Assembly: GCA_000004985.1 (NCBI GenBank)
Contig: GG738851.1
Source of the DNA: Naegleria gruberi
Lineage: Eukaryota
DNA length: 64,000 nucleotides
Direction: 5' to 3' (one strand)
This document shows, piece by piece, positions 1 through 64,000 of this stretch. Position 1 is the stretch's first letter, and each line of letters begins with the position of its first letter. Both the position numbers and the translations under genes were made by a program. The notes beneath the pieces were generated by a model. That model was not told the origin of the DNA and did no database searches. It worked only from the letters and a program-made list of their open reading frames with translations.

Positions 1-175
1 TCTATTTACAATCAATAGATTCGTTGCATTCACTGTTCAAACATTCAAAGACTGTAGCGGGATAGTCGCCATATTCCTGGCAGGCTTCTGGTCTTAATTG
101 TAAAATGAAATAACAAATATTTATTCTGATGTTTAATTAATTTTTAAAAGCAAAACTGATTCAAAAATTTAGACT

Positions 176-622
176 TTAAGAAATTGATTTCTGTTTCAAT
201 TTACGCTTGTAAATATCAACTTTCTTATTCTTCTTGCCACCTCTTCTATTCTTTCTATTCTTTCTATTCTTCTTTCTGTAAGTGTCAATTCTTCTCTTCT
301 TATTAAATCTTCTCTTCTTTCCATAAACATCAATCTTCTTTCTGATAATTCCCTTCTTTCCAAATTTCTTCCATCCTCTTCTCTTTCTTCCATAGGTGTC
401 AATGTAGTTGTTGAGCTTTCTATTCTTCTTTCTCTTCTTGAGATTTCTCTTCTTGTTATTCTTTCTAATGAACAAGGAAAGTGTTGAGGCAGCAGTTGAT
501 TCTTCTGCAGAAACTCCAGAAGTGAAAGAAAGTGCAAGAATGGCCAAAGTCAAGGCAATCAATAAGATTGAAACAAATCTTTTCATTTTTTGTTTTTTGA
601 TTGTGTTTGAGAAGTGAAACAT
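176..622 (-). CDS. Small secreted polybasic repeat protein (signal peptide followed by K/R-rich [IV]D[TVI]Y..(K/R)n repeats), 148 aa
   Basis: Complete ORF with a true ATG (revcomp of cat at 620-622). The N-terminal hydrophobic signal peptide is MKRFVSILLIALTLAILALSFTSGVSA. The mature part is about 40% Lys/Arg with four or more repeats of IDTYGRKRR, IDVYGKKRR, IDTYRKKNR and VDIYKRK. Other frames over the same DNA are low-complexity artefacts. Confidence 0.5.
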   Translation of the reverse strand: MFHFSNTIKKQKMKRFVSILLIALTLAILALSFTSGVSAEESTAASTLSLFIRKNNKKRNLKKRKKNRKLNNYIDTYGRKRRGWKKFGKKGIIRKKIDVYGKKRRFNKKRRIDTYRKKNRKNRKNRRGGKKNKKVDIYKRKLKQKSIS

Positions 623-1327
623 GTTTCAACAGTATTTAAATGTTTGAAAAGAATAGTTTGATTAGTATATTGATTTTTATGATTTTCCATAAAGAGAGTA
701 GCCACAGATTTTGGACATTGTACATTTGGTCTTTGTTAATCGGTGCGGATAATTGAACAAGAACAGAATGAAAGAACTTCAATGGTTGGATTGTGCTCAA
801 AGATGTGGAATATCTTGGAATGAAAAAAGTTCCAATATTTAAAGAACGAAAGGACTCTGTAAACTGTTGGTGGACTTTTTGAATTAATCTGATACATCGT
901 ACTTTTTTTATTCTTGTGCTAGTAGTTTCAAGTTGTCCAATGAAGAGTGGGAATCCTCTCTTTAACTTTCGTATATTTTGAAAATGAGATAAACAAGAGG
1001 TGCTTACCACTCTATACCAAGTTATTGTTAGATGAATTTGCACTCGAGTCAAATTTTTGACACTATTGCCAATAATTGAGTTTTGATTTTTTCACCTTAG
1101 GAGTAATGATATCTTAGCTACCTCTCATTTAATTTTAAAGATTTCATCTCTAAAAACCACAGAGAAAATAATAAAAGATTGGACTCTTTCATTTTTTTTT
1201 ACAAAAAACAAGGTAATATACAAGTTATGAGATAGGTTTTGGATATAATAGTATATATTTCTTTGCAAAGAAATTCAATAAACCTTACCAAGTATGTGAG
1301 AACACAAATTAAGGAACAAAGATAAAA

Positions 1328-1446
1328 AGACTACAGCACCACAGGTTCCCAAGTTGTCTCCAACCTCAGTACTGATGTGGCTCGACGATGCTTAACTTCT
1401 CAAATCGGACGGGATGAGGTGCATTCATCGTGATATGGCCATAGCC
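1328..1446 (-). rRNA. 5S ribosomal RNA gene, copy 1
   Basis: Reverse complement reads GGCTATGGCCATATCACGATGAATGCACCTCATCCCGTCCGATTTGAGAAGTTAAGCATCGTCGAGCCACATCAGTACTGAGGTTGGAGACAACTTGGGAACCTGTGGTGCTGTAGTCT, about 119 nt. It carries canonical 5S blocks (ACGGCCATA, CCCGTCCGAT, GAAGTTAAGCA, AGTACT, GGGAAC, GTGCTGTAG). The 5' and 3' ends pair as helix I, and a T-run pol III terminator follows. It is nearly identical to the copies at 20533 and 49890; a C to U change in helix I is compensated by G:U pairing. Confidence 0.85.
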
Positions 1447-1513
1447 ATTCATCTCTCAAATACAATGAATATAAAGAACATTAGTTATTAAAATATTGTA
1501 AACTGGATAAAAA

Positions 1514-2970
1514 ATGTCGCAACATAAGAACGTTGTTATCATTGGTGGAGGAGTGGCCGGTTTGTATGCTGCCAAAACACTTTCGGATAACCAAGTTTCG
1601 AATTTTATAATTTTGGAAGCAAGTTCAAGACTTGGAGGAAGAGTTTGCTCTGATTCCGAAAGAGGTATCGAATTAGGAGGTGTGTTTACAACCAACACAT
1701 TTAAATACTAATATTTAAACTACTTTTAAAACAGCTGAATATGTTCATGGAGAGGAAACTATTTTGTGGGATATTTTGGTCAACCAATTAAATGTGGAAT
1801 TGGAATTTAATCATGACATGACAAAACTAACTCCAAAAGAATGTGGATTGGGATTAGTAGTTGGTGCGTAATTTATCAAATTATTGAAATTGGAATTAAT
1901 GAAATTTCAAAGATGGGAAAATGCTTCAAGCTGACAATCCTATATTTGCAGAATTGGATGAAATTCTTGAAAAGCTAATAAATGATGAAGAGCTAAAATT
2001 TGCAAAAGATATGACACTTAAGGAATGGCTGATTTGGAGGGAAATTCCAGAAAAGTATCACTTGTTAGTTGACTCAACAATTGCCCAGGAAAATGCAACT
2101 TGTATTGATGTGTACAGCGCTAAGGGAGCTCAAGAAGATTTAATTGCTGAGTTTAATAGTGAATTTGGAGATGGGAATTACTTTCTTAAGGGAAAGAATA
2201 CTTTGGAAAATTTGATAATTCCATATTTGGTTAAATCCATCCAACAAGAACAAATTAGATTGGATTATGCTGTGGATTCCATTGATTACACTTCCAACCA
2301 AATCAAAATTAATGGAGGCGATATTATTTGTGATAAGATTATCCTCACTGTTCCATTAACAACTTTACAACATAATTTAATTCAATTTACTCCAGATTTA
2401 TCACCAATCAAAAAGCATTTAATTCAAAATCAATTCAACATGAATGGTGGCACCAAGATTATTCTCAATTATAAGAAACCATTTTGGAGAGAACAATTCC
2501 CAAATGTGAATGTTGTTTGTGTTGGAGATGATGATCCCTTAATTTCTCAATTCTGGTTTTCGAGCACATCTGAGGAACAATCTGAGAAATTTGGACACGT
2601 AATTACTGGATTTTCAATGAGTAATAGAGCAAATTATGGAATTGTGATGGGAGAGGAGAAGGTTAAGGATCATTTCAGAAAAATGATTCAAAATATTTGT
2701 GGATTAACAAGTGAAAATGATGGATTTATTGGTGGAATGGTAAGGAATTGGCAAGATGTTGAGCACATTTCTGGAGCTTATGCATCGGTCAATACTTCAG
2801 AAGAATCGAGACAAAACTATATTGGAAACCCTAGATTGGCCCTCTCTCAACCTATTGAATCAAAGATTTATTTTGCAGGTGAATTGTTCTGTACTCATTC
2901 GCCTGCTACTATTCATGGAGCAATGGAAACTGGAAGAGATGCTGCTTTGAGAGTAATAGCCGAAATGTAA
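1514..2970 (+). CDS. Flavin-containing amine oxidase family protein (polyamine/monoamine oxidase-like), multi-exon
   Basis: Exon 1 (1514..~1679) encodes a Rossmann FAD motif, VVIIGGGVAGLYAAKTL...ILEASSRLGGRV. Exon 2 (~1735..1863) reads AEYVHGEETILWDIL, and exon 3 (~1913..2970) ends with the amine-oxidase C-terminal FAD motif YFAGELFCTHSPATIHGAMETGRDAAL. The two introns are modelled by frame continuity at about 55 and 49 nt (GT..AG); the exact junctions are inferred, not verified. Confidence 0.75.
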
Positions 2971-3208
2971 AGTTTATTCGAAAGTGTTTGTTTTTACCTT
3001 AGATACTCAGTTGACCAGATTTCAGCTAATTCTTAAGAAATCAAAAAATTTTTAAGAAAGATTTAATTTCTAAATAGCCATCAATCACATGCCAATAAAT
3101 ATGGGGAAATAAAAGTCAAAAAGTCAATGACTAGTCTTGAAAGGTGTTTCCAAAAGTAATGTGAATGGCAACTTTGCACTTATTGAAATTGTTATTTAAA
3201 CCAACCGA

Positions 3209-3946
3209 ATGTTTCTAATAGAAAACAATAACAAAAAAAGAAACAAAATGATTATGCAAGAATTTGAACCAAAGAGAAGAAACACAAAGATTTCAACAAG
3301 TTTTGATGAAAGTCCAATTACTAATATTTCACTTTCGAATAAGAATACTTCAAGTTTCGATGAACAAGTTCCAATTTTCAAAGCAAAGAGACAAACACCA
3401 TTCCCATATTTGAAGAGAAAGTCAATCAGAATTGACTTGGTATTGAAGCAACAAAAACTTGCTCAAAAGAAGAAGAATGAACAAAAGTTATTGGAATCTT
3501 TGAGAAATGACAAGAAACTGTTAGAAAATGAAAACATGACCTTGAAGGGAAGAATTATGCAAATGGAATTTATACTTCAACAATTAAAATCTACCAGACC
3601 TAGCACACAAACTCACTCAACTCAACCAAAGAAATCTAACAAGTCAACTGACTCAATTCAATGCACCAAATGTCAAAAGTGCCTCTCCTCCAAATATTTC
3701 AAATATCATGATAGAATTTGTGGAAACACCAAGCTCAATCGTTTACTTTCAGAAACGGATTTGAAAAGATTACAATTTCTAAGAAAGAATCAAAAAACTG
3801 TATTAAATTTCTCACCAAAGAATGACTGGAGAAGAAAGAGGGAAGAGTTTTTGGCTCAAATTAAGAGCGCCCAAAAGAAGCACTCTTCAAATTGTATTAT
3901 TTTCTTTAGAACACAAGAAAAGAGTTTCTATAAATCAATAAAGTAA
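3209..3946 (+). CDS. Hypothetical basic coiled-coil protein with C-terminal C2HC (UBZ4-like) zinc-finger motif
   Basis: 245-aa ORF starting at ATG 3209. It is Lys/Arg-rich, has a heptad-like central region (LESLRNDKKLLENENMTLKGRIMQMEFILQQLK) and a CTKCQKCLSSKYFKYHDRIC motif of the form C-x2-C-x11-H-x3-C. Confidence 0.5.
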   Translation: MFLIENNNKKRNKMIMQEFEPKRRNTKISTSFDESPITNISLSNKNTSSFDEQVPIFKAKRQTPFPYLKRKSIRIDLVLKQQKLAQKKKNEQKLLESLRNDKKLLENENMTLKGRIMQMEFILQQLKSTRPSTQTHSTQPKKSNKSTDSIQCTKCQKCLSSKYFKYHDRICGNTKLNRLLSETDLKRLQFLRKNQKTVLNFSPKNDWRRKREEFLAQIKSAQKKHSSNCIIFFRTQEKSFYKSIK

Positions 3947-3985
3947 AACACTTGCTCATAAAAAATTGATAAAAGCGTTAAAAGA

Positions 3986-4069
3986 TCCGATGAGACGGAA
4001 TCGAACCGCCGACCACAGGATAACAGTTTCAGCTACAGTCCCATGCTCTACCAGCTGAGCTATCATCGG
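3986..4069 (-). tRNA. tRNA-Tyr (anticodon GUA) with 11-nt intron
   Basis: Reverse complement reads CCGATGATAGCTCAGCTGGTAGAGCATGGGACTGTAG[ctgaaactgtt]ATCCTGTGGTCGGCGGTTCGATTCCGTCTCATCGGA. The cloverleaf is complete: a 7-bp acceptor stem, D-arm GCTC/GAGC, anticodon loop CTGTAGA with GTA at positions 34-36, and T-arm GGCGG-TTCGATT-CCGTC. The intron sits after position 37, as is typical for eukaryotic tRNA-Tyr. Confidence 0.85.
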
Positions 4070-4211
4070 TTACATTAACTTTTCCAAAATATTCTAAATA
4101 AATCAAAAATACGATTCAACATTATGTTTAATATTACCCCTCCATGTGAATTAATACTTACCAATTCTATTACTGTACGTTCCCAATCAAAAACAATAAT
4201 CAAGAAAAAAA

Positions 4212-5279
4212 ATGAATCAATTACTCAGACGTTCTTCTCTCGCCAATTTTTCAAAAATCAAAAATTTCAAAGCCTTCATCATTTCATCAAATTGCTCTGC
4301 ATTGGCTGTGCATTGTAATTTTCCAGTCTTTGGAATGACATCCACTCCACAATATTTCCATTCCTCCCTACAATTAAAATCCAATACAGAAGCCGAAGAA
4401 AAGAGAAGAAGAGAAAAATACGAATCTGTTATTATCGAAGCACGTAATGCCTATTATAATAAGGAATTTGATAAAGCCATCATGATGTGTAGTAATGTTT
4501 TAAAATTGGATAAAGATTATAAGGATGCTATCGGACTTCGTGGACTTTGTTATTATTATGTTGGAAAATATGAAAGTTCTTTGGCTGATTTGGATAAATA
4601 TTTGGAACAGAATGTTATTGATTTTGAAACTACATTACATAGAGCTTATTGTAATTTTAAATTAATGAGATTTGAAGATATGTTAACTGATTTGAATGCT
4701 ATTATTTTCGTTACTTCACCATCTGAATTTCCAAATAGATTTATTGATGCTCGATTAATGAGAGCTAATTATTATTTAATGACCAGGGATGTTGATTTGG
4801 CATTTGCTGATTTACATGCTATTGAAAATAATTTGGGAAATTCAAGTTTTGCCTTGCAAAATGAACAACTTGCTCAATTCTATGAAGGAATTGCTCTTTG
4901 TTATGCTGCCAGATCACAACACGATAAATCAGCATTCTACTTGACTGAATTAATTGAAAAGGGATACAAAAATCAAGGAAAGACACCAGATGCTAATATT
5001 AATTTGAAGAGAGCTCTCTCCTATGTCGAATGTTGCAATTTTGAAAAAGCCATTGAAGATATTGACCTTTACATTTCCTCTAAAGGATTTATGGAAATGC
5101 CAGGTGTCTTTATTTTGAAAGCCAAAGCACTCTTTGGAATGAAACAATACCAAAAAGCACTCGAAGAAGTATCTACCTTTGAAGAATTGGACTTTGTCAA
5201 GAGAAATCCCTTCATGATTGCACCAGAATGGTTAGACGAAGCCAAACACATCAAGGAAGAATGCAAAAAGCATTTATAA
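4212..5279 (+). CDS. TPR-repeat protein (possibly mitochondrial; basic N-terminal presequence-like region)
   Basis: 355-aa ORF with ATG at 4212. It contains several 34-residue TPR-like units (AYYNKEFDKAIMMCSNVLKLDKDYKDAIGLRGLCYYYVGKYESSLADLDKYLE...). The N-terminus MNQLLRRSSLANFSKIKNFKAF is Arg/Ser-rich. Confidence 0.6.
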   Translation: MNQLLRRSSLANFSKIKNFKAFIISSNCSALAVHCNFPVFGMTSTPQYFHSSLQLKSNTEAEEKRRREKYESVIIEARNAYYNKEFDKAIMMCSNVLKLDKDYKDAIGLRGLCYYYVGKYESSLADLDKYLEQNVIDFETTLHRAYCNFKLMRFEDMLTDLNAIIFVTSPSEFPNRFIDARLMRANYYLMTRDVDLAFADLHAIENNLGNSSFALQNEQLAQFYEGIALCYAARSQHDKSAFYLTELIEKGYKNQGKTPDANINLKRALSYVECCNFEKAIEDIDLYISSKGFMEMPGVFILKAKALFGMKQYQKALEEVSTFEELDFVKRNPFMIAPEWLDEAKHIKEECKKHL

Positions 5280-5439
5280 ATCAAAATAATCACTTCCACA
5301 CAACCCACTTTCCTCAAATAATAATAATACTTGAACAATTGCCACATCAACCACAACCAATAGGTGAATTGTACTTGTGTGTGAAACTTTTCACACAAAC
5401 TGTTGTTATCCAACCCATCAAAGAACTTCAATTAAAAAA

Positions 5440-6815
5440 ATGAGCAGCAGCAACAAGTTCTTCCGTGTGTTGCATCAATCAAAGAAGAGCAAAGCACGTG
5501 TTGGTCAAATCATTACACAGCACGGAATTATCGAAACTCCAAACTTTGTACCAGTTGGAACGAATGGAACACTCAAAGGAATTGATAATCACTCACTTTC
5601 ATCATTGGATGTTCAGTTAATGTTTTCCAATACCTATCACTTGTTGATTCATCCGGGAGTTGAGGCAATTGAACAAGCAGGAGGATTACACAAGTATGTC
5701 TCTTGATTTTTATGTTAAACATATTCACATTCATATTCACATCCACATGAAAATATTAAATATTGAATGTGATGATGATTGAATATTTCAGATTTATTTC
5801 AAGGAAACATCCAATTATTACTGATTCGGGAGGTTTTCAAGTTTTTTCACTTCAATCAACACCAACAGAGGAAGGAGTTTTTGAAGGAGAATCACCGAGG
5901 AAATTGATTGAATTGAAAGGACAATCGAAGAATAAGGCACATTCAGAAAGTTTAGTTGAGAGAGTTTCTGAGGATGGTGTGACTTTTAGATCGTATAGGG
6001 ATGGTAAATTACTTCAGCTCACTCCTGAAACATCTGTCACTGCTCAACATAAATTTGGATCTGATATTATAATTCCATTTGATGAGCTGTTACCTGAACA
6101 TGTACCAATGACTGTTATTGAAGAATCTCTGGAAAGAACTCATAGATGGGAATTACGTTCATTGAAATGTCATTTGGAATTATCAAAACAATGTAACAAA
6201 CATCAACATATGTATTGTGTTTTACATGGTGGAACTAATTTGGATTTGAGAAAGAAATCAATGGATACTCTGCTGGATCCTTCATGTTTCCAATTTAGAG
6301 ATACTGAAGATGGTTTACCAAATGGATTTGAAGGAATTGCTATTGGAGGAAGTTTAGGATCGAATAGAGAGGAAATGTTGGATGTGTTAAAATTTACCTA
6401 CAATTATTTGGAAGAGAAGATTCCACAAGATTGTTTCGTACCTAATCATATCTTAGGCATTGGTGATATTGCCTCAATGAAATCATTTATTGAACTTGGA
6501 TTTGATACATGTGATTCGGCCTATCCAACTAGATTGGCAAGACATGGTAATTTAATTGTTGGTGCTGCCTCTGGAAATCCAACAACATTATCTATTAAGA
6601 GCTCAGCCTCTCTCGGAATGCACGATAGACCAATTGATACAACTTGTGATTGTCCAGTTTGTTCTGGGCCAGATGCCTACTCTGTGGCCTACTTGCACCA
6701 TCTATTCAAGATGAGTGAACCAACTTATATAACCCTCTCAACCATTCACAACGTTAGACAAATGATGATTTGGATGAAGACGATAAGAGAGAGAATAAAG
6801 AATGATGAATTGTAA
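5440..6815 (+). CDS. QTRT1: Queuine tRNA-ribosyltransferase catalytic subunit (tRNA-guanine transglycosylase), 2 exons
   Basis: Exon 1 (5440..5693) encodes ARVGQIITQHGIIETPNFVPVGTNGTLKG...NTYHLLIHPG. A GTATGT donor and TTTCAG acceptor define a 98-nt intron. Exon 2 (5792..6815) encodes PIITDSGGFQVFSL (catalytic Asp) and the Zn site CDCPVCS...AYLHHLF. Confidence 0.85.
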
Positions 6816-6822
6816 TGTTGTT

Positions 6823-8847
6823 CTACTGTGAATTGACAGATCTTTTTTCAAACATTTCATTCTCGATTCTTGCCTTTCTCAATAAATCATCCAGTTTGTC
6901 TCTACCGAGTGGAATTACTGGAAGCTCTCTCAGATGATTCAAACGATCCTCAATGTCATTTAACTTGTTTTTGTGCTCTCTTTCAAGTCTTGCCTCCCTT
7001 ACATAGTCTCCCTTCTCAGCTTTTTCCTCTTGTTTGGTTACCTGAACAGTTTTGTTCAGAGAGGTCCATCCTCCTTGCTCATAGCTTTCATGGATTTCAA
7101 ATAAATACCTTCTCTCTACAGGCACAATTGATTTTAGCTTTTCATCTATTGATTCTAATTTTTGAATTTCATCCTTTGATGGTTCAAAACCCATTCCATA
7201 TGGAATCCCTTCTGGAGGATCATCTTCTTTGATAATTTCAATAAGTCTCTTTTCTTCCTCATCAGTCAAGGTAAAGTAAACAGCATCGTCTTTCATTTCT
7301 TGATTTTTCTTCAAAAACGTATTTTCTTCAGCTCTTGGTGTAAGCTTTTTTCTTGTTATACCAGATTTGGCAGAGTCTCCTCTTATGAGGGAATGGTTTG
7401 ATGAGATTTTTCGTCTCGAGGAATCAAGAGCTTCTGTGGGATTTTTGTTTGATTCTCTTACAAATTTCATTAAACTGGTTTTCTTTAGAATTTCCTTCTC
7501 AGATTTATGCCTTTCCACAATAATCCTTATGCTTTCATTCAATGGCTTTCCCTTAACTTCTTTCTGTTGGAGTAATAAGTCTAATTTATGTATCTTCTTC
7601 ATGTAATCTGAAGAAATGTCTCCTTCCTTAATTTCCTCGTAAGCTTCTTCAGTGGTGATAGCACTAGCTTGAGCTAAATGGAAAATGACATCATCTCTCA
7701 TCTCAAAAATTTCAGTGTTTACAGATTTTGTTAAAATATCCAAGTCAGGTGGAAGAATCACATCCACTTGTCCGTCTTCTGTGTCAATAACTATTTTTCT
7801 TGAGGTTACCTCTTGAACAAATTCTTCTAATTCCTTCCTAATTTCATCCTTTTTAATTTCAGTAATGTCTACATCAGAAGAGTCACCAACGGAACCAGCA
7901 ACTGAACTAGGTCTAGAAGAATATCTGTTGGTCAACATGTCATAGACTGTTCCAATATTTACAAATTCACTTCTAGAGATATCACCCTCTGTTGCTTCCG
8001 ATACCATATTACTTTCTTTGGATCTTGCTGAGAGGGCTGTTATTTCTGAAATCATGTCATTAATTTCTTCAGTGTTTGTAGCTTCTTGTTCCATCGATTC
8101 ATTCTTATCACTAGAACTGATAAAAGAAGTAATTGATGCATCTGTTGAAATAGTTTCATTCATACAAACAACATCCATCAGCTCATCATTAGTATTCAAA
8201 ATATCATCCAACTCCAATTCATCCCCAATTTGAGTCTGTTCAAGATCAATATTAAAGTTGGGAATTATATTTTTGAGGTTTTGCAAACTCTCCCTTAAAT
8301 CGAAAAAATCACTGTCTTCCATTCTATCCTTCATATCTTCAATGCATGAATCGCTACACATCGAAAGATTGTCATCCTCAATAAACTTAGTAACTGGTGT
8401 TGAGACTTCCGATCGGCTAACTCCAACATTATTACTCAATGGAATTTGTTCCAAGCTAGTAAGAGATGAATTAAGAGAGGAATTGAGAGAGGATGGTATT
8501 GATTCAACTCCACTCAATTTCTTTGTAGTACCACCAGATGAGACTGCCCTCTTTCTCAACTTTGAGGAAGGCAACGATGTAAGGAAGGTACCAATTGTCT
8601 GATCTTGGCTACCATTGGATGAAGAACTCTTAACAGAAGAAACAGATTCCGACAATGATATTGTTGAATCTACACTGCCAGGTCTTGTCCTACTTGAATT
8701 AATTCCCTGAGAGGTTGAAGATCTCTTATGAATAGGAGGAAATTTAAGGGAAGGAGAAGATGAAATACTACTACCAATAGAAGGCTCCTTTTTAAGAGAA
8801 GAGGCAGATGATGGCTTCTTTCTCGAAGGGGTTGATAGCATCGACAT
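6823..8847 (-). CDS. Hypothetical Ser-rich / acidic / coiled-coil protein (~674 aa)
   Basis: Long ORF. The position 8922 given by the ORF finder is a TTG; the first in-frame ATG is at 8845-8847 (MSMLSTPSRKK...). The protein has a Ser-rich N-terminus, an acidic central region and a C-terminal heptad-rich region (LEREHKNKLNDIEDRLNHLRELP). No recognisable catalytic domain. Confidence 0.55.
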   Translation of the reverse strand: MSMLSTPSRKKPSSASSLKKEPSIGSSISSSPSLKFPPIHKRSSTSQGINSSRTRPGSVDSTISLSESVSSVKSSSSNGSQDQTIGTFLTSLPSSKLRKRAVSSGGTTKKLSGVESIPSSLNSSLNSSLTSLEQIPLSNNVGVSRSEVSTPVTKFIEDDNLSMCSDSCIEDMKDRMEDSDFFDLRESLQNLKNIIPNFNIDLEQTQIGDELELDDILNTNDELMDVVCMNETISTDASITSFISSSDKNESMEQEATNTEEINDMISEITALSARSKESNMVSEATEGDISRSEFVNIGTVYDMLTNRYSSRPSSVAGSVGDSSDVDITEIKKDEIRKELEEFVQEVTSRKIVIDTEDGQVDVILPPDLDILTKSVNTEIFEMRDDVIFHLAQASAITTEEAYEEIKEGDISSDYMKKIHKLDLLLQQKEVKGKPLNESIRIIVERHKSEKEILKKTSLMKFVRESNKNPTEALDSSRRKISSNHSLIRGDSAKSGITRKKLTPRAEENTFLKKNQEMKDDAVYFTLTDEEEKRLIEIIKEDDPPEGIPYGMGFEPSKDEIQKLESIDEKLKSIVPVERRYLFEIHESYEQGGWTSLNKTVQVTKQEEKAEKGDYVREARLEREHKNKLNDIEDRLNHLRELPVIPLGRDKLDDLLRKARIENEMFEKRSVNSQ

Positions 8848-9156
8848 CAAAGACTTTTTTTTGTAGTTTGAAAAGAAGAGAAATTGGCGCCATTTTAAGA
8901 CAGCAGAAAAAACGAAACTCAAGAATTGGTTGTCTAGTCAAATTTTCAGATTGTCATGCAACAAATATCATTGGAAAGATAATAGTTTTCTTGATCCTAT
9001 CCAAAATGTTTCAAGCAAGTATTATCTTCTTCCTCTTGATGAAATAAAATTGATTAAAATTATTTTAAAGTTTTTTTGTTATTTTGTGATTGTTGTTGTT
9101 GTGAATTTTCTTCATCGTTAATAAATTAATTCCCTCTAGTATATATTTACTAAAAT

Positions 9157-9375
9157 TTAGTGATGTTTATCATCGTGACCATGTCCGTGGTTTCCGTGAT
9201 GTCCACCAGATGAAGGAATAACGCCAACTTTTTCAAGTCCAAGATAAAGAACAAAAGCAGCAATACCCCAAGAAGCTCCAGGCCAAACAAGACCCCAATT
9301 ACGTGGGCTACGGATAGCTTTGCTAAAGTTGAGTTTTGGGTGTTCTCTCCAAGTATCGTATTTTTCAAAGACCAT
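9157..9375 (-). CDS. NADH dehydrogenase (complex I) beta-subcomplex subunit 3 (NDUFB3/B12)-like small His-rich single-TM protein
   Basis: 72-aa ORF from ATG 9373-9375: MVFEKYDTWREHPKLNFSKAIRSPRNWGLVWPGASWGIAAFVLYLGLEKV...HHGNHGHGHDDKHH. It aligns to human NDUFB3 in RDPWGRNEAW, FKWGFAAFVVAVGAEYYL and the C-terminal KKHH, and carries a His-rich tract. The overlapping ORF 9150..9368 is an out-of-frame artefact. Confidence 0.5.
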   Translation of the reverse strand: MVFEKYDTWREHPKLNFSKAIRSPRNWGLVWPGASWGIAAFVLYLGLEKVGVIPSSGGHHGNHGHGHDDKHH

Positions 9376-9672
9376 TTTTTTAAAATATTTATTTTTAAAA
9401 TTTGGAATTGATTTTATTGTTTTCTTTGTTTGATAATCAACAAAACAGAAAGTGAAAACACTTGTGCTAAGCTTACTTGAAACAACAAGAAAAGATATCA
9501 AATTTATAATATTTAAAGACCCAGTTGTATTGTTTAGGATTGAAATAATTTAAAGAAAATAAATACATGATATTCTCAATGTGTGTTGAAAATTATAGCA
9601 TCATATTCAATTCTTGTCCATTAGTTCATGTCGGAATGTGTGTTTGATTATTCTTATTTTCTCTCGGTGTAT

Positions 9673-10191
9673 TTATTGTTGTGGTTGTTGAGCAGCAGCT
9701 TGCATTTGTTTCACTTCTTCTGGTGTAAATTCAGTTTCATAAACACCATTCCATTGTAAGAACTTCATCTTTGGTGGAATGTGGTCCTTTGGTATATCAC
9801 AGTCATATTCAAGAGTAATAGCTTCATCCTTTTCATATTTGACATCATCAGCGTCAATTTCCCAAGCTCTCCATTCGGCAACCTTTGGAATTAAATCAAG
9901 TTGATCTTCCAATAAAACAATAATTTCTTCAACTTGTCCTCTGTTCAAAGTGTCTTCAACAACTTGATAATCATCAGTTGATCTACAAACTTGACTAATA
10001 TATTTAAAGTTATTTTCGTTTGATGTTCTGAAAAAGGTTCCCTTTGGAATGTTGCATGAATCCAACTTGTTCAATCCGTCATCACAGAGCATTAAAATCA
10101 TTTCTCTCCATCTTGGTTGGGCAGGGAAACCGACGATACCAGTCATGGTCTTGACTCTTGGAGCCAATAATTTGGAGCAAGCACGAAACAT
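9673..10191 (-). CDS. NDUFA5: NADH dehydrogenase (complex I) alpha-subcomplex subunit 5 (NDUFA5/B13)
   Basis: 172-aa ORF with ATG at 10189-10191. MTGIVGFPAQPRWREMILMLC matches the NDUFA5 block TTGLVGL...L..LY..IL, and LEDTLNRGQVEEIIVLLEDQLDLIPKVAEWRAWE matches [35 protein letters not shown]. Confidence 0.75.
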   Translation of the reverse strand: MFRACSKLLAPRVKTMTGIVGFPAQPRWREMILMLCDDGLNKLDSCNIPKGTFFRTSNENNFKYISQVCRSTDDYQVVEDTLNRGQVEEIIVLLEDQLDLIPKVAEWRAWEIDADDVKYEKDEAITLEYDCDIPKDHIPPKMKFLQWNGVYETEFTPEEVKQMQAAAQQPQQ

Positions 10192-10865
10192 TTTTTGTTT
10201 GATGATTTTAAAAATATTTTAATTTTATTAAATTTTGCTTTTCTCTTCTTCCGTGGTGGTACAAGGTGTTGTAGTTAAACATATTTGATATATCATTGAA
10301 TTTCTTATTGGAATGAATGGTCAGTTTATTGGAATGAATTGTATTCCAATTATGTTTTGTTAAAATTTTAAATAATTGTAGAGTTATTCTATTTGATTGT
10401 AGTTATACTATATGATAATTTTAAGAATTAATTTTCTTCTGTTATCTTTCTCTTGTACATTTACGAGAATAGAGTGATTAGCCATTGATGATTGATTCTA
10501 ATTCCATTATTATTTAATTATTAGAATATGCTCCACCTCCGAGATGGTATTCCAAAAAATCAAAAAGATATGAATATCTGCTTTATTCATCCAATACATT
10601 TAATCTTTCCATAGATCATCTATTCCAACAAATATTACATTAATTTCATCCAATCCAGTCTGTATGCTGTTCCTCATCATTTTAATACCATCGATTTTTT
10701 TTACTCATTTCTTGCTTGCCAAACTTCCATTGTAAAAATACTGTCAACCCTAAGTTTTATAAAAATTTGTTGAAAAAAAAATAATCAAAGGTAATGTCGT
10801 CAATATCATCATCATTTTTTACTAACTAATTTCCTCTAAATTATTTTCTTGTTGCAACACAGACA

Positions 10866-11288
10866 ATGGTCAGAAACGCTGCTACACCAGTTGTTGGTAA
10901 GAAGGTTAAGGGAGTCAAGAAGACTAGACAAATTACCTACAAGTTCCACGTTGATGCTCACATCCCAGTTCAAGATGGTATCCTTGATTTGGATCACTTC
11001 GAACAATACATTAGAGATAAGTTCAAGGTTGACGGAAAGGCTGGTAACTTGAAGGATAAGGTCAGATTCCACAAGAAGTTGAACAGACTCTATGTTTTCA
11101 CTGAAGTTAAGACATCCAAGAGATATTTGAAGTATCTTACCAAGAAGTACCTCAAGAAGCACAGTTTGAGAGATTGGTTGCACGTTGTCTCCAAGCAAAA
11201 CCAAAGAGCTTATGAATTGAGATACTACAATATTGCCGGTGATCAAGAAGAAGCTGCTGAACAAGAAGAAGAAGAAACCAAGCAATAA
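10866..11288 (+). CDS. RPL22: 60S ribosomal protein L22e
   Basis: 140-aa ORF with ATG at 10866. KFHVDAHIPVQDGILDLDHFEQYIRDKFKVDGKAGNL...SKRYLKYLTKKYLKKHSLRDWLHVVSKQNQRAYELRYYNI is highly conserved eL22, followed by an acidic tail. The antisense ORF 10836..11324 is an artefact. Confidence 0.9.
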   Translation: MVRNAATPVVGKKVKGVKKTRQITYKFHVDAHIPVQDGILDLDHFEQYIRDKFKVDGKAGNLKDKVRFHKKLNRLYVFTEVKTSKRYLKYLTKKYLKKHSLRDWLHVVSKQNQRAYELRYYNIAGDQEEAAEQEEEETKQ

Positions 11289-11920
11289 ATTTATCAAAAA
11301 ACCATTTAAAATTATTAAATTCAATTCTCTATTATTTTTTGCAGTATTAAGTTGGTAAGATAATCAATGAATTTCCGAAGTTGTTCACTTTTCCACCATC
11401 CACTTGAATCCTTTCAAGTTGGTTGATAAAAAGAAAATAATATTAAGATAAAGATTTTTGAGAGTCATGAAGCCTGCAGCGTGTATTGAAAGGAGCTGGA
11501 GGAGAACAAACAATCTAGGCTATATGAGGTAGTTCGAGCAGGTCAAAGGTCGAAATCAATGACCCGCAGATACGTACCCAATGGTAGTAATCATTTTCAC
11601 CAATTATCAACCTTTCCTTCACACTTTTCATTTTATCGAGAACAACATTTTGGTTTATTAATTTGTTTATTTCTAAAAAATTAATCACCCAAATATTTCA
11701 AATTATCTTTGAACAATTAATGTAGCATTGTTTTATTAGCAAAATTTGTGGTCCTAGTAGCATCTTAGCTGAAAAAACTCCTCAATGATAAAAACATGAT
11801 GATTCTCTCTAAAAATTAACACCCAAACAAATGAAAGTACTCTTTTCCAAACTCTCAAAACTTGAAATCAAGCCCATCATCTTTTGTCAGGTATTCTCAC
11901 ACTCACTTGATATATCTGTT

Positions 11921-12691
11921 TATCTATCTCAATCTATCAACAAGTGTTTCAAAAATCAAATCCAAATTTAATCCCTGTTTGGCACTCGTCTCAAAATATT
12001 GCATATCATTGTCCATTGCAAATTCACGAGCAATCTTTTCTGAAATGACTCTCTTATCGGTGAGATCTACCTTATTTCCAACTAGAATGGAAACAACATT
12101 GGGTGCTGAGAACTTTTTCACTTCTCTATGAATTTCACATGTATTGAATTAATTGAATTTCATTTGAATTTTACACAAATTATTCATCAATATTTGAATA
12201 ATTTAACAGAATTGCAAATTATTTAATGACATTGAGGTTAATTTATCCAATTAAAATAGTAAATCTTACTTACTTGATCCATTTTTGAACATTTGCCAAT
12301 GCCCTATCATCAGTCAAATCAAAAACCACAATTACAGCAGGTATTCCTCTATAATATGAATTTGTAATCTGTTATTAAAATCAATTTTTCCAAATAAAAT
12401 TGCAAAATTCCAAAAATCCCCAAATTTTCATTCCACTTACAGTTCTATATCTTTCCTATTTGTAATTTCAATGAATTTATAATAAATAAATGGGGTTTAA
12501 AAAATACAAACCTGTCCAGCAGTATCCCATATTTGTATTGCTATTGTTTTATCTCCTTTTTTCAAATACTTTAGTTTAAAATCGACTCCGATAGTAGAAA
12601 CTAATCCTTCATCAAATTTTCCTTCTGTATATTTCAAAACAAGTGAACTTTTACCACAATTCGAATCTCCAATGACCAACATTTTGACCAT
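11921..12691 (-). CDS. Rab-family small GTPase, 4 exons including a 15-nt micro-exon
   Basis: Exon 1 (12512..12691) encodes MVKMLVIGDSNCGKSSLV...TIGVDFKL...IWDTAGQ and ends at a GTTTGT donor. The micro-exon (12441..12455) encodes ERYRT and is flanked by an AAATAG acceptor and GTAAGT donor. Exon 3 (12274..12368) encodes ITNSYYRGIPAVIVVFDLTDDRALANVQKWI. Exon 4 (12125..~11924, stop 11921-11923) encodes KEVKKFSAPNVVSILVGNKVDL...ETSAKQG... It carries the Rab motifs IGVDF, WDTAGQE, YYRG, NKxD and SAK. I found no C-terminal Cys prenylation motif, so a further 3' exon or a Rab-like non-prenylated form is possible. Confidence 0.8.
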
Positions 12692-13206
12692 TTCATCACT
12701 GAAATTTGTTAGAAAGCATGAAAACTAAGTCGAAACTTACTATTTTTGTTTCTCGTTGTTGTTCGAATCAAGTGTGATGATAGTATTATTGTGCACCGGA
12801 TTAGATAGAATTAAATCATTACTGGCCGAATAATTATTCGGACGAGAAACTTCACTGTTCGAAGAAGGGACATTAGTTTGGTTTCTTCCATGATGATTGC
12901 AATTTCCCATTATTTCCACTTTCTTTAAGATAATTGTGATGATAACTTGTAAAACAGAGAATAGTTTGTGTCCTGTGTATGTGTGGTTTCGAAAAGAACA
13001 ATTCGAACTAGTGTATTTTTTTTATGCGAAACGAAATGTGACAAATAAACTAAACTGGCTAATTAACTTTGATATCCACTAAAGTGAATACAATTCTCTA
13101 TTGCAATCCATCATTTCAGTTCTACAAAACCTTTTCTAAATTCATTAAAGTTCGTCAGCTTTACAATTTTATTTACATTTAATACTTTAACTATTTACAA
13201 AAAATT

Positions 13207-13857
13207 TTACAAGGCAAGTGCCAAAATTAATGCAATCACACCAATAATTACCAAACCAGTTACCACTACAGCTGCAGAAATGTAAATCCATCTCTTTGCC
13301 ATGGCCCATTTGAGCTTTCTTCCTCCACGTTGGAAAATTTCTGCTTGTTCTCTCAGCGAATCAGTTTCAACAATTAATTCGTGCATCTTTTTCTGATTAT
13401 CCAAAATTTTATCAATGTTGATAATCATGACATTCTTGACTTCATCTACTGCATTTTGTAATTTGGAGATCTTGTCATTGTTTGTATCGTTGTGGAATTG
13501 CATGAGCTTGGTCAAGTTGACTTGTTTCTTGTGTTGATGATATTCTGTGGACATGGATTCAATCATATTCCAACAGATACGTTGCTTGCCATCTTGTGTA
13601 CTAATGACAACATAGAATAAATCACCAAGAGATGATCTTTCTCTCTTGATGAAGAAATTGAACATTTCATGAGTGAGAATGAGCTTGTCATAATTTGACA
13701 TATTTTCCTTATTGACCATTTTTGGAATGACTTTTTGTTCAATGACCATTCTCAAAGTCTTTTGGCAAGATGTTTCAGCAATGACTGAAATATTGACGGA
13801 ATTATCCATTGTACTCTTGATAATTCCTTCAGCAATCAATGCATAAGTAATTGACAT
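13207..13857 (-). CDS. Longin-domain R-SNARE-type protein (VAMP7/Sec22-like) with C-terminal TM anchor
   Basis: 216 aa with ATG at 13855-13857. An N-terminal longin-like region is followed by the SNARE motif LQNAVDEVKNVMIINIDKILDNQKKMHELIVETDSLREQAEIFQRGGRKLKWAMAKRW. This aligns with VAMP7 [35 protein letters not shown]...ARAM. The C-terminus has a TM helix (IYISAAVVVTGLVIIGVIALILALAL). Confidence 0.75.
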   Translation of the reverse strand: MSITYALIAEGIIKSTMDNSVNISVIAETSCQKTLRMVIEQKVIPKMVNKENMSNYDKLILTHEMFNFFIKRERSSLGDLFYVVISTQDGKQRICWNMIESMSTEYHQHKKQVNLTKLMQFHNDTNNDKISKLQNAVDEVKNVMIINIDKILDNQKKMHELIVETDSLREQAEIFQRGGRKLKWAMAKRWIYISAAVVVTGLVIIGVIALILALAL

Positions 13858-14576
13858 TTTTCGATATTTATTTGATAGAAAAGAAACTAAAAAAACGTTA
13901 TATTCGATTAGTAGACAATCTCTAGTTTGAATTTATGTTGTTTTTTTCATTGTTTCCATTCAACTTTGCTCTTAAATAATTAAATTCTTTACTAGTATTG
14001 ACAAGAATTTTTTATTTTTAGCTGCACGGTTCAATGTTAAACGTTTTTCCTTTTTACTGAAATGTTGAATGGATTCTAGAAGGCAACGGTCAAGTGATGA
14101 CGAAAGCAATTATCATCGTACCTCCAACGTTAATTTGTTAATTCTGAAAAACTGTTCTTGCAATGTTCTATTTACAAGATTTTCAATGATTTTCTGAAAG
14201 TGTTGTTGATCCGAATGTGATTTAGAATGCAGTAATTGACAAGTTATTTGAAAACATGGTTAGATAATTGATCTTTCAGGTTCCTTTTCAATTTGAATGT
14301 GTGTTTCTAAAAGGTGTGAGTGGGCCCCAGCGTTTTACTTTTATTAGAAACCAAATAAGATTCAAAAACTATTGACGTAATTTACCTTTTTATTTAAATT
14401 GGACAAGAACATGGAAATTCTAACTCCTTTTGAATAATAGAAGATCTATAGGAATAGAATTTCCTCAAACCTAAATTAACCTTTTTTGGAAATTGGTCCT
14501 ATTGAGATATTTGATCAACTCACTTTTATTGGCCCTTGCATTGCTTTTCATCAAACCAAACAAGAAAAAAAGAATA

Positions 14577-15845
14577 ATGCGATCCAGAGTTAAATTTTGC
14601 CTATCATTGTTTGTTATTTTGATGTTTTTGTTTGTTGTCTATTGTCAAGTAGACGAAAGTCCAACACCAGAGTTTTCATTAGAAACACCAACACCTGAAG
14701 AATCCTCAGCTCCTGAGCAACCTACTCCAGAACAATCAGTTAGTCAACCAACACCTGAAGAGTCAAGTCCAAATGAGCAGCCTACACCTGAAGTATCAGA
14801 TACACCAATTCCAGAAGAATCTACTAGTCAACCAACACCTGAAACCTCAAGTGAACAACCTGAGCCTGAAGCTTCTACTGAGCAACCAACACCTGAATCA
14901 TCAACAGAAACTCCAATTCCAGAAGAATCTTCAAGTCAACCAACACCTGAAACTTCAAGTGAGCAACCAACACCAGAAGAATCAACTAGTCAACCAACAC
15001 CAGAAGTATCTGAAACTCCATTTCCAGAAGAATCTACTAGTCAACCTACTCCTGAGACATCTAGTGAACAGCCAACACCTGAATCATCAACTGAACAACC
15101 AACACCAGAAACATCTGATGTGCCAACACCTGAAACATCAAGTGAACAACCTGTTCCAGAAGAATCTACTAGTCAACCAACACCTGAAACTTCAAGTGAA
15201 CAACCAACACCAGAAGTGTCAGATCCACCAGTTCCAGAAGATTCTAATAGTCAACCAACACCTGAAACATCTGTAGATCAACCAACTCCAGAAGTATCTG
15301 AAACTCCAATTCCAGAGGAATCAATTTCACCTGAAACATCTGAAACTCCACAACCAGAAAGCTCAACTGAAACACCAACACCTGAAGAATCAATTGCTCC
15401 TGAACCTTCTGAACCAACAACTCCAGAAACATCAAGTGAACAACCAACTCCAGAGGAATCTTCCACCACTCAACCAGAAACATCTTCAACAACTAGTCCA
15501 GAAACTTCTCAAGAAACCACTCAACCAGAATCATCCACTGCATCAGAAAATCCAACCACTCCAGAATCATCAAGTCAATCCACTGATTCCACTGACTCAA
15601 CTGATGATACAAGCTCACAAACAGAAGATTTTGAAAATACCCTCTTCTCAGCAGAAGAAGATGAAGACGATTCAATTATCGGAGCTCAAGTATTAAGCAA
15701 TGCACCAAGTTTCAAGATTAGAGTTAAGAATCAAGCAAGATGTAAACGTTCCTTGCAGGGATGTGTTGCCTTGATGAAGAATTGTAAGCAAGAACCTAAA
15801 TTCTTCTTGGATGGAAATGGATGTATTCTATGTGAATGTCATTGA
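14577..15845 (+). CDS. Secreted Pro/Thr/Glu/Ser-rich (mucin-like) repeat protein with C-terminal 6-Cys domain
   Basis: The true ATG is at 14577 (MRSRVKFCLSLFVILMFLFVVYCQVDE, a signal peptide); the 14493 start in the ORF table is a TTG. About 30 tandem copies of PTPE(E/T)S(T/S)SQ / PTPETSSEQ-like nonamers follow. The C-terminus is CKRSLQGCVALMKNCKQEPKFFLDGNGCILCEC. Confidence 0.7.
   Translation: MRSRVKFCLSLFVILMFLFVVYCQVDESPTPEFSLETPTPEESSAPEQPTPEQSVSQPTPEESSPNEQPTPEVSDTPIPEESTSQPTPETSSEQPEPEASTEQPTPESSTETPIPEESSSQPTPETSSEQPTPEESTSQPTPEVSETPFPEESTSQPTPETSSEQPTPESSTEQPTPETSDVPTPETSSEQPVPEESTSQPTPETSSEQPTPEVSDPPVPEDSNSQPTPETSVDQPTPEVSETPIPEESISPETSETPQPESSTETPTPEESIAPEPSEPTTPETSSEQPTPEESSTTQPETSSTTSPETSQETTQPESSTASENPTTPESSSQSTDSTDSTDDTSSQTEDFENTLFSAEEDEDDSIIGAQVLSNAPSFKIRVKNQARCKRSLQGCVALMKNCKQEPKFFLDGNGCILCECH
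14690..15560 (+). repeat. Coding tandem repeat array (27-nt / 9-aa PTPExSxxQ units, higher-order ~105 nt)
   Basis: Repeated DNA of the form ccaacacctgaaacttcaagtgaacaa / ccaacaccagaagaatctactagtcaa. Several spurious overlapping ORFs on both strands (14773..15276, 15244..15492, 15394..15696) arise from this low-complexity region. Confidence 0.8.
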
Positions 15846-16093
15846 TAGGAGATTTAATATTATTATTTATTATTATTATTATCTATTTGTAAACATATAT
15901 ATTTAAATAAATTGTGAGAGTTAAAGAATTAAAAATAATTTTACATATTCTTAATTTACATCTAAAGTAGCATGATCCGATTATTAAATAATTAAATATT
16001 TAATATTTAATATTGAATTTAATTTAGTGTGATGAGAAACATTTTTAGGCTTTGGGAATTAAAATCTAAAAAAAAATATTATACAACAAGACA

Positions 16094-17050
16094 ATGAAAT
16101 TCTTCCCATTCCATTCTTCTTCTACTGGTGATGTATCATCGGATGTTGAGATCAAACAATTGTTACAACAAGCTGAGTTTTGTATGATCTCCGTACCTAG
16201 TATCGGAAATGTTGGACAATTGGCTATGGATTTTATGATTTCAACTTTTTATAATTCGAAATGTGCTCATATTAGTAAATTGGGATATTTAGAGACAGGA
16301 TTCTTGTTGCATTGTGTTGGTAATGATCCATATGTTCATCATAGAGATAATCATGTTGGAGAGGTGCACTCTGCTCTTGAAGTTTACTCTTTGCAATTCC
16401 ACACTCCTGGAAAACCAGAAGAAAAAGTTGGATCAAATATTGTTTTGATTCACTGTCGTTCTATTATAATTTATCCAACACTTTTTGTCAGAGATCTTAA
16501 TGAGTGGTTAGCTCAAGGAAATGATGATTACTTTTTGAAGAGTTTGCAAAATCTCATTATTTTGAGCTCTGCTAATGCAGGATTGCAAGATGATAGCTTT
16601 ATTCAATTTTTACAAGAAAAGCCACTTGAATTTGGTTTGGCAACTCTCTCATGTGATGTAAATGTAGTAGATGAAACAACCTTCCCACATGATCAATATC
16701 TTTCAAATATTCCAAAACTCGACAGACAAAAGTATCCACTATTTGTTTCAGGTGTAAATGCTAAATTAATGGAAAATCAAGAAACTTTTGGAAAGAATGG
16801 TGAAAGTAATGGACAAGTTAGAAAGTTGAACAGAGCTATTGTCTTTATGATTTGTAATGAAGGAGAAAACTCAATTCATGGTACTGCATTATGTAGAGTT
16901 GTGACTGGAGAAATTATTTTACCATTTATCAAGAACAATAATAAGGGAACACTTCCATTTGAAACATTGGACTCTATTGAATGGAAGATTCCACACAGTT
17001 GGAGACATTTCTATGGTAATCCAATTTCTGATTTAAATTTGTACAATTAA
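16094..17050 (+). CDS. PSMG2: Proteasome assembly chaperone 2 (PAC2/PSMG2)
   Basis: 318 aa with ATG at 16094. ISVPSIGNVGQLAMDFMISTF...GNDPY matches PSMG2 AVSVGNVGQLAMDLIISTL...GNNPY. The C-terminal WKIPHSWRHFYGN matches WKIPSSWRLLFG. Confidence 0.8.
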   Translation: MKFFPFHSSSTGDVSSDVEIKQLLQQAEFCMISVPSIGNVGQLAMDFMISTFYNSKCAHISKLGYLETGFLLHCVGNDPYVHHRDNHVGEVHSALEVYSLQFHTPGKPEEKVGSNIVLIHCRSIIIYPTLFVRDLNEWLAQGNDDYFLKSLQNLIILSSANAGLQDDSFIQFLQEKPLEFGLATLSCDVNVVDETTFPHDQYLSNIPKLDRQKYPLFVSGVNAKLMENQETFGKNGESNGQVRKLNRAIVFMICNEGENSIHGTALCRVVTGEIILPFIKNNNKGTLPFETLDSIEWKIPHSWRHFYGNPISDLNLYN

Positions 17051-17074
17051 TCCTATAAATAAGGTATTCCACAC

Positions 17075-20000
17075 TCAATTTATACTCAAATTCATCAAGA
17101 CAATTACAATTACTATCCAATTCAGATGCACTTTTTTAGAGCTATTAATCGTCAAGTTTCCCAAGTGTGAGGACTTAATTGGTGAAGGTATTGGCTTGTT
17201 GACAGGGTAACTGGAATGTGTTGGAGATGGCGTTGGCACATTGGTTGAGTTGTTGGCTGTGCTATTTGAAATTGGTTGAGGAGAAGATATTGGGTTTAGC
17301 TGTTCCACAATATTCCACTTGAATGGAATGGATATTAATTGTGAAATTCCATTCAATCCAACACCTTTCATTACCTTTTCCATTGGAATGCCCAATCTCA
17401 AAACTGAACAATTGGTTGTTGAATTGTGAACCAAGACAGGAAAGGTAATATTGTCAAATACCATATTTGCTTCTAATCCAGTGCAATTCACACTCGATAA
17501 TGGAATATCTTCCCTCAGCACTCTTCTAGTATCAATCTCAATACTCACATTACTATTTCCAGTTAAGGAAAGACTAAAGAATGAAGTGAGAAGTAGAGTT
17601 TGGGGCCATGTTGAATATCTCTCAACTATAACACTTGGTGTCGATTCAGAAACCACTGGTCCATCAACGTCTACATTTTCCACGTAAATTCTAACTCCAT
17701 TATCTGGTTCCCATCCATTTTCGTTTAGTTTCTTAATGAGAGGAATGTACTTTTTAAAGAGCTCTCTGTGTGGGTTATACAACAATGGATTATCCCAATA
17801 TCTTGAATTCATGGCATCTGCAGAGAAGAATGATGGATAAATGGCATAGAATGCACAATGTCTGAAATATGTTTCCACAAATTCCAAATTAATCATTGAG
17901 AATTTCACATTAAGGATAGTACTATATGGTTTCTTATAGGCCAAAGTTCGTATAAAACTCAACTTGGCTTCAGAATAAGGTGCATACTTAGCATTATTAT
18001 AATTAATCCAAACTACTTCTGTTCCCAAATTGTCAATCATGTTAAATCCGAAAAAGTATTCAGAAAGAACTCCATTACTCATTCCCAATCCACCATGTTC
18101 ATGCAAGAATTTGGTGATCATATCTACATAATCTATGGAAGAGAACCATTCAACCATTCCTACTCTAGAGTTGTAATATGTGAAGCACAGATGTGATTGA
18201 TTGAGGACTGACAAGTGATCTTGACTGAAATCCAATTCGTAGCCATTACTACCCCATGAATCAAAGAATTCTCCACTCAAATTATGAAACTTATGTTGAG
18301 GATTGAGGTAGATATTCCTTGCATCCTCATTCCATTCAGATTCTTCCTTACTCAGATAATTCAATGGAATTGGTGGCTTGGCTCTAATTCCTGGCTGTGA
18401 GTTTACAATGAAGACAGCACAAGGTTTTGTACACCACGGATAGTCAACATCCTGATAATTGTAAAACCCATTCTTGTTCTTAATTCCACTCACTAGCGCT
18501 GTCTGACACTGAACTCTATCGTATTCAATGAGTGCTGAATTATTTCCACAATCAATTGTTGCCTGAATTACTTGCGTGTAATTGGAAGGATCTGTTTGAG
18601 GTGAAAATCTTTGAAGATGAATATAAGCAGATGAAGATTCTGTCAAATATCTGAAGGTTCTAATATTGTGTTGCGCTCCAAATGGAATATCTCTATCTGA
18701 ATCTCCAATTTGATGAACACCAATTCCAAAATCTTCTATCTTTTCAATTTGTGTTAAATCACTGAAAGCTACCCATAATCCTTGTTGTGAATTTGGAATT
18801 CTTACTTTAAAGTAATCTGGGAATATCAAGGAGTAATCATCAATGGCTGATCTGAAAGGATAAGCCAATGGTTTTCCAAATGAATCCTCAGTTTTTGACA
18901 ATTTAAATAAACTCAACTGAACAGTTGCCTTATTAGGCGATAGAGTTTGAAGAGCACTTAACCCAATGTCAAATGCCACATATAATAATCTAGTGCCAGG
19001 ATTGAATGCCAATCTGAATATTCTTGGCTTGTCTGCTGGCACTCCAATTCCTATTCCAACATTTGAAGAGTTAACCATTCGAGTAGCCAAAGCTGCTAAA
19101 GGATACAAACCAATAAGACCATTATTGGATCCAAGATTTCCAAAGGTTGTCAAAGAGGAAAATTCAGAGCTTGTTTCTTTTACAGATCTTGACATTCTAA
19201 TAAAATCTCCCCATAACCAATTCATGGAAAAATCAGAGATTGGAATGCCAATATAAACAGTCAAAGCTCTTTCTGATTGTTGTGAATCAATATTCTCAAT
19301 AATACACTCAATATCAATGGAAAGATTTGTTGCCCTGTATGTGGTTTTTGTTGATAACATCAGTTCACTATTTCTTGAATTCACCTCAAGTGTTGACGAA
19401 TCTGAATTATTCAAAACTGAACCAGTCATTAAAATGAAAGAAGCATTATTTGATTGCTGACTATTGAAATCTTTCACAAACACTCCACCAACATAGAAAT
19501 CCGAAAGTGGTGACAATTCAGTCCCATTAATACTTGTTCCAATAATACTTCCATATTCAGAATCGAATGAAAGAGCCAATCCATTCCCACTCTCAATCTT
19601 TCTAATCCGTTTGCTTAAATCTATTGGTGGTAACGATTCTGGAACTCTTGCCACAGTGAAAGATTTATCAAATTTAGTAACCAAATTAGTCTTGAGCTCA
19701 CCAACAAAGATATCATCAAAATAGACAGTTCCAGTATGACCCCACCTAAATATACAATAAATAGTTAAGAATAGAATGGGTTTCTCTGGAAATATCACAC
19801 CATACTTATATTCCCAATCATGACTTCCAACAGAGAAGTGAACTTGCTGACCCCACAATGATTTCCAATCCGTATAGGTCACATCAATATAGAAACTGTA
19901 ACCATCATCCCCCACACCTGTAACATTCACTGCCTTAGACCAAGCAGAAAAGAACATGGCCTTTGGTTCTGTGTGAAATAAATTCATATACTGATAGGCA

Positions 20001-20347
20001 ACCATTCCTTCCATGGTTTCATTCTTGAACATTTTAAGGGCATATCCTTGAGTTTCATTCAACCGATCATTCAATACCCTCTCATAATCCCAATACTCTT
20101 GATGGTTCTCACTCATGGATCCCCAATTATCGGCATGACCAGTTGGAATACCTTGTTGGATGGATGGATTTTTCACAAGGTTCGGGCTGAGCCATCTCTG
20201 ATAGACATCCTCTGCCCGATTGAGGATTTGATAAGCTTGGACATGAGGAAAACAAATTATTTCATGATTATTTAATATTAATAGTGAAATAAGAGGAAGA
20301 ATGATGAAGATGATGAAATATTTAGGGAATGGAGAGGATTTGATCAT
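17075..20347 (-). CDS. Large (1090 aa) secreted/surface glycoprotein, unknown family; N-terminal jelly-roll/CBM-like region, C-terminal Pro/Ser/Thr stalk plus hydrophobic tail
   Basis: Single uninterrupted ORF with ATG at 20345-20347. It has a signal peptide (MIKSSPFPKYFIIFIILPLISLLILN), many N-x-S/T sites and the segment YSFYIDVTYTDWKSLWGQQVHFSVGSHDWEY...GTVYFDDIFVGEL, which resembles a carbohydrate-binding jelly roll. The C-terminus has SPQPISNSTANNSTNVPTPSPTHSS followed by the hydrophobic WIVIVIVLM. Confidence 0.65.
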   Translation of the reverse strand: MIKSSPFPKYFIIFIILPLISLLILNNHEIICFPHVQAYQILNRAEDVYQRWLSPNLVKNPSIQQGIPTGHADNWGSMSENHQEYWDYERVLNDRLNETQGYALKMFKNETMEGMVAYQYMNLFHTEPKAMFFSAWSKAVNVTGVGDDGYSFYIDVTYTDWKSLWGQQVHFSVGSHDWEYKYGVIFPEKPILFLTIYCIFRWGHTGTVYFDDIFVGELKTNLVTKFDKSFTVARVPESLPPIDLSKRIRKIESGNGLALSFDSEYGSIIGTSINGTELSPLSDFYVGGVFVKDFNSQQSNNASFILMTGSVLNNSDSSTLEVNSRNSELMLSTKTTYRATNLSIDIECIIENIDSQQSERALTVYIGIPISDFSMNWLWGDFIRMSRSVKETSSEFSSLTTFGNLGSNNGLIGLYPLAALATRMVNSSNVGIGIGVPADKPRIFRLAFNPGTRLLYVAFDIGLSALQTLSPNKATVQLSLFKLSKTEDSFGKPLAYPFRSAIDDYSLIFPDYFKVRIPNSQQGLWVAFSDLTQIEKIEDFGIGVHQIGDSDRDIPFGAQHNIRTFRYLTESSSAYIHLQRFSPQTDPSNYTQVIQATIDCGNNSALIEYDRVQCQTALVSGIKNKNGFYNYQDVDYPWCTKPCAVFIVNSQPGIRAKPPIPLNYLSKEESEWNEDARNIYLNPQHKFHNLSGEFFDSWGSNGYELDFSQDHLSVLNQSHLCFTYYNSRVGMVEWFSSIDYVDMITKFLHEHGGLGMSNGVLSEYFFGFNMIDNLGTEVVWINYNNAKYAPYSEAKLSFIRTLAYKKPYSTILNVKFSMINLEFVETYFRHCAFYAIYPSFFSADAMNSRYWDNPLLYNPHRELFKKYIPLIKKLNENGWEPDNGVRIYVENVDVDGPVVSESTPSVIVERYSTWPQTLLLTSFFSLSLTGNSNVSIEIDTRRVLREDIPLSSVNCTGLEANMVFDNITFPVLVHNSTTNCSVLRLGIPMEKVMKGVGLNGISQLISIPFKWNIVEQLNPISSPQPISNSTANNSTNVPTPSPTHSSYPVNKPIPSPIKSSHLGNLTINSSKKVHLNWIVIVIVLMNLSIN

Positions 20348-20532
20348 CGGAGGAAGAAGAATTGAAGTTGGAGAGGTGTCCTCTATAAATCTTTTTTTAC
20401 TGTTGTTTTTGAATTGTTATGATTGTTCAATTAAGGAAATTTACATTCCCGCCAAATATTAAATTCTCATTGTAAAGATCTTGAATCGAACAAAAAATTT
20501 GAGTTAAAGTGATATTTGTTGAAGAAAACAAA

Positions 20533-20651
20533 AGACTACAGCACCACAGGTTCCCAAGTTGTCTCCAACCTCAGTACTGATGTGGCTCGACGATGCTTAA
20601 CTTCTCAAATCGGACGGGATGAGGTGCATTCATCGTGATATGGCCGTAGCC
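20533..20651 (-). rRNA. 5S ribosomal RNA gene, copy 2
   Basis: Same ~119-nt 5S sequence as copy 1 (GGCTACGGCC variant), with an oligo-T terminator on the sense strand. The 16 bp immediately upstream of +1 (TTAAGAAAGTGAATGG) are shared with copy 3. Confidence 0.85.
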
Positions 20652-20742
20652 ATTCACTTTCTTAATCATTCACTCTTCAACTCTATCAGAAATCTAGTTA
20701 ACAATTTACAAAACACAAACTTTCTAATAATCTACTATTTAT

Positions 20743-21288
20743 TTAAACAAAGAATGAAACAATAATCATCAATGCAATCAAAATGCTTGATCCAATCATC
20801 TTTTCAGCACCAGAACAAACATATTTAGTTCCAGAAAGACAAACTCCATTATATGCAGAATAATCAACAGTTTGTTTAACACTTGAACAGGCACTATCAT
20901 AATAAACAGTCAAATATCTACAGGCAGTACTCTTATAAGAACCAGCACCTGGAATAACAACACAAGTATCCAATGGGAAGATTTGTGAGACAACTAAATT
21001 GGAAGTAGCACAAGTAGTGTCAGAATAAATTGATAATTGTAAAGTATTCTTGGAACCAATGGAAGGAACAGTTGAAGTACATTGACTAGTGGTATAGAGT
21101 GAGGTGGTGTTACTACCAGTACAGGTTGGGTTGGAAGTACAGTTAGAAGTTGGAGTGTAGAGATCCAACATTGGGAGAGAGCTTGAACACTTGGAGTCAG
21201 TGAAGAGGGAAGATCTGATGTATTGACCACTGACTGATGTGATGGCAATGAGAGCAAAGAGGACAATGGAGAGAATGATAGTTTTCAT
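20743..21288 (-). CDS. Small secreted Cys-rich surface protein with predicted GPI anchor (signal peptide + C-terminal hydrophobic tail), paralog A
   Basis: 181 aa. It has a signal peptide (MKTIILSIVLFALIAITSVSGQY), about 14 Cys and a C-terminal hydrophobic tail (SSILIALMIIVSFFV). It shares the pattern QY.R..L..DS.C...LD.Y..T.NC...KNTLQ..IY.D.TC...SQI.P.DTC...KST.C...Y.D..C..VK.TVDY.A.NGVC..GTKY.C with the gene at 22345. Confidence 0.7.
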   Translation of the reverse strand: MKTIILSIVLFALIAITSVSGQYIRSSLFTDSKCSSSLPMLDLYTPTSNCTSNPTCTGSNTTSLYTTSQCTSTVPSIGSKNTLQLSIYSDTTCATSNLVVSQIFPLDTCVVIPGAGSYKSTACRYLTVYYDSACSSVKQTVDYSAYNGVCLSGTKYVCSGAEKMIGSSILIALMIIVSFFV

Positions 21289-22344
21289 TTTCTTGAGATT
21301 GTTTGTTTTTTTGAGTGAAGAAATGAGTTGAAAGTTTTGTTGAATTTATTCGAAAGTGCAAGTTCATTAATTTCATGTGGCTTCACTAATGTGACAAGTG
21401 GTTACAACGAGTGTAAGATGCAATTATTGAAATAAAATGTAAAAGGAAACTTTTCCAACTCAATTCCTACATGAAATGTGACAACTCGAAGAAATTTAGG
21501 TTTCGAATATTTCCTTCCTTACATTTCGTTCAGTGAAAAAGGTTGTAAATTCATTCAATACACAAATTACAATATCTCATCCAATTCTTTACAAAATTAA
21601 AGGTAACCCACAGCTGGCAATTTCTAGCTGGTTTGTTTGCTTGTGTGGTTAACGTTCACTAGATTCAAAATTTACCCATCAGTTGAGGAAAAAATTTATT
21701 TCCCACTTTCCAGCTTGCTTCCAACCCACAAAAATAAAACAAGAATTTTTAACAACAACAAGCTAAATTTTTATTTGTCTTATATTCGTGTTGGTTGAAA
21801 GCCAACTCTAACCCATAGGTTAAAGTACTGTAATTCTAACACCAATCCATATTCTCCAAAACCTACATGAAACCATCCTAAAGAGGTGGTTTTAGTATGT
21901 TAGTACTACTATGTTTTGGATTTTGATGTTGTGGACTAATTTTCGAGTTATTTCCCCAAGTTTCAAAGGCCAAATTTCATTCGCACCTGTCATCGCACTG
22001 GTTTGACGGATTCTTGAATCTTCTCACACAGATTCTCATGCACCAATACAATTGAAAAAACACCAGCGTAAAAACCGAGCTGTGGGCAGTTTTAATTTTG
22101 TAAAGAATTACATACCACCATTCACAATTATTTTGAGCAACTGAAATACGTACCACGTAATCCATCTCCATTTACACTTCACTTGTTACTAACAACATGT
22201 CAACACCATTCAAAAACCTCAAAAAGGAAAGCAATATTCACCCTTTAATATAACTACATATCAAACAACAACAACTACAGTAAAGCATAGGGAAAAGTTG
22301 TGAAAAAACATGTTCATATAATATATTTAAGGCATTTAATTTAT

Positions 22345-22881
22345 TTAAAAAACAATGGAAAGCAAAGCAGCAACCATCATTACAACAGTGGTAAGACCAA
22401 TCTTTTGAGCATTGTTACACAAGTACTTGGTACCCAAATTACAGACACCATTGAAAGCAGCATAATCAACAGTGTTCTTAACAGTCTTACAGTCAGCATC
22501 AGAGTAGAGAGTCATAGTCTTACATCCAGTACTCTTCATGCTTGAACCATCAGTAGATGAAATACATGTGTCAATTGGCAAGATTTGTGAGATGGAGATG
22601 GCTCCACAGGTGTTATCAGCATAAATGTTGACTTGCAAAGTGTTCTTACCACCAACTGGGACAGCAGAAGCACATGCAAGAGAGGTGTAAACAGATGTGG
22701 AATTGACACAAGTCACTGGAACAATCGAGCTGGCGCAATTGTCAGTTTTAACATACATATCCAAGTAAGCTGGAGAAGCAGTACATGTTGAATCCTTGTA
22801 CAAGGTGGTTCTCATGTATTGAGCATTGACGCTAGCAAGAGCAGCAATGAGTAAGGCAGCAATAATGAAGATGGATTTCAT
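22345..22881 (-). CDS. Small secreted Cys-rich surface protein with predicted GPI anchor, paralog B (tandem duplicate of 20743..21288)
   Basis: 178 aa (MKSIFIIAALLIAALASVNAQY...GLTTVVMMVAALLSIVF). It has the same Cys spacing and architecture as paralog A, lies 1 kb upstream and is in the same orientation. Confidence 0.7.
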   Translation of the reverse strand: MKSIFIIAALLIAALASVNAQYMRTTLYKDSTCTASPAYLDMYVKTDNCASSIVPVTCVNSTSVYTSLACASAVPVGGKNTLQVNIYADNTCGAISISQILPIDTCISSTDGSSMKSTGCKTMTLYSDADCKTVKNTVDYAAFNGVCNLGTKYLCNNAQKIGLTTVVMMVAALLSIVF

Positions 22882-23128
22882 ATTGTTGAGTGTTTTGTTT
22901 TTTTAAGGCATCTTTAATATTCACAGACTTTGTGCATGTTTATTGCCTTAAAAAAACAAAACACGATTCTGCACTACGGCTCCTTACTGCGGCTGTTGAG
23001 CAGTTGATGAACCTTCAAACACTACAAGCAAATGAAGCTTTTGGTCGTAACAAATTAGTCTTGCCTACCCTAGTACAGGTCGCGTTTAGTGTTTTTTAGA
23101 ACAGATAATTTACAGAAAGTATAATAAT

Positions 23129-25280
23129 TTATCGATGTTTGAGTTTGTGTTTCAATTGTCTCTTGTCTGAGAGTGCCTTCTTCCACTTCTTTTCGTTTTG
23201 ACCCATGGTATTCTTGTGTCTGACGTTTCTGGACATCTTCAACATCATGTATGGCTTGTTCTTCTTCTTTTGCTTTTGAGTTTCTCCAGGTTGTTCCCAC
23301 TTTCTTCTGTTGAATTTCTTCTTTTCTGGTTCAAATTCATTGTCTGAATCGTCACCCTTAGAAATGTCACCAATATCATCTTCGTCAACATTTTCATTGC
23401 TAAAGATTGGGGTTTCTCTCTTTCTCTTCTTACCCATAAGCTTTTCCATTTCCTTGCTCTTTTTGAGTTTCTTAATCAACTCAAAGTCTTCTTGTGTAAG
23501 AATTCTGGTTTGATCAATTCTTGGGCCCTTTGGTTCCTCTGAAGCTTGTTCACCATCTTCAATGACTTCTTCTTCTTCACTGTCCAATTCGAAAACATCT
23601 TCCAAGTTCAACAATTCACCACCTTCCTCGTTATCAGATCCCTCAGAATCATCAGAGTCATCCATAGCAATATTGACATCATCTTCACCGTCGCTTGGAA
23701 CATCAATCCATTCACCTTCTTCATCAGAATCTTCACCATCAACAGCCATGAGATCCTTTTCAGATTCCTTTCTCTTATTGTATTCTTCCAATAATTCAAT
23801 GCCATCAACACCTTCAGCAACTCTTTGAGTACCAAATTCTGGAATGACTGCTTCAGGATCGTGATCTTTACCTCTGTCTTTCTTGTTCAACATCTTTGGA
23901 GAAAGTTCTCTGAAGAGTGTTATAATACCTCTAGCAGCATGGAAAACTTGTTTATCCTTATGTTTAGAATATTGAGATAAATCTCTCAAGAGGGTCTTGG
24001 TCATAACTCTTGGTTGTCTTGAACAAATAACTCTAATTGTATTCAAACCAGCTGCAATAACTTCTGGTTTGGAATGGTCATTAGCAAAATTGTTAGCAAT
24101 AGTCATGACGACTGGATGAATAACATCAGGAGGAACAAAATCGTGAACTGATTGGGCAGTAATGGCAAGAATCTTGGTAACATCTAAAAAATTGAAATAT
24201 ATCAGAAATTAAAATGTCACAAAACTTACTGGCTTGGGCAGGGAGTAAATATTTTTGAATGAAAGGATAAAAATTGAGAAGAACTAATTGATTTGAGGAA
24301 ACACATCTTGAAATAACGTCCAACATTAAAATTCTTACTTCAAATTTGTCATTTGAACTCTTCAATTTAGCAAAGAGTTTTTCAGAGAAACCTTGTGGAT
24401 CATTCAACATGTTGAGAACGTTCAATGATTCAATTTCCATACCCTTTTCCTTATGTTTATCCTTCTTTTTAAGTTGTTTGAGAGCTTTCTTAAATTTGTT
24501 TTCCTTTTTCTTTGTCTTTTTAGAGTGAATATTGTTAACTTTAAACTTTAAATCTCTAATCAAGTGACCAAGATCTCTATCATCTGATTTTTGTTTTGTT
24601 CCGTCTTCATCTTCTTCAGCTTCATCAACTAATTCACCCAAGAAGAATTTAAGTGCAATAACAACAAGAGCAGTATCTTCAGCAAAACATGATTGGGAAA
24701 TAACATTGACACATCTATCATCATTCCAAATACCTCTTCTATAAAGTGTAATTAAAAGTTGCAAACTCTTCTTTGCAGCAATACGGAATGAATCTTTCAA
24801 CATGGAAAAGACAAAGTTTTGCAATGATCTATTTACATTAGGATTCTTCTTCTTCATATTGATTTTAGTAATATCGGAGAGAATGTGTTTATAAACCATA
24901 CTTCTAAGAGTCTTATCATGTACTCGGAAAAGTTTAAATAATACTGGTATTAAAGTTTTAGAGTCAAGAATGTCGTTATTACGGAAAGCAATGAGTGTGA
25001 TAGCAAGTTGTCTTCTCAATTTTGGTTCTAATTCTAATTGTTTTGTTTCCAACAAATCCAAAATCATTGGTGCTGCAGTTTTGGTTTCTGCTTTATAAAC
25101 TTTGCAAGCAACACTCAAAAATTGCAACAATTTGACAAAATATTTAGCATCATCGGCTGGTCTCAATTTTGCAACTTCGGTTTGATTTTCCAAGTGTTTC
25201 AATTGAAGGAGGAAATCATCTTTATAAGCCTTTGGATCTTTAAAAACTTGTTCTTGAAGATGAAGGAGATCGATACTCAT
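23129..25280 (-). CDS. SDA1: SDA1 homolog (pre-60S ribosome export / actin organisation protein), 2 exons
   Basis: Exon 1 (24230..25280) encodes MSIDLLHLQEQVFKDPKAYKDDFLLQLKHL...VLLNFYPFIQKYLLPAQA and ends at a GTAAGT donor. A 46-nt intron (24184..24229) ends at a TTTAG acceptor. Exon 2 (23129..24183) encodes VTKILAITAQSVHDFVPPDVIHPVVMTIANNFANDHSKPEVIAAGLNTIRVICSRQP..., then an acidic region and a basic C-terminus. Confidence 0.8.
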
Positions 25281-25504
25281 TTTTTTTGAAGGTCAAAAAT
25301 AAAAATATTTTTGTTGAACAAGACAAAATTCGGATCGAGAGAATATTCATTATTTGATGAGAAATATTTGAATATTTCAAATATAATGATGAGAAGAGCT
25401 TTTTCACCATCGTTGGACCAGATTACATGATAAATTAAATTTGTTCGGAATAATGACTATTTGATGAAGAATTTAATATCAAATTTCTAATAAGAAAAAA
25501 AATA

Positions 25505-27135
25505 ATGAAAAAGTTGTTGCTTTCTCATCGAATTCAGCTTCTTCTTCGGTATTATCTAGAAGAGGAGTTCAACATATAGAAAGTAGTATTAGGAAGGGAA
25601 GTGGAGCATTAGGATTTTCTCTATTGAATTCTTCAAAGAATAGAGATTTTCATGGGAACTCTTATAAGCGAGGATACAATTTTAAAGGAACAGAATTGGT
25701 CAGAGATTTCATTCATGATTCATTATATAATCCAGAATATGGATACTTCAACAAGAGTCATGAATTAATTATCAGTCATCCATTGTTTGAAGGAAAGGAA
25801 AATGTGGGAGAAATTTCATCATCCGAAGCCTTTGAAGAATTACTTTTAAATAATACTCTTCCAAGAGAAGAACAAACAATTTTACCATTTACTGAATTAG
25901 AAGATCATTTGGATTACTTGGAAAATTTATCTGAATTGTATCAAAGAGGTCCACAAAGTTGGGGTACTCCAATCGAAATATTTCAACCTTACTATGGTAT
26001 TGCAGTGGCAGAACACATTTTGAAAACACAATATGGATCATCTATTAATCAATCTTTGGATAGACCTTTGAAGATTTATGAAATGGGTGGCGGTATGGGC
26101 ACTTGTTGCAGAAATATTTTGGATTATTTGGAGACTGATTATCCAGAAATTTACAAGAATACAGAATATCACATTATTGAAATTTCTTCACAATTACACG
26201 AGCAACAGAAAATCAGATGTGCTCATCATGTAACCAATGGAAAACTCAAATTACATCACGACTCGTTTATGGATTGGAAACAAGTGGAGCAGGATGAATG
26301 CCACGTTATTGCTATGGAAGTTTTGGACAATTGTGCTCACGATAAGATTTCAATTGATGCTGATGGAAATGTTAAGGAATGTCATGTATTTTTCGATAAG
26401 GGTAAAAATTACTATGAGGAAGTTTACCTTGATTGTAGAGACGAGTTAATTATTAGATATTTGACGCTGGCTGGGGTTATTGAGACTTCTAACACAAAAA
26501 CCAAATTTTCTCCTAATTTTACCTACACCTCTCTGCAGGATAAGACTAAAGGAGCATTTACCAAACTGATTCAATCATTCTCTTCCAAATCCACAAATGG
26601 GATGAGATCACTCCTCATGAACTCCATTGGAGGAGACCATGTATTTTACATCCCAACAGTACAATTACAAATTATTGAAAAATTACAACAAAATTTCCCA
26701 AAACACCACTTTATTTGTGCCGATTTTGACTACTTGGGAACAGATGAATCTGGAGAAAGCAACAGACCACTCGTACAAAAGAAATTCAAATTCATGAAAA
26801 CCTCTAATTTATTAAGAAAGATCAGAGAGAAACGAACACTCTTTCTAAGTCCTGAAGATATCTCATCAGAGGACAATTTCTCCATAGAGTCACATGCATT
26901 CAGATCGTATCTAGTTCCAAAAGGAGAGTGTGATATTTTCTTTGCCACCGACTTCAATATCATGCAACAAGTTTACAGCAAAGTTTGTCAAGATCAAGGT
27001 GGCCTAAGAGGATCACTCGTCATGAAATCATCTCAATTCATGAAAGAATATGCAGAGTATGAAAATTTTACTACAAAATCAGGATACAATCCATTATTGA
27101 AAGATTACACAAACTTTTCATTCTTCCTCAGTTAA
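25505..27135 (+). CDS. NDUFAF7: NDUFAF7 / MidA-family mitochondrial protein arginine methyltransferase (complex I assembly factor)
   Basis: The main exon (~25593..27135) encodes ELVRDFIHDSLYNPEYGYFNK...PIEIFQPYYGIAVAEHIL...KIYEMGGGMGTCCRNILDYL...HIIEISSQL, the DUF185/MidA methyltransferase fold. The reported start at 25624 is a TTG. A short 5' exon (25505..25548) encoding MKKLLLSHRIQLLLR, a mitochondrial presequence, probably joins via a ~44-nt intron with a GTATTA donor. That junction is inferred from frame only. Confidence 0.7.
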
Positions 27136-27221
27136 ATTGATTTAAAAATACAAGTCAATCACGTTTTGTTCACCACCATAATTATGGCGCGTCTACTTTT
27201 TATGGAATTACATAAGAAAAA

Positions 27222-28763
27222 ATGTACACCAAGCACATTGTGGCCTTGTTTTGTTTCGTCTTGTTGTGTGATGTTGTTGCTGTCAATGCAGCAGCAGACA
27301 TTCTCTCACAAATGATGGAACAAATTCAACAAGTAAAATCATCATCGTGCAGGTACACTGCCACAGGTGTTGATTTCTCACAATGTAACGGTTATTCTAA
27401 AGGCATACTTCCTCCCATGTATGCAATGTTAGGATATAATCCAACCTCGACCGATCTATTCACCCTTCCTATCACCGAACCGAGTACAAACATTATTGTT
27501 GAGGGATATTTTAACCCTCAGGATGTTCTGCCGAATGTATGCGAATTCGAAAGTGGCTATTCTACACTCTTCCAAAATTCAACACCTAATAACTCTGAAT
27601 TTACACCAAATTTATTTTGGAATTTCAATACTAATGACTATTCAAATATATTTGGAAATGTTCTTGACATTCAACATTCGTGTTCACTTCAAAGTGAAAC
27701 CTTTGTTGCGTACAAAACTAATTCAGCAAATCTTGATTCTAATTTCAAGAAAATTATTTCACTACTTCCTATGGAGTATAATGAACAAGTTTATTCTTTA
27801 TTTTACAATAGTTATGGACCTTTAGTTTCAAAAGGTAAATATGGAGGAAGTAGAATTGAGACAATTGTAAAATCTTCAAATTTAGGTGTGAATAGAGATA
27901 GTTCAAAAGTGAAAATTGTTGGTGGTTATTCTGAAAAGGATAAACAGAGTTGGTCTTATTCTGTCTATAGGAATCCAACTATGGTTGATGTTGAGTTGAT
28001 TAGGATGAGTGATTTTATTAGAAATTTGAATTTGGCCTCTAGTAAGGTGATCAAAAACATGATTAGATTTGAAAAATCATTGTTAACAAGTATTTCTAGT
28101 AGAGATGTATACCAATCGATCTTGGAGCAAAACCGTCCTTGTAAGAATATTATACTTTCTAATATGTATGAAATCTATATACACTATGCATGCTATGTTC
28201 CAAACGTGTACACAAATGACTTAATTTCAAGAACCTATGGTTATCAAACCAAATCAGAAAACATTTTCAAATATGGGGTTATGGGAAAGGTTTGGAATTT
28301 AGATTTAAAATGTGGTCCTTCAGAAACAATGAATTTTGACAGAAATCATAAATCAAAATTCTTTTCATTGCGTTCCAATAATGAGCCACCTCAATACCCT
28401 TTCACTAGACCAGTATATTTTGATTTGAATGAATTTAATAGCCAAAACAAAAATGACTACCGACATTTCAGAGAGGCAGCACCCTATTGGAAATCAGATA
28501 TTGGAAGTAGGACACCTTTAGGAATTTTGGGTTACTGCTCTCCAGTCAAGTTAAAAGGTATGAAGCCATTGAATTTATACAAGTATAGCATCAATGAAGG
28601 GTTTGGACATTATTTGAGTATTTATTCACCTTCAACACCACCTTTAGAATACAATATTGGTTATACATATCCTCCAGATACTGGTATTGTACAGAAACAA
28701 ATCGAATCAGGAGATCCTGATTTGATATATTTCAAAGTTTGTGTGGAATTGGAAACAGATTAA
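27222..28763 (+). CDS. Secreted protein with MACPF-like signature (YGPLVSKGKYGG), 513 aa; paralog of convergent neighbour
   Basis: ATG at 27222 and a signal peptide (MYTKHIVALFCFVLLCDVVAVNAAAD). The internal block LFYNSYGPLVSKGKYGGSRIETIVKSS resembles the MACPF motif Y-x6-[FY]-G-T-H-[FY]-x6-G-G. Its stop codon overlaps the stop of the minus-strand paralog (TTAA at 28760-28763). Confidence 0.6.
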   Translation: MYTKHIVALFCFVLLCDVVAVNAAADILSQMMEQIQQVKSSSCRYTATGVDFSQCNGYSKGILPPMYAMLGYNPTSTDLFTLPITEPSTNIIVEGYFNPQDVLPNVCEFESGYSTLFQNSTPNNSEFTPNLFWNFNTNDYSNIFGNVLDIQHSCSLQSETFVAYKTNSANLDSNFKKIISLLPMEYNEQVYSLFYNSYGPLVSKGKYGGSRIETIVKSSNLGVNRDSSKVKIVGGYSEKDKQSWSYSVYRNPTMVDVELIRMSDFIRNLNLASSKVIKNMIRFEKSLLTSISSRDVYQSILEQNRPCKNIILSNMYEIYIHYACYVPNVYTNDLISRTYGYQTKSENIFKYGVMGKVWNLDLKCGPSETMNFDRNHKSKFFSLRSNNEPPQYPFTRPVYFDLNEFNSQNKNDYRHFREAAPYWKSDIGSRTPLGILGYCSPVKLKGMKPLNLYKYSINEGFGHYLSIYSPSTPPLEYNIGYTYPPDTGIVQKQIESGDPDLIYFKVCVELETD

Positions 28764-30079
28764 GAGGCAGGATAAATATAACACATAAAATATTCTTTTT
28801 TGAATTGTGAGGGTGCTGTGCTTCCATAATAATGATAATAATTAAAATACCTATTAAGCTCAATCATTCCCGCATATTGCTTTGAAGAACAGTATCCTAT
28901 TGGATAAACATATGTGTTTGAGTCTTTTGCCACCTTGTCAACTTCTGCTTTGGAACCAGTCACAAATGATTCATAAGCTATCTTTTGGTATTGAATTTTG
29001 TAATTTTGAGCCAAATAAATTGGCAAATCATACTTGTCAGATTTTTCGTGAGAAAGAATTCCAATAGCCCTTTTTCTTAAAATTCTATAATTCATAAAAT
29101 TAATATAGTTTAAACTCTCTGAAAATGGAACCAATTTGTAAAACCATTTGTAATAACTTAAATATTGAGATTGATCCTTATTCGATTCAGCTGTGATTTC
29201 GCCAAACATGAATAAATTATTCGTGCAACTATCTGAAAGTGAGTACCAATTATCAAAGGATTGATCAATGTAATTTGTGTCCAGAAGTGGTAAATTTGAC
29301 TGGCTCAACATTTGTAATACTCTTTCATTGGTTAGTTCATACTTTTTAAGATATTCACTCAAAGTCATAATTGAAAAACCGGCTTTTCCTGGATATTGAA
29401 TTATATCTTGTTCGAAAGTTGTCGAATTTCCTTTCCCTCCTATTAATATTTCATCTTGATTACTAATTATTTGCGAAGAAGCACAAGAACTACTACTATA
29501 ATTAGCAAACAATCGAATTCCTCCATATTTGATATTTGTCACAACATAGGGACCATAAATTTGAAAGAAATTATTGAAAATTTTCTCATCTGTACTTCTT
29601 TCAAGAGCTGCAAGAGCACTCATCATTTCACTATTGTGTGAAATTGACATTTTCTCATCTGCTTCACTTGTAATGTAGTACTGAGCACTAATTGTGCACG
29701 ATAACTTTAGTTTCAATACATTAGAATAGAAACTCTTGTATCTATTCATTGTAAAAGGCCATAGTGGTGAATGTGGACTCATACTTTCTGATAATACTTT
29801 GTTTAGTCCATTCGTAGTGATTGTAGAGGAAAGTAACGTTTCACCCAACAAGGAAGTGTTACCTACCCCCTGATCACACACTCCATCTACAGTGTATTCC
29901 ACTGGTTTCGGCAATGAATATTTGGTTTTGTAATTTGTGAAGGCAATATTCTTGGAGAATGTGATTCCACCATTTTGTGAATATTTTGCAGTGACAGAGA
30001 AGGGTCTTGTTTGTTGTTGATGAGTTGGATGACCACACAGAAGGAGAAGATGCAACAACAGAATGACTGCAAGTCTCAT
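28760..30079 (-). CDS. Secreted paralog with MACPF-like signature (YGPYVVTNIKYGG), ~440 aa
   Basis: The ORF runs to 30124. The hydrophobic signal peptide MRLAVILLLHLLLLCG begins at ATG 30077-30079, with an alternative ATG at 30124. FFQIYGPYVVTNIKYGGIRLFANYSSS aligns to LFYNSYGPLVSKGKYGGSRIETIVKSS of the plus-strand neighbour. Confidence 0.6.
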   Translation of the reverse strand: MRLAVILLLHLLLLCGHPTHQQQTRPFSVTAKYSQNGGITFSKNIAFTNYKTKYSLPKPVEYTVDGVCDQGVGNTSLLGETLLSSTITTNGLNKVLSESMSPHSPLWPFTMNRYKSFYSNVLKLKLSCTISAQYYITSEADEKMSISHNSEMMSALAALERSTDEKIFNNFFQIYGPYVVTNIKYGGIRLFANYSSSSCASSQIISNQDEILIGGKGNSTTFEQDIIQYPGKAGFSIMTLSEYLKKYELTNERVLQMLSQSNLPLLDTNYIDQSFDNWYSLSDSCTNNLFMFGEITAESNKDQSQYLSYYKWFYKLVPFSESLNYINFMNYRILRKRAIGILSHEKSDKYDLPIYLAQNYKIQYQKIAYESFVTGSKAEVDKVAKDSNTYVYPIGYCSSKQYAGMIELNRYFNYYHYYGSTAPSQFKKEYFMCYIYPAS

Positions 30080-30175
30080 TACACATTCTCTTTCCATTTT
30101 TTCATGTTTTAAAACATATCGCATTAGTTATTGGAAAATGGCCGAAACGTGATTAAAGGTCAATATGAGAAAAAA

Positions 30176-33100
30176 ATGAAACAGCTTCAGAGGAAATACA
30201 TTGCTCACCAAGTGCTTATTCTATTGTTTGTCTTTTTAGCATTGTTTTCAAAAAGAACAATGTGTAACAAAGCTCTTGGGATCTCAACAATTGTTGTGGG
30301 AAACTTGACTAATCCGTTTGGCCTCTCCATAACCAATCAATCACTACTAGTGGCCAATACCATTGGTCAGACAATCCTCTATGTAGATTTGAATAATTAC
30401 TTTAATTATAGTGTCATTGTGGGTGTGAAAGATGTTGCTGGATTTAACGGAGATGGTCAATTGACATATTTAAATATTACACTTGCCAATCCACAAAAAG
30501 CTTTTAAATATAATTCATTGATTTATGTGGCCGACACTTGGAATCAGAGAATTAGAGTTATTGATGGGAATTTTATGTATACTTTAATTGGTGATGGTGA
30601 ATGTGGTGATTCCAAGAATGGAAATGATTTAAAATCTTTTCAATTATGTAATCCAACGGATATATTCGTATTGGATGATATAATTTATATATGTGATTCT
30701 AATAATCATAAAATAAGAAAGATACAAAATGGAACTGTTGAAACCATATGTGGAAATGGTGACAATGGATTTAATGGAGATGATATCAAGGCAGTTGACG
30801 CAAGTTTGAATGAGCCTCAATCTATATACGTTACCAGAAACACTAAAGGAACAGACCATATATTATATATAGCCGATACAAGCAATCATCGAATTAGGAA
30901 AGTGGAAAACGGAATTATTTCAACTATTTGTGGAAATGGTGAAAGTAAATATAATGGGGATTTGATTCCTGCTAAAGAAGCTTCTCTAAACAATCCAAAA
31001 TCTGTATTGGTAACATCTGTTGGTGAGGTTTATTTCAGATTTTTCAAATAATAGAATTAGAAAAATTTTGACAAATCAAACAATAATGACAGTAACAGAT
31101 TTAATAGATTCTCCAACAGGAATGAGTTTGGATGAAAAGAATAGCACTTTATATGTTTCTGAATTTCTTAAAGGTCAAGTGAAAAAGATTAGTTTTCAAT
31201 GTTCATATGGATATAAGATAGATTCGTATTTCAATTGTGAACCATTCTGCGAAAATGAATGTAAACATGATGGAATATGTATTGCACCAAACAAATGTGA
31301 TTGCTACTCTAAATATGATGGAGATTATTGTCAATATCCTATTTGCTATGGAATTCCAAGTAATATTAATTCCACATGTTCCAAAAATGGGGAATGTCAA
31401 GATTTTAACAAATGCCAATGTTATGATGGATATTTTGGAGATGATTGTACAGGAATACTTTGCTTTGGAAAGAACACAACAGATGCAACTGTTTGTTCTG
31501 GGCATGGTAAATGCATTGCCAAGAATCAGTGTTCCTGTACAGATGACATGTTTGGAGGATTGGAGTGTCAATATCCTAAATGCAGGGGAATAGAATCTGA
31601 TAAGAAAGAAGTATGCTCATCACATGGTAAATGTGAAGCTCCAAATACGTGTTCATGCTTTGAAAACTATGTTGGAGAGGACTGCCAGTTTATTTCTTGC
31701 TTTGGAAAATATTCGAATGATTCTAATGTGTGCTTTGGAAATGGCAATTGTTCTTCACCAGATTTTTGCGCGTGTAGAAAAGGTTATACAGGAACTGAGT
31801 GTGAATATACTACTTGCTTTTGGAAAGTTTCAAACGATTCCTCTGTTTGTTCAGGACATGGCAAGTGTGTGAAACCTGACACTTGTGAATGTTCCAATCA
31901 TGATCAGTTTACCGGTATTCAATGTGAAATACCAATCTGTTATGGTGTTCCAGCAAATAATAACAGTGTTTGCTCTTCACAAGGTACTTGTATTGATGTA
32001 GAAAGTTGCCAATGTAACTTGGGATATCATGGACCTATGTGTAATGTAATTGAATGTTTTAATCAATATTCCAATCAGAGTAGTGCCTGCAGTGGTCACG
32101 GGCAGTGCATTCTACCAAATCTATGCCAATGTCATGAGAATTCTTTCACTGGACTTGAATGTGAACTTCCAGTATGTAACAATATTACACAAACTGATCC
32201 AAGAGTATGTTCTGCTAATGGAGAATGCAAAGCAATCAATGATACTACGATATGTGATTGTAGGAATGGATATGCAGGAACTGATTGCGAATTTCCAACT
32301 TGTCTTGGAATTCCTTCATCTGATGTCGACAGAGTTTGTGGTGGAAAGGGAGATTGCTTGGCCCCTAATTTGTGTAAATGCAAAGATGGACTATATGATG
32401 GATTATATTGTGAATTTCCAACATGTAGTGGAAAATCAATGAGAAATAATACGGCATGTAGCGGTTTGAATCAAGGAATTTGTGAATCTCTAAACAATTG
32501 TGTCTGTAAACATGGATATACAGGAAACGAATGTCAAATTCCAATATGTTTTTCTGAATTGTCATCGTCACCTCTTGTATGCAGTGGACGTGGTACTTGT
32601 ACATCAGCTGACCGTTGCAAATGTAAGAACGGCTATTCAGGAAAGAATTGTGAAGTTCCTCATTGTTTTGGTATCAGTGCTAATCTTTCAAGAGTTTGTA
32701 ACTGGAGAAATGGTACCTGTGTTGATAAGGATCGATGTGAATGTAATTTAGGATATCATGGCAATAATTGTCAAGTTCCAACTTGTAATGGAATTCTCTC
32801 TACTGAGCCGTCATGTTGTGGAGGACCATTGCGAGGTCAATGTTTGGCTCACAACTCTTGCTCATGTGCCCATGGTAAATATGGTGGACCAAATTGTGAG
32901 TTTTCCTATTGCTTTGGAATACTTTCGAGTGAGGCAAATGTTTGTAAGGGAACGGGAACTTGTATTTATCATGACAAGTGCGAATGCCATCTTGGTTACG
33001 CTGGTAGTGATTGTGGAGTCCCTTTAGAGGCAGTGTATATTGCCTCATCGATTGGCGGAGTTATTGTCTTGGCCTTATTAGTCATTCTCCTTGTTGTTTG

Positions 33101-34316
33101 TTCCTTGTATTTGAGAAAAGTTATTAAGGCAAAGCAAAATTTGAAAAGAATGGAGAATCTTGTCGATGATAGGGAAATGTATACATCATTGGTAGAAACC
33201 AGTTTTCACAGCACATCCTCGAAGGATTTGTTTTTAAATCCGAGTGACTTTCAACCAATTCAGGGACAATACAGAGCCATGGAAGGTGGGCAAGGAAAAG
33301 TCTACGTCGCCAATTATATTGGTATCAAAGTTGCACTTAAAAAGTTCCATAACAATGTTCCAAATGATGACATGGACGAATTGTCAAATGGAATTTCTGA
33401 AGACATTGAAAAGGAAATGAGAATGTTAAACGGTCTAAGACATCCAAGTATTGTTACATTTTATGGATATACTCTCTATAATGGATCTCCTTCCATGGTT
33501 ATGGGATACGTTCCTCACGCCCTAAATTCAATCATTTACAAAATAAGGAGAGGTCAGAAAATGAGTTTGGATTTGAAAATTCAAATAATTTACAATGTTA
33601 GTCAAGGATTGGAACATTGTCATACAAGATCTCCTCCAGTGATTCACAGAGATATAAAATCAGCAAATATTTTACTGGATGTCAAGTCTGAAGAGGAAAA
33701 TATTATTTCAGAAGTAACAGAAGTCAAGATTTGTGATTTTGGATTAAGTACTAAAGCGGATAGAGCTGAAACAAAGGTTATAGGTACTCCACATTATATG
33801 GCACCTGAGCTATTTACTTTGAGAAATATGTACACTGACCTGTTTGTAAATGATGATGAAGATGAAGATGAAATTACAGATGGCAGCTTTGATGATTCAG
33901 TGGATTATGACACATCTTCCGATGTATATTCTTTAGCTATTGTTATGTGGGAGCTATTCTTTGAATTACCACCGTATGACATGTCCGTTTATGATCAATG
34001 TCATCCTTCACTTTTTAGAAAAATTGCCAAACATCGAAAAATGTCTGCCCAAGCCTCCAAAGATTTACTTTCAAGAGGTATTCTCCTGAGTAAGGCTAAT
34101 TTCAGACCATTCATCCCATTCGATGATAGCAACACTCAAGATTGGTTATTGAATTACAGAACCTTTGATGTTAAATTATTTGGAATTGACCAACTTGAAA
34201 CCTTAACTAAACAATTCATAAATCTCATGAAAGAATGTTGGAAGACAGATCCATATCAAAGACCTCAATCTTCCAAACTCAAAGAACAACTCCAAAAGAT
34301 GCTGAATAAGAAATAA
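30176..34316 (+). CDS. Receptor-like Ser/Thr kinase: extracellular NHL-repeat beta-propeller + ~25 EGF-like (tenascin/integrin-beta type) repeats + TM + TKL-type kinase domain; apparent 1-nt frameshift near 31030-31045
   Basis: ATG at 30176 (MKQLQRKY..., a signal anchor). The NHL motifs are YVADTWNQRIRVI, YICDSNNHKIRKI, YIADTSNHRIRKV and FISDFSNNRIRKI. The fourth NHL unit straddles the switch from ORF 30131..31051 to ORF 31020..34316, which lie in different frames. The cysteine repeats are about 31 aa each (C..G.C.....C.C..G..G..C). The TM helix is IASSIGGVIVLALLVILLVVCSLYL. Kinase motifs are VALKKF, HRDIKSANILLD, DFGLS and GTPHYMAPE. Confidence 0.75.
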
Positions 34317-34518
34317 ATAACTTGACATTTGAATGGTAATTGAAAAAATCCAATCGACAAGCATTTAAAGACAATAAAATTCAATTTTCTTCAACCTCTG
34401 AGAATATTAACATTTGAATTTCTTGTAAAGCAAAGACCTGTCCTCTTGTCTTACCCTTCAGCCGTCACAATTTTACTTCACACATCAAAACTTCTAAAAA
34501 AAATAATACTAAAACAAA

Positions 34519-35020
34519 ATGCCTAACGACGCCTACGATTACTCAGTCAAATTAAAGACAGAATTCGAACCAGTTCTCAAATTCTTCGAAGTAAAACCAA
34601 CAGGAAATCTCTTCAAAGATTTAACACTTTTAGCAGAAGCCATCGAAGGCGCCAAAATTGATGAAAAATTGACAAAATTCTTTTTCGATTTTTATGATCG
34701 TGACGGCAATGGAACAATAAGTCGTGACGAGTTATCAGTTCTTGTTCGGGATATTGGTGAAGCTATGGGTGATGATTCTATGAAGAATATTACTGATAGT
34801 CAATTAGATGATGCTATGGCAATTTTGGATGAAGATGGATCAGGTGAAATTGAATGGAATGAATTTAAGAATTGGTTTGATGAATTGATGGTATGTTTTT
34901 ATATATTTATAATATTTAATTATAATATTTAAATATTATTAAATATAATGATGATGATGATATTTAACATTGCCTGTTTCGGAATAATTATAGCAAAATG
35001 ATGATGGTGAACAAAAGTAA
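34519..35020 (+). CDS. EF-hand calcium-binding protein (2 canonical EF loops), 2 exons
   Basis: Exon 1 (34519..34890) contains DRDGNGTISRDEL and DEDGSGEIEWNEF loops and ends ...NWFDELM at a GTATGT donor. The acceptor TTATAG sits at 34992-34993. Exon 2 (34994..35020) encodes QNDDGEQK*. The terminal exon is inferred. Confidence 0.6.
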
Positions 35021-35977
35021 AAAACCAAATACATCACCACACCCATGATGATTCATTCCCTTTTCTCTTTCCATATATATTTATAAATTATGATTCTAAC
35101 ACATCATTCAAACAAAAAAAAAATTGTATAAAACTTCGAAATTATTTTCATTTGGTGCGGAATATTATTTTCTATTAGATTATCTAAAAACTTGAATTTT
35201 CACATCAATTTTAGAAGAAGTGTCATCTTCAGATCAATTTACAAAATATTTTACTATTGACATTTTAGAAAAAATTCTCTTCTCTTTAACTTTTACTAAA
35301 GCTTACTCGGTGGCAAACTTGTTCTTCATCGGAAAAGATGAAATCACTTGGATGGCCCAAAGATACCACTCACTGTGGGCAAAGATACCATTTTGTTGAT
35401 ATTTTTATGAGTAAAGAACGGAGAAGATTAAACACTTTAGAGTGGCAATTATGTTGAAAATATTGACTTGAATGTAATTGATGAGAATAGTCCTGGATGA
35501 CAATCATACAAGGAAATGAAACAAGAGTGGTATTTATCACATTGTGATATTCTTGACAACAGGTTTTTGAATGATGATCATATCACTTTACAACATCATC
35601 AAGACATCACCAAATAACCTATGAGATAGTCCAAAAAGAGAAAATTCAAAAACAGGGCAATGAACAACCAGAAGACATTAGCAAATGAATCATACCATTA
35701 ATATTGACAAGATGCAAAGGTTTGACGTGTTAAGAAGGGATTATTTATGCAAATTTCGCTTCTTGTTTGAATATTGTCACTTTCCATCAAATATTGCAAT
35801 ACAACATCAAGAGGCATTAACTTATAATAGGGCCATGCGAAAATAATCGTTGGCTCCATATTCAGACTAGTGTTCTTATTCATTTTGTGCTCATCAGAAA
35901 ATGTACTGTCCTAGAAATCTCTGATCATCAAACGATATGGCAGCTAATAGCTCAAAAATCAAAATCAAAAAAACATA

Positions 35978-38900
35978 ATGACGTCCAGAGTGTTTCCTCA
36001 ATCACAAAACACAGCTAGAGTCGCAGGAAGTGTAGTACTAAACGATGCAGAAACTTCCTCTCAATTTGGAGCAGGAACTTCTACCACTTCAAGCTCATTT
36101 GCTTCATCATTGGGTGGGAAAAGTGTTGTAAACAATGCAGGAATAAGTATTTTCTCACTGATAACAACTCTAAGACCTAAAGATACACTAGTTGGTGACG
36201 AGAATACTTACATGTTCCTAGGAATGATATTCTATCATATCTACTTGATATACAACTCTGTAATACTCTCATCACTTTCAACACCAATGATTAGAGATGA
36301 CGATACTAGAACATTGTGGGGAGTTATACCTGGTTGGATATGGAGAGCTTTGTATTTTCCAATCAATTGGGCATCTGAATTCTATCCTTACTTTCTAATT
36401 ATTTCACTATCAATAGCGTTTCTAATTTTACAATTTTCAACTTGTTTTGGAATTTATTATTGTAAATGGGCTTCAAGAAAGGGAGGAAAATTATTTGGAA
36501 GGATCAAGACATTTCTGCTGAATTCATTGTTATTCCAAAGAACTTTTACTTTATTCATCTTGTCTATTCATGCAATTTTGTTATCTCCAAATCTGGATTC
36601 CCAAAATGGAACTTTATATTATTTTCCAAGTCAATCTTTCAGCTCAGTGATACAAATAGTTTGTACCGTAATAGGATGTGTTGGAATATTGTTGAATATT
36701 GGTTTGACGGCTATTGCAACACTTTTAACTGCTGAAACGAGCCCTAAATTGAGCAAAAGAATTTGGTTTTCATTGTATTCAATTTCGCCTTTCATGTTCT
36801 TTAATTTTGTGAATCAAATTAGTTTAGTTTCAACTATTATTTGTACAGGACCTTATACCTATGTTGCTTCTATTGTGAAGATTGTAATGAACGTATTCCT
36901 GCTTATAGTAACGATGAAATCCTTACCATTCTTTAGAAAATGGGAGAATTGCTTTTATTTGGCATTGGTTAGTTTGAAAGTTTTTACTCCAATCCCAACT
37001 TTAATTTTGCAATTTCTTTCCTCGAATCAATTGAATCAACAAGAGATTGGTGGAATAATGACTGGTGTTACTTTTGCAACGGCAGTCATTTCTTTTGGAT
37101 CTGGCTTTATTATTTCTTACGTTTGGTTAGTAATTGAAATGAAATCAGTCAGAAATATGATTTCTAATAAGGAAGACAGTTCCGCAGCATTGCTTCTTCT
37201 TGAGAAATCAAAAAAGAAACAAGATAGTCTTTCACTATTCCTAAGATTTGCAAGCAATAGTGCTCCAGAAATGAAAGTGAGGGAAGGAAGCGATTTTGAC
37301 TTGGCCAAACATGCTGTAAACACACTAGTCAAACCAATTGAAAATGTTGAACTGTTAATTGTCAGTTCCTTATTTGTATCATTTGGTGGTATTCCAGATT
37401 ATGATAGTTCTCAATCATTTAGTATTGGATTGGCTCTATTACAAAAATCTCAACGAATTTCACCATCACTAGCTCAGGTATTCAATATCATGTTAAGAAA
37501 TGAAGAAATAGAATATCATGCCTTTCATGGAAATAATCTTGAAGTTTTAAGAAAACTTGTAATGGTTGAAAAGAAAGTGAAATCATTGTCTAGATGCCAC
37601 AAGTCATTCTTTAAAGAATTATTGAATGATAAACCATCTATTGGTAAATTAGAACAGATTAATAGTGCCAGTTGTTCAATTTATAACGAATGCGACACAA
37701 TTTATGATAATTTACTGGCTTCTAATAGATCCAACAAGACTCTGTTGAGATCGTATGCTTCCTATTTGGAAAAATACAAGTGGGAAATCCAGTTAGCAAA
37801 ACAATTATTTGAGGAAGCTCAAGACAATGATGAAGATAAGAATAAGCAACCGTTTAAGGCATACGAATCCTCATTCCATAAAGGGAACACCTCTAGGTTT
37901 AGTATAGATTCACAAAGAGCTAATATGGATGGTTGGGATTCAGTAAGTGTTGCTGGTGTAGAAGAGAATGACGAAGAAAGAAAAGATCATGTTTTGAGAA
38001 TGGCAATCAACTCTCCTATGTCAACAATTGTATATTCCACATTGTTTTTCCTATTCTGTGCTCTCTCAGTACTAACTATTTGTATCGTTGCTCCCGTTTC
38101 ACTTGTATTTTCTCAGAGTATCAATGAGAGAATGACCATGCAAGAGAAGGTATGCCTAATGACCTCAGTTCCATACAAATTATTAGCTCAGATTCAAGCA
38201 CTTCAAACAGAATATAATTTGAGAGGAAATAATACTGAAAAGCTACTTAATTCTACCATTGATTATACTAATAACTTGTTGGATACTGTTAAAACAGTGG
38301 TATCGGCTGGAGACAATAATATGCTAATGCCAGAAGTTGCCAGAGAATATTTGAAAAATCAATACGAACTTCAACTTCCAATTACAAATGATTCATTAAT
38401 TGGAAAGGAAATTCCTGCATATACAGCCACCAACGCCTCTATTCAATTCTATTTATCTGCTATGTACACTCATGGAAAGACCTTGTTAAATGAATTTAAT
38501 GCTATGGACGGACTGGTTTCGAATACCGATGAGAATTATGCTTTCTTATTTATTTTCTACAATAGAATTCCAATGACTTTAGCTTTCAATAGCTTGTGCT
38601 CTAAATTTGTTGAAGAAAGTGTATCTTCAATTGAAACAAATTTTGAACGCTTGTGGATAATCACAGTTTCCACTCTGGTAACTTATTTGAGTATTTCACT
38701 AATTTTCTTTACAATATTATTCACACACTCGAGAAGACTTGTTGTTGAGCTCAAAGAAATATTTAGAAGAATAACCAAAGATGAAATAGGGAAAGTTTAT
38801 CACAATTTCGAAAAGAAAATAGATGATTCTATTAGCTCTTCAAATAACCTTTTGAAAATGAGCAATATCCTAATGATTGGAAGTTTCCTCTTTGTAATCA

Positions 38901-40804
38901 TCATCTGCCTATGTTCCTTACTAGTCATTGTAGAGCTCAACAGCAACACCAAACAAAGTGCTCAATCCATGAATATTGTCGGTTCAATCAATGCAGTTTC
39001 ATTAAGAACTGCAAGAACCAACTTTAGATTACTCTGGTATATTGATAGGATAAAGTATTTAACCTTGGAACCTTCATTTGTTAACCAAGAAAATAAGCAA
39101 GATTTACTAGATTTGAGAACTTATTGGAATTATGTTGTGGTAGGCGATGAATCAACTTCTTACACATCTGCCATTTATGGAAAATATGATGATGTTGATT
39201 ATATATTATCTGATCTTTGTAATGATACTATTTCAATGGCTGATCCTTGTCACAGTTTAACTGCTGCCTTGACTGATTACATTACAAAAGCTCTTGATTA
39301 CAATGAAGTGTTCTATTACCAAAAAAAGAGTCAGACATTTATGGTAAATGAATATTTTGGGAAGATATTCTATGTTACGCAGACAATTACTTCCAATTTA
39401 CAAACTTTAATCTCTGCTCTTGTCACTCATGAAAAGGTTTCAAGTGTTGGGATAACAGCTTCTATGATTAGCTTATGTTTTATTTCCGCAATTTTATATG
39501 CTGTCATATGTTATTCATCCTTGAATAGGTATTGGAAAGAAAGAGCTTGTTTGAGAATGATGTTGAATTATATCAATTTAGATCTCATTGAAAGCAATTT
39601 GATATTGAGAGAATATGTCATGTCAAATGTTGTTCCTTCCTCAAAGATTTCCTCTAAAATAGTGCCATCTTTTGAAAGTGAGAAAGAAAAGGATGAAAAG
39701 ATTGAAATGGTCAAGACCATATTGAATGGAGGCGTAGATTCTGCAATTATTTGTGATAAGGATGGAAATATTACAATTTTCAATAATTCTGCTGAGGAAA
39801 TGTTTGGCTATTCCAGATCACAAGTTTTAGGTTTACCAATTCAAACTCTATTCACTTCTGAATATTCTGAGAGAATCATGAAATTGGTTTCTACTGGTGA
39901 ATCGCATGATTCATTCGAAGCAATGTCTCAGAGACGAAACAAGACTCATTTCTCTTCAAAGGTTTCAGTTTCCATTTCCATTCATGAAAAGAAACAAATT
40001 TTGATTGTCTTTATTCGTGATATTACTCCAGAAAAGAAACAGAGTTTATTAATTGCTGAGGAAAAGAAGAAGAGTGAAGATTTACTTTTGAATATTTTGC
40101 CAATGTCCATGGCTTCAAAATTGAAGAATGGTGAGGAGCATTTATATGAAAAAGTGAATGATATTACTGTTTTCTTTAGTGATATGGTTGGATTTACTGC
40201 ATGGAGTTCAAAACTGCAACCTAGTGAACTAGTTCATATCCTAAACTCGATTGTTACTGGATTTGATAAGCTGACTGAAATTCACTTGATTGATAAGATT
40301 AAAACTATTGGAGATGCCTATTTTTGTGTAAGTGGATTACACTCATGTAAATCTTCCGATCACCCAGAAAGAATGTTAAAGTTTGCCATTGAAATTATGT
40401 CCTTTTTAAAGAATATCAACACATCAAATCAAACATTAATTAATGTGAGAATTGGCATGCACACAGGCGATGCTGTTGGAGGAGTCATTGGATTTAAAAA
40501 GTTTGCCTACGATCTGTGGGGTGATACCATCAATACTGCCTCTCGTATGGAATCAACATCACTTCCAGGTAGAATTCAAATTTCCAGATCTACCTATGGA
40601 AGAGTTTATGACCTATTCGAATTTGAAGAGAGATTAATTGAAGTGAAAGGAAAAGGAGAATGTCAGACTTATCTACTGAAAGAGAAACATCATGAGAATC
40701 CAATAGCTCTTAATAACATGGCACAAGTGGAAGATAATGATCATTTAGAAGTTTCACAAGGACCATTTTCAAGCCATAAAGAAGATGAGCAACAGCAACA
40801 GTAA
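35978..40804 (+). CDS. Multi-pass membrane, PAS-domain-containing class III adenylyl cyclase (1608 aa)
   Basis: Single ORF with ATG at 35978. The N-terminal polytopic domain has about 8 TM helices. Further TM pairs bracket two exoplasmic loops of about 150-180 aa. The PAS domain is ILNGGVDSAIICDKDGNITIFNNSAEEMFGYSRSQVLGLPIQTLF. The cyclase core carries FSDMVGFT, KIKTIGDAYFCVSGL, IGMHTGD, AYDLWGDTINTASRMES and PGRIQIS. The Lys in KIKTIGD and the Asp in DLWG are the adenine-specifying residues, so this is predicted to be an adenylyl cyclase. Confidence 0.85.
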   Translation: MTSRVFPQSQNTARVAGSVVLNDAETSSQFGAGTSTTSSSFASSLGGKSVVNNAGISIFSLITTLRPKDTLVGDENTYMFLGMIFYHIYLIYNSVILSSLSTPMIRDDDTRTLWGVIPGWIWRALYFPINWASEFYPYFLIISLSIAFLILQFSTCFGIYYCKWASRKGGKLFGRIKTFLLNSLLFQRTFTLFILSIHAILLSPNLDSQNGTLYYFPSQSFSSVIQIVCTVIGCVGILLNIGLTAIATLLTAETSPKLSKRIWFSLYSISPFMFFNFVNQISLVSTIICTGPYTYVASIVKIVMNVFLLIVTMKSLPFFRKWENCFYLALVSLKVFTPIPTLILQFLSSNQLNQQEIGGIMTGVTFATAVISFGSGFIISYVWLVIEMKSVRNMISNKEDSSAALLLLEKSKKKQDSLSLFLRFASNSAPEMKVREGSDFDLAKHAVNTLVKPIENVELLIVSSLFVSFGGIPDYDSSQSFSIGLALLQKSQRISPSLAQVFNIMLRNEEIEYHAFHGNNLEVLRKLVMVEKKVKSLSRCHKSFFKELLNDKPSIGKLEQINSASCSIYNECDTIYDNLLASNRSNKTLLRSYASYLEKYKWEIQLAKQLFEEAQDNDEDKNKQPFKAYESSFHKGNTSRFSIDSQRANMDGWDSVSVAGVEENDEERKDHVLRMAINSPMSTIVYSTLFFLFCALSVLTICIVAPVSLVFSQSINERMTMQEKVCLMTSVPYKLLAQIQALQTEYNLRGNNTEKLLNSTIDYTNNLLDTVKTVVSAGDNNMLMPEVAREYLKNQYELQLPITNDSLIGKEIPAYTATNASIQFYLSAMYTHGKTLLNEFNAMDGLVSNTDENYAFLFIFYNRIPMTLAFNSLCSKFVEESVSSIETNFERLWIITVSTLVTYLSISLIFFTILFTHSRRLVVELKEIFRRITKDEIGKVYHNFEKKIDDSISSSNNLLKMSNILMIGSFLFVIIICLCSLLVIVELNSNTKQSAQSMNIVGSINAVSLRTARTNFRLLWYIDRIKYLTLEPSFVNQENKQDLLDLRTYWNYVVVGDESTSYTSAIYGKYDDVDYILSDLCNDTISMADPCHSLTAALTDYITKALDYNEVFYYQKKSQTFMVNEYFGKIFYVTQTITSNLQTLISALVTHEKVSSVGITASMISLCFISAILYAVICYSSLNRYWKERACLRMMLNYINLDLIESNLILREYVMSNVVPSSKISSKIVPSFESEKEKDEKIEMVKTILNGGVDSAIICDKDGNITIFNNSAEEMFGYSRSQVLGLPIQTLFTSEYSERIMKLVSTGESHDSFEAMSQRRNKTHFSSKVSVSISIHEKKQILIVFIRDITPEKKQSLLIAEEKKKSEDLLLNILPMSMASKLKNGEEHLYEKVNDITVFFSDMVGFTAWSSKLQPSELVHILNSIVTGFDKLTEIHLIDKIKTIGDAYFCVSGLHSCKSSDHPERMLKFAIEIMSFLKNINTSNQTLINVRIGMHTGDAVGGVIGFKKFAYDLWGDTINTASRMESTSLPGRIQISRSTYGRVYDLFEFEERLIEVKGKGECQTYLLKEKHHENPIALNNMAQVEDNDHLEVSQGPFSSHKEDEQQQQ

Positions 40805-40989
40805 AAGTAAATTGATTTTACATCTTAAAATTGTTTCATACATCCAAATCCAATAAGGTATGGATAAAATGCTCCAATTAGAACGTTGAATATCGAAAAT
40901 CAAACTCTGCAACACAGTAAAAATCAATGAAAAACTTGATTTTCCTCCCGTAACTCGAAAATGACAAGTGGAAAAAAGAGCGAAAACAC

Positions 40990-43989
40990 ATGTCCCAAGC
41001 AAATTCATTGAGCAATGAAGGTGGTGGTATCAGCAAAGATGTTAATCCACCTGTTGAAGATTTTCCGTCTGCCGAGGTGGAAGAGGAAGAATTTTACAAT
41101 TCATCATTTGATGATAGAAAACAAGTGAGTGGGAGAATTGAAGAACAACAACAACATGATGACGATAATCCAATTTTGATGACTATTCCATCATCAAATT
41201 ATGGATATTCCATCAATGATAATTCCGTTTCGCAACTACACCAACAACAACAAGGAGAAGAACAACAATTTAATTCTTCTTCGGCTACCATCCATGCCAA
41301 TAGTTGGAAAGAGAAAATTCAAGCTATGAGAGGAGGTGGTTGGAGAGAGTATTTCAATATTGTTTCGATTTGTTCCTTTCTGACTGTAACATTGTGTTTC
41401 GCTGCTGTTTCGTTTATTTTCTTGATTTATCCATTTGTGTATGTGAGAGATTTTTCACACACTTTGGTAGAAAGTTCACAAATCAAATTGCAACCATACT
41501 ATCCACTCGGTTATAAACCAAAAGGATATGTACCAAAGTTTTCTCAAGCAACCACCAAATTGACAGTTCCAGGAAATGCAAGATTCATAATGTTATCTTT
41601 TGTAGCAAATGCATCAGTGGAAGCTGTCGTTTTCAGAAATACTCTCACTTACTATAATCAATTCATTGATGCAACAGCTTTGAGTGCCTACTATACGAAT
41701 CAGACACAATTCATATTCGATAATCCTTTGGAAAGAAGCTTTTTTGTAATTTCAGAAAATTACTATGCAACCAGATTCTTTGCAACAAAGATTATGAATC
41801 ATACGAGTTTGGAGTTTGATAATTCTCCATTGAATAATGAAAACAAAACTGTGCTGTACATTGTTTGGAGAAATGAAAATTTAACTCCTCTCGAAAATAC
41901 CATTGTAATCGATTATTGGTACAGACTTGAATATGATGATTATAGGGAGACTACAAGTTTCACATTTGCCATGATTTCATTTGGTGCTTTTGTTCTTGCA
42001 GCTAGTTGTGTCTTGTTAAATACTCCAACAGTTTCTGGAATTTTCTCAATAGTTTACAATTTCTTGAGAAATTTACTATCATTCAAAAAACCTCTACCTG
42101 AAAATGGAGAGTGGAGTATTGATAATACTTTAGCACGAGGAGCTGACATTATTTTCCAAGATTTGTCATTTGTCTCATTCACAGATAAGGTAATTTTATA
42201 TCCAACAACTGGAATTTTGAAAGCTGGCAAGTTAACAGCAGTTATGGGTCAATCTGGTTCTTCAAAATCAACTTTTTGTAATGTTCTTTGTGGAAGAGCT
42301 TCCCATGGTATTCAGAAAGGAAAAGTCCTAATCAATGGAAATTCATTCTCTGGAAATACTAACAATTTAGTTGGATTTGTTACACAAGATGACATTATGT
42401 CTCCTCATTTAACTGTCAAGGAAACTTTGGAGTTTTCATGTAAGATTAGAAAGAATAAGAAGAATTCTGAAAAGGTCGAAGGTGTAATGCAAAAGTTAGG
42501 AATTACAAAAGTTCAAAATTCACAAACTTCAGTAATCAGTGGAGGTGAAAAAAGAAGAACATCAATTGGTATTGAAATGGTTGCAGACACACCAATTTAT
42601 ATTCTAGATGAACCTAGTTCTGGACTCGATTCAGAATCTGCTCTCTCCCTTTGTAAAACCCTTAGAGAAATAGCAGAAGAAAACAACTCGAATATTATTT
42701 GTGTTATCCATCAACCTTCATATGAAATATTGGAACAATTTCATGATATAATGCTGTTCAGGGAAGGTAGATTACTATTCCACAGTCCTGTACCAACTGT
42801 AATCCAATCACTCAAAGAGCATATCCCTTCTCATATTATTCGTAGCAATCCTGCTGATGAGATTTTGAGAACTCTTTCAACAGATTCTGTTGAAATTGTT
42901 AATTCCATTATCAAAAATACTGATCCAGCCATTCATTCCATTTCGAGAAAGCTCGAATTAGATTGGAAAGATATGAAAACTTCACCATTTTACATTCATT
43001 TCTATGCATGTTTTGTGAGAGCTGTCAAACAATTCTACAGAGATTGGAGAAATTTGATATTTGAAATTCTCATTTCCTTTGTTGTTGGTTTGCTTATTGG
43101 AGTATTATTTAATGGTCTTGAATTTATTGGAAGTGTTTCAAGTTCAAAATATAGCAAATGTCCAATAGAAATCAGAGCTGGTTGCATGCTTCCTCAATCG
43201 GATACGATTGCTCCATACTCATCTTTCCTCGTTTTGGCCATTGCATTGATATCTATAATGAGAGGTTTGAGAGTTTTTGGATTTGAAATTGAGAATTTCA
43301 AAAGAGAATCTCATGTAGGTCTCAATTCTTGGATGTACTTTTTATCGAAGGATTTGATTTCAATTTTTGTGATTGCTGTCATTTCTTTCAGTACTACATT
43401 TGGCATGTTATCTGCATTACCACATACTAACTTTTTCATTCTCTATGCCATTGTATTTCTAACAATTATGGCTGGTTTTCCAATTGGTTATACATTGTCA
43501 TTCTTCTTTGATCCACAAATAGCTCAATTGGCAGCTGCCTTAGTAGTTGTAGTATTTTACAGTTTTGGAGGAAATAATCCAACCATTCCTGAAATTGAAA
43601 AGCTTTCTCCAGTTCTTGCCTACAGTCACGTTATCACCTATTTTAGATATATTAGAGGTTTAATTTATATGGAAGAACTTATTACAAGAAGAGAAGATAA
43701 CGACATTGCATCAGCTCTTAAGGTGAATGGATATGAAATTGAAGCAATTTCATTCTACTTTTATGCTCTCTTCTTTTGGATTGTAGTTTTCAGGTATATG
43801 GCAGTATATTGTATGTGGGCTTGGAAACCTCGTTCTCTGTTCAGTAAGATTAATTTCCTATCAAGGAGATTGACTGGACGATTCTCTACCTGGTTTTCAA
43901 ATAAGATTGTTCAACCATTGAGAATGAAAATGAAAAGAAATAAGTATAAGGAAGTTGATAACTCTGAAGTAAATCCTTTCAAGCAATAA
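40990..43989 (+). CDS. ABCG-type half transporter (NBD-TMD) with ~350-aa N-terminal extension
   Basis: Walker A is MGQSGSSKST, the signature is VISGGEKRRTSIG and Walker B is IYILDEPSSGLD. These are followed by six TM helices of the ABC2 type. The N-terminal extension is low-complexity (QQQQ, SS) with two hydrophobic helices. Confidence 0.85.
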   Translation: MSQANSLSNEGGGISKDVNPPVEDFPSAEVEEEEFYNSSFDDRKQVSGRIEEQQQHDDDNPILMTIPSSNYGYSINDNSVSQLHQQQQGEEQQFNSSSATIHANSWKEKIQAMRGGGWREYFNIVSICSFLTVTLCFAAVSFIFLIYPFVYVRDFSHTLVESSQIKLQPYYPLGYKPKGYVPKFSQATTKLTVPGNARFIMLSFVANASVEAVVFRNTLTYYNQFIDATALSAYYTNQTQFIFDNPLERSFFVISENYYATRFFATKIMNHTSLEFDNSPLNNENKTVLYIVWRNENLTPLENTIVIDYWYRLEYDDYRETTSFTFAMISFGAFVLAASCVLLNTPTVSGIFSIVYNFLRNLLSFKKPLPENGEWSIDNTLARGADIIFQDLSFVSFTDKVILYPTTGILKAGKLTAVMGQSGSSKSTFCNVLCGRASHGIQKGKVLINGNSFSGNTNNLVGFVTQDDIMSPHLTVKETLEFSCKIRKNKKNSEKVEGVMQKLGITKVQNSQTSVISGGEKRRTSIGIEMVADTPIYILDEPSSGLDSESALSLCKTLREIAEENNSNIICVIHQPSYEILEQFHDIMLFREGRLLFHSPVPTVIQSLKEHIPSHIIRSNPADEILRTLSTDSVEIVNSIIKNTDPAIHSISRKLELDWKDMKTSPFYIHFYACFVRAVKQFYRDWRNLIFEILISFVVGLLIGVLFNGLEFIGSVSSSKYSKCPIEIRAGCMLPQSDTIAPYSSFLVLAIALISIMRGLRVFGFEIENFKRESHVGLNSWMYFLSKDLISIFVIAVISFSTTFGMLSALPHTNFFILYAIVFLTIMAGFPIGYTLSFFFDPQIAQLAAALVVVVFYSFGGNNPTIPEIEKLSPVLAYSHVITYFRYIRGLIYMEELITRREDNDIASALKVNGYEIEAISFYFYALFFWIVVFRYMAVYCMWAWKPRSLFSKINFLSRRLTGRFSTWFSNKIVQPLRMKMKRNKYKEVDNSEVNPFKQ

Positions 43990-44040
43990 ATCTCAAATTA
44001 CTTATTAATGGTTCAACTTGATTAGTAAATTTAAACCTTA

Positions 44041-46485
44041 TCATTTATTGTTGAAAAATTTAAAGAAATTCCAAGATTTGTTGTCTTTACAGTTTTTGTT
44101 AATGTATGTAATTAAATGTTGTTTACCCTTTTCCGTTGCATACTTTTGAACGAATTCTATGGATGCCCCTTTTTTAATGAGATTTTGAGCCCACTCGGCA
44201 CTGCCATTAATATCAGCCACAGTCACCAATGCACTGCTCAACACATTACTTGATAAATTGCAATTATTGAATATCCACTCAAAAATAATAGTATTTCTAT
44301 TCTCAATCGCAATCTCTAAAGGATAACCACAATCAATGCCTTGTTCTTCGTGAAAATGTGGATAGTTATTCGAATACCATTGAATTGCTGGAAGATATTC
44401 AAGGACACAAGCTCTATGAAGAGGACCATCAATATAGTACATGTCTTTTGTTAAGGATATTTTCTGGCCATCTATGTTAATAGTTTCTAATTTTGGAGTT
44501 GACTTCAAGGCATCAATTATTTTTCCATTTTCCTCAATAATAGCAATAAAATACAAGTATTTTAAATTATTTGATAATACTGAATTAGTATTTTTCACAT
44601 TAATATCTTCAAAATATTCCAATAAATTTGAATAATCAACATTGTCCAGTACGTCCAATAACTCTAAAACAGAAAATGATTTTACAGAAAATTCTTTAGC
44701 AATTCTGGTTAAATGTTCTGGTTCTTCTGATTTTTGTTGGTTGTAAGTAGTTGTGGCAATTTCAAACATTTGGTTATCATCCAATAGAGATGCAAAAGTC
44801 ACTTGTCTGATATAATTCTGTTGATATTGTTTTCTACACCAATTGATTCCAATTAGTGTTGTAGTAGAAGGAGCATTTTCAATCTTCAACTGATTCCTTA
44901 TTGAATCCAAGTCTATTGAAGGTCCATCACTAAAGGCAATAAATATAGTCTTTAAATGAGAGGGGAAATAGTTATTTGCTACCTGCAAACATGAATCTAG
45001 TAATGCTGGTTTCGAACAATCAATCAATAATATCATTGCTTTTGCATTTCTCATGTATGTTTCAAAAATAATTTTAAATCTTTCTTGTTCTGCTAAAAAC
45101 CAGCATATAAACTTATGATCAAAGCAACTAACTAACCTAAAATCAACACCAATCAGTGAGTGAGAATTCCTATAAATATTTAACGATTTTGTAATGTTTG
45201 TATGTGCCGGTGATCCATAGAATGTTGCCAAACATAAATGGTACACAGGTAATTCAATTGGCTTTTCGATAATGGTCTGATTTGCTTGTTGAATTAATTG
45301 TTCAATAGAGGGACGATCATTTGGTTGCAAGCTCATCATTTTCAATATTAGCTCAATGAGATGATCAGAATATTTCATACGTTGATATTTTACAAAATAA
45401 TCCTTCAATAACTTTGGATGTTTACACATTGAATTACATAGAGTTGATAAATCACGTGTCATTAAGTAATATAACGTGACACCTAATGCAAAAATGTCAG
45501 ATTGAGTAGAATATGGTTGTTTGATATCCAATATTTCATAATCAATAATTTCAGGTGCTAAATATTTAAATGTCCCACTCAATTGTGAAATTTCTGTTGA
45601 ACTATTGGTGTTAGTTTTTGCAAATCCAAAATCACTCAAACAAACTTGAATATTATCTTGTTTGGTATTAATGGATTTGATTAAAATGTTTGCAGGTTTA
45701 ATATCTTTGTGTATGATATTAAATTTTTGAATATGTTTTAATGCATTTCCCATTTGTTCTATAATTAGTAATATCATTTTTTCAGATGGAATGTTATTTG
45801 GATTTTTAATGAAATAATCGAATAAGTTTCCAAATTCTAAACAATCCATTTCAATACATAAAAAAGATTGATTGTTGCTAATGAAAGCAGTATGCACACG
45901 AATAATATTCTCATGTGATACCTTAACTGTTTGTATAGCCTCATGTAATGCTTGATTCATGTCAAATTCCAAAGATGGATATATTACTTTGACAGCTGCA
46001 ATACTTTGATTTTTTCTTTTCACTTGATAAACAATTCCGAATGCTCCACTTCCTAACTCGTTTATAATTGTTGAGTATCTATTTAATAATTCTTCTTTTA
46101 CATTTTTGCTATTATTATTCAAACTATTAATATTATTATTCAAACTATTAATATTATTATTCAAAGTATTATTATTATTAATATTAATATTATTTGAAGT
46201 ATTAGTAGTAGTTGTTGTATTTTCAAATTTCTTTATATTCTTGATCAAATTACAAATAGAATGAGCATGAATTGGTTTAATACCTAATTGAATAAGAGCC
46301 TGTTCATCGGAATAGAGAAGTGTAAAGCCTGTACATTCTTGTTCAATTAGTACTTATTGAAGTTATTAACTTGGATGAATAATTGTGAAAAACATACTGT
46401 CAACTACACTCTTGGGGCAACCATTCCGAAGTAGCCAATTACCCACCCGTTCTGTTGACCAAGAGGTAAAGTCATTGTCGTCCAT
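44041..46485 (-). CDS. Ser/Thr protein kinase fused to a degenerate Rab-like pseudo-GTPase domain and C-terminal ANK-like region; 2 exons
   Basis: The main exon (44041..46283) has a poly-Asn tract and a kinase domain (LGSGAFGIVYQV...AAVKVI, HKDIKPANILI, DFGFAK, APE). Next is a Rab-like block, HLCLATFYGSPAHTN...SLIGVDFRL...ICWFLAEQERF...MILLIDCS...IFIAFSD, aligning to Rab G1, IGVDF, WDTAGQERF and NKxD with the P-loop and NKxD degenerate. The ORF-table start at 46248 is a TTG. A putative 5' exon (46398..46485) encodes MDDNDFTSWSTERVGNWLLRNGCPKSVVD with a GTATGT donor. A 114-nt intron ends at acceptor AATTAG at 46284-46285. Confidence 0.7.
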
Positions 46486-46644
46486 TAACGTTATTTTTTT
46501 TTTGTAAAGCCAACAAAAAGTTAATTTTCATTCTATTCGAATCCTTAAAAGAAAAGTTAAAGTTTGATCACTCTTAATCATTGTGTTGTTGAAATTATTA
46601 CAATTTTTAGGTAAAGAAGAATCAAGAAATGTTATTACTATTTG

Positions 46645-47788
46645 TTACAAATCAACTCCAGAATAGAATAAAAACTTGTTCAACAATCTCATGTACCAAT
46701 GATCTATCAGAATGTGTTTCTCATTATTAGATGAGAATAATTGCTCACAAATTACTGAAGAAACTTTTTGAGGAGATTGAGCATTGTCCATCATCTTTTT
46801 AGCCACTTGATAGAGTTCCATATAAGGTTTGTAAAATTGTGAGCTTTCACTGAATGGTTTCATATTCAAAATTTGGGTTTTTGCAAATCCTGGCTCAATA
46901 CCTATTTCAATAATTTATAAATCATTGTAAAATTGAATGAAAACTTACAAGTAACTCTCAATCCTTGAATAGATTTGAATTCTCTTCTCAAACCGTCTGA
47001 AAATCCATAAAGTGCAAACTTGGTGGTACTGTAAAATCCAGTAAATTTAACAGCACTGTAACTTGCAGCAGATGCAACATTAATTACAATTCCTTGATTA
47101 GATTTTGAATCGTTCTCTTGGTTGTTTGAAATCATCATTGGGTAAATACATCTCAACATTCTAATAGGTCCTAAAATATTCACTCCAAATACATCCAACA
47201 TTTCAGTTTCGGATAATTCAGCTAATCCTGCTGTGTTTTTTGTTTTTGGTGATGAAGTAATTCCTTAATTAGACCAAATACTTGAGTGATATTCCATTCC
47301 AACAATTGATTTTGAATTAATTTTGCAGTGTTTTCAACCTGTTCATTATTCGTTATATCACATGCAAATAATTTCAACTTTTCACAATTATCCGAAAGTT
47401 CTTGCTCGAAAACTTGTTGCATTTGTGAGAGAGAATAATCAATTACAATAACCTTTGCATTCCATCTCGAACCCAATAATTCTTTAGCAACCAAAGATCC
47501 TTAATTAATTAAATATTTAATTAATATCATTATCATAAATACTTGAAATATATTTAAAAACCTACCAATCCCACCCGAGCCCCCAGTAATTACAATTACT
47601 CTATCCCGAGATGAAATATCACATTTTGGTGAATTCCTTCTCAACATCCAATACAACACTGAGGTTGCAATTGTTGTTCTCCACGGATTTTCCCTCATGA
47701 CATTCCAAATATCTGCTAAATAATGATAAACACCACTATTTAAAAGCCCAGAAATTATTTGTCCACCACCAATATTAAATTTCTCCAT
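46645..47788 (-). CDS. Short-chain dehydrogenase/reductase (SDR) family protein, multi-exon (>=4 exons)
   Basis: Exon 1 (47566..47788) encodes MEKFN...VIVITGGSGGIG, the TGxxxGxG motif, with a GTAGGT donor. A 66-nt intron follows. Exon 2 starts at ~47499 and encodes LVAKELLGSRWNAKVIVIDYS...ACDITN. Exon 3 (ORF 46902..47201) encodes VNILGPIRML...NVASAAS...YSTTKFAL, with the catalytic YxxxK. Exon 4 (ORF 46645..46869) is the C-terminal tail. The internal junctions are approximate. The canonical NNAG motif was not located. Confidence 0.6.
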
Positions 47789-48787
47789 TCGATTTTTCTT
47801 AAATTTTTTTATAATTTTTAATTTCTTTTTAATTTCCAAAAGATAATAATATTTAGGCGCGGTGATGAAAAACCGTAGTGATGAAGAATTATTATCATTG
47901 TAAATACAATTATCTACGTATTTCCTACAGTAATATCCATTTTTTACCTTTCAATACTTTTTCATTACTCTGCTAACTTTGAACTTGAAAAGGGAGTTGA
48001 AATTTCCAAGCAAATGATCCATAATTTCCAGAATCAGAGAATGCACTAGGGTGTGACCTAAATTGTGAATTCCATAGGTGAGATTCAATTACCTTTGGGC
48101 ATTTTTCATGATTTTTTCACACTTGCAAAATTTGTTTGAAGGTGGTGGTTTCGAATAAAACGCAGGACTTCTTTGAATTCATTGAATAACAAATAAAACT
48201 GAATTCTATTCACTACATTAAGCCATTAATAAGAAAAATAAACATAAGGAATAAAAAGACAATCACTAATTTCGGCCCAACACTAAAAAGGCTTTTTGCA
48301 AACCAAATCAGTTTTGTAAACATTGGTTCAGTGAGAAGATACAGTTTTCCTTTACTGCAAAGTTTGCCGCCAATCAAATTTAAAAAATCCGCCAAGGCTT
48401 GTGGTAATATCGACGACGAGTTTATTTTTAAATCTTTGACTGAAAAAAATATCATCACAACTGCTTCTCTGCTACACCAAAATATCCTACGAATTTGAAA
48501 AATCTTTAATATTCATTTTCGAAGGTGCAGAAGATACTTCTAATCATCAACATCACTCTGATTTTTCACATTGAATTATTGTGTGAATTCAAATTTTGAC
48601 TAGCCTAGTCCACCACCTACTAGTAATAACGATCTACCTAGTAGCAAGTGTATACTTTCGGTTATAACCTCAAGACTACCAACCTCCTCTTGCAGAAACA
48701 CAACAGTATATTGTTGACTCCATCTTCTGTCTAGACTTTTTTGCACATCCCTAACTATTTATTCAATATTTAAACAACAACAACAAC

Positions 48788-49765
48788 ATGATGACTATGA
48801 CTACAACTTCTCCACTGATGGTCTCATCAACAACTGCTAGTAATTCAACAACGACGCCAACGTCTGTATCACGTGCAAAAGACATTTCTACAATACCAAC
48901 AACAACAAACGATGATGATAGCCTGCTGTCCAAAAGTCTGGGACACTACAATCCTGCACAAGGAACAAATATGCCTCGTGGATCTTACCATGATATTAAA
49001 TCTAGATATTTCATGTCATTGAATCTGTCCTCACCACATAACACCACTCCCAAAACTCCTCCACAACAAACATCTCCATCCCTCCCAAATTCATCTGGTG
49101 TCATGAATACATCTGGTTCCCTCCTCACTAACAATATCAATAGAACCCAAAGAACGAGTAGCTTATCCTCCCAAATTACCAGACAAACTTCTCCTGGACA
49201 AAAACCTGAATCCAGAGAAAGAAGACAAACTTCCTATGATTTCAACAGACACTCAGAGGCTATTCCAATTCCTAGCAAAATGGCTGTACCAGTAGCTGCT
49301 GAAAGTCTAATGTATAATAATAATGGAACCTATGACCCATCAGTAGTTCCTAGTTTAATGACTGATGATTCAATGCCAATGATGTTCGATGGTGATTTTA
49401 GTTTTACTGATAGTAGCGAGAGTGGTAGTATTGATTTGTCACCTTTTTTCACTTCAAACACTCAATCCAATACTTCGTCCGTTGCTTCTTCCAAACAAAT
49501 TGCTAAACCAGGCAAATCCAATATGAAAGGAAGTGCCTTGAATCCAAATACTACCAAGAAGAGCGTCTCTATTAAGATAGAGACAACAACTTCTGCAGTT
49601 AAGGATTCATCAGTTTCTTCAACGGATTCTTCAGAATCCTCAGAAGAAAGATCCCCTCTCACGCCAAATAGAACTATCATTCCACCTCACTTAATGAACA
49701 ACCGTTCAGATTTCTCATTGTACAGACAACAACAAAAATATAATACTAAAGTTTATAAAATATAA
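48788..49765 (+). CDS. Hypothetical Ser/Thr-rich low-complexity protein (325 aa)
   Basis: ORF with ATG at 48788. It is about 35% Ser/Thr with no recognisable domain. It may be regulatory or intrinsically disordered. Confidence 0.4.
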   Translation: MMTMTTTSPLMVSSTTASNSTTTPTSVSRAKDISTIPTTTNDDDSLLSKSLGHYNPAQGTNMPRGSYHDIKSRYFMSLNLSSPHNTTPKTPPQQTSPSLPNSSGVMNTSGSLLTNNINRTQRTSSLSSQITRQTSPGQKPESRERRQTSYDFNRHSEAIPIPSKMAVPVAAESLMYNNNGTYDPSVVPSLMTDDSMPMMFDGDFSFTDSSESGSIDLSPFFTSNTQSNTSSVASSKQIAKPGKSNMKGSALNPNTTKKSVSIKIETTTSAVKDSSVSSTDSSESSEERSPLTPNRTIIPPHLMNNRSDFSLYRQQQKYNTKVYKI

Positions 49766-49889
49766 ATAAACAGAGAAAAAGATAAATAATGATTCTAACC
49801 ATTGAGCAGTATTAATTCAAACCTAATCTTTCAATAATGATAAAGTGCATTTGTAGATTTAATATTGAATAGTATTACCAAATAAAAAA

Positions 49890-50008
49890 AGACTACAGCA
49901 CCACAGGTTCCCAAGTTGTCTCCAACCTCAGTACTGATGTGGCTCGACGATGCTTAACTTCTCAAATCGGACGGGATGAGGTGCATTCATCGTGATATGG
50001 CCGTAGCC
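49890..50008 (-). rRNA. 5S ribosomal RNA gene, copy 3
   Basis: Identical to copy 2 across the ~119-nt 5S body, with the same conserved 16-bp upstream element and oligo-T terminator. Confidence 0.85.
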
Positions 50009-50282
50009 ATTCACTTTCTTAAAATATGAAACAAAAAGGACAACGGGCCTACTTTCCAAAGGTTACAGGAGATAGAATTCATCTTAGCAACAAACTTCTT
50101 GAGATTTGCTTTTATTAAGAAAGAACGAAATGAGCAAACTTAAAGTTCGGTTGTCAAAACAATTAGATAATTTCCAGAAAAAACAAATCTAGCCAACATA
50201 TTTGATTTTTGGTTGAAACGAACAAGACTGGCGCCAAAAATCCAAACGTTAAGCGTTATTTTATTTTTTCAAACTACGAAAA

Positions 50283-51812
50283 ATGTCTCGAAAAGCCGTT
50301 GAGGATGTCATGAGAATTGAGGTAGAGATTATGGACGCCACCAGAGGCGTTTCAAATGCTCGACCTTCATCCTCTCATCACTCTACTAAAAACACCAACA
50401 ACAATACGAACAACAACAATAATCAACCTACAACAACAAGCTCTTCAAATCAACAAGCACAACAACAAACCGTTAATAATATTAATAATAATACTAACAA
50501 ACCTAAGGTTGTTCCTCCAAGGCTTGATCTGCAGCAACCTAGTATTACAAATCATCCGATTAATAGCAAATTTAATCAGAAATCACCTGTTCGTTCCTCA
50601 CGATCCTACACAAACTCTAATGAAATATATCCACCAATTGCTTCTAATGTAGATATTGTAACAAAAAAGTATACATATAATAGAAATACTAGTTCTACAT
50701 CACTTTTTGATAAAACACAAGCTCAATCAGCTCGTTTAAAAACTAAGGACACATTCAAGTCACCAAGATCAACGTATCAACAACAATCATCAAGACAACA
50801 AACAACCCAAAAAACTTCTCCTTTGAAATCTAGGTCCCCTCCAAAGGAAAGAAAACAATCATCTAGTATTGTATACTCACCACCAAAATCCAGAGATTCT
50901 TCAAGATCTCGGCCTCATTCAAGTCCTCCAGGAAGAAGATCAACAACTCCTAAACCAGTTAGAGATCATCCAAGCCATATAATCAATACAAATGTTCCTC
51001 TTTTCACACCTGGACCAGGAGCATATGAGGTTGATAAATCAAGCAAATACCTAAGACCATCCACTGCTATCTCAATGTCCAGAAATTCAAGATTCAAGGA
51101 AACCAAATTTGAAACACCTAGTCCTCATACCTATAATCCAGAAAAACCTTTGAAGAGGATGCCTTCTCCAAGATTTGGGTCGAGTAAGCGACCTGATTCT
51201 GCCAAGTCTGTCTCACCAGGCCCAATTTATGATGTTAATGATAATGCTCTCTCTAAAGTCAAAAACACACCTAGGTTCTCATTCCCATTATCTCCAAGAG
51301 ATTTGGATGTAGAAAATAGAACACCATCTCCAGGGACTTACTCACCGAATTATTCGGCAACAATGAGAAAGTCTGTAACTGTTGTCTTTCCAAAATCTCC
51401 AAAACAAGAAAGGACAAAATCAACAACACCTGGACCTGGAATTTATGATGTGCCAAGTGGGAACAAACAAAAGAAAGAACCAGCTTTTTCATTTGCAAAA
51501 TCTGAAAGACATTCTGACAAAAAGTCGGTGGTTGATAACCAATATGATGTTGCTTGGTCGTCGTTTTCACCCAAAGGCGTTTCAAAGTTTGGATCAACAA
51601 AACGTTTTTCATCACAGAAAAAGAATGATGTTCCTTTCCACCAAAGTCAGACAGAATGGAAAAAGACTCAGGCGGGTAAGTTTGGTAAGGACAGAAGGGC
51701 ATTAAATGATATTAACTCATCAAAATTAACTCCTGGGCCAGGATATTATCAACCTAATTATACAGTAACTCTTCCTTCATCCTCTAAACCAGTGCTGTAT
51801 CTGACAGGATAA
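50283..51812 (+). CDS. Sperm-tail PG-rich repeat (STPGR / SHIPPO-repeat, ODF3-like) protein, Pro/Ser-rich, 509 aa
   Basis: ATG at 50283. It carries five or more copies of the [ST]PGPG.Y motif: FTPGPGAYEV, SPGPIYDV, TPSPGTYSPNY, TPGPGIYDVPS, TPGPGYYQPNY. The N-terminal region has poly-N/Q low complexity. Confidence 0.65.
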   Translation: MSRKAVEDVMRIEVEIMDATRGVSNARPSSSHHSTKNTNNNTNNNNNQPTTTSSSNQQAQQQTVNNINNNTNKPKVVPPRLDLQQPSITNHPINSKFNQKSPVRSSRSYTNSNEIYPPIASNVDIVTKKYTYNRNTSSTSLFDKTQAQSARLKTKDTFKSPRSTYQQQSSRQQTTQKTSPLKSRSPPKERKQSSSIVYSPPKSRDSSRSRPHSSPPGRRSTTPKPVRDHPSHIINTNVPLFTPGPGAYEVDKSSKYLRPSTAISMSRNSRFKETKFETPSPHTYNPEKPLKRMPSPRFGSSKRPDSAKSVSPGPIYDVNDNALSKVKNTPRFSFPLSPRDLDVENRTPSPGTYSPNYSATMRKSVTVVFPKSPKQERTKSTTPGPGIYDVPSGNKQKKEPAFSFAKSERHSDKKSVVDNQYDVAWSSFSPKGVSKFGSTKRFSSQKKNDVPFHQSQTEWKKTQAGKFGKDRRALNDINSSKLTPGPGYYQPNYTVTLPSSSKPVLYLTG

Positions 51813-51895
51813 ATGTAATACTAAATAGCTCAATAAATTATTCAAGAATCTAGATTTTTAAAATGTTTGAAATAATTTAAATTGTCAATAGTTTA

Positions 51896-53458
51896 TTAGT
51901 TTTGTTGCTTATAGATATCAGATGTGTCTCTCAACCAAAAAACATCATGAGTATCTACAGAGGTTTTGTAGAGTATTGCGTCTTGTCCTTGTGTAAGATT
52001 TGGTTTATAAACTCCTCTAAAGGCAACTGACATGTTATCACAAATTATGATATCTCCTTGCCTCCATTTATGTCTGAAAATTGGACCATTATCTAAATGA
52101 TTAATAAGACATTGATTGAATTGTTTACAACATGAACAACCCATTGTCTTAATCTTTGTTTCAGGCAAATTAATAGTATTGTTAATATCTGAAGGTGGTA
52201 ATTCACAAGTTTGACCAGAATTACACTCATCTGAGGATACCAAAAACCCTGAAAGAAGGCCAGTGTGCAAATACAAACTTTTCTTGGTTGTTACAGGGTG
52301 TTTTCTAACCAAAGGTTGAATAGCCGTACTTGTTGGTCCTTTGACAATACTGAAAACTTTGCCAGTCTTTTCCTTGACCTTGTCTTCCATTCTTTCATAT
52401 GCCAGTTGTAGGTCAGTAAACAAAATTTCCTCTTCCTTATTACAGAAAGCTGCATTCCAAACTGTAATAGGAGTAGGATGAACCTCATGACGATATGACC
52501 CATCACAATTCCAATAAAAGAAATTGCCTGCAGCAAATGTTGGTTTGTCAATGTTATAAGTTGTCACATTTGGTGGGTTATTAACAAAGGAAGAAGGAGA
52601 CATTGGCATTGGAGAAAAGGCAGAATCTGATTTCATTGGAGAGTATGGTGTTTGATATTGCATTTGATTTTGATTTGGCATTTGATTTTGGTAAGGTTGA
52701 ACGCTTTGGGAAGATGGTGAGTAACTTTGATAATTAGAAGTGAATGAGGATTGGAATGAAGAACCATAGTTTTGATTTTGGTAAGAAGGAGGCGAGTTAA
52801 ACTTTTGAGGAGAATTGTACATATTTTGTTGTGGAAGTTGTTGTGGGAGTTGTTGTGGTATTTGATATGGTGAATATTGTTGCATTTGAGTGTTACTATT
52901 TGGAGGTTGAGGAGAAATATTAGAAGGTTGAGGAGAAACAGGGCAAGCTGACATTAATGCACATTTCGATAACACTCTTTGATTTGCAAGAGAATATGAT
53001 GATGAAACTACTTTCCAAATATCAGGATGTCCAGGAATAATAGTGTCCAGCTCATCATTCCAAATTTTCTCATACTGATTCACAGGATATGGATATCTAC
53101 AAGTTTCTCCAAAAAGTTTTTCACAAAATTGTGTCTGTTCTTTTGGTGAAAGTGGTTTCTGACATCTGAAAAGCAGTAAATGGTGTTCAACCAAAGCTCT
53201 TCTAATTTCAATTATTTCATTATCATTCAAATTAGCACCGCCACAAGTAATATCAACATTCAAAATCTCTCTTCCGAATGGTAATGCTTGTGGATAATTT
53301 GAAGATATTATACTACTAGGATTTGAATTACAGCAACCAGAACCACTAGGAGTAGTACCAGGTGAGCCGTATAATTTTCTATATTGAATTCTACTCTTAC
53401 CATCTTGTTTGTTAAAGATGGATGAAAGTGAACAAAAGCACTGTCCAAGGCAAGGCAT
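51896..53458 (-). CDS. TauD/TfdA-family (2-oxoglutarate/Fe(II) dioxygenase fold) protein lacking both iron-ligand histidines; contains long Q/P/S-rich insert
   Basis: 520 aa with ATG at 53456-53458. GREILNVDITCGGANLNDNEIIEIRRALVEHHLLLFRCQKPLSPKEQTQFCEKLFGE resembles the TauD N-terminus. WNCDGSY...TPITVWNAAF...ILFTDLQLAYERM aligns to TauD WHTDVTF...GGDTLW...AYEAL, placing Asn at the first iron-ligand His (H to N). FRHKWRQGDIIICDNMSVAFRG aligns to YRHEWQPGDLVIWDNRATMHRA, placing Phe at the second iron-ligand His (H to F). Confidence 0.55.
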   Translation of the reverse strand: MPCLGQCFCSLSSIFNKQDGKSRIQYRKLYGSPGTTPSGSGCCNSNPSSIISSNYPQALPFGREILNVDITCGGANLNDNEIIEIRRALVEHHLLLFRCQKPLSPKEQTQFCEKLFGETCRYPYPVNQYEKIWNDELDTIIPGHPDIWKVVSSSYSLANQRVLSKCALMSACPVSPQPSNISPQPPNSNTQMQQYSPYQIPQQLPQQLPQQNMYNSPQKFNSPPSYQNQNYGSSFQSSFTSNYQSYSPSSQSVQPYQNQMPNQNQMQYQTPYSPMKSDSAFSPMPMSPSSFVNNPPNVTTYNIDKPTFAAGNFFYWNCDGSYRHEVHPTPITVWNAAFCNKEEEILFTDLQLAYERMEDKVKEKTGKVFSIVKGPTSTAIQPLVRKHPVTTKKSLYLHTGLLSGFLVSSDECNSGQTCELPPSDINNTINLPETKIKTMGCSCCKQFNQCLINHLDNGPIFRHKWRQGDIIICDNMSVAFRGVYKPNLTQGQDAILYKTSVDTHDVFWLRDTSDIYKQQN

Positions 53459-54219
53459 TTTCCAACTTGTTATATGTTGTTAATTGTTAATCTAGAGCAA
53501 GCCTTTAAAGTCAAATAAAGGCTACAATGATAATAATAATACTATAGTTTGGTGATGAATAAAGTTAAAATGTGATAATTCCAACTGAAAAAACAACACG
53601 TAGTTTGATGATGAGCACTATTCGATGATTCAACTTCAAGAAGAAACACTTGTGAGTTGAGAGAAGATTTAAAGGCGTTTTGTATCTTTTTTTTAATGAT
53701 AAAATAGCATAGAGCCATCGCTCAAACGGTCCGCACGAAGTTTGTACAAATGCGCAAGAAAGCACAAACTTTACACGCGTACCAACAGCACAGGCAGAGA
53801 GAGAAATGGCGCAATCCTAATATTGTGCTGCCTTTGAAAGGCATTAAAATCAAGAATTTCATAACAACAGGGTATTGAATGTAGGAAGAAAAGAGGAGGA
53901 ATAATGTGTAGTGACAAGTGTGATTTTCTCATTAATAGTCTCAAGTGGAGGAGGAAATGGAGTTGAGGAGTATACATTTCTCGCAGTGCAAAATCAAGGA
54001 GAGAAAATATTGAGATTGTACAACCTGTGGAAAATTCATGAACCTTTTACTGGATAATTGATGTATTAAATTGAGAGCGCGAGTATTAATTCAATTCTAG
54101 AACAAATGTTTACAACAGGATATTGGAACCAAATAGAGGATAGTACTATAAAAGAATCTTCTATTACAAACTATTGAGATCGAGTATTATTGATTTCATT
54201 ATTGAAATAGTATACATGT

Positions 54220-55809
54220 TTATTCTTCTCTAATAATTAAATCTTCTCCATCATCATCTTCATCATCACCCAAGTCAATAACAATTCCAGAATTTTCAGA
54301 ATTTGAGGCAGTTTCATTAACGGCAGGAGCCTTTGTGGTATTGGTGGAAAACATTTGATTGGTAATGTAGGATTGAGAGGTATCCTTCATATCAACTTTA
54401 AGTGATGGTAAGAAGTAAATAGCCAACATTATACAGTAAAAATTCAATAATGGGAAAACACCTAAATATTGAACTGCATTATCACTAGTGTTCAAAATTA
54501 AGAATGAGAACATGTTAGCACCCAAAACAACTAAAACTAAGAATGTTAAAATAAAGAAATATTTGAATCTAACGGAGGATTGGTTAGTGTTAGAATAAGA
54601 GATAATATTCATAGCCAATTTGTCCTTCAATTCTTGATTCAATGGTTGAGTATTGTTCAAATTCTCAGCTAATTGAATAAAATCATTACCACCCAAAGTC
54701 TTGAAAATTTGATAAAAGATGTAAAGCAACATTAATCCACCCAAACCAATTACACCAATTCTAATAATACCAAATAATGGGGCATCAATCAAGTAACTAT
54801 ACATTAATCTATCACTAAATGTTTCATATCTTTCAAATAATAAACTAACAGTCAAACAACACCAGAATAATAATGTAAAGATTGACTTCCAAATATAAAA
54901 GTTTACAGTACGAAGCTTTGGATGGGTGTTTGCTGATGCTGTAATTACCATCAAAAATAATAAAAAGAAACTAATAAATGTAGATTGGAAGATAATATTT
55001 AAAAATGGTAAAATCCAATCATTTGCTAACCATTCACCAATAAATAAAGGATTATTGAATAAAATTAATGAAATTAATAAAAATAAAATCCATTTTTGTT
55101 CAGTCTTGGCATATCTGAATGTTTGATATTTAAGAAGAATGAAAGAATAGAAAATGAAAATGATAATACTAATAGCTGCATATAAATATCTCATAACAGA
55201 TTCAAATGTAGTAAAATCAGACCTTATAGTTTCCAATCTATAGAATAATGTATCACTTCTTAATAATGAAGAAACATCCAAATTTTCAATTTGAACTTTG
55301 ATTCTATATGTTGGATATGAAATATATCTTTCACGATAGACAATCACTGGAGCACAGAAATAACTTTTTCCATTATAATCAGCACTTGTACCACATTGTA
55401 ATGCTCTTTGAATTGTAAATTTTTCAGAAACAATAGGATGGAAAGTAGTATCATCATTACTACCTTCAATAGATAAAATATTTAACTTGAGATCCTTCTT
55501 GTTCAATCCACTCACAAAATTTTCGTTTTCTCTAAAAAGTAATGAAATTGTCACTTCTTGATTTGATTTAACTAATCTTGATGTTTGAATAGTAAATTGA
55601 TCTTGGCCTTTTAAAATTTTAGAATAATCATCGGCAGTTGTTATTACTTTGTGTTCAATATGTTGTTTAACTGTTGGAGCAAAGAATAAAATACCAACAC
55701 TTCCGAACACTGACAAGAAGAAGAAGATGAATGTTAAAACGATAGACCAACTAGGTAATGTATCAATCAGTACACTATAATTTGGAGGTGGTGCTTTTTC
55801 GTTTGCCAT
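54220..55809 (-). CDS. Wntless/TMEM181-like multipass membrane protein (N-terminal TM, ~200-aa lumenal domain, 7-8 TM core, acidic C-tail)
   Basis: 529 aa with ATG at 55807-55809. The first TM is WSIVLTFIFFFLSVFGSVGILFF. A lumenal domain follows, then a cluster of seven or more hydrophobic helices. The C-terminus is GDDEDDDGEDLIIREE. The topology resembles the Wntless/TMEM181 family; the call rests on architecture, not strong motif identity. Confidence 0.45.
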   Translation of the reverse strand: MANEKAPPPNYSVLIDTLPSWSIVLTFIFFFLSVFGSVGILFFAPTVKQHIEHKVITTADDYSKILKGQDQFTIQTSRLVKSNQEVTISLLFRENENFVSGLNKKDLKLNILSIEGSNDDTTFHPIVSEKFTIQRALQCGTSADYNGKSYFCAPVIVYRERYISYPTYRIKVQIENLDVSSLLRSDTLFYRLETIRSDFTTFESVMRYLYAAISIIIFIFYSFILLKYQTFRYAKTEQKWILFLLISLILFNNPLFIGEWLANDWILPFLNIIFQSTFISFFLLFLMVITASANTHPKLRTVNFYIWKSIFTLLFWCCLTVSLLFERYETFSDRLMYSYLIDAPLFGIIRIGVIGLGGLMLLYIFYQIFKTLGGNDFIQLAENLNNTQPLNQELKDKLAMNIISYSNTNQSSVRFKYFFILTFLVLVVLGANMFSFLILNTSDNAVQYLGVFPLLNFYCIMLAIYFLPSLKVDMKDTSQSYITNQMFSTNTTKAPAVNETASNSENSGIVIDLGDDEDDDGEDLIIREE

Positions 55810-55963
55810 TTTTTTTAATTTTAAAAATAATTATTTGATGATGCAATAATCAAAAATCCTCCAATTAGATTCTTATTGTCATGTTGGATTTTTTATTGAG
55901 TGATCAGTAATTACGGAAATATCAGTTTTAGAAATATTTTTTTTTATTTATTTTTTACATTTT

Positions 55964-57913
55964 TTACTTTTCCTTGAATTCAGCATCGTTTGGTGATTGA
56001 GTGTTTGGTTGTTGTTGAGTTTGTCTAGAATTGGCTTGTTCCTTGTAGTGTTGTTCAGCCAACTTAGCTTGAGTTTGCTTCAAAGCATCCAAAGAAGTCT
56101 TGAGTTGATCCAAGTTATCAGCTTGCATAGCTTCACGAACAGCTCTAACTTCATTTTCAGCCTTAGTCTTCAAATCAGCAGCGAGCTTTGAACCCAAATC
56201 CTTGATGTGTTGTTCAGCCAAGTGAACAGTAGTATCAGCTTCATTCTTAGCATCAATCAAACTCTTTCTCTTAGCATCTTCTTCAGCGAACTTTTCAGCT
56301 TCATCTTGCATTCTCTTGATGTCAGCATCAGTCAAACCACCAGATGATTGAATAGTAATTTGTTGTTCCTTTCCTGAAGCCTTATCAACAGCACTGACGT
56401 TCAAAATACCGTTAGCATCAATATCGAAAGTAACTTCAATTTGTGGAACACCTCTTGGAGCTGGTGGAACACCAACCAAATCGAATTGACCTAACAATTT
56501 GTTATAAGCAGCAATTTCTCTTTCACCTTGGAAGATCTTAATACCAACTTGAGTTTGGTTATCAGCAGCAGTGGAGAAGATTTGAGACTTCTTGGTTGGA
56601 ATAGTAGTATTACGATTAATCATTCTACTGAAAACACCACCCAAAGTTTCAATACCCAAAGACAATGGAGTAACATCGAGCAAGACAATACCATCAACAT
56701 CACCTCTCAAAACACCACCTTGAATAGCAGCACCAAGAGCAACAACTTCATCAGGGTTAACATTCTTTGATGGCTTTCTTCCGAAGAATTCAGAAACCAA
56801 AGTTTGAACACGAGGCATACGAGTCATACCACCGACAAGAACGACTTCATTGATATCCTTCAAAGTAATACCAGCATCCTTCAAACACTTCTTACATGGT
56901 TCAATAGTACGATTAATCAAATCAGCACACATTTGTTCGAATTTAGATCTAGTCAAATCCATGAGCAAGTTCTTTGGTCCGGAAGCATCAGCACAGATGA
57001 AAGGCAAGTTAATTTCAGATGATTGAGCAGATGACAATTCAATCTTAGCCTTTTCAGCAGCTTCTCTGACACGTTGGAGAGACATTGGATCCTTTGACAA
57101 ATCAACACCTTCCTTTGCCTTGAAATCAGCAATAATCCATTCAACAATCTTGTGATCGAAATCTTCACCACCCAAGAAAGTATCACCATTGGTAGCCTTA
57201 ACTTCAAAGACACCATCTTGAATTTCAAGAATAGAAACGTCGAAAGTACCACCACCCAAATCGTAGACAGCAATGATACCGTGCTTTGATGAATCCAAAC
57301 CATAAGCAAGAGCAGCAGCAGTTGGTTCGTTGATAATTCTTTCAACAGTAAGTCCGGAAATTTGACCAGCATCCTTGGTAGCTTGTCTTTGAGAATCGTT
57401 AAAGTAAGCTGGAACAGTAATGATGGCTTGAGTAATCTTTTCACCTAAATATTGTTCAGCAGTTTCCTTCATCTTTTGCAAAATAAAAGCACCAACTTGG
57501 GATGGTGACAAATCCTTTCCACCAGCTCTAACCCAAGCATCTCCATTTGGTCCACGAATAATATCGTATGGGACAATTTCCATATCACGTTTAGTCATTG
57601 GATCATCGAAACGACGACCAATCAATCTCTTAATAGCAGTGAGTGTATTCTTTGGGTTTGTAACAGCTTGTCTCTTAGCCAAAGCACCTACAAGCAAGTT
57701 ACCATCTTTATCGAAAGCAACAACTGATGGAGTGGTTCTAGCACCAATATCGTTTTCAATAACACGAGCAGACTTGTTAGATTCCATAACAGCAACACAA
57801 CTGTTAGTAGTACCCAAGTCAATACCAATGATCTTGTTTCTTTGTTGTTGTTGAGTAAGACCCATCATTTGGGATTTCTTGATGTTTCGCAGTAATTTGT
57901 TTCCTCTGAACAT
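55964..57913 (-). CDS. HSPA9: Mitochondrial Hsp70 (DnaK-type; HSPA9/SSC1 ortholog)
   Basis: 649 aa with ATG at 57911-57913. An N-terminal presequence is followed by [29 protein letters not shown] and [16 protein letters not shown]. The C-terminal lid ends with a Q/N-rich tail. Confidence 0.95.
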
Positions 57914-58633
57914 TTTGTATATGTTATGGTGTTAGTAGTGTTTATATTTTTTTTCACGACAATATTGAACAAGCTCCTTTTTAAAGCCTCGCTTGCTCGC
58001 TGTGTTTTCTTCAATTAAAAGCACAACCCAATCAACTTGTACACCGCAAAGATTGGTAATTTTGCTTGCCGTCTCACACAAATTGATAGAGTAATGGATT
58101 AAATCCGTTACAGCTTAAAAGTGATTTGCTTTGAAAACTTCCCGTTAGCTACCCAATAAGAACCAGTTGAAACAAATATTTGAATTGGACCGACTTGAAG
58201 TTTTTCCGACTATTGTTTTCCGAGCTCGGAATGTTTAGCTTTACAATAATATCTTTCCGAATCAGCTACAATCAATTTATTTCAATGGGAAAATGACTAA
58301 ACTTGTTTAATGTTTGTTATCAAGGATGTCTTTATGTTGCATAAAGATTTGTACTTCTCTTCAATGATTTGTTTACAGCAAGATTTATCAATATTGTGAA
58401 ACAAAATATTGCTTTTGAAGAAAATTGTCATACAGCTTGTCAACAATTGCAATGCTATTCTCCTCAAAGCGAACAAAAGGAATTCCAAGTAACAGAATTA
58501 TTAGAAAGTTAGCTGGTGTGATAGAGAACATGTTCCAACCATCTCTAACATATAAATAATTTTAAAAAATTAAATTAATTTGCAAAAAAATTTTGAAAGC
58601 TCTCATCATCACATTTATTTGTTTTCATAAAAA

Positions 58634-61495
58634 ATGTTAGGACAAACAATAACGTTGGATGAAATCGAAAGAGTAGATCGTGAATCGATAGGATTTACTA
58701 ATTTAATTGAAGATAGATATATTTCCTACTCTGATTGTAATAATGAATACTTAAATAGTGACCATATTATGAATCACCAACTTTATACAATTTCAAATAC
58801 TCTTGGTCTTATTGCTTTTATTAATAGTGAAGATTGCATTAAAATATCATCAACTTTTGATATTCACGAATACATACAAAAGAGACTTGAGAGTTTACCA
58901 AAAACTATTTATGAATACAAATTAGACTCTACACCTAATTTTATAAAATTTTCAGAGAATGGAATGAACTTAGTATTTTCCGTAAAAGATGAAATTATTA
59001 TCTTTAATTTTACAAAGGATTTAAAATTTAAACAATTGAGACATAAATTCGATTCGGAAATTGTGGAATTTGATTGCAAGCTTGACAATAAGATATTTGT
59101 TTTATTAAGTACAAATAATATCCATTACTTAAACTATGAACAGGATATAGTAGTTAAAAAGTTAGAATGTGTAACTGATTGTTCAACAATTTGTTCAAAC
59201 AACAAAATATTGAACAGCTATTTACTTGTTGGTACAAACACAAGTGATCTAATTCTTGTGAACTTTGATAAGGATTTAGTTTTATTTAAGTGTAAAATTG
59301 ACGATATTCAGAGAGTTCATTGTTTAAATTGGTTTGACAACTTTTATTGTACATTTTCTACTTTTGTACCTTATAATGATGCAGTGGATTTTAAAATTGT
59401 AATTTTACAATTGAATCATGAATGCTTTAAAGGTCAACCATCTAGTGATGTGGAATTAGTAGTAAACGGCGGATCTTGCATGGAATTTTTCCCAGATTAT
59501 CAAAAACCAGTAACAATTGATAATACATGCAGATATCATACAGTTTATTTGGATCATTGGAAGATGCTGTTGTGCTCCACCAGTACTGATAGTAGACTTG
59601 TTGTCTTCCAACAAATCGATGACAAGTTTAACTTATTAGCACTTAATAACAAGTGGTCTATTGATACTTTCCCACTTTATGAGGATAATCCAACTTTCTC
59701 TTTGGGACTAGTTGCCGATTTTGGTTATGACTACCAAATAGACAATATCAAAAGTAAGACTGATGCAGCAAAGCATGAAGCCTCACCTCTCATTCATATA
59801 TATCTGTCCAGTGGGTTTATTGTTACTTATGCATTAACTAATTGTGATGAATTGAAGAAATATCCAGTAGTACACGCATCACAAAGCTTAACTAATTTAA
59901 AGATTGAGGAACTAGCCGAAGAGAAAAAAGAACCAATTGTAGAAAAAGTGGAAATAACTCCAACTATTGAAGAAAAGCCAAAAGATTCACCTGTTCCTGA
60001 ACAAAAAAATATTACAGAGGTTATATCTCCTGTAAAGGAGGAAAAACCTGTAGAAACAATCATTCCAGAGGTGAAGAAGTCTCCAGAAGTTACAAAGCAA
60101 CCATCATTCGAACAACCAAAGATACAATTTAATCCAGTTACCAATAATACTAGTAATTTAGGAGGATTTAGTTTTGGAAATACCAATACATCCAATACTT
60201 TCAATTTTAATGCTGTAACCAAACCAACTCAACCAAACATTACATTTCCAACAGTTGCAGCTCAACCAAAGCCAATTATTCCTCCAACCACACAACCAAC
60301 ATTACCTGAACCTAATATCCAAAAACAACCTTTGGCTCAACCTAGGAGTAATGTTATGGAAAAGATAACACCGAATGTTACAACAGGAATTGTTGACAAG
60401 AATATGATCCAATCACTTAATAATTTTTCTTCCAATTTAACATCAGTTAATGCTGAAAGTGGTGTTTTCAAAAATGATATCAAGCCAATCATTGGTAAAC
60501 CACTAAAACATGAGCCAATTAACCAAATACCACTCATTCCTAAAACCAAACCTTCCCAGAATCCTTCAAAGCCATCATCTTCCATTTCGAGTTTTAAAAA
60601 TGATTTAGCTGTTATTCAGTCAAAGTCTTCAAAGTCTAAGTCCGACGAAAAAATTCAACAATTATCCAAGGATACAGCCAAGAAAGTTCAAGATGCCAGA
60701 GTTAAATTTAGCTTGTTGAAGAATGTTATAGAGAACATCAATAATAACCAGGAAAATGATTTGAAATTTATCAAACAAGATATTTCAACAATTAGATCAA
60801 ATATTGATAAATTGAATGATGAATTAATTAAGAGTGACGAGTCATTAAAACAAAGAGTAGAGAGACTGAACGAATACCTAAATAGAGAATGCTCAATTGT
60901 AGAGTTATTAGGTATGAAAATCCAACAAAATAGAAAAGAGTCAGTGAAAGAAACAGGATTGGATGAGACTGCTCAATATTTCAAAGATATTATTTCTCAC
61001 AAGTTTAATAACATAATAACTAATATTGAAGGGTTGGAAAATCAAGTTAAGCGTAAATTAAACTTGATTCCACAGAAAACTCCAACATTGATTTGCTTAC
61101 AAAATACTTTAAGTTTGCAAAGAAACAGAGCTGTTGAATACAGAAAGTATGTCTTGAGTATTTCTCAAGCATTGCACTCTAAGGAACATACCTCAGCTAC
61201 AGATTTATTTATTCAAAATTTAGCAATGAAAAAGGCTAACCATGAATCAAACCAAAATGGTAGTGCATTGAAAAATATTGAAATGACCAGGATCAAACCA
61301 ATAGTTAATAATTCTTCAATTTTGAAGAAGAAAATAAGTCTTATTCATGAAGATGATACAACTATTTTCCAAGATTATGAAAATATTGATGAAATTTCGG
61401 ATATTTCTTATGAGGATGATGAATCCAAGAACCCACTCAATCAATCTTTTATTCAATCTGAAAATTCATCACTTGATCTCTTAGATGAAGAAGAT

Positions 61496-61530
<35 letters not shown>

Positions 61531-64000
61531 AACAGTGACAAATTCTCCAATCAATTTCAATTCAAACAAACAACAAAATTTTGCAGCAGCCACTACATCG
61601 TTCCCAAATACATTTGTTCCACCAAAACAAACAAATGGAGGCTTCAACTTTGGAGAAACAAAGACAGTACCAGCTACTACAAATACTCCTTTCAATGCAT
61701 CACTTTCTAGTAAGACAACTGCTCCAAACACTCAATTTAATTTAGCCTCTGTCATGGAGCCAAAGAAAGAAGCCACTTCTTCATTGCCAAATTCAGTATC
61801 GACTCCAACTTTAAATTCTGGTTTCAATTTTGGACCTAAAGTCGATGCAACCACTAAGCCTTCTACTGTAAACATACCACCAATTGCTTTTGGGACCACT
61901 CCTGGATTCGATTTTGGAAAGAAGGAGGAATCCACAACAGCTCTTCCTAAACCAGCTACAACTACTGGATTTACATTTACTTCAAAGGAAGAACCAAAAC
62001 ATGCTATCACAACTCCAACAGTAATGCCAATTGCAACTAAAACAGAAACGACACCATTAGTGAGTGTTAATCCATCTGCTGGATTTAGTTTTGGAGCAGA
62101 TACCAAAAAGGAAGTAAATCCAATACCAATGGCTGGTGGATCTTCTGGTTTTAATTTTGGATCAACTAAAATTGATTCACAGAAAGAAGAACCAAAGTCT
62201 GAAACAGCTAAAACAGAGCCAAAATTGGATACAAAGAAAGAAAATTCCTTAGACAGTGAGTCCACAAGTTCTAAGGTTGAAACAAAACCTTTGTCTAATT
62301 CATTTAACACCGCACCTTTCCCGTTAGGAATTAAGAAAGAGGAACCTAAAGTTGAAAATAAGACAGAAGAGCCAAAGAAGGAAACTCCAACCTTAATAGA
62401 AAAGAAAGAAACCAAAGAAGAAACCAAGACAGCAACTACAACAGGATTTAATTTTGGAACAGATACCAAAAAGGAATCAATCCCAACAACTGGCTTCTCT
62501 TTTGGAAAAACAGAATCAACACTAGGTAAAACTGAACAAAAGGAAGAATCCAAGAAATCTGAAGTATCAGAAAAACCAAAAGAAGAACCTAAACCTGTAG
62601 CTTTCGACTTTGGTAAGAAGGAAGAATCAAATATTTCTGATATTTTCCCATCCAAAAAGATTGCAACTTCACCAGTAAGCTCAGAAAGGAGCAGTTTCTT
62701 TGAGTCACCACCACCTGTTACTGATTCAAAAGTTTTACTCACAGGTTTTGCTAATACTATTCCATCAAATGACAAACTTTCATTTAATTTCCCTTCAACC
62801 TCATCTACCTCTTCCACTGAAGCTAAGAATATTCAAGTAGAAGCAAACAAAGAAGAAACAAATAAGGAAGAACCAAAACAAGAAACCAAGAAAGAAGAGC
62901 CAAAGAAGGAAACACCAGTCTTGGTAGAAAAGAAAGAAGAAACAAAGCCTGCAACCACAACTCCAACCACAAGTGGTTTTTCTTTTGCCACTACTTCAGG
63001 TAACAGTGGATTCAGTTTTGCTAACACAAAACTTCCAGAATCCAAACCTGCAGAAGTGACAACACCAAAGGCCGAAGAAACAAAACCTATTGAAACAAAA
63101 TCTAATGCTTTTGGAACTAACCCATTCAACACATTACCAGCTGTCACAAAACCTGCCGAGACCACATCCTTCACCTCATCAAATACTGTATCAAACACTC
63201 CAACCACTACCCCTACTACTAACACTATGGGATTTAACTCTATTCCAACCTCACAACCAATCTCAACACCAAAGGATGAAAATGGTATGGAGGATAATGA
63301 TGATGTTATTATTGGAGCTAGTGGAATGGGATCTCTTTCTTTGGGAGCACCAAATAATAATAATGCAACTCCATCTGGATTCACTTCATTCTTGAATAAT
63401 AATACTGGGTCATCATCAAATATTTCATCTGCTTTCCCATCAAGTAATACTATTACTACTTTTGGTACAGGCAATAATAGTGGAGGCTCTTTCTTTGAGC
63501 CTGTGAATAGCTCTGTAGGAGATTCTCCATTCTCGAATCCATCCTCTAATTCCTCATTACCATTCTCATTCCAAGGTAATTCTTCATTTGGAGCTCAGGG
63601 ATCATTTAGCTTTGATTCTGGTAGAAATTCTGGTATTGGAACATCAACAACTCAACCAAATGGTGGCTTTGGTACTAGTAGTTTTGGAAATACTAATAAT
63701 AATCAAAATTCTGTATTGACAAGTGGTTTTGGTTCAAACACACTCAATACTGATACAACAAAAACATTTGGAACATCATTTGGATCATCTGGATTTGCAA
63801 CTAAATCAAATACTCAACCAGCAACAAGTGGTGGCTTTGGTAGTGGTGGATTTGGCAGTGGAGGCTTTGGATCAGGAGGTTTTGCAAGTAATTCAACCAA
63901 TAATGCACAACCAGTTTCAACCAGTGGTGGATTTGGATCAAGTGGATTTGCAGCTACATCAAACTCTTCTGGATTTGGATCACTTGCAAGTGGTTCTAGC
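58634..64000 (+). CDS. Large FG-repeat nucleoporin (Nup214/Nup159-like architecture: structured N-terminal domain, coiled-coil, >1000 aa of FxFG/GFxFG/SxFG/GGFG repeats); 3'-truncated by window end
   Basis: ATG at 58634. I read an open frame from there through position 64000 (more than 1780 codons) without a stop. It is absent from the ORF table, which is consistent with the missing stop. The N-terminal ~400 aa is structured. The 720-1000 region is a coiled-coil (LNDELIKSDESLKQRVERLNEYL). There are then dozens of GFSFG/GFNFG/GFDFG/GFTFT units, charged KEE spacers, and a terminal GGFGSGGFGSGGFG run. Antisense ORFs 61732..62817 and 62833..63474 are low-complexity artefacts. Confidence 0.75.

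Follow-up and report, generated by a model that had tools for sequence, protein, structure and literature searches.

In a 64,000-nucleotide stretch of Naegleria gruberi contig GG738851.1 (assembly GCA_000004985.1; the whole stretch is referred to here as the window), an uninterrupted single-exon open reading frame on the minus strand, of 520 codons plus a stop codon, very probably encodes a functional, Naegleria-specific protein of the TauD/TfdA fold that is devoid of Fe(II)/2-oxoglutarate (2OG) oxygenase activity. A working but non-catalytic pseudoenzyme is the most likely reading because both iron-ligand histidines and both 2OG-binding residues have been lost, yet the protein is strongly conserved across Naegleria. 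The best explanation overall, and in our judgment a probable one, is that of a conserved pseudoenzyme whose TauD fold now serves a non-catalytic role. The features of the gene and its predicted product are collected in Table 1.

Identity and annotation of the gene

Its translation matches N. gruberi XP_002681194.1 (EFC48450.1; UniProt D2V430) with 100% identity. The sequence is already public but is mis-annotated: the record carries the label "taurine dioxygenase," a name that, judging by the residues at the substrate site and by profile scores, is very unlikely to be right. Against the NCBIfam equivalog model for taurine dioxygenase (NF007104), the protein scored 34.3 bits, where the cut-off is 313. 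The taurine-binding residues H70, Y73, and N95 of TauD aligned with Y122, P125, and F314 in both hhalign and hmmalign, and R270 aligned with K498. Correcting the record would affect metabolic reconstructions of Naegleria, including those of the pathogen N. fowleri.

Table 1. Features of the TauD-fold gene and its predicted product, in window coordinates
Feature	Position	Strand	Evidence or remark
Complete single-exon CDS of the TauD-fold protein, N. gruberi XP_002681194.1	51896..53458	-	ORF listing; 100% NCBI identity; full-length collinear orthologs
N-terminal Cys motif MPCLGQCFCS	53429..53458	-	C3, C7, and C9 invariant in all four Naegleria sequences; pLDDT <50
TauD fold, N-terminal half, aa 21-169	52952..53398	-	phmmer to TauD residues 11-74; hhalign; pLDDT mostly 88-97
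S/Q/P/N/Y-rich uncharged disordered insert, aa 170-298 (disorder prediction to 311)	52565..52951	-	Composition; pLDDT 34-46
Invariant motif PYSPMK, aa 271-276, within the divergent insert	52631..52648	-	Invariant P271-K276; PYSP(L)MK across orthologs
Longest invariant run, TTYNIDKPTFAAGNFFYWNCDG, aa 299-320, with degenerate HxD	52499..52564	-	22/22 residues identical in three species
N317-C318-D319, former HxD; His to Asn (codon AAT), Asp kept	52502..52510	-	MAFFT, hhalign, hmmalign
I345 at TauD Thr126; GGDT motif to EEEI	52424..52426	-	hhalign, hmmalign
Naegleria-specific Cys-rich insert plus helix, aa 409-452	52103..52234	-	Absent from short relatives; dN/dS 0.007
F480 (codon TTT) in place of the second Fe ligand (His255 of TauD)	52019..52021	-	phmmer versus 3pvj, MAFFT, hhalign, hmmalign
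A494-I-L-Y-K498; A494 at Arg266, K498 at Arg270	51965..51979	-	hhalign, hmmalign

Family membership and predicted fold

Homology between the Naegleria protein and TauD is far above chance. The protein belongs to Pfam family PF02668, which it matched with 42.2 bits (E = 1.2e-10) against a gathering score of 27. A phmmer search of PDB sequences aligned the protein, in three collinear segments, with TauD, AtsK, and enzymes of the TfdA type. Comparison in hhalign of a profile built from the four Naegleria sequences with a profile anchored on E. coli TauD (the TauD sequence plus 23 relatives) returned a probability of 100% (E = 5e-40) over 250 aligned columns; the TauD reference was confirmed to be identical to PDB 1gqw_A. 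An earlier note, made from the DNA sequence alone, had described an alignment to TauD in N-terminal, central, and C-terminal blocks, and these blocks were recovered (LFTDLQLAYERM versus LWTSGIAAYEAL; KWRQGDIIICDN versus RWQPNDIAIWDN).

An AlphaFold2 (AF2) model built from a 27-sequence alignment had pLDDT values above 90 across the fold regions. When the model was compared to the PDB with Foldseek, the best matches were to TauD, AtsK, PlaO1, and AAD, with target-normalized TM scores of 0.72 to 0.79 (E = 1e-14 to 1e-11). All of the top 50 matches were to TauD, AtsK, PlaO1, AAD, RdpA, or SfaA; their target TM scores were mostly ~0.67 to 0.79, with three partial alignments at 0.53 to 0.56. As modeled, the protein has the double-stranded β-helix fold of TauD. 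It shares with TauD (PDB 1GQW/1OS7), AtsK, PlaO1, and AAD/RdpA both this fold and the order of its blocks: an N-terminal β-α unit, a W-x-x-D-G strand, LF..L..AYE, HP(V)TG, W..GD...DN, and a C-terminal strand. Identity to TauD, however, is only about 10 to 14%, and the Naegleria protein differs from TauD in having an N-terminal extension, a 142-aa disordered insert, and a 45-aa Cys-rich insert. Its N-terminal half comprises a strand (aa 25 to 33), a 25-aa variable loop, a block that runs from LPFGREI to HPDIWKVV, and a new helix (aa 155 to 169).

Replacement of the iron and 2-oxoglutarate ligands

In TauD, His99, Asp101, and His255 are the Fe ligands and Thr126 is a 2OG ligand, with Arg266 anchoring the C5 carboxylate of 2OG and Arg270 binding the sulfonate or substrate. 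These roles come from established structural work on TauD, and their positions in the Naegleria protein were assigned by alignment only, in four independent comparisons with phmmer (against PDB TauD), MAFFT (24 relatives), hhalign, and hmmalign (with an HMM built without Naegleria sequences). In the motif WNCDGSY, N317 aligned with His99 and D319 with Asp101, while in SVAFRG, F480 aligned with His255. The 2-His-1-carboxylate facial triad (HxD/E...H) is thus broken, reading N317-x-D319...F480. The 2OG anchor formed by Arg266 and Thr126 is also missing, the position of Arg266 being taken by Ala in N. gruberi and by Thr in N. fowleri and N. lovaniensis and that of Thr126 by I345. Among 58 non-Naegleria relatives aligned with hmmalign, His was kept at the His99 position in 55 of 56 sequences and at the His255 position in 52 of 54; Asp101 was Asp in 54 of 56 and Glu in the other two, and Naegleria retains the Asp (D319). 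Thr126 was kept in 54/58 relatives, Arg266 in 46/53, and Arg270 in 52/53, this last position being Lys (K498) in the N. gruberi protein.

Replacement of both Fe-ligand histidines, the central claim of the earlier note, is borne out: profile, multiple-sequence, and structure-based comparisons all agree on N317 and F480. Neither phmmer, MAFFT, hhalign, nor hmmalign yielded an alignment with His at the ligand positions, the result that the note had named as contradicting it. The codons at the two sites, AAT for Asn and TTT for Phe, are common to all three Naegleria genomes, which excludes sequencing error as their source. The predicted loss of iron binding and of Fe(II)/2OG catalysis is well supported by sequence, because the His ligands and the residues equivalent to Arg266 and Thr126 (A494 and I345) are all replaced, the changes are fixed in three genomes across the genus, and the gene is under strong purifying selection. 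Binding of some metal or anion is conceivable, since Asp319 and Lys498 are kept and Asn is able to ligate metals weakly.

Could the protein still be an oxygenase, with an unconventional metal site (e.g., Asn317 and Asp319 together with a further residue) and a co-substrate of another kind? Variant triads do occur among 2OG oxygenases, such as HxA/G...H in halogenases or the two His of AspH, but to our knowledge all active variants keep both His, and here both are gone. Phe cannot ligate a metal, and the Thr and Arg that would hold 2OG have become Ile and Ala/Thr. There is also no conserved His nearby to compensate: H327 has Cys as its counterpart in both N. fowleri and N. lovaniensis, and H324 sits 7 residues along the strand from N317. 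Against these losses stand the full conservation of Asp319, of the WxxDG strand, and of the DN motif before the second ligand, and the fact that no part of the protein is more tightly constrained than the former active-site strand. On balance, we regard residual oxygenase activity as highly improbable and retain the pseudoenzyme reading.

Conservation and selection across Naegleria

N. lovaniensis and N. fowleri have full-length orthologs of 521 and 522 aa, respectively, with ~65% identity in the multiple alignment and 60 to 61% by BLASTP. Like the N. gruberi gene, both are single-exon and collinear, giving frames of 520 to 522 codons in the three species, and both have the same substitutions and codons at the His sites. 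A fourth sequence, a 371-aa fragment from a soil catalog (78 to 82% identity), also carries WNCDG and ends before the position of F480.

Selection was estimated with the Nei-Gojobori method (NG86) between N. fowleri and N. lovaniensis, for which dS was 0.43 and not saturated. The dN/dS ratio was 0.085 over the whole gene, 0.048 in the fold regions, and 0.024 for aa 299 to 405, the core that surrounds the former active site; it was 0.16 in the Q/P-rich insert and reached its lowest value in the protein (0.007) in the Cys-rich insert. Across three species, the longest invariant stretches are aa 299 to 320, which is the former HxD strand, and aa 425 to 456. Ratios this low, both over the whole gene and around the former active site, mark the gene as functional and under strong purifying selection rather than decaying, and the former active-site region as still important to the protein. 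Loss of essential residues is thus combined with purifying selection, as expected of a pseudoenzyme.

The same data bear on whether we are looking at a decaying pseudogene or an artifact of the gene model, for instance one in which the Q/P-rich stretch is an unspliced intron. Lost catalytic residues and a long low-complexity stretch that interrupts the domain are what such an explanation would have in its favor. The frames, however, are uninterrupted and collinear in three species, dN/dS is low overall and reaches only 0.16 within the insert, whose frame, length, and composition have been maintained and which includes an invariant motif, and WNCDG recurs in the partial soil sequence. The intron and pseudogene readings are ruled out by frame conservation and dN/dS, and we give this explanation almost no credence.

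A disordered insert within the domain

The earlier note had reported an insertion of ~140 aa, rich in Q, P, S, N, and Y, between domains. Such an insertion is real, comprises 142 aa (residues 170 to 311), and is predicted to be disordered (pLDDT <50 over aa 171 to 311 in the AF2 model), but its placement has to be revised. It occupies the loop directly before the former HxD strand, at about TauD residues 85 to 96 in the MAFFT and hhalign alignments, and therefore lies inside a single double-stranded β-helix domain rather than between domains. Its composition is 18% S, 18% Q, 17% P, 11% N, and 8% Y, with 5 charged residues. In the MAFFT alignment, none of the 24 nearest relatives has this insert. 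Among the three Naegleria species it measures 142, 145, and 147 aa; the orthologous inserts are 35 to 38% identical to that of N. gruberi and alike in composition, with proline at 17% in N. gruberi and 12 to 14% in the orthologs.

Whether the insert is prion-like, as had been suggested, can be upheld only in part. An N+Q content of 29%, the near lack of charge, and the abundance of Y fit the idea, whereas a proline content of 17% does not, proline being disfavorable to amyloid prion formation on prion-propensity scales. The insert is a weak prion candidate, and given its high proline, an amyloid-type prion domain is the less likely description; a flexible, multivalent interaction region of the FUS/EWS kind is a fairer one. 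Within it, the invariant PYSPMK may be a candidate linear motif or proline-directed phosphosite, as its conservation in a divergent sequence suggests. A conserved PPxY motif was considered and rejected, as PPSY in N. gruberi and the soil fragment is replaced by SPQY in N. fowleri and N. lovaniensis. Low-complexity inserts are frequent in N. gruberi proteins, and there is one in the neighboring gene; an insert of this type therefore need not have a specific function.

Cysteine-rich features

Two features had been overlooked in the earlier note. One is the Cys-rich insert, which emerges after the strand equivalent to TauD residues 201 to 214 in the hhalign alignment; F206 of that strand lines the substrate pocket in TauD. 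It has six conserved cysteines (C412, C418, C441, C443, C444, and C450), and 31 of the 32 residues from 425 to 456 are invariant in three species. In the AF2 model, pLDDT is below 50 for residues 415 to 434, and residues 441 to 456 are predicted to be helical.

Catalysis might in principle have been rebuilt on this insert: the six cysteines together with H454 could form a Zn or Fe-S site or support thiol or other redox chemistry beside the old pocket. The insert's restriction to Naegleria, its dN/dS and near-complete invariance over aa 425 to 456, its conserved cysteines, and its start right after the strand whose counterpart in TauD lines the pocket would all agree with such an activity. A protein-binding surface, though, would explain the high conservation equally well. 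No known metal-binding or catalytic motif was matched, AF2 has low confidence over residues 415 to 434, and residues 441 to 456 fall in a canonical TauD helix. A new catalytic or redox function is in our view improbable, and a non-catalytic pseudoenzyme remains the preferred account.

The other feature is the extreme N terminus (MPC-LG-C-CS), in which M1, P2, C3, L4, G5, C7, C9, and S10 are invariant columns of the Naegleria alignment. On the grounds of this conservation, C3, C7, and C9 may constitute a candidate S-acylation site.

Relatives and origin

When 1.84 billion representative proteins were scanned exhaustively with HMMER (E < 1e-3), only 61 matches were returned, with a gap between Naegleria (E < 1e-189) and the next match (E = 1e-18). 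The nearest relatives are short (250 to 280 aa), uncharacterized TauD/TfdA proteins from metagenomes and metagenome-assembled genomes (MAGs), together with a few eukaryotic TauD-like proteins. They include the proteins P0005, P0008, and P0010, MEM6720314.1 from a member of the Bacteroidota, XP_002736252.1 from Saccoglossus, and CAK9018658.1 from the dinoflagellate Durusdinium. Matches of the nearest relatives to the Naegleria protein had E values of 1e-18 to 1e-7 and 30 to 38% identity over the matched stretches. These relatives and the Naegleria protein have in common motifs such as ALVEHHLLLFR, PTPI(S/T)V, and HPLV(R/K)KHPVTG. The eukaryotic TauD-like relatives resemble Naegleria further in an LH(T/L)G strand and in carrying an insertion where the Cys-rich insert lies.

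Unlike the Naegleria protein, all of these nearest relatives have an intact H-x-D/E...H triad, and the Arg is retained in almost all of them. Variants in a single ligand occur sporadically in metagenomic relatives, with QxD in P0063 and His255 replaced by Arg in P0040 and by Gly in P0058, but the full set of losses seen in Naegleria was found in none of the relatives aligned by hmmalign. Nor was there a Naegleria paralog with an intact triad among the named matches of the 61 relatives in the HMMER scan (E < 1e-3).

A neighbor-joining (NJ) analysis of 240 HMM match columns with 200 bootstraps gave no supported sister group for Naegleria; the best received 23/200 replicates (about 12%), and in 85/200 no sister group was defined. 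The branch leading to Naegleria was at least 1.5 substitutions per site long. The gene may have come by bacterial transfer or from an old eukaryotic TauD-like gene. A comparison of P0005 with GTDB genomes matched only alphaproteobacterial MAG genes of 30 to 35% identity, which are not informative on its taxonomy, and the P0035 match was dismissed as a spurious match of repeat words.

A putative binding role and its significance

Other families of 2OG oxygenases also have non-catalytic members, among them the JmjC proteins JARID2 and Epe1 and the C-terminal β-helix domain of Tpa1/OGFOD1. As in the Naegleria protein, the double-stranded β-helix oxygenase fold has there been kept under selection after loss of the Fe(II) ligands, and it has been reused for binding or scaffolding, as may be the case in Naegleria. 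These proteins are JmjC or prolyl-hydroxylase-like, however, and not of the TauD/TfdA type, with no sequence relationship to the Naegleria protein beyond the fold class.

By conservation, a specific binding or scaffold picture can be drawn for the Naegleria protein, which we offer tentatively, as somewhat less likely than not to be right. The β-helix pocket would now serve to bind a small ligand or a partner protein instead of catalyzing a reaction, the old pocket and the new Cys-rich insert together making up the binding surface. The 140-aa S/Q/P/Y-rich disordered loop with PYSPMK could provide multivalent or regulated interactions, and Cys3, Cys7, and Cys9, if S-acylated, could hold the protein at a membrane. 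A bolder version, which we consider unlikely, is that the dead iron pocket and the Cys-rich insert would form a ligand- or metal-sensing or protein-binding module that the Cys membrane anchor and a phase-separating S/Q/P/Y loop couple to a Naegleria-specific process. That process may perhaps be tied to the amoeba-to-flagellate program, given the conserved flagellar-gene neighbors.

A literature search on the accessions, on FDP41_009646, and on TauD/TfdA-family pseudoenzymes found no report, and the papers that pair Naegleria with taurine dioxygenase or TauD were unrelated. If the reading proposed here is true, this genus-wide pseudoenzyme with a TauD fold would be the first case reported from the TauD/TfdA family, adding an example supported by selection to that branch of the 2OG oxygenases. 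It does not open a long-standing question. As it occurs only in Naegleria and is highly conserved in N. fowleri, the protein could serve as a marker of the lineage or as a way into biology peculiar to Naegleria.

Genomic neighborhood

A SHIPPO (sperm-tail PG-rich repeat) gene occupies 50283-51812 and converges on the TauD-fold gene, their stop codons lying 83 bp apart; N. fowleri and N. lovaniensis share this arrangement and its spacing. Because Naegleria is a eukaryote, the neighborhood carries little functional weight. Upstream in N. gruberi are genes for a Wntless-like membrane protein and an Hsp70.

Conserved elements and relatives of the TauD-like protein

Two conserved Cys-rich elements of the TauD-like protein, both absent from the earlier note, are a lineage-specific insert and an N-terminal motif (see table). 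The Q/P/S/Y insert, a loop that is predicted to be disordered and is otherwise fast-evolving, contains the invariant motif PYSP(L)MK, a candidate for either a short linear motif or a site of proline-directed phosphorylation.

A eukaryotic TauD-like group, comprising P0017 (Saccoglossus), P0046 (Durusdinium), P0026, P0034 and P0037, shares the LH(T/L)G(L/M) strand with the Naegleria protein and has an insertion where that protein carries its Cys-rich insert; unlike that protein, the group retains an intact iron-ligand triad. Kinship between this group and the Naegleria protein was without support in the neighbor-joining (NJ) bootstrap. Among the metagenomic TauD relatives, P0063 reads QxD at the first ligand motif, and in place of His255 (E. 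coli TauD numbering) P0040 has Arg and P0058 has Gly. These are sporadic single-ligand variants of otherwise ordinary TauD/TfdA proteins, and partial degeneration of the triad therefore also occurs elsewhere in the family.

Genomic neighborhood

The TauD-like gene lies in convergent orientation with a SHIPPO-repeat gene. In N. gruberi 83 bp separate the two stop codons, and the corresponding distance in N. fowleri and N. lovaniensis is 81-83 bp. Because this gap is nearly equal in the three species, the two genes form a conserved tight pair. Genes of the TSNAXIP1_N and FSIP1 families were also observed <6 kb from the TauD-like gene in N. fowleri and N. lovaniensis. Both families are associated with the cilium or flagellum, so that with SHIPPO three flagellar-type families lie near the TauD-like gene; their clustering may be due to chance. 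The remaining N. gruberi neighbors in the table are genes ordinary for a eukaryote and show no obvious connection with the TauD-like finding.

The SHIPPO-repeat protein has an N/Q/T/S-rich low-complexity run of its own at the N-terminus (NNNTNNNNNQPTTTSSSNQQAQQQ...); low-complexity inserts are thus common in the N. gruberi genome and not peculiar to the TauD-like gene.

Features of the TauD-like protein and its neighborhood (L001 and L003, orthologous loci in N. fowleri and N. lovaniensis, own coordinates)
Feature	Location	Strand	Remarks
Cys-rich insert	window 52103-52234, aa 409-452	-	six cysteines; dN/dS 0.007
MPCLGQCFCS	window 53429-53458, aa 1-10	-	three invariant cysteines
PYSP(L)MK	window 52631-52648, aa 271-276	-	invariant in 4/4 Naegleria sequences
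SHIPPO/sperm-tail PG-rich repeat gene	window 50283-51812	+	Pfam E 8e-12
SHIPPO low-complexity run	window 50283-50700	+	
SHIPPO gene, other two species	L001 7653-9149; L003 7648-9116		
TSNAXIP1_N/FSIP1 genes	L001 1584-4957; L003 12008-12733		
PAS + adenylate/guanylate cyclase protein	window 35978-40804	+	1608 aa
ABC transporter	window 40990-43989	+	
Protein kinase	window 44041-46248	-	
Wntless-like/TMEM181 membrane protein	window 54220-55809	-	
Hsp70	window 55964-57913	-
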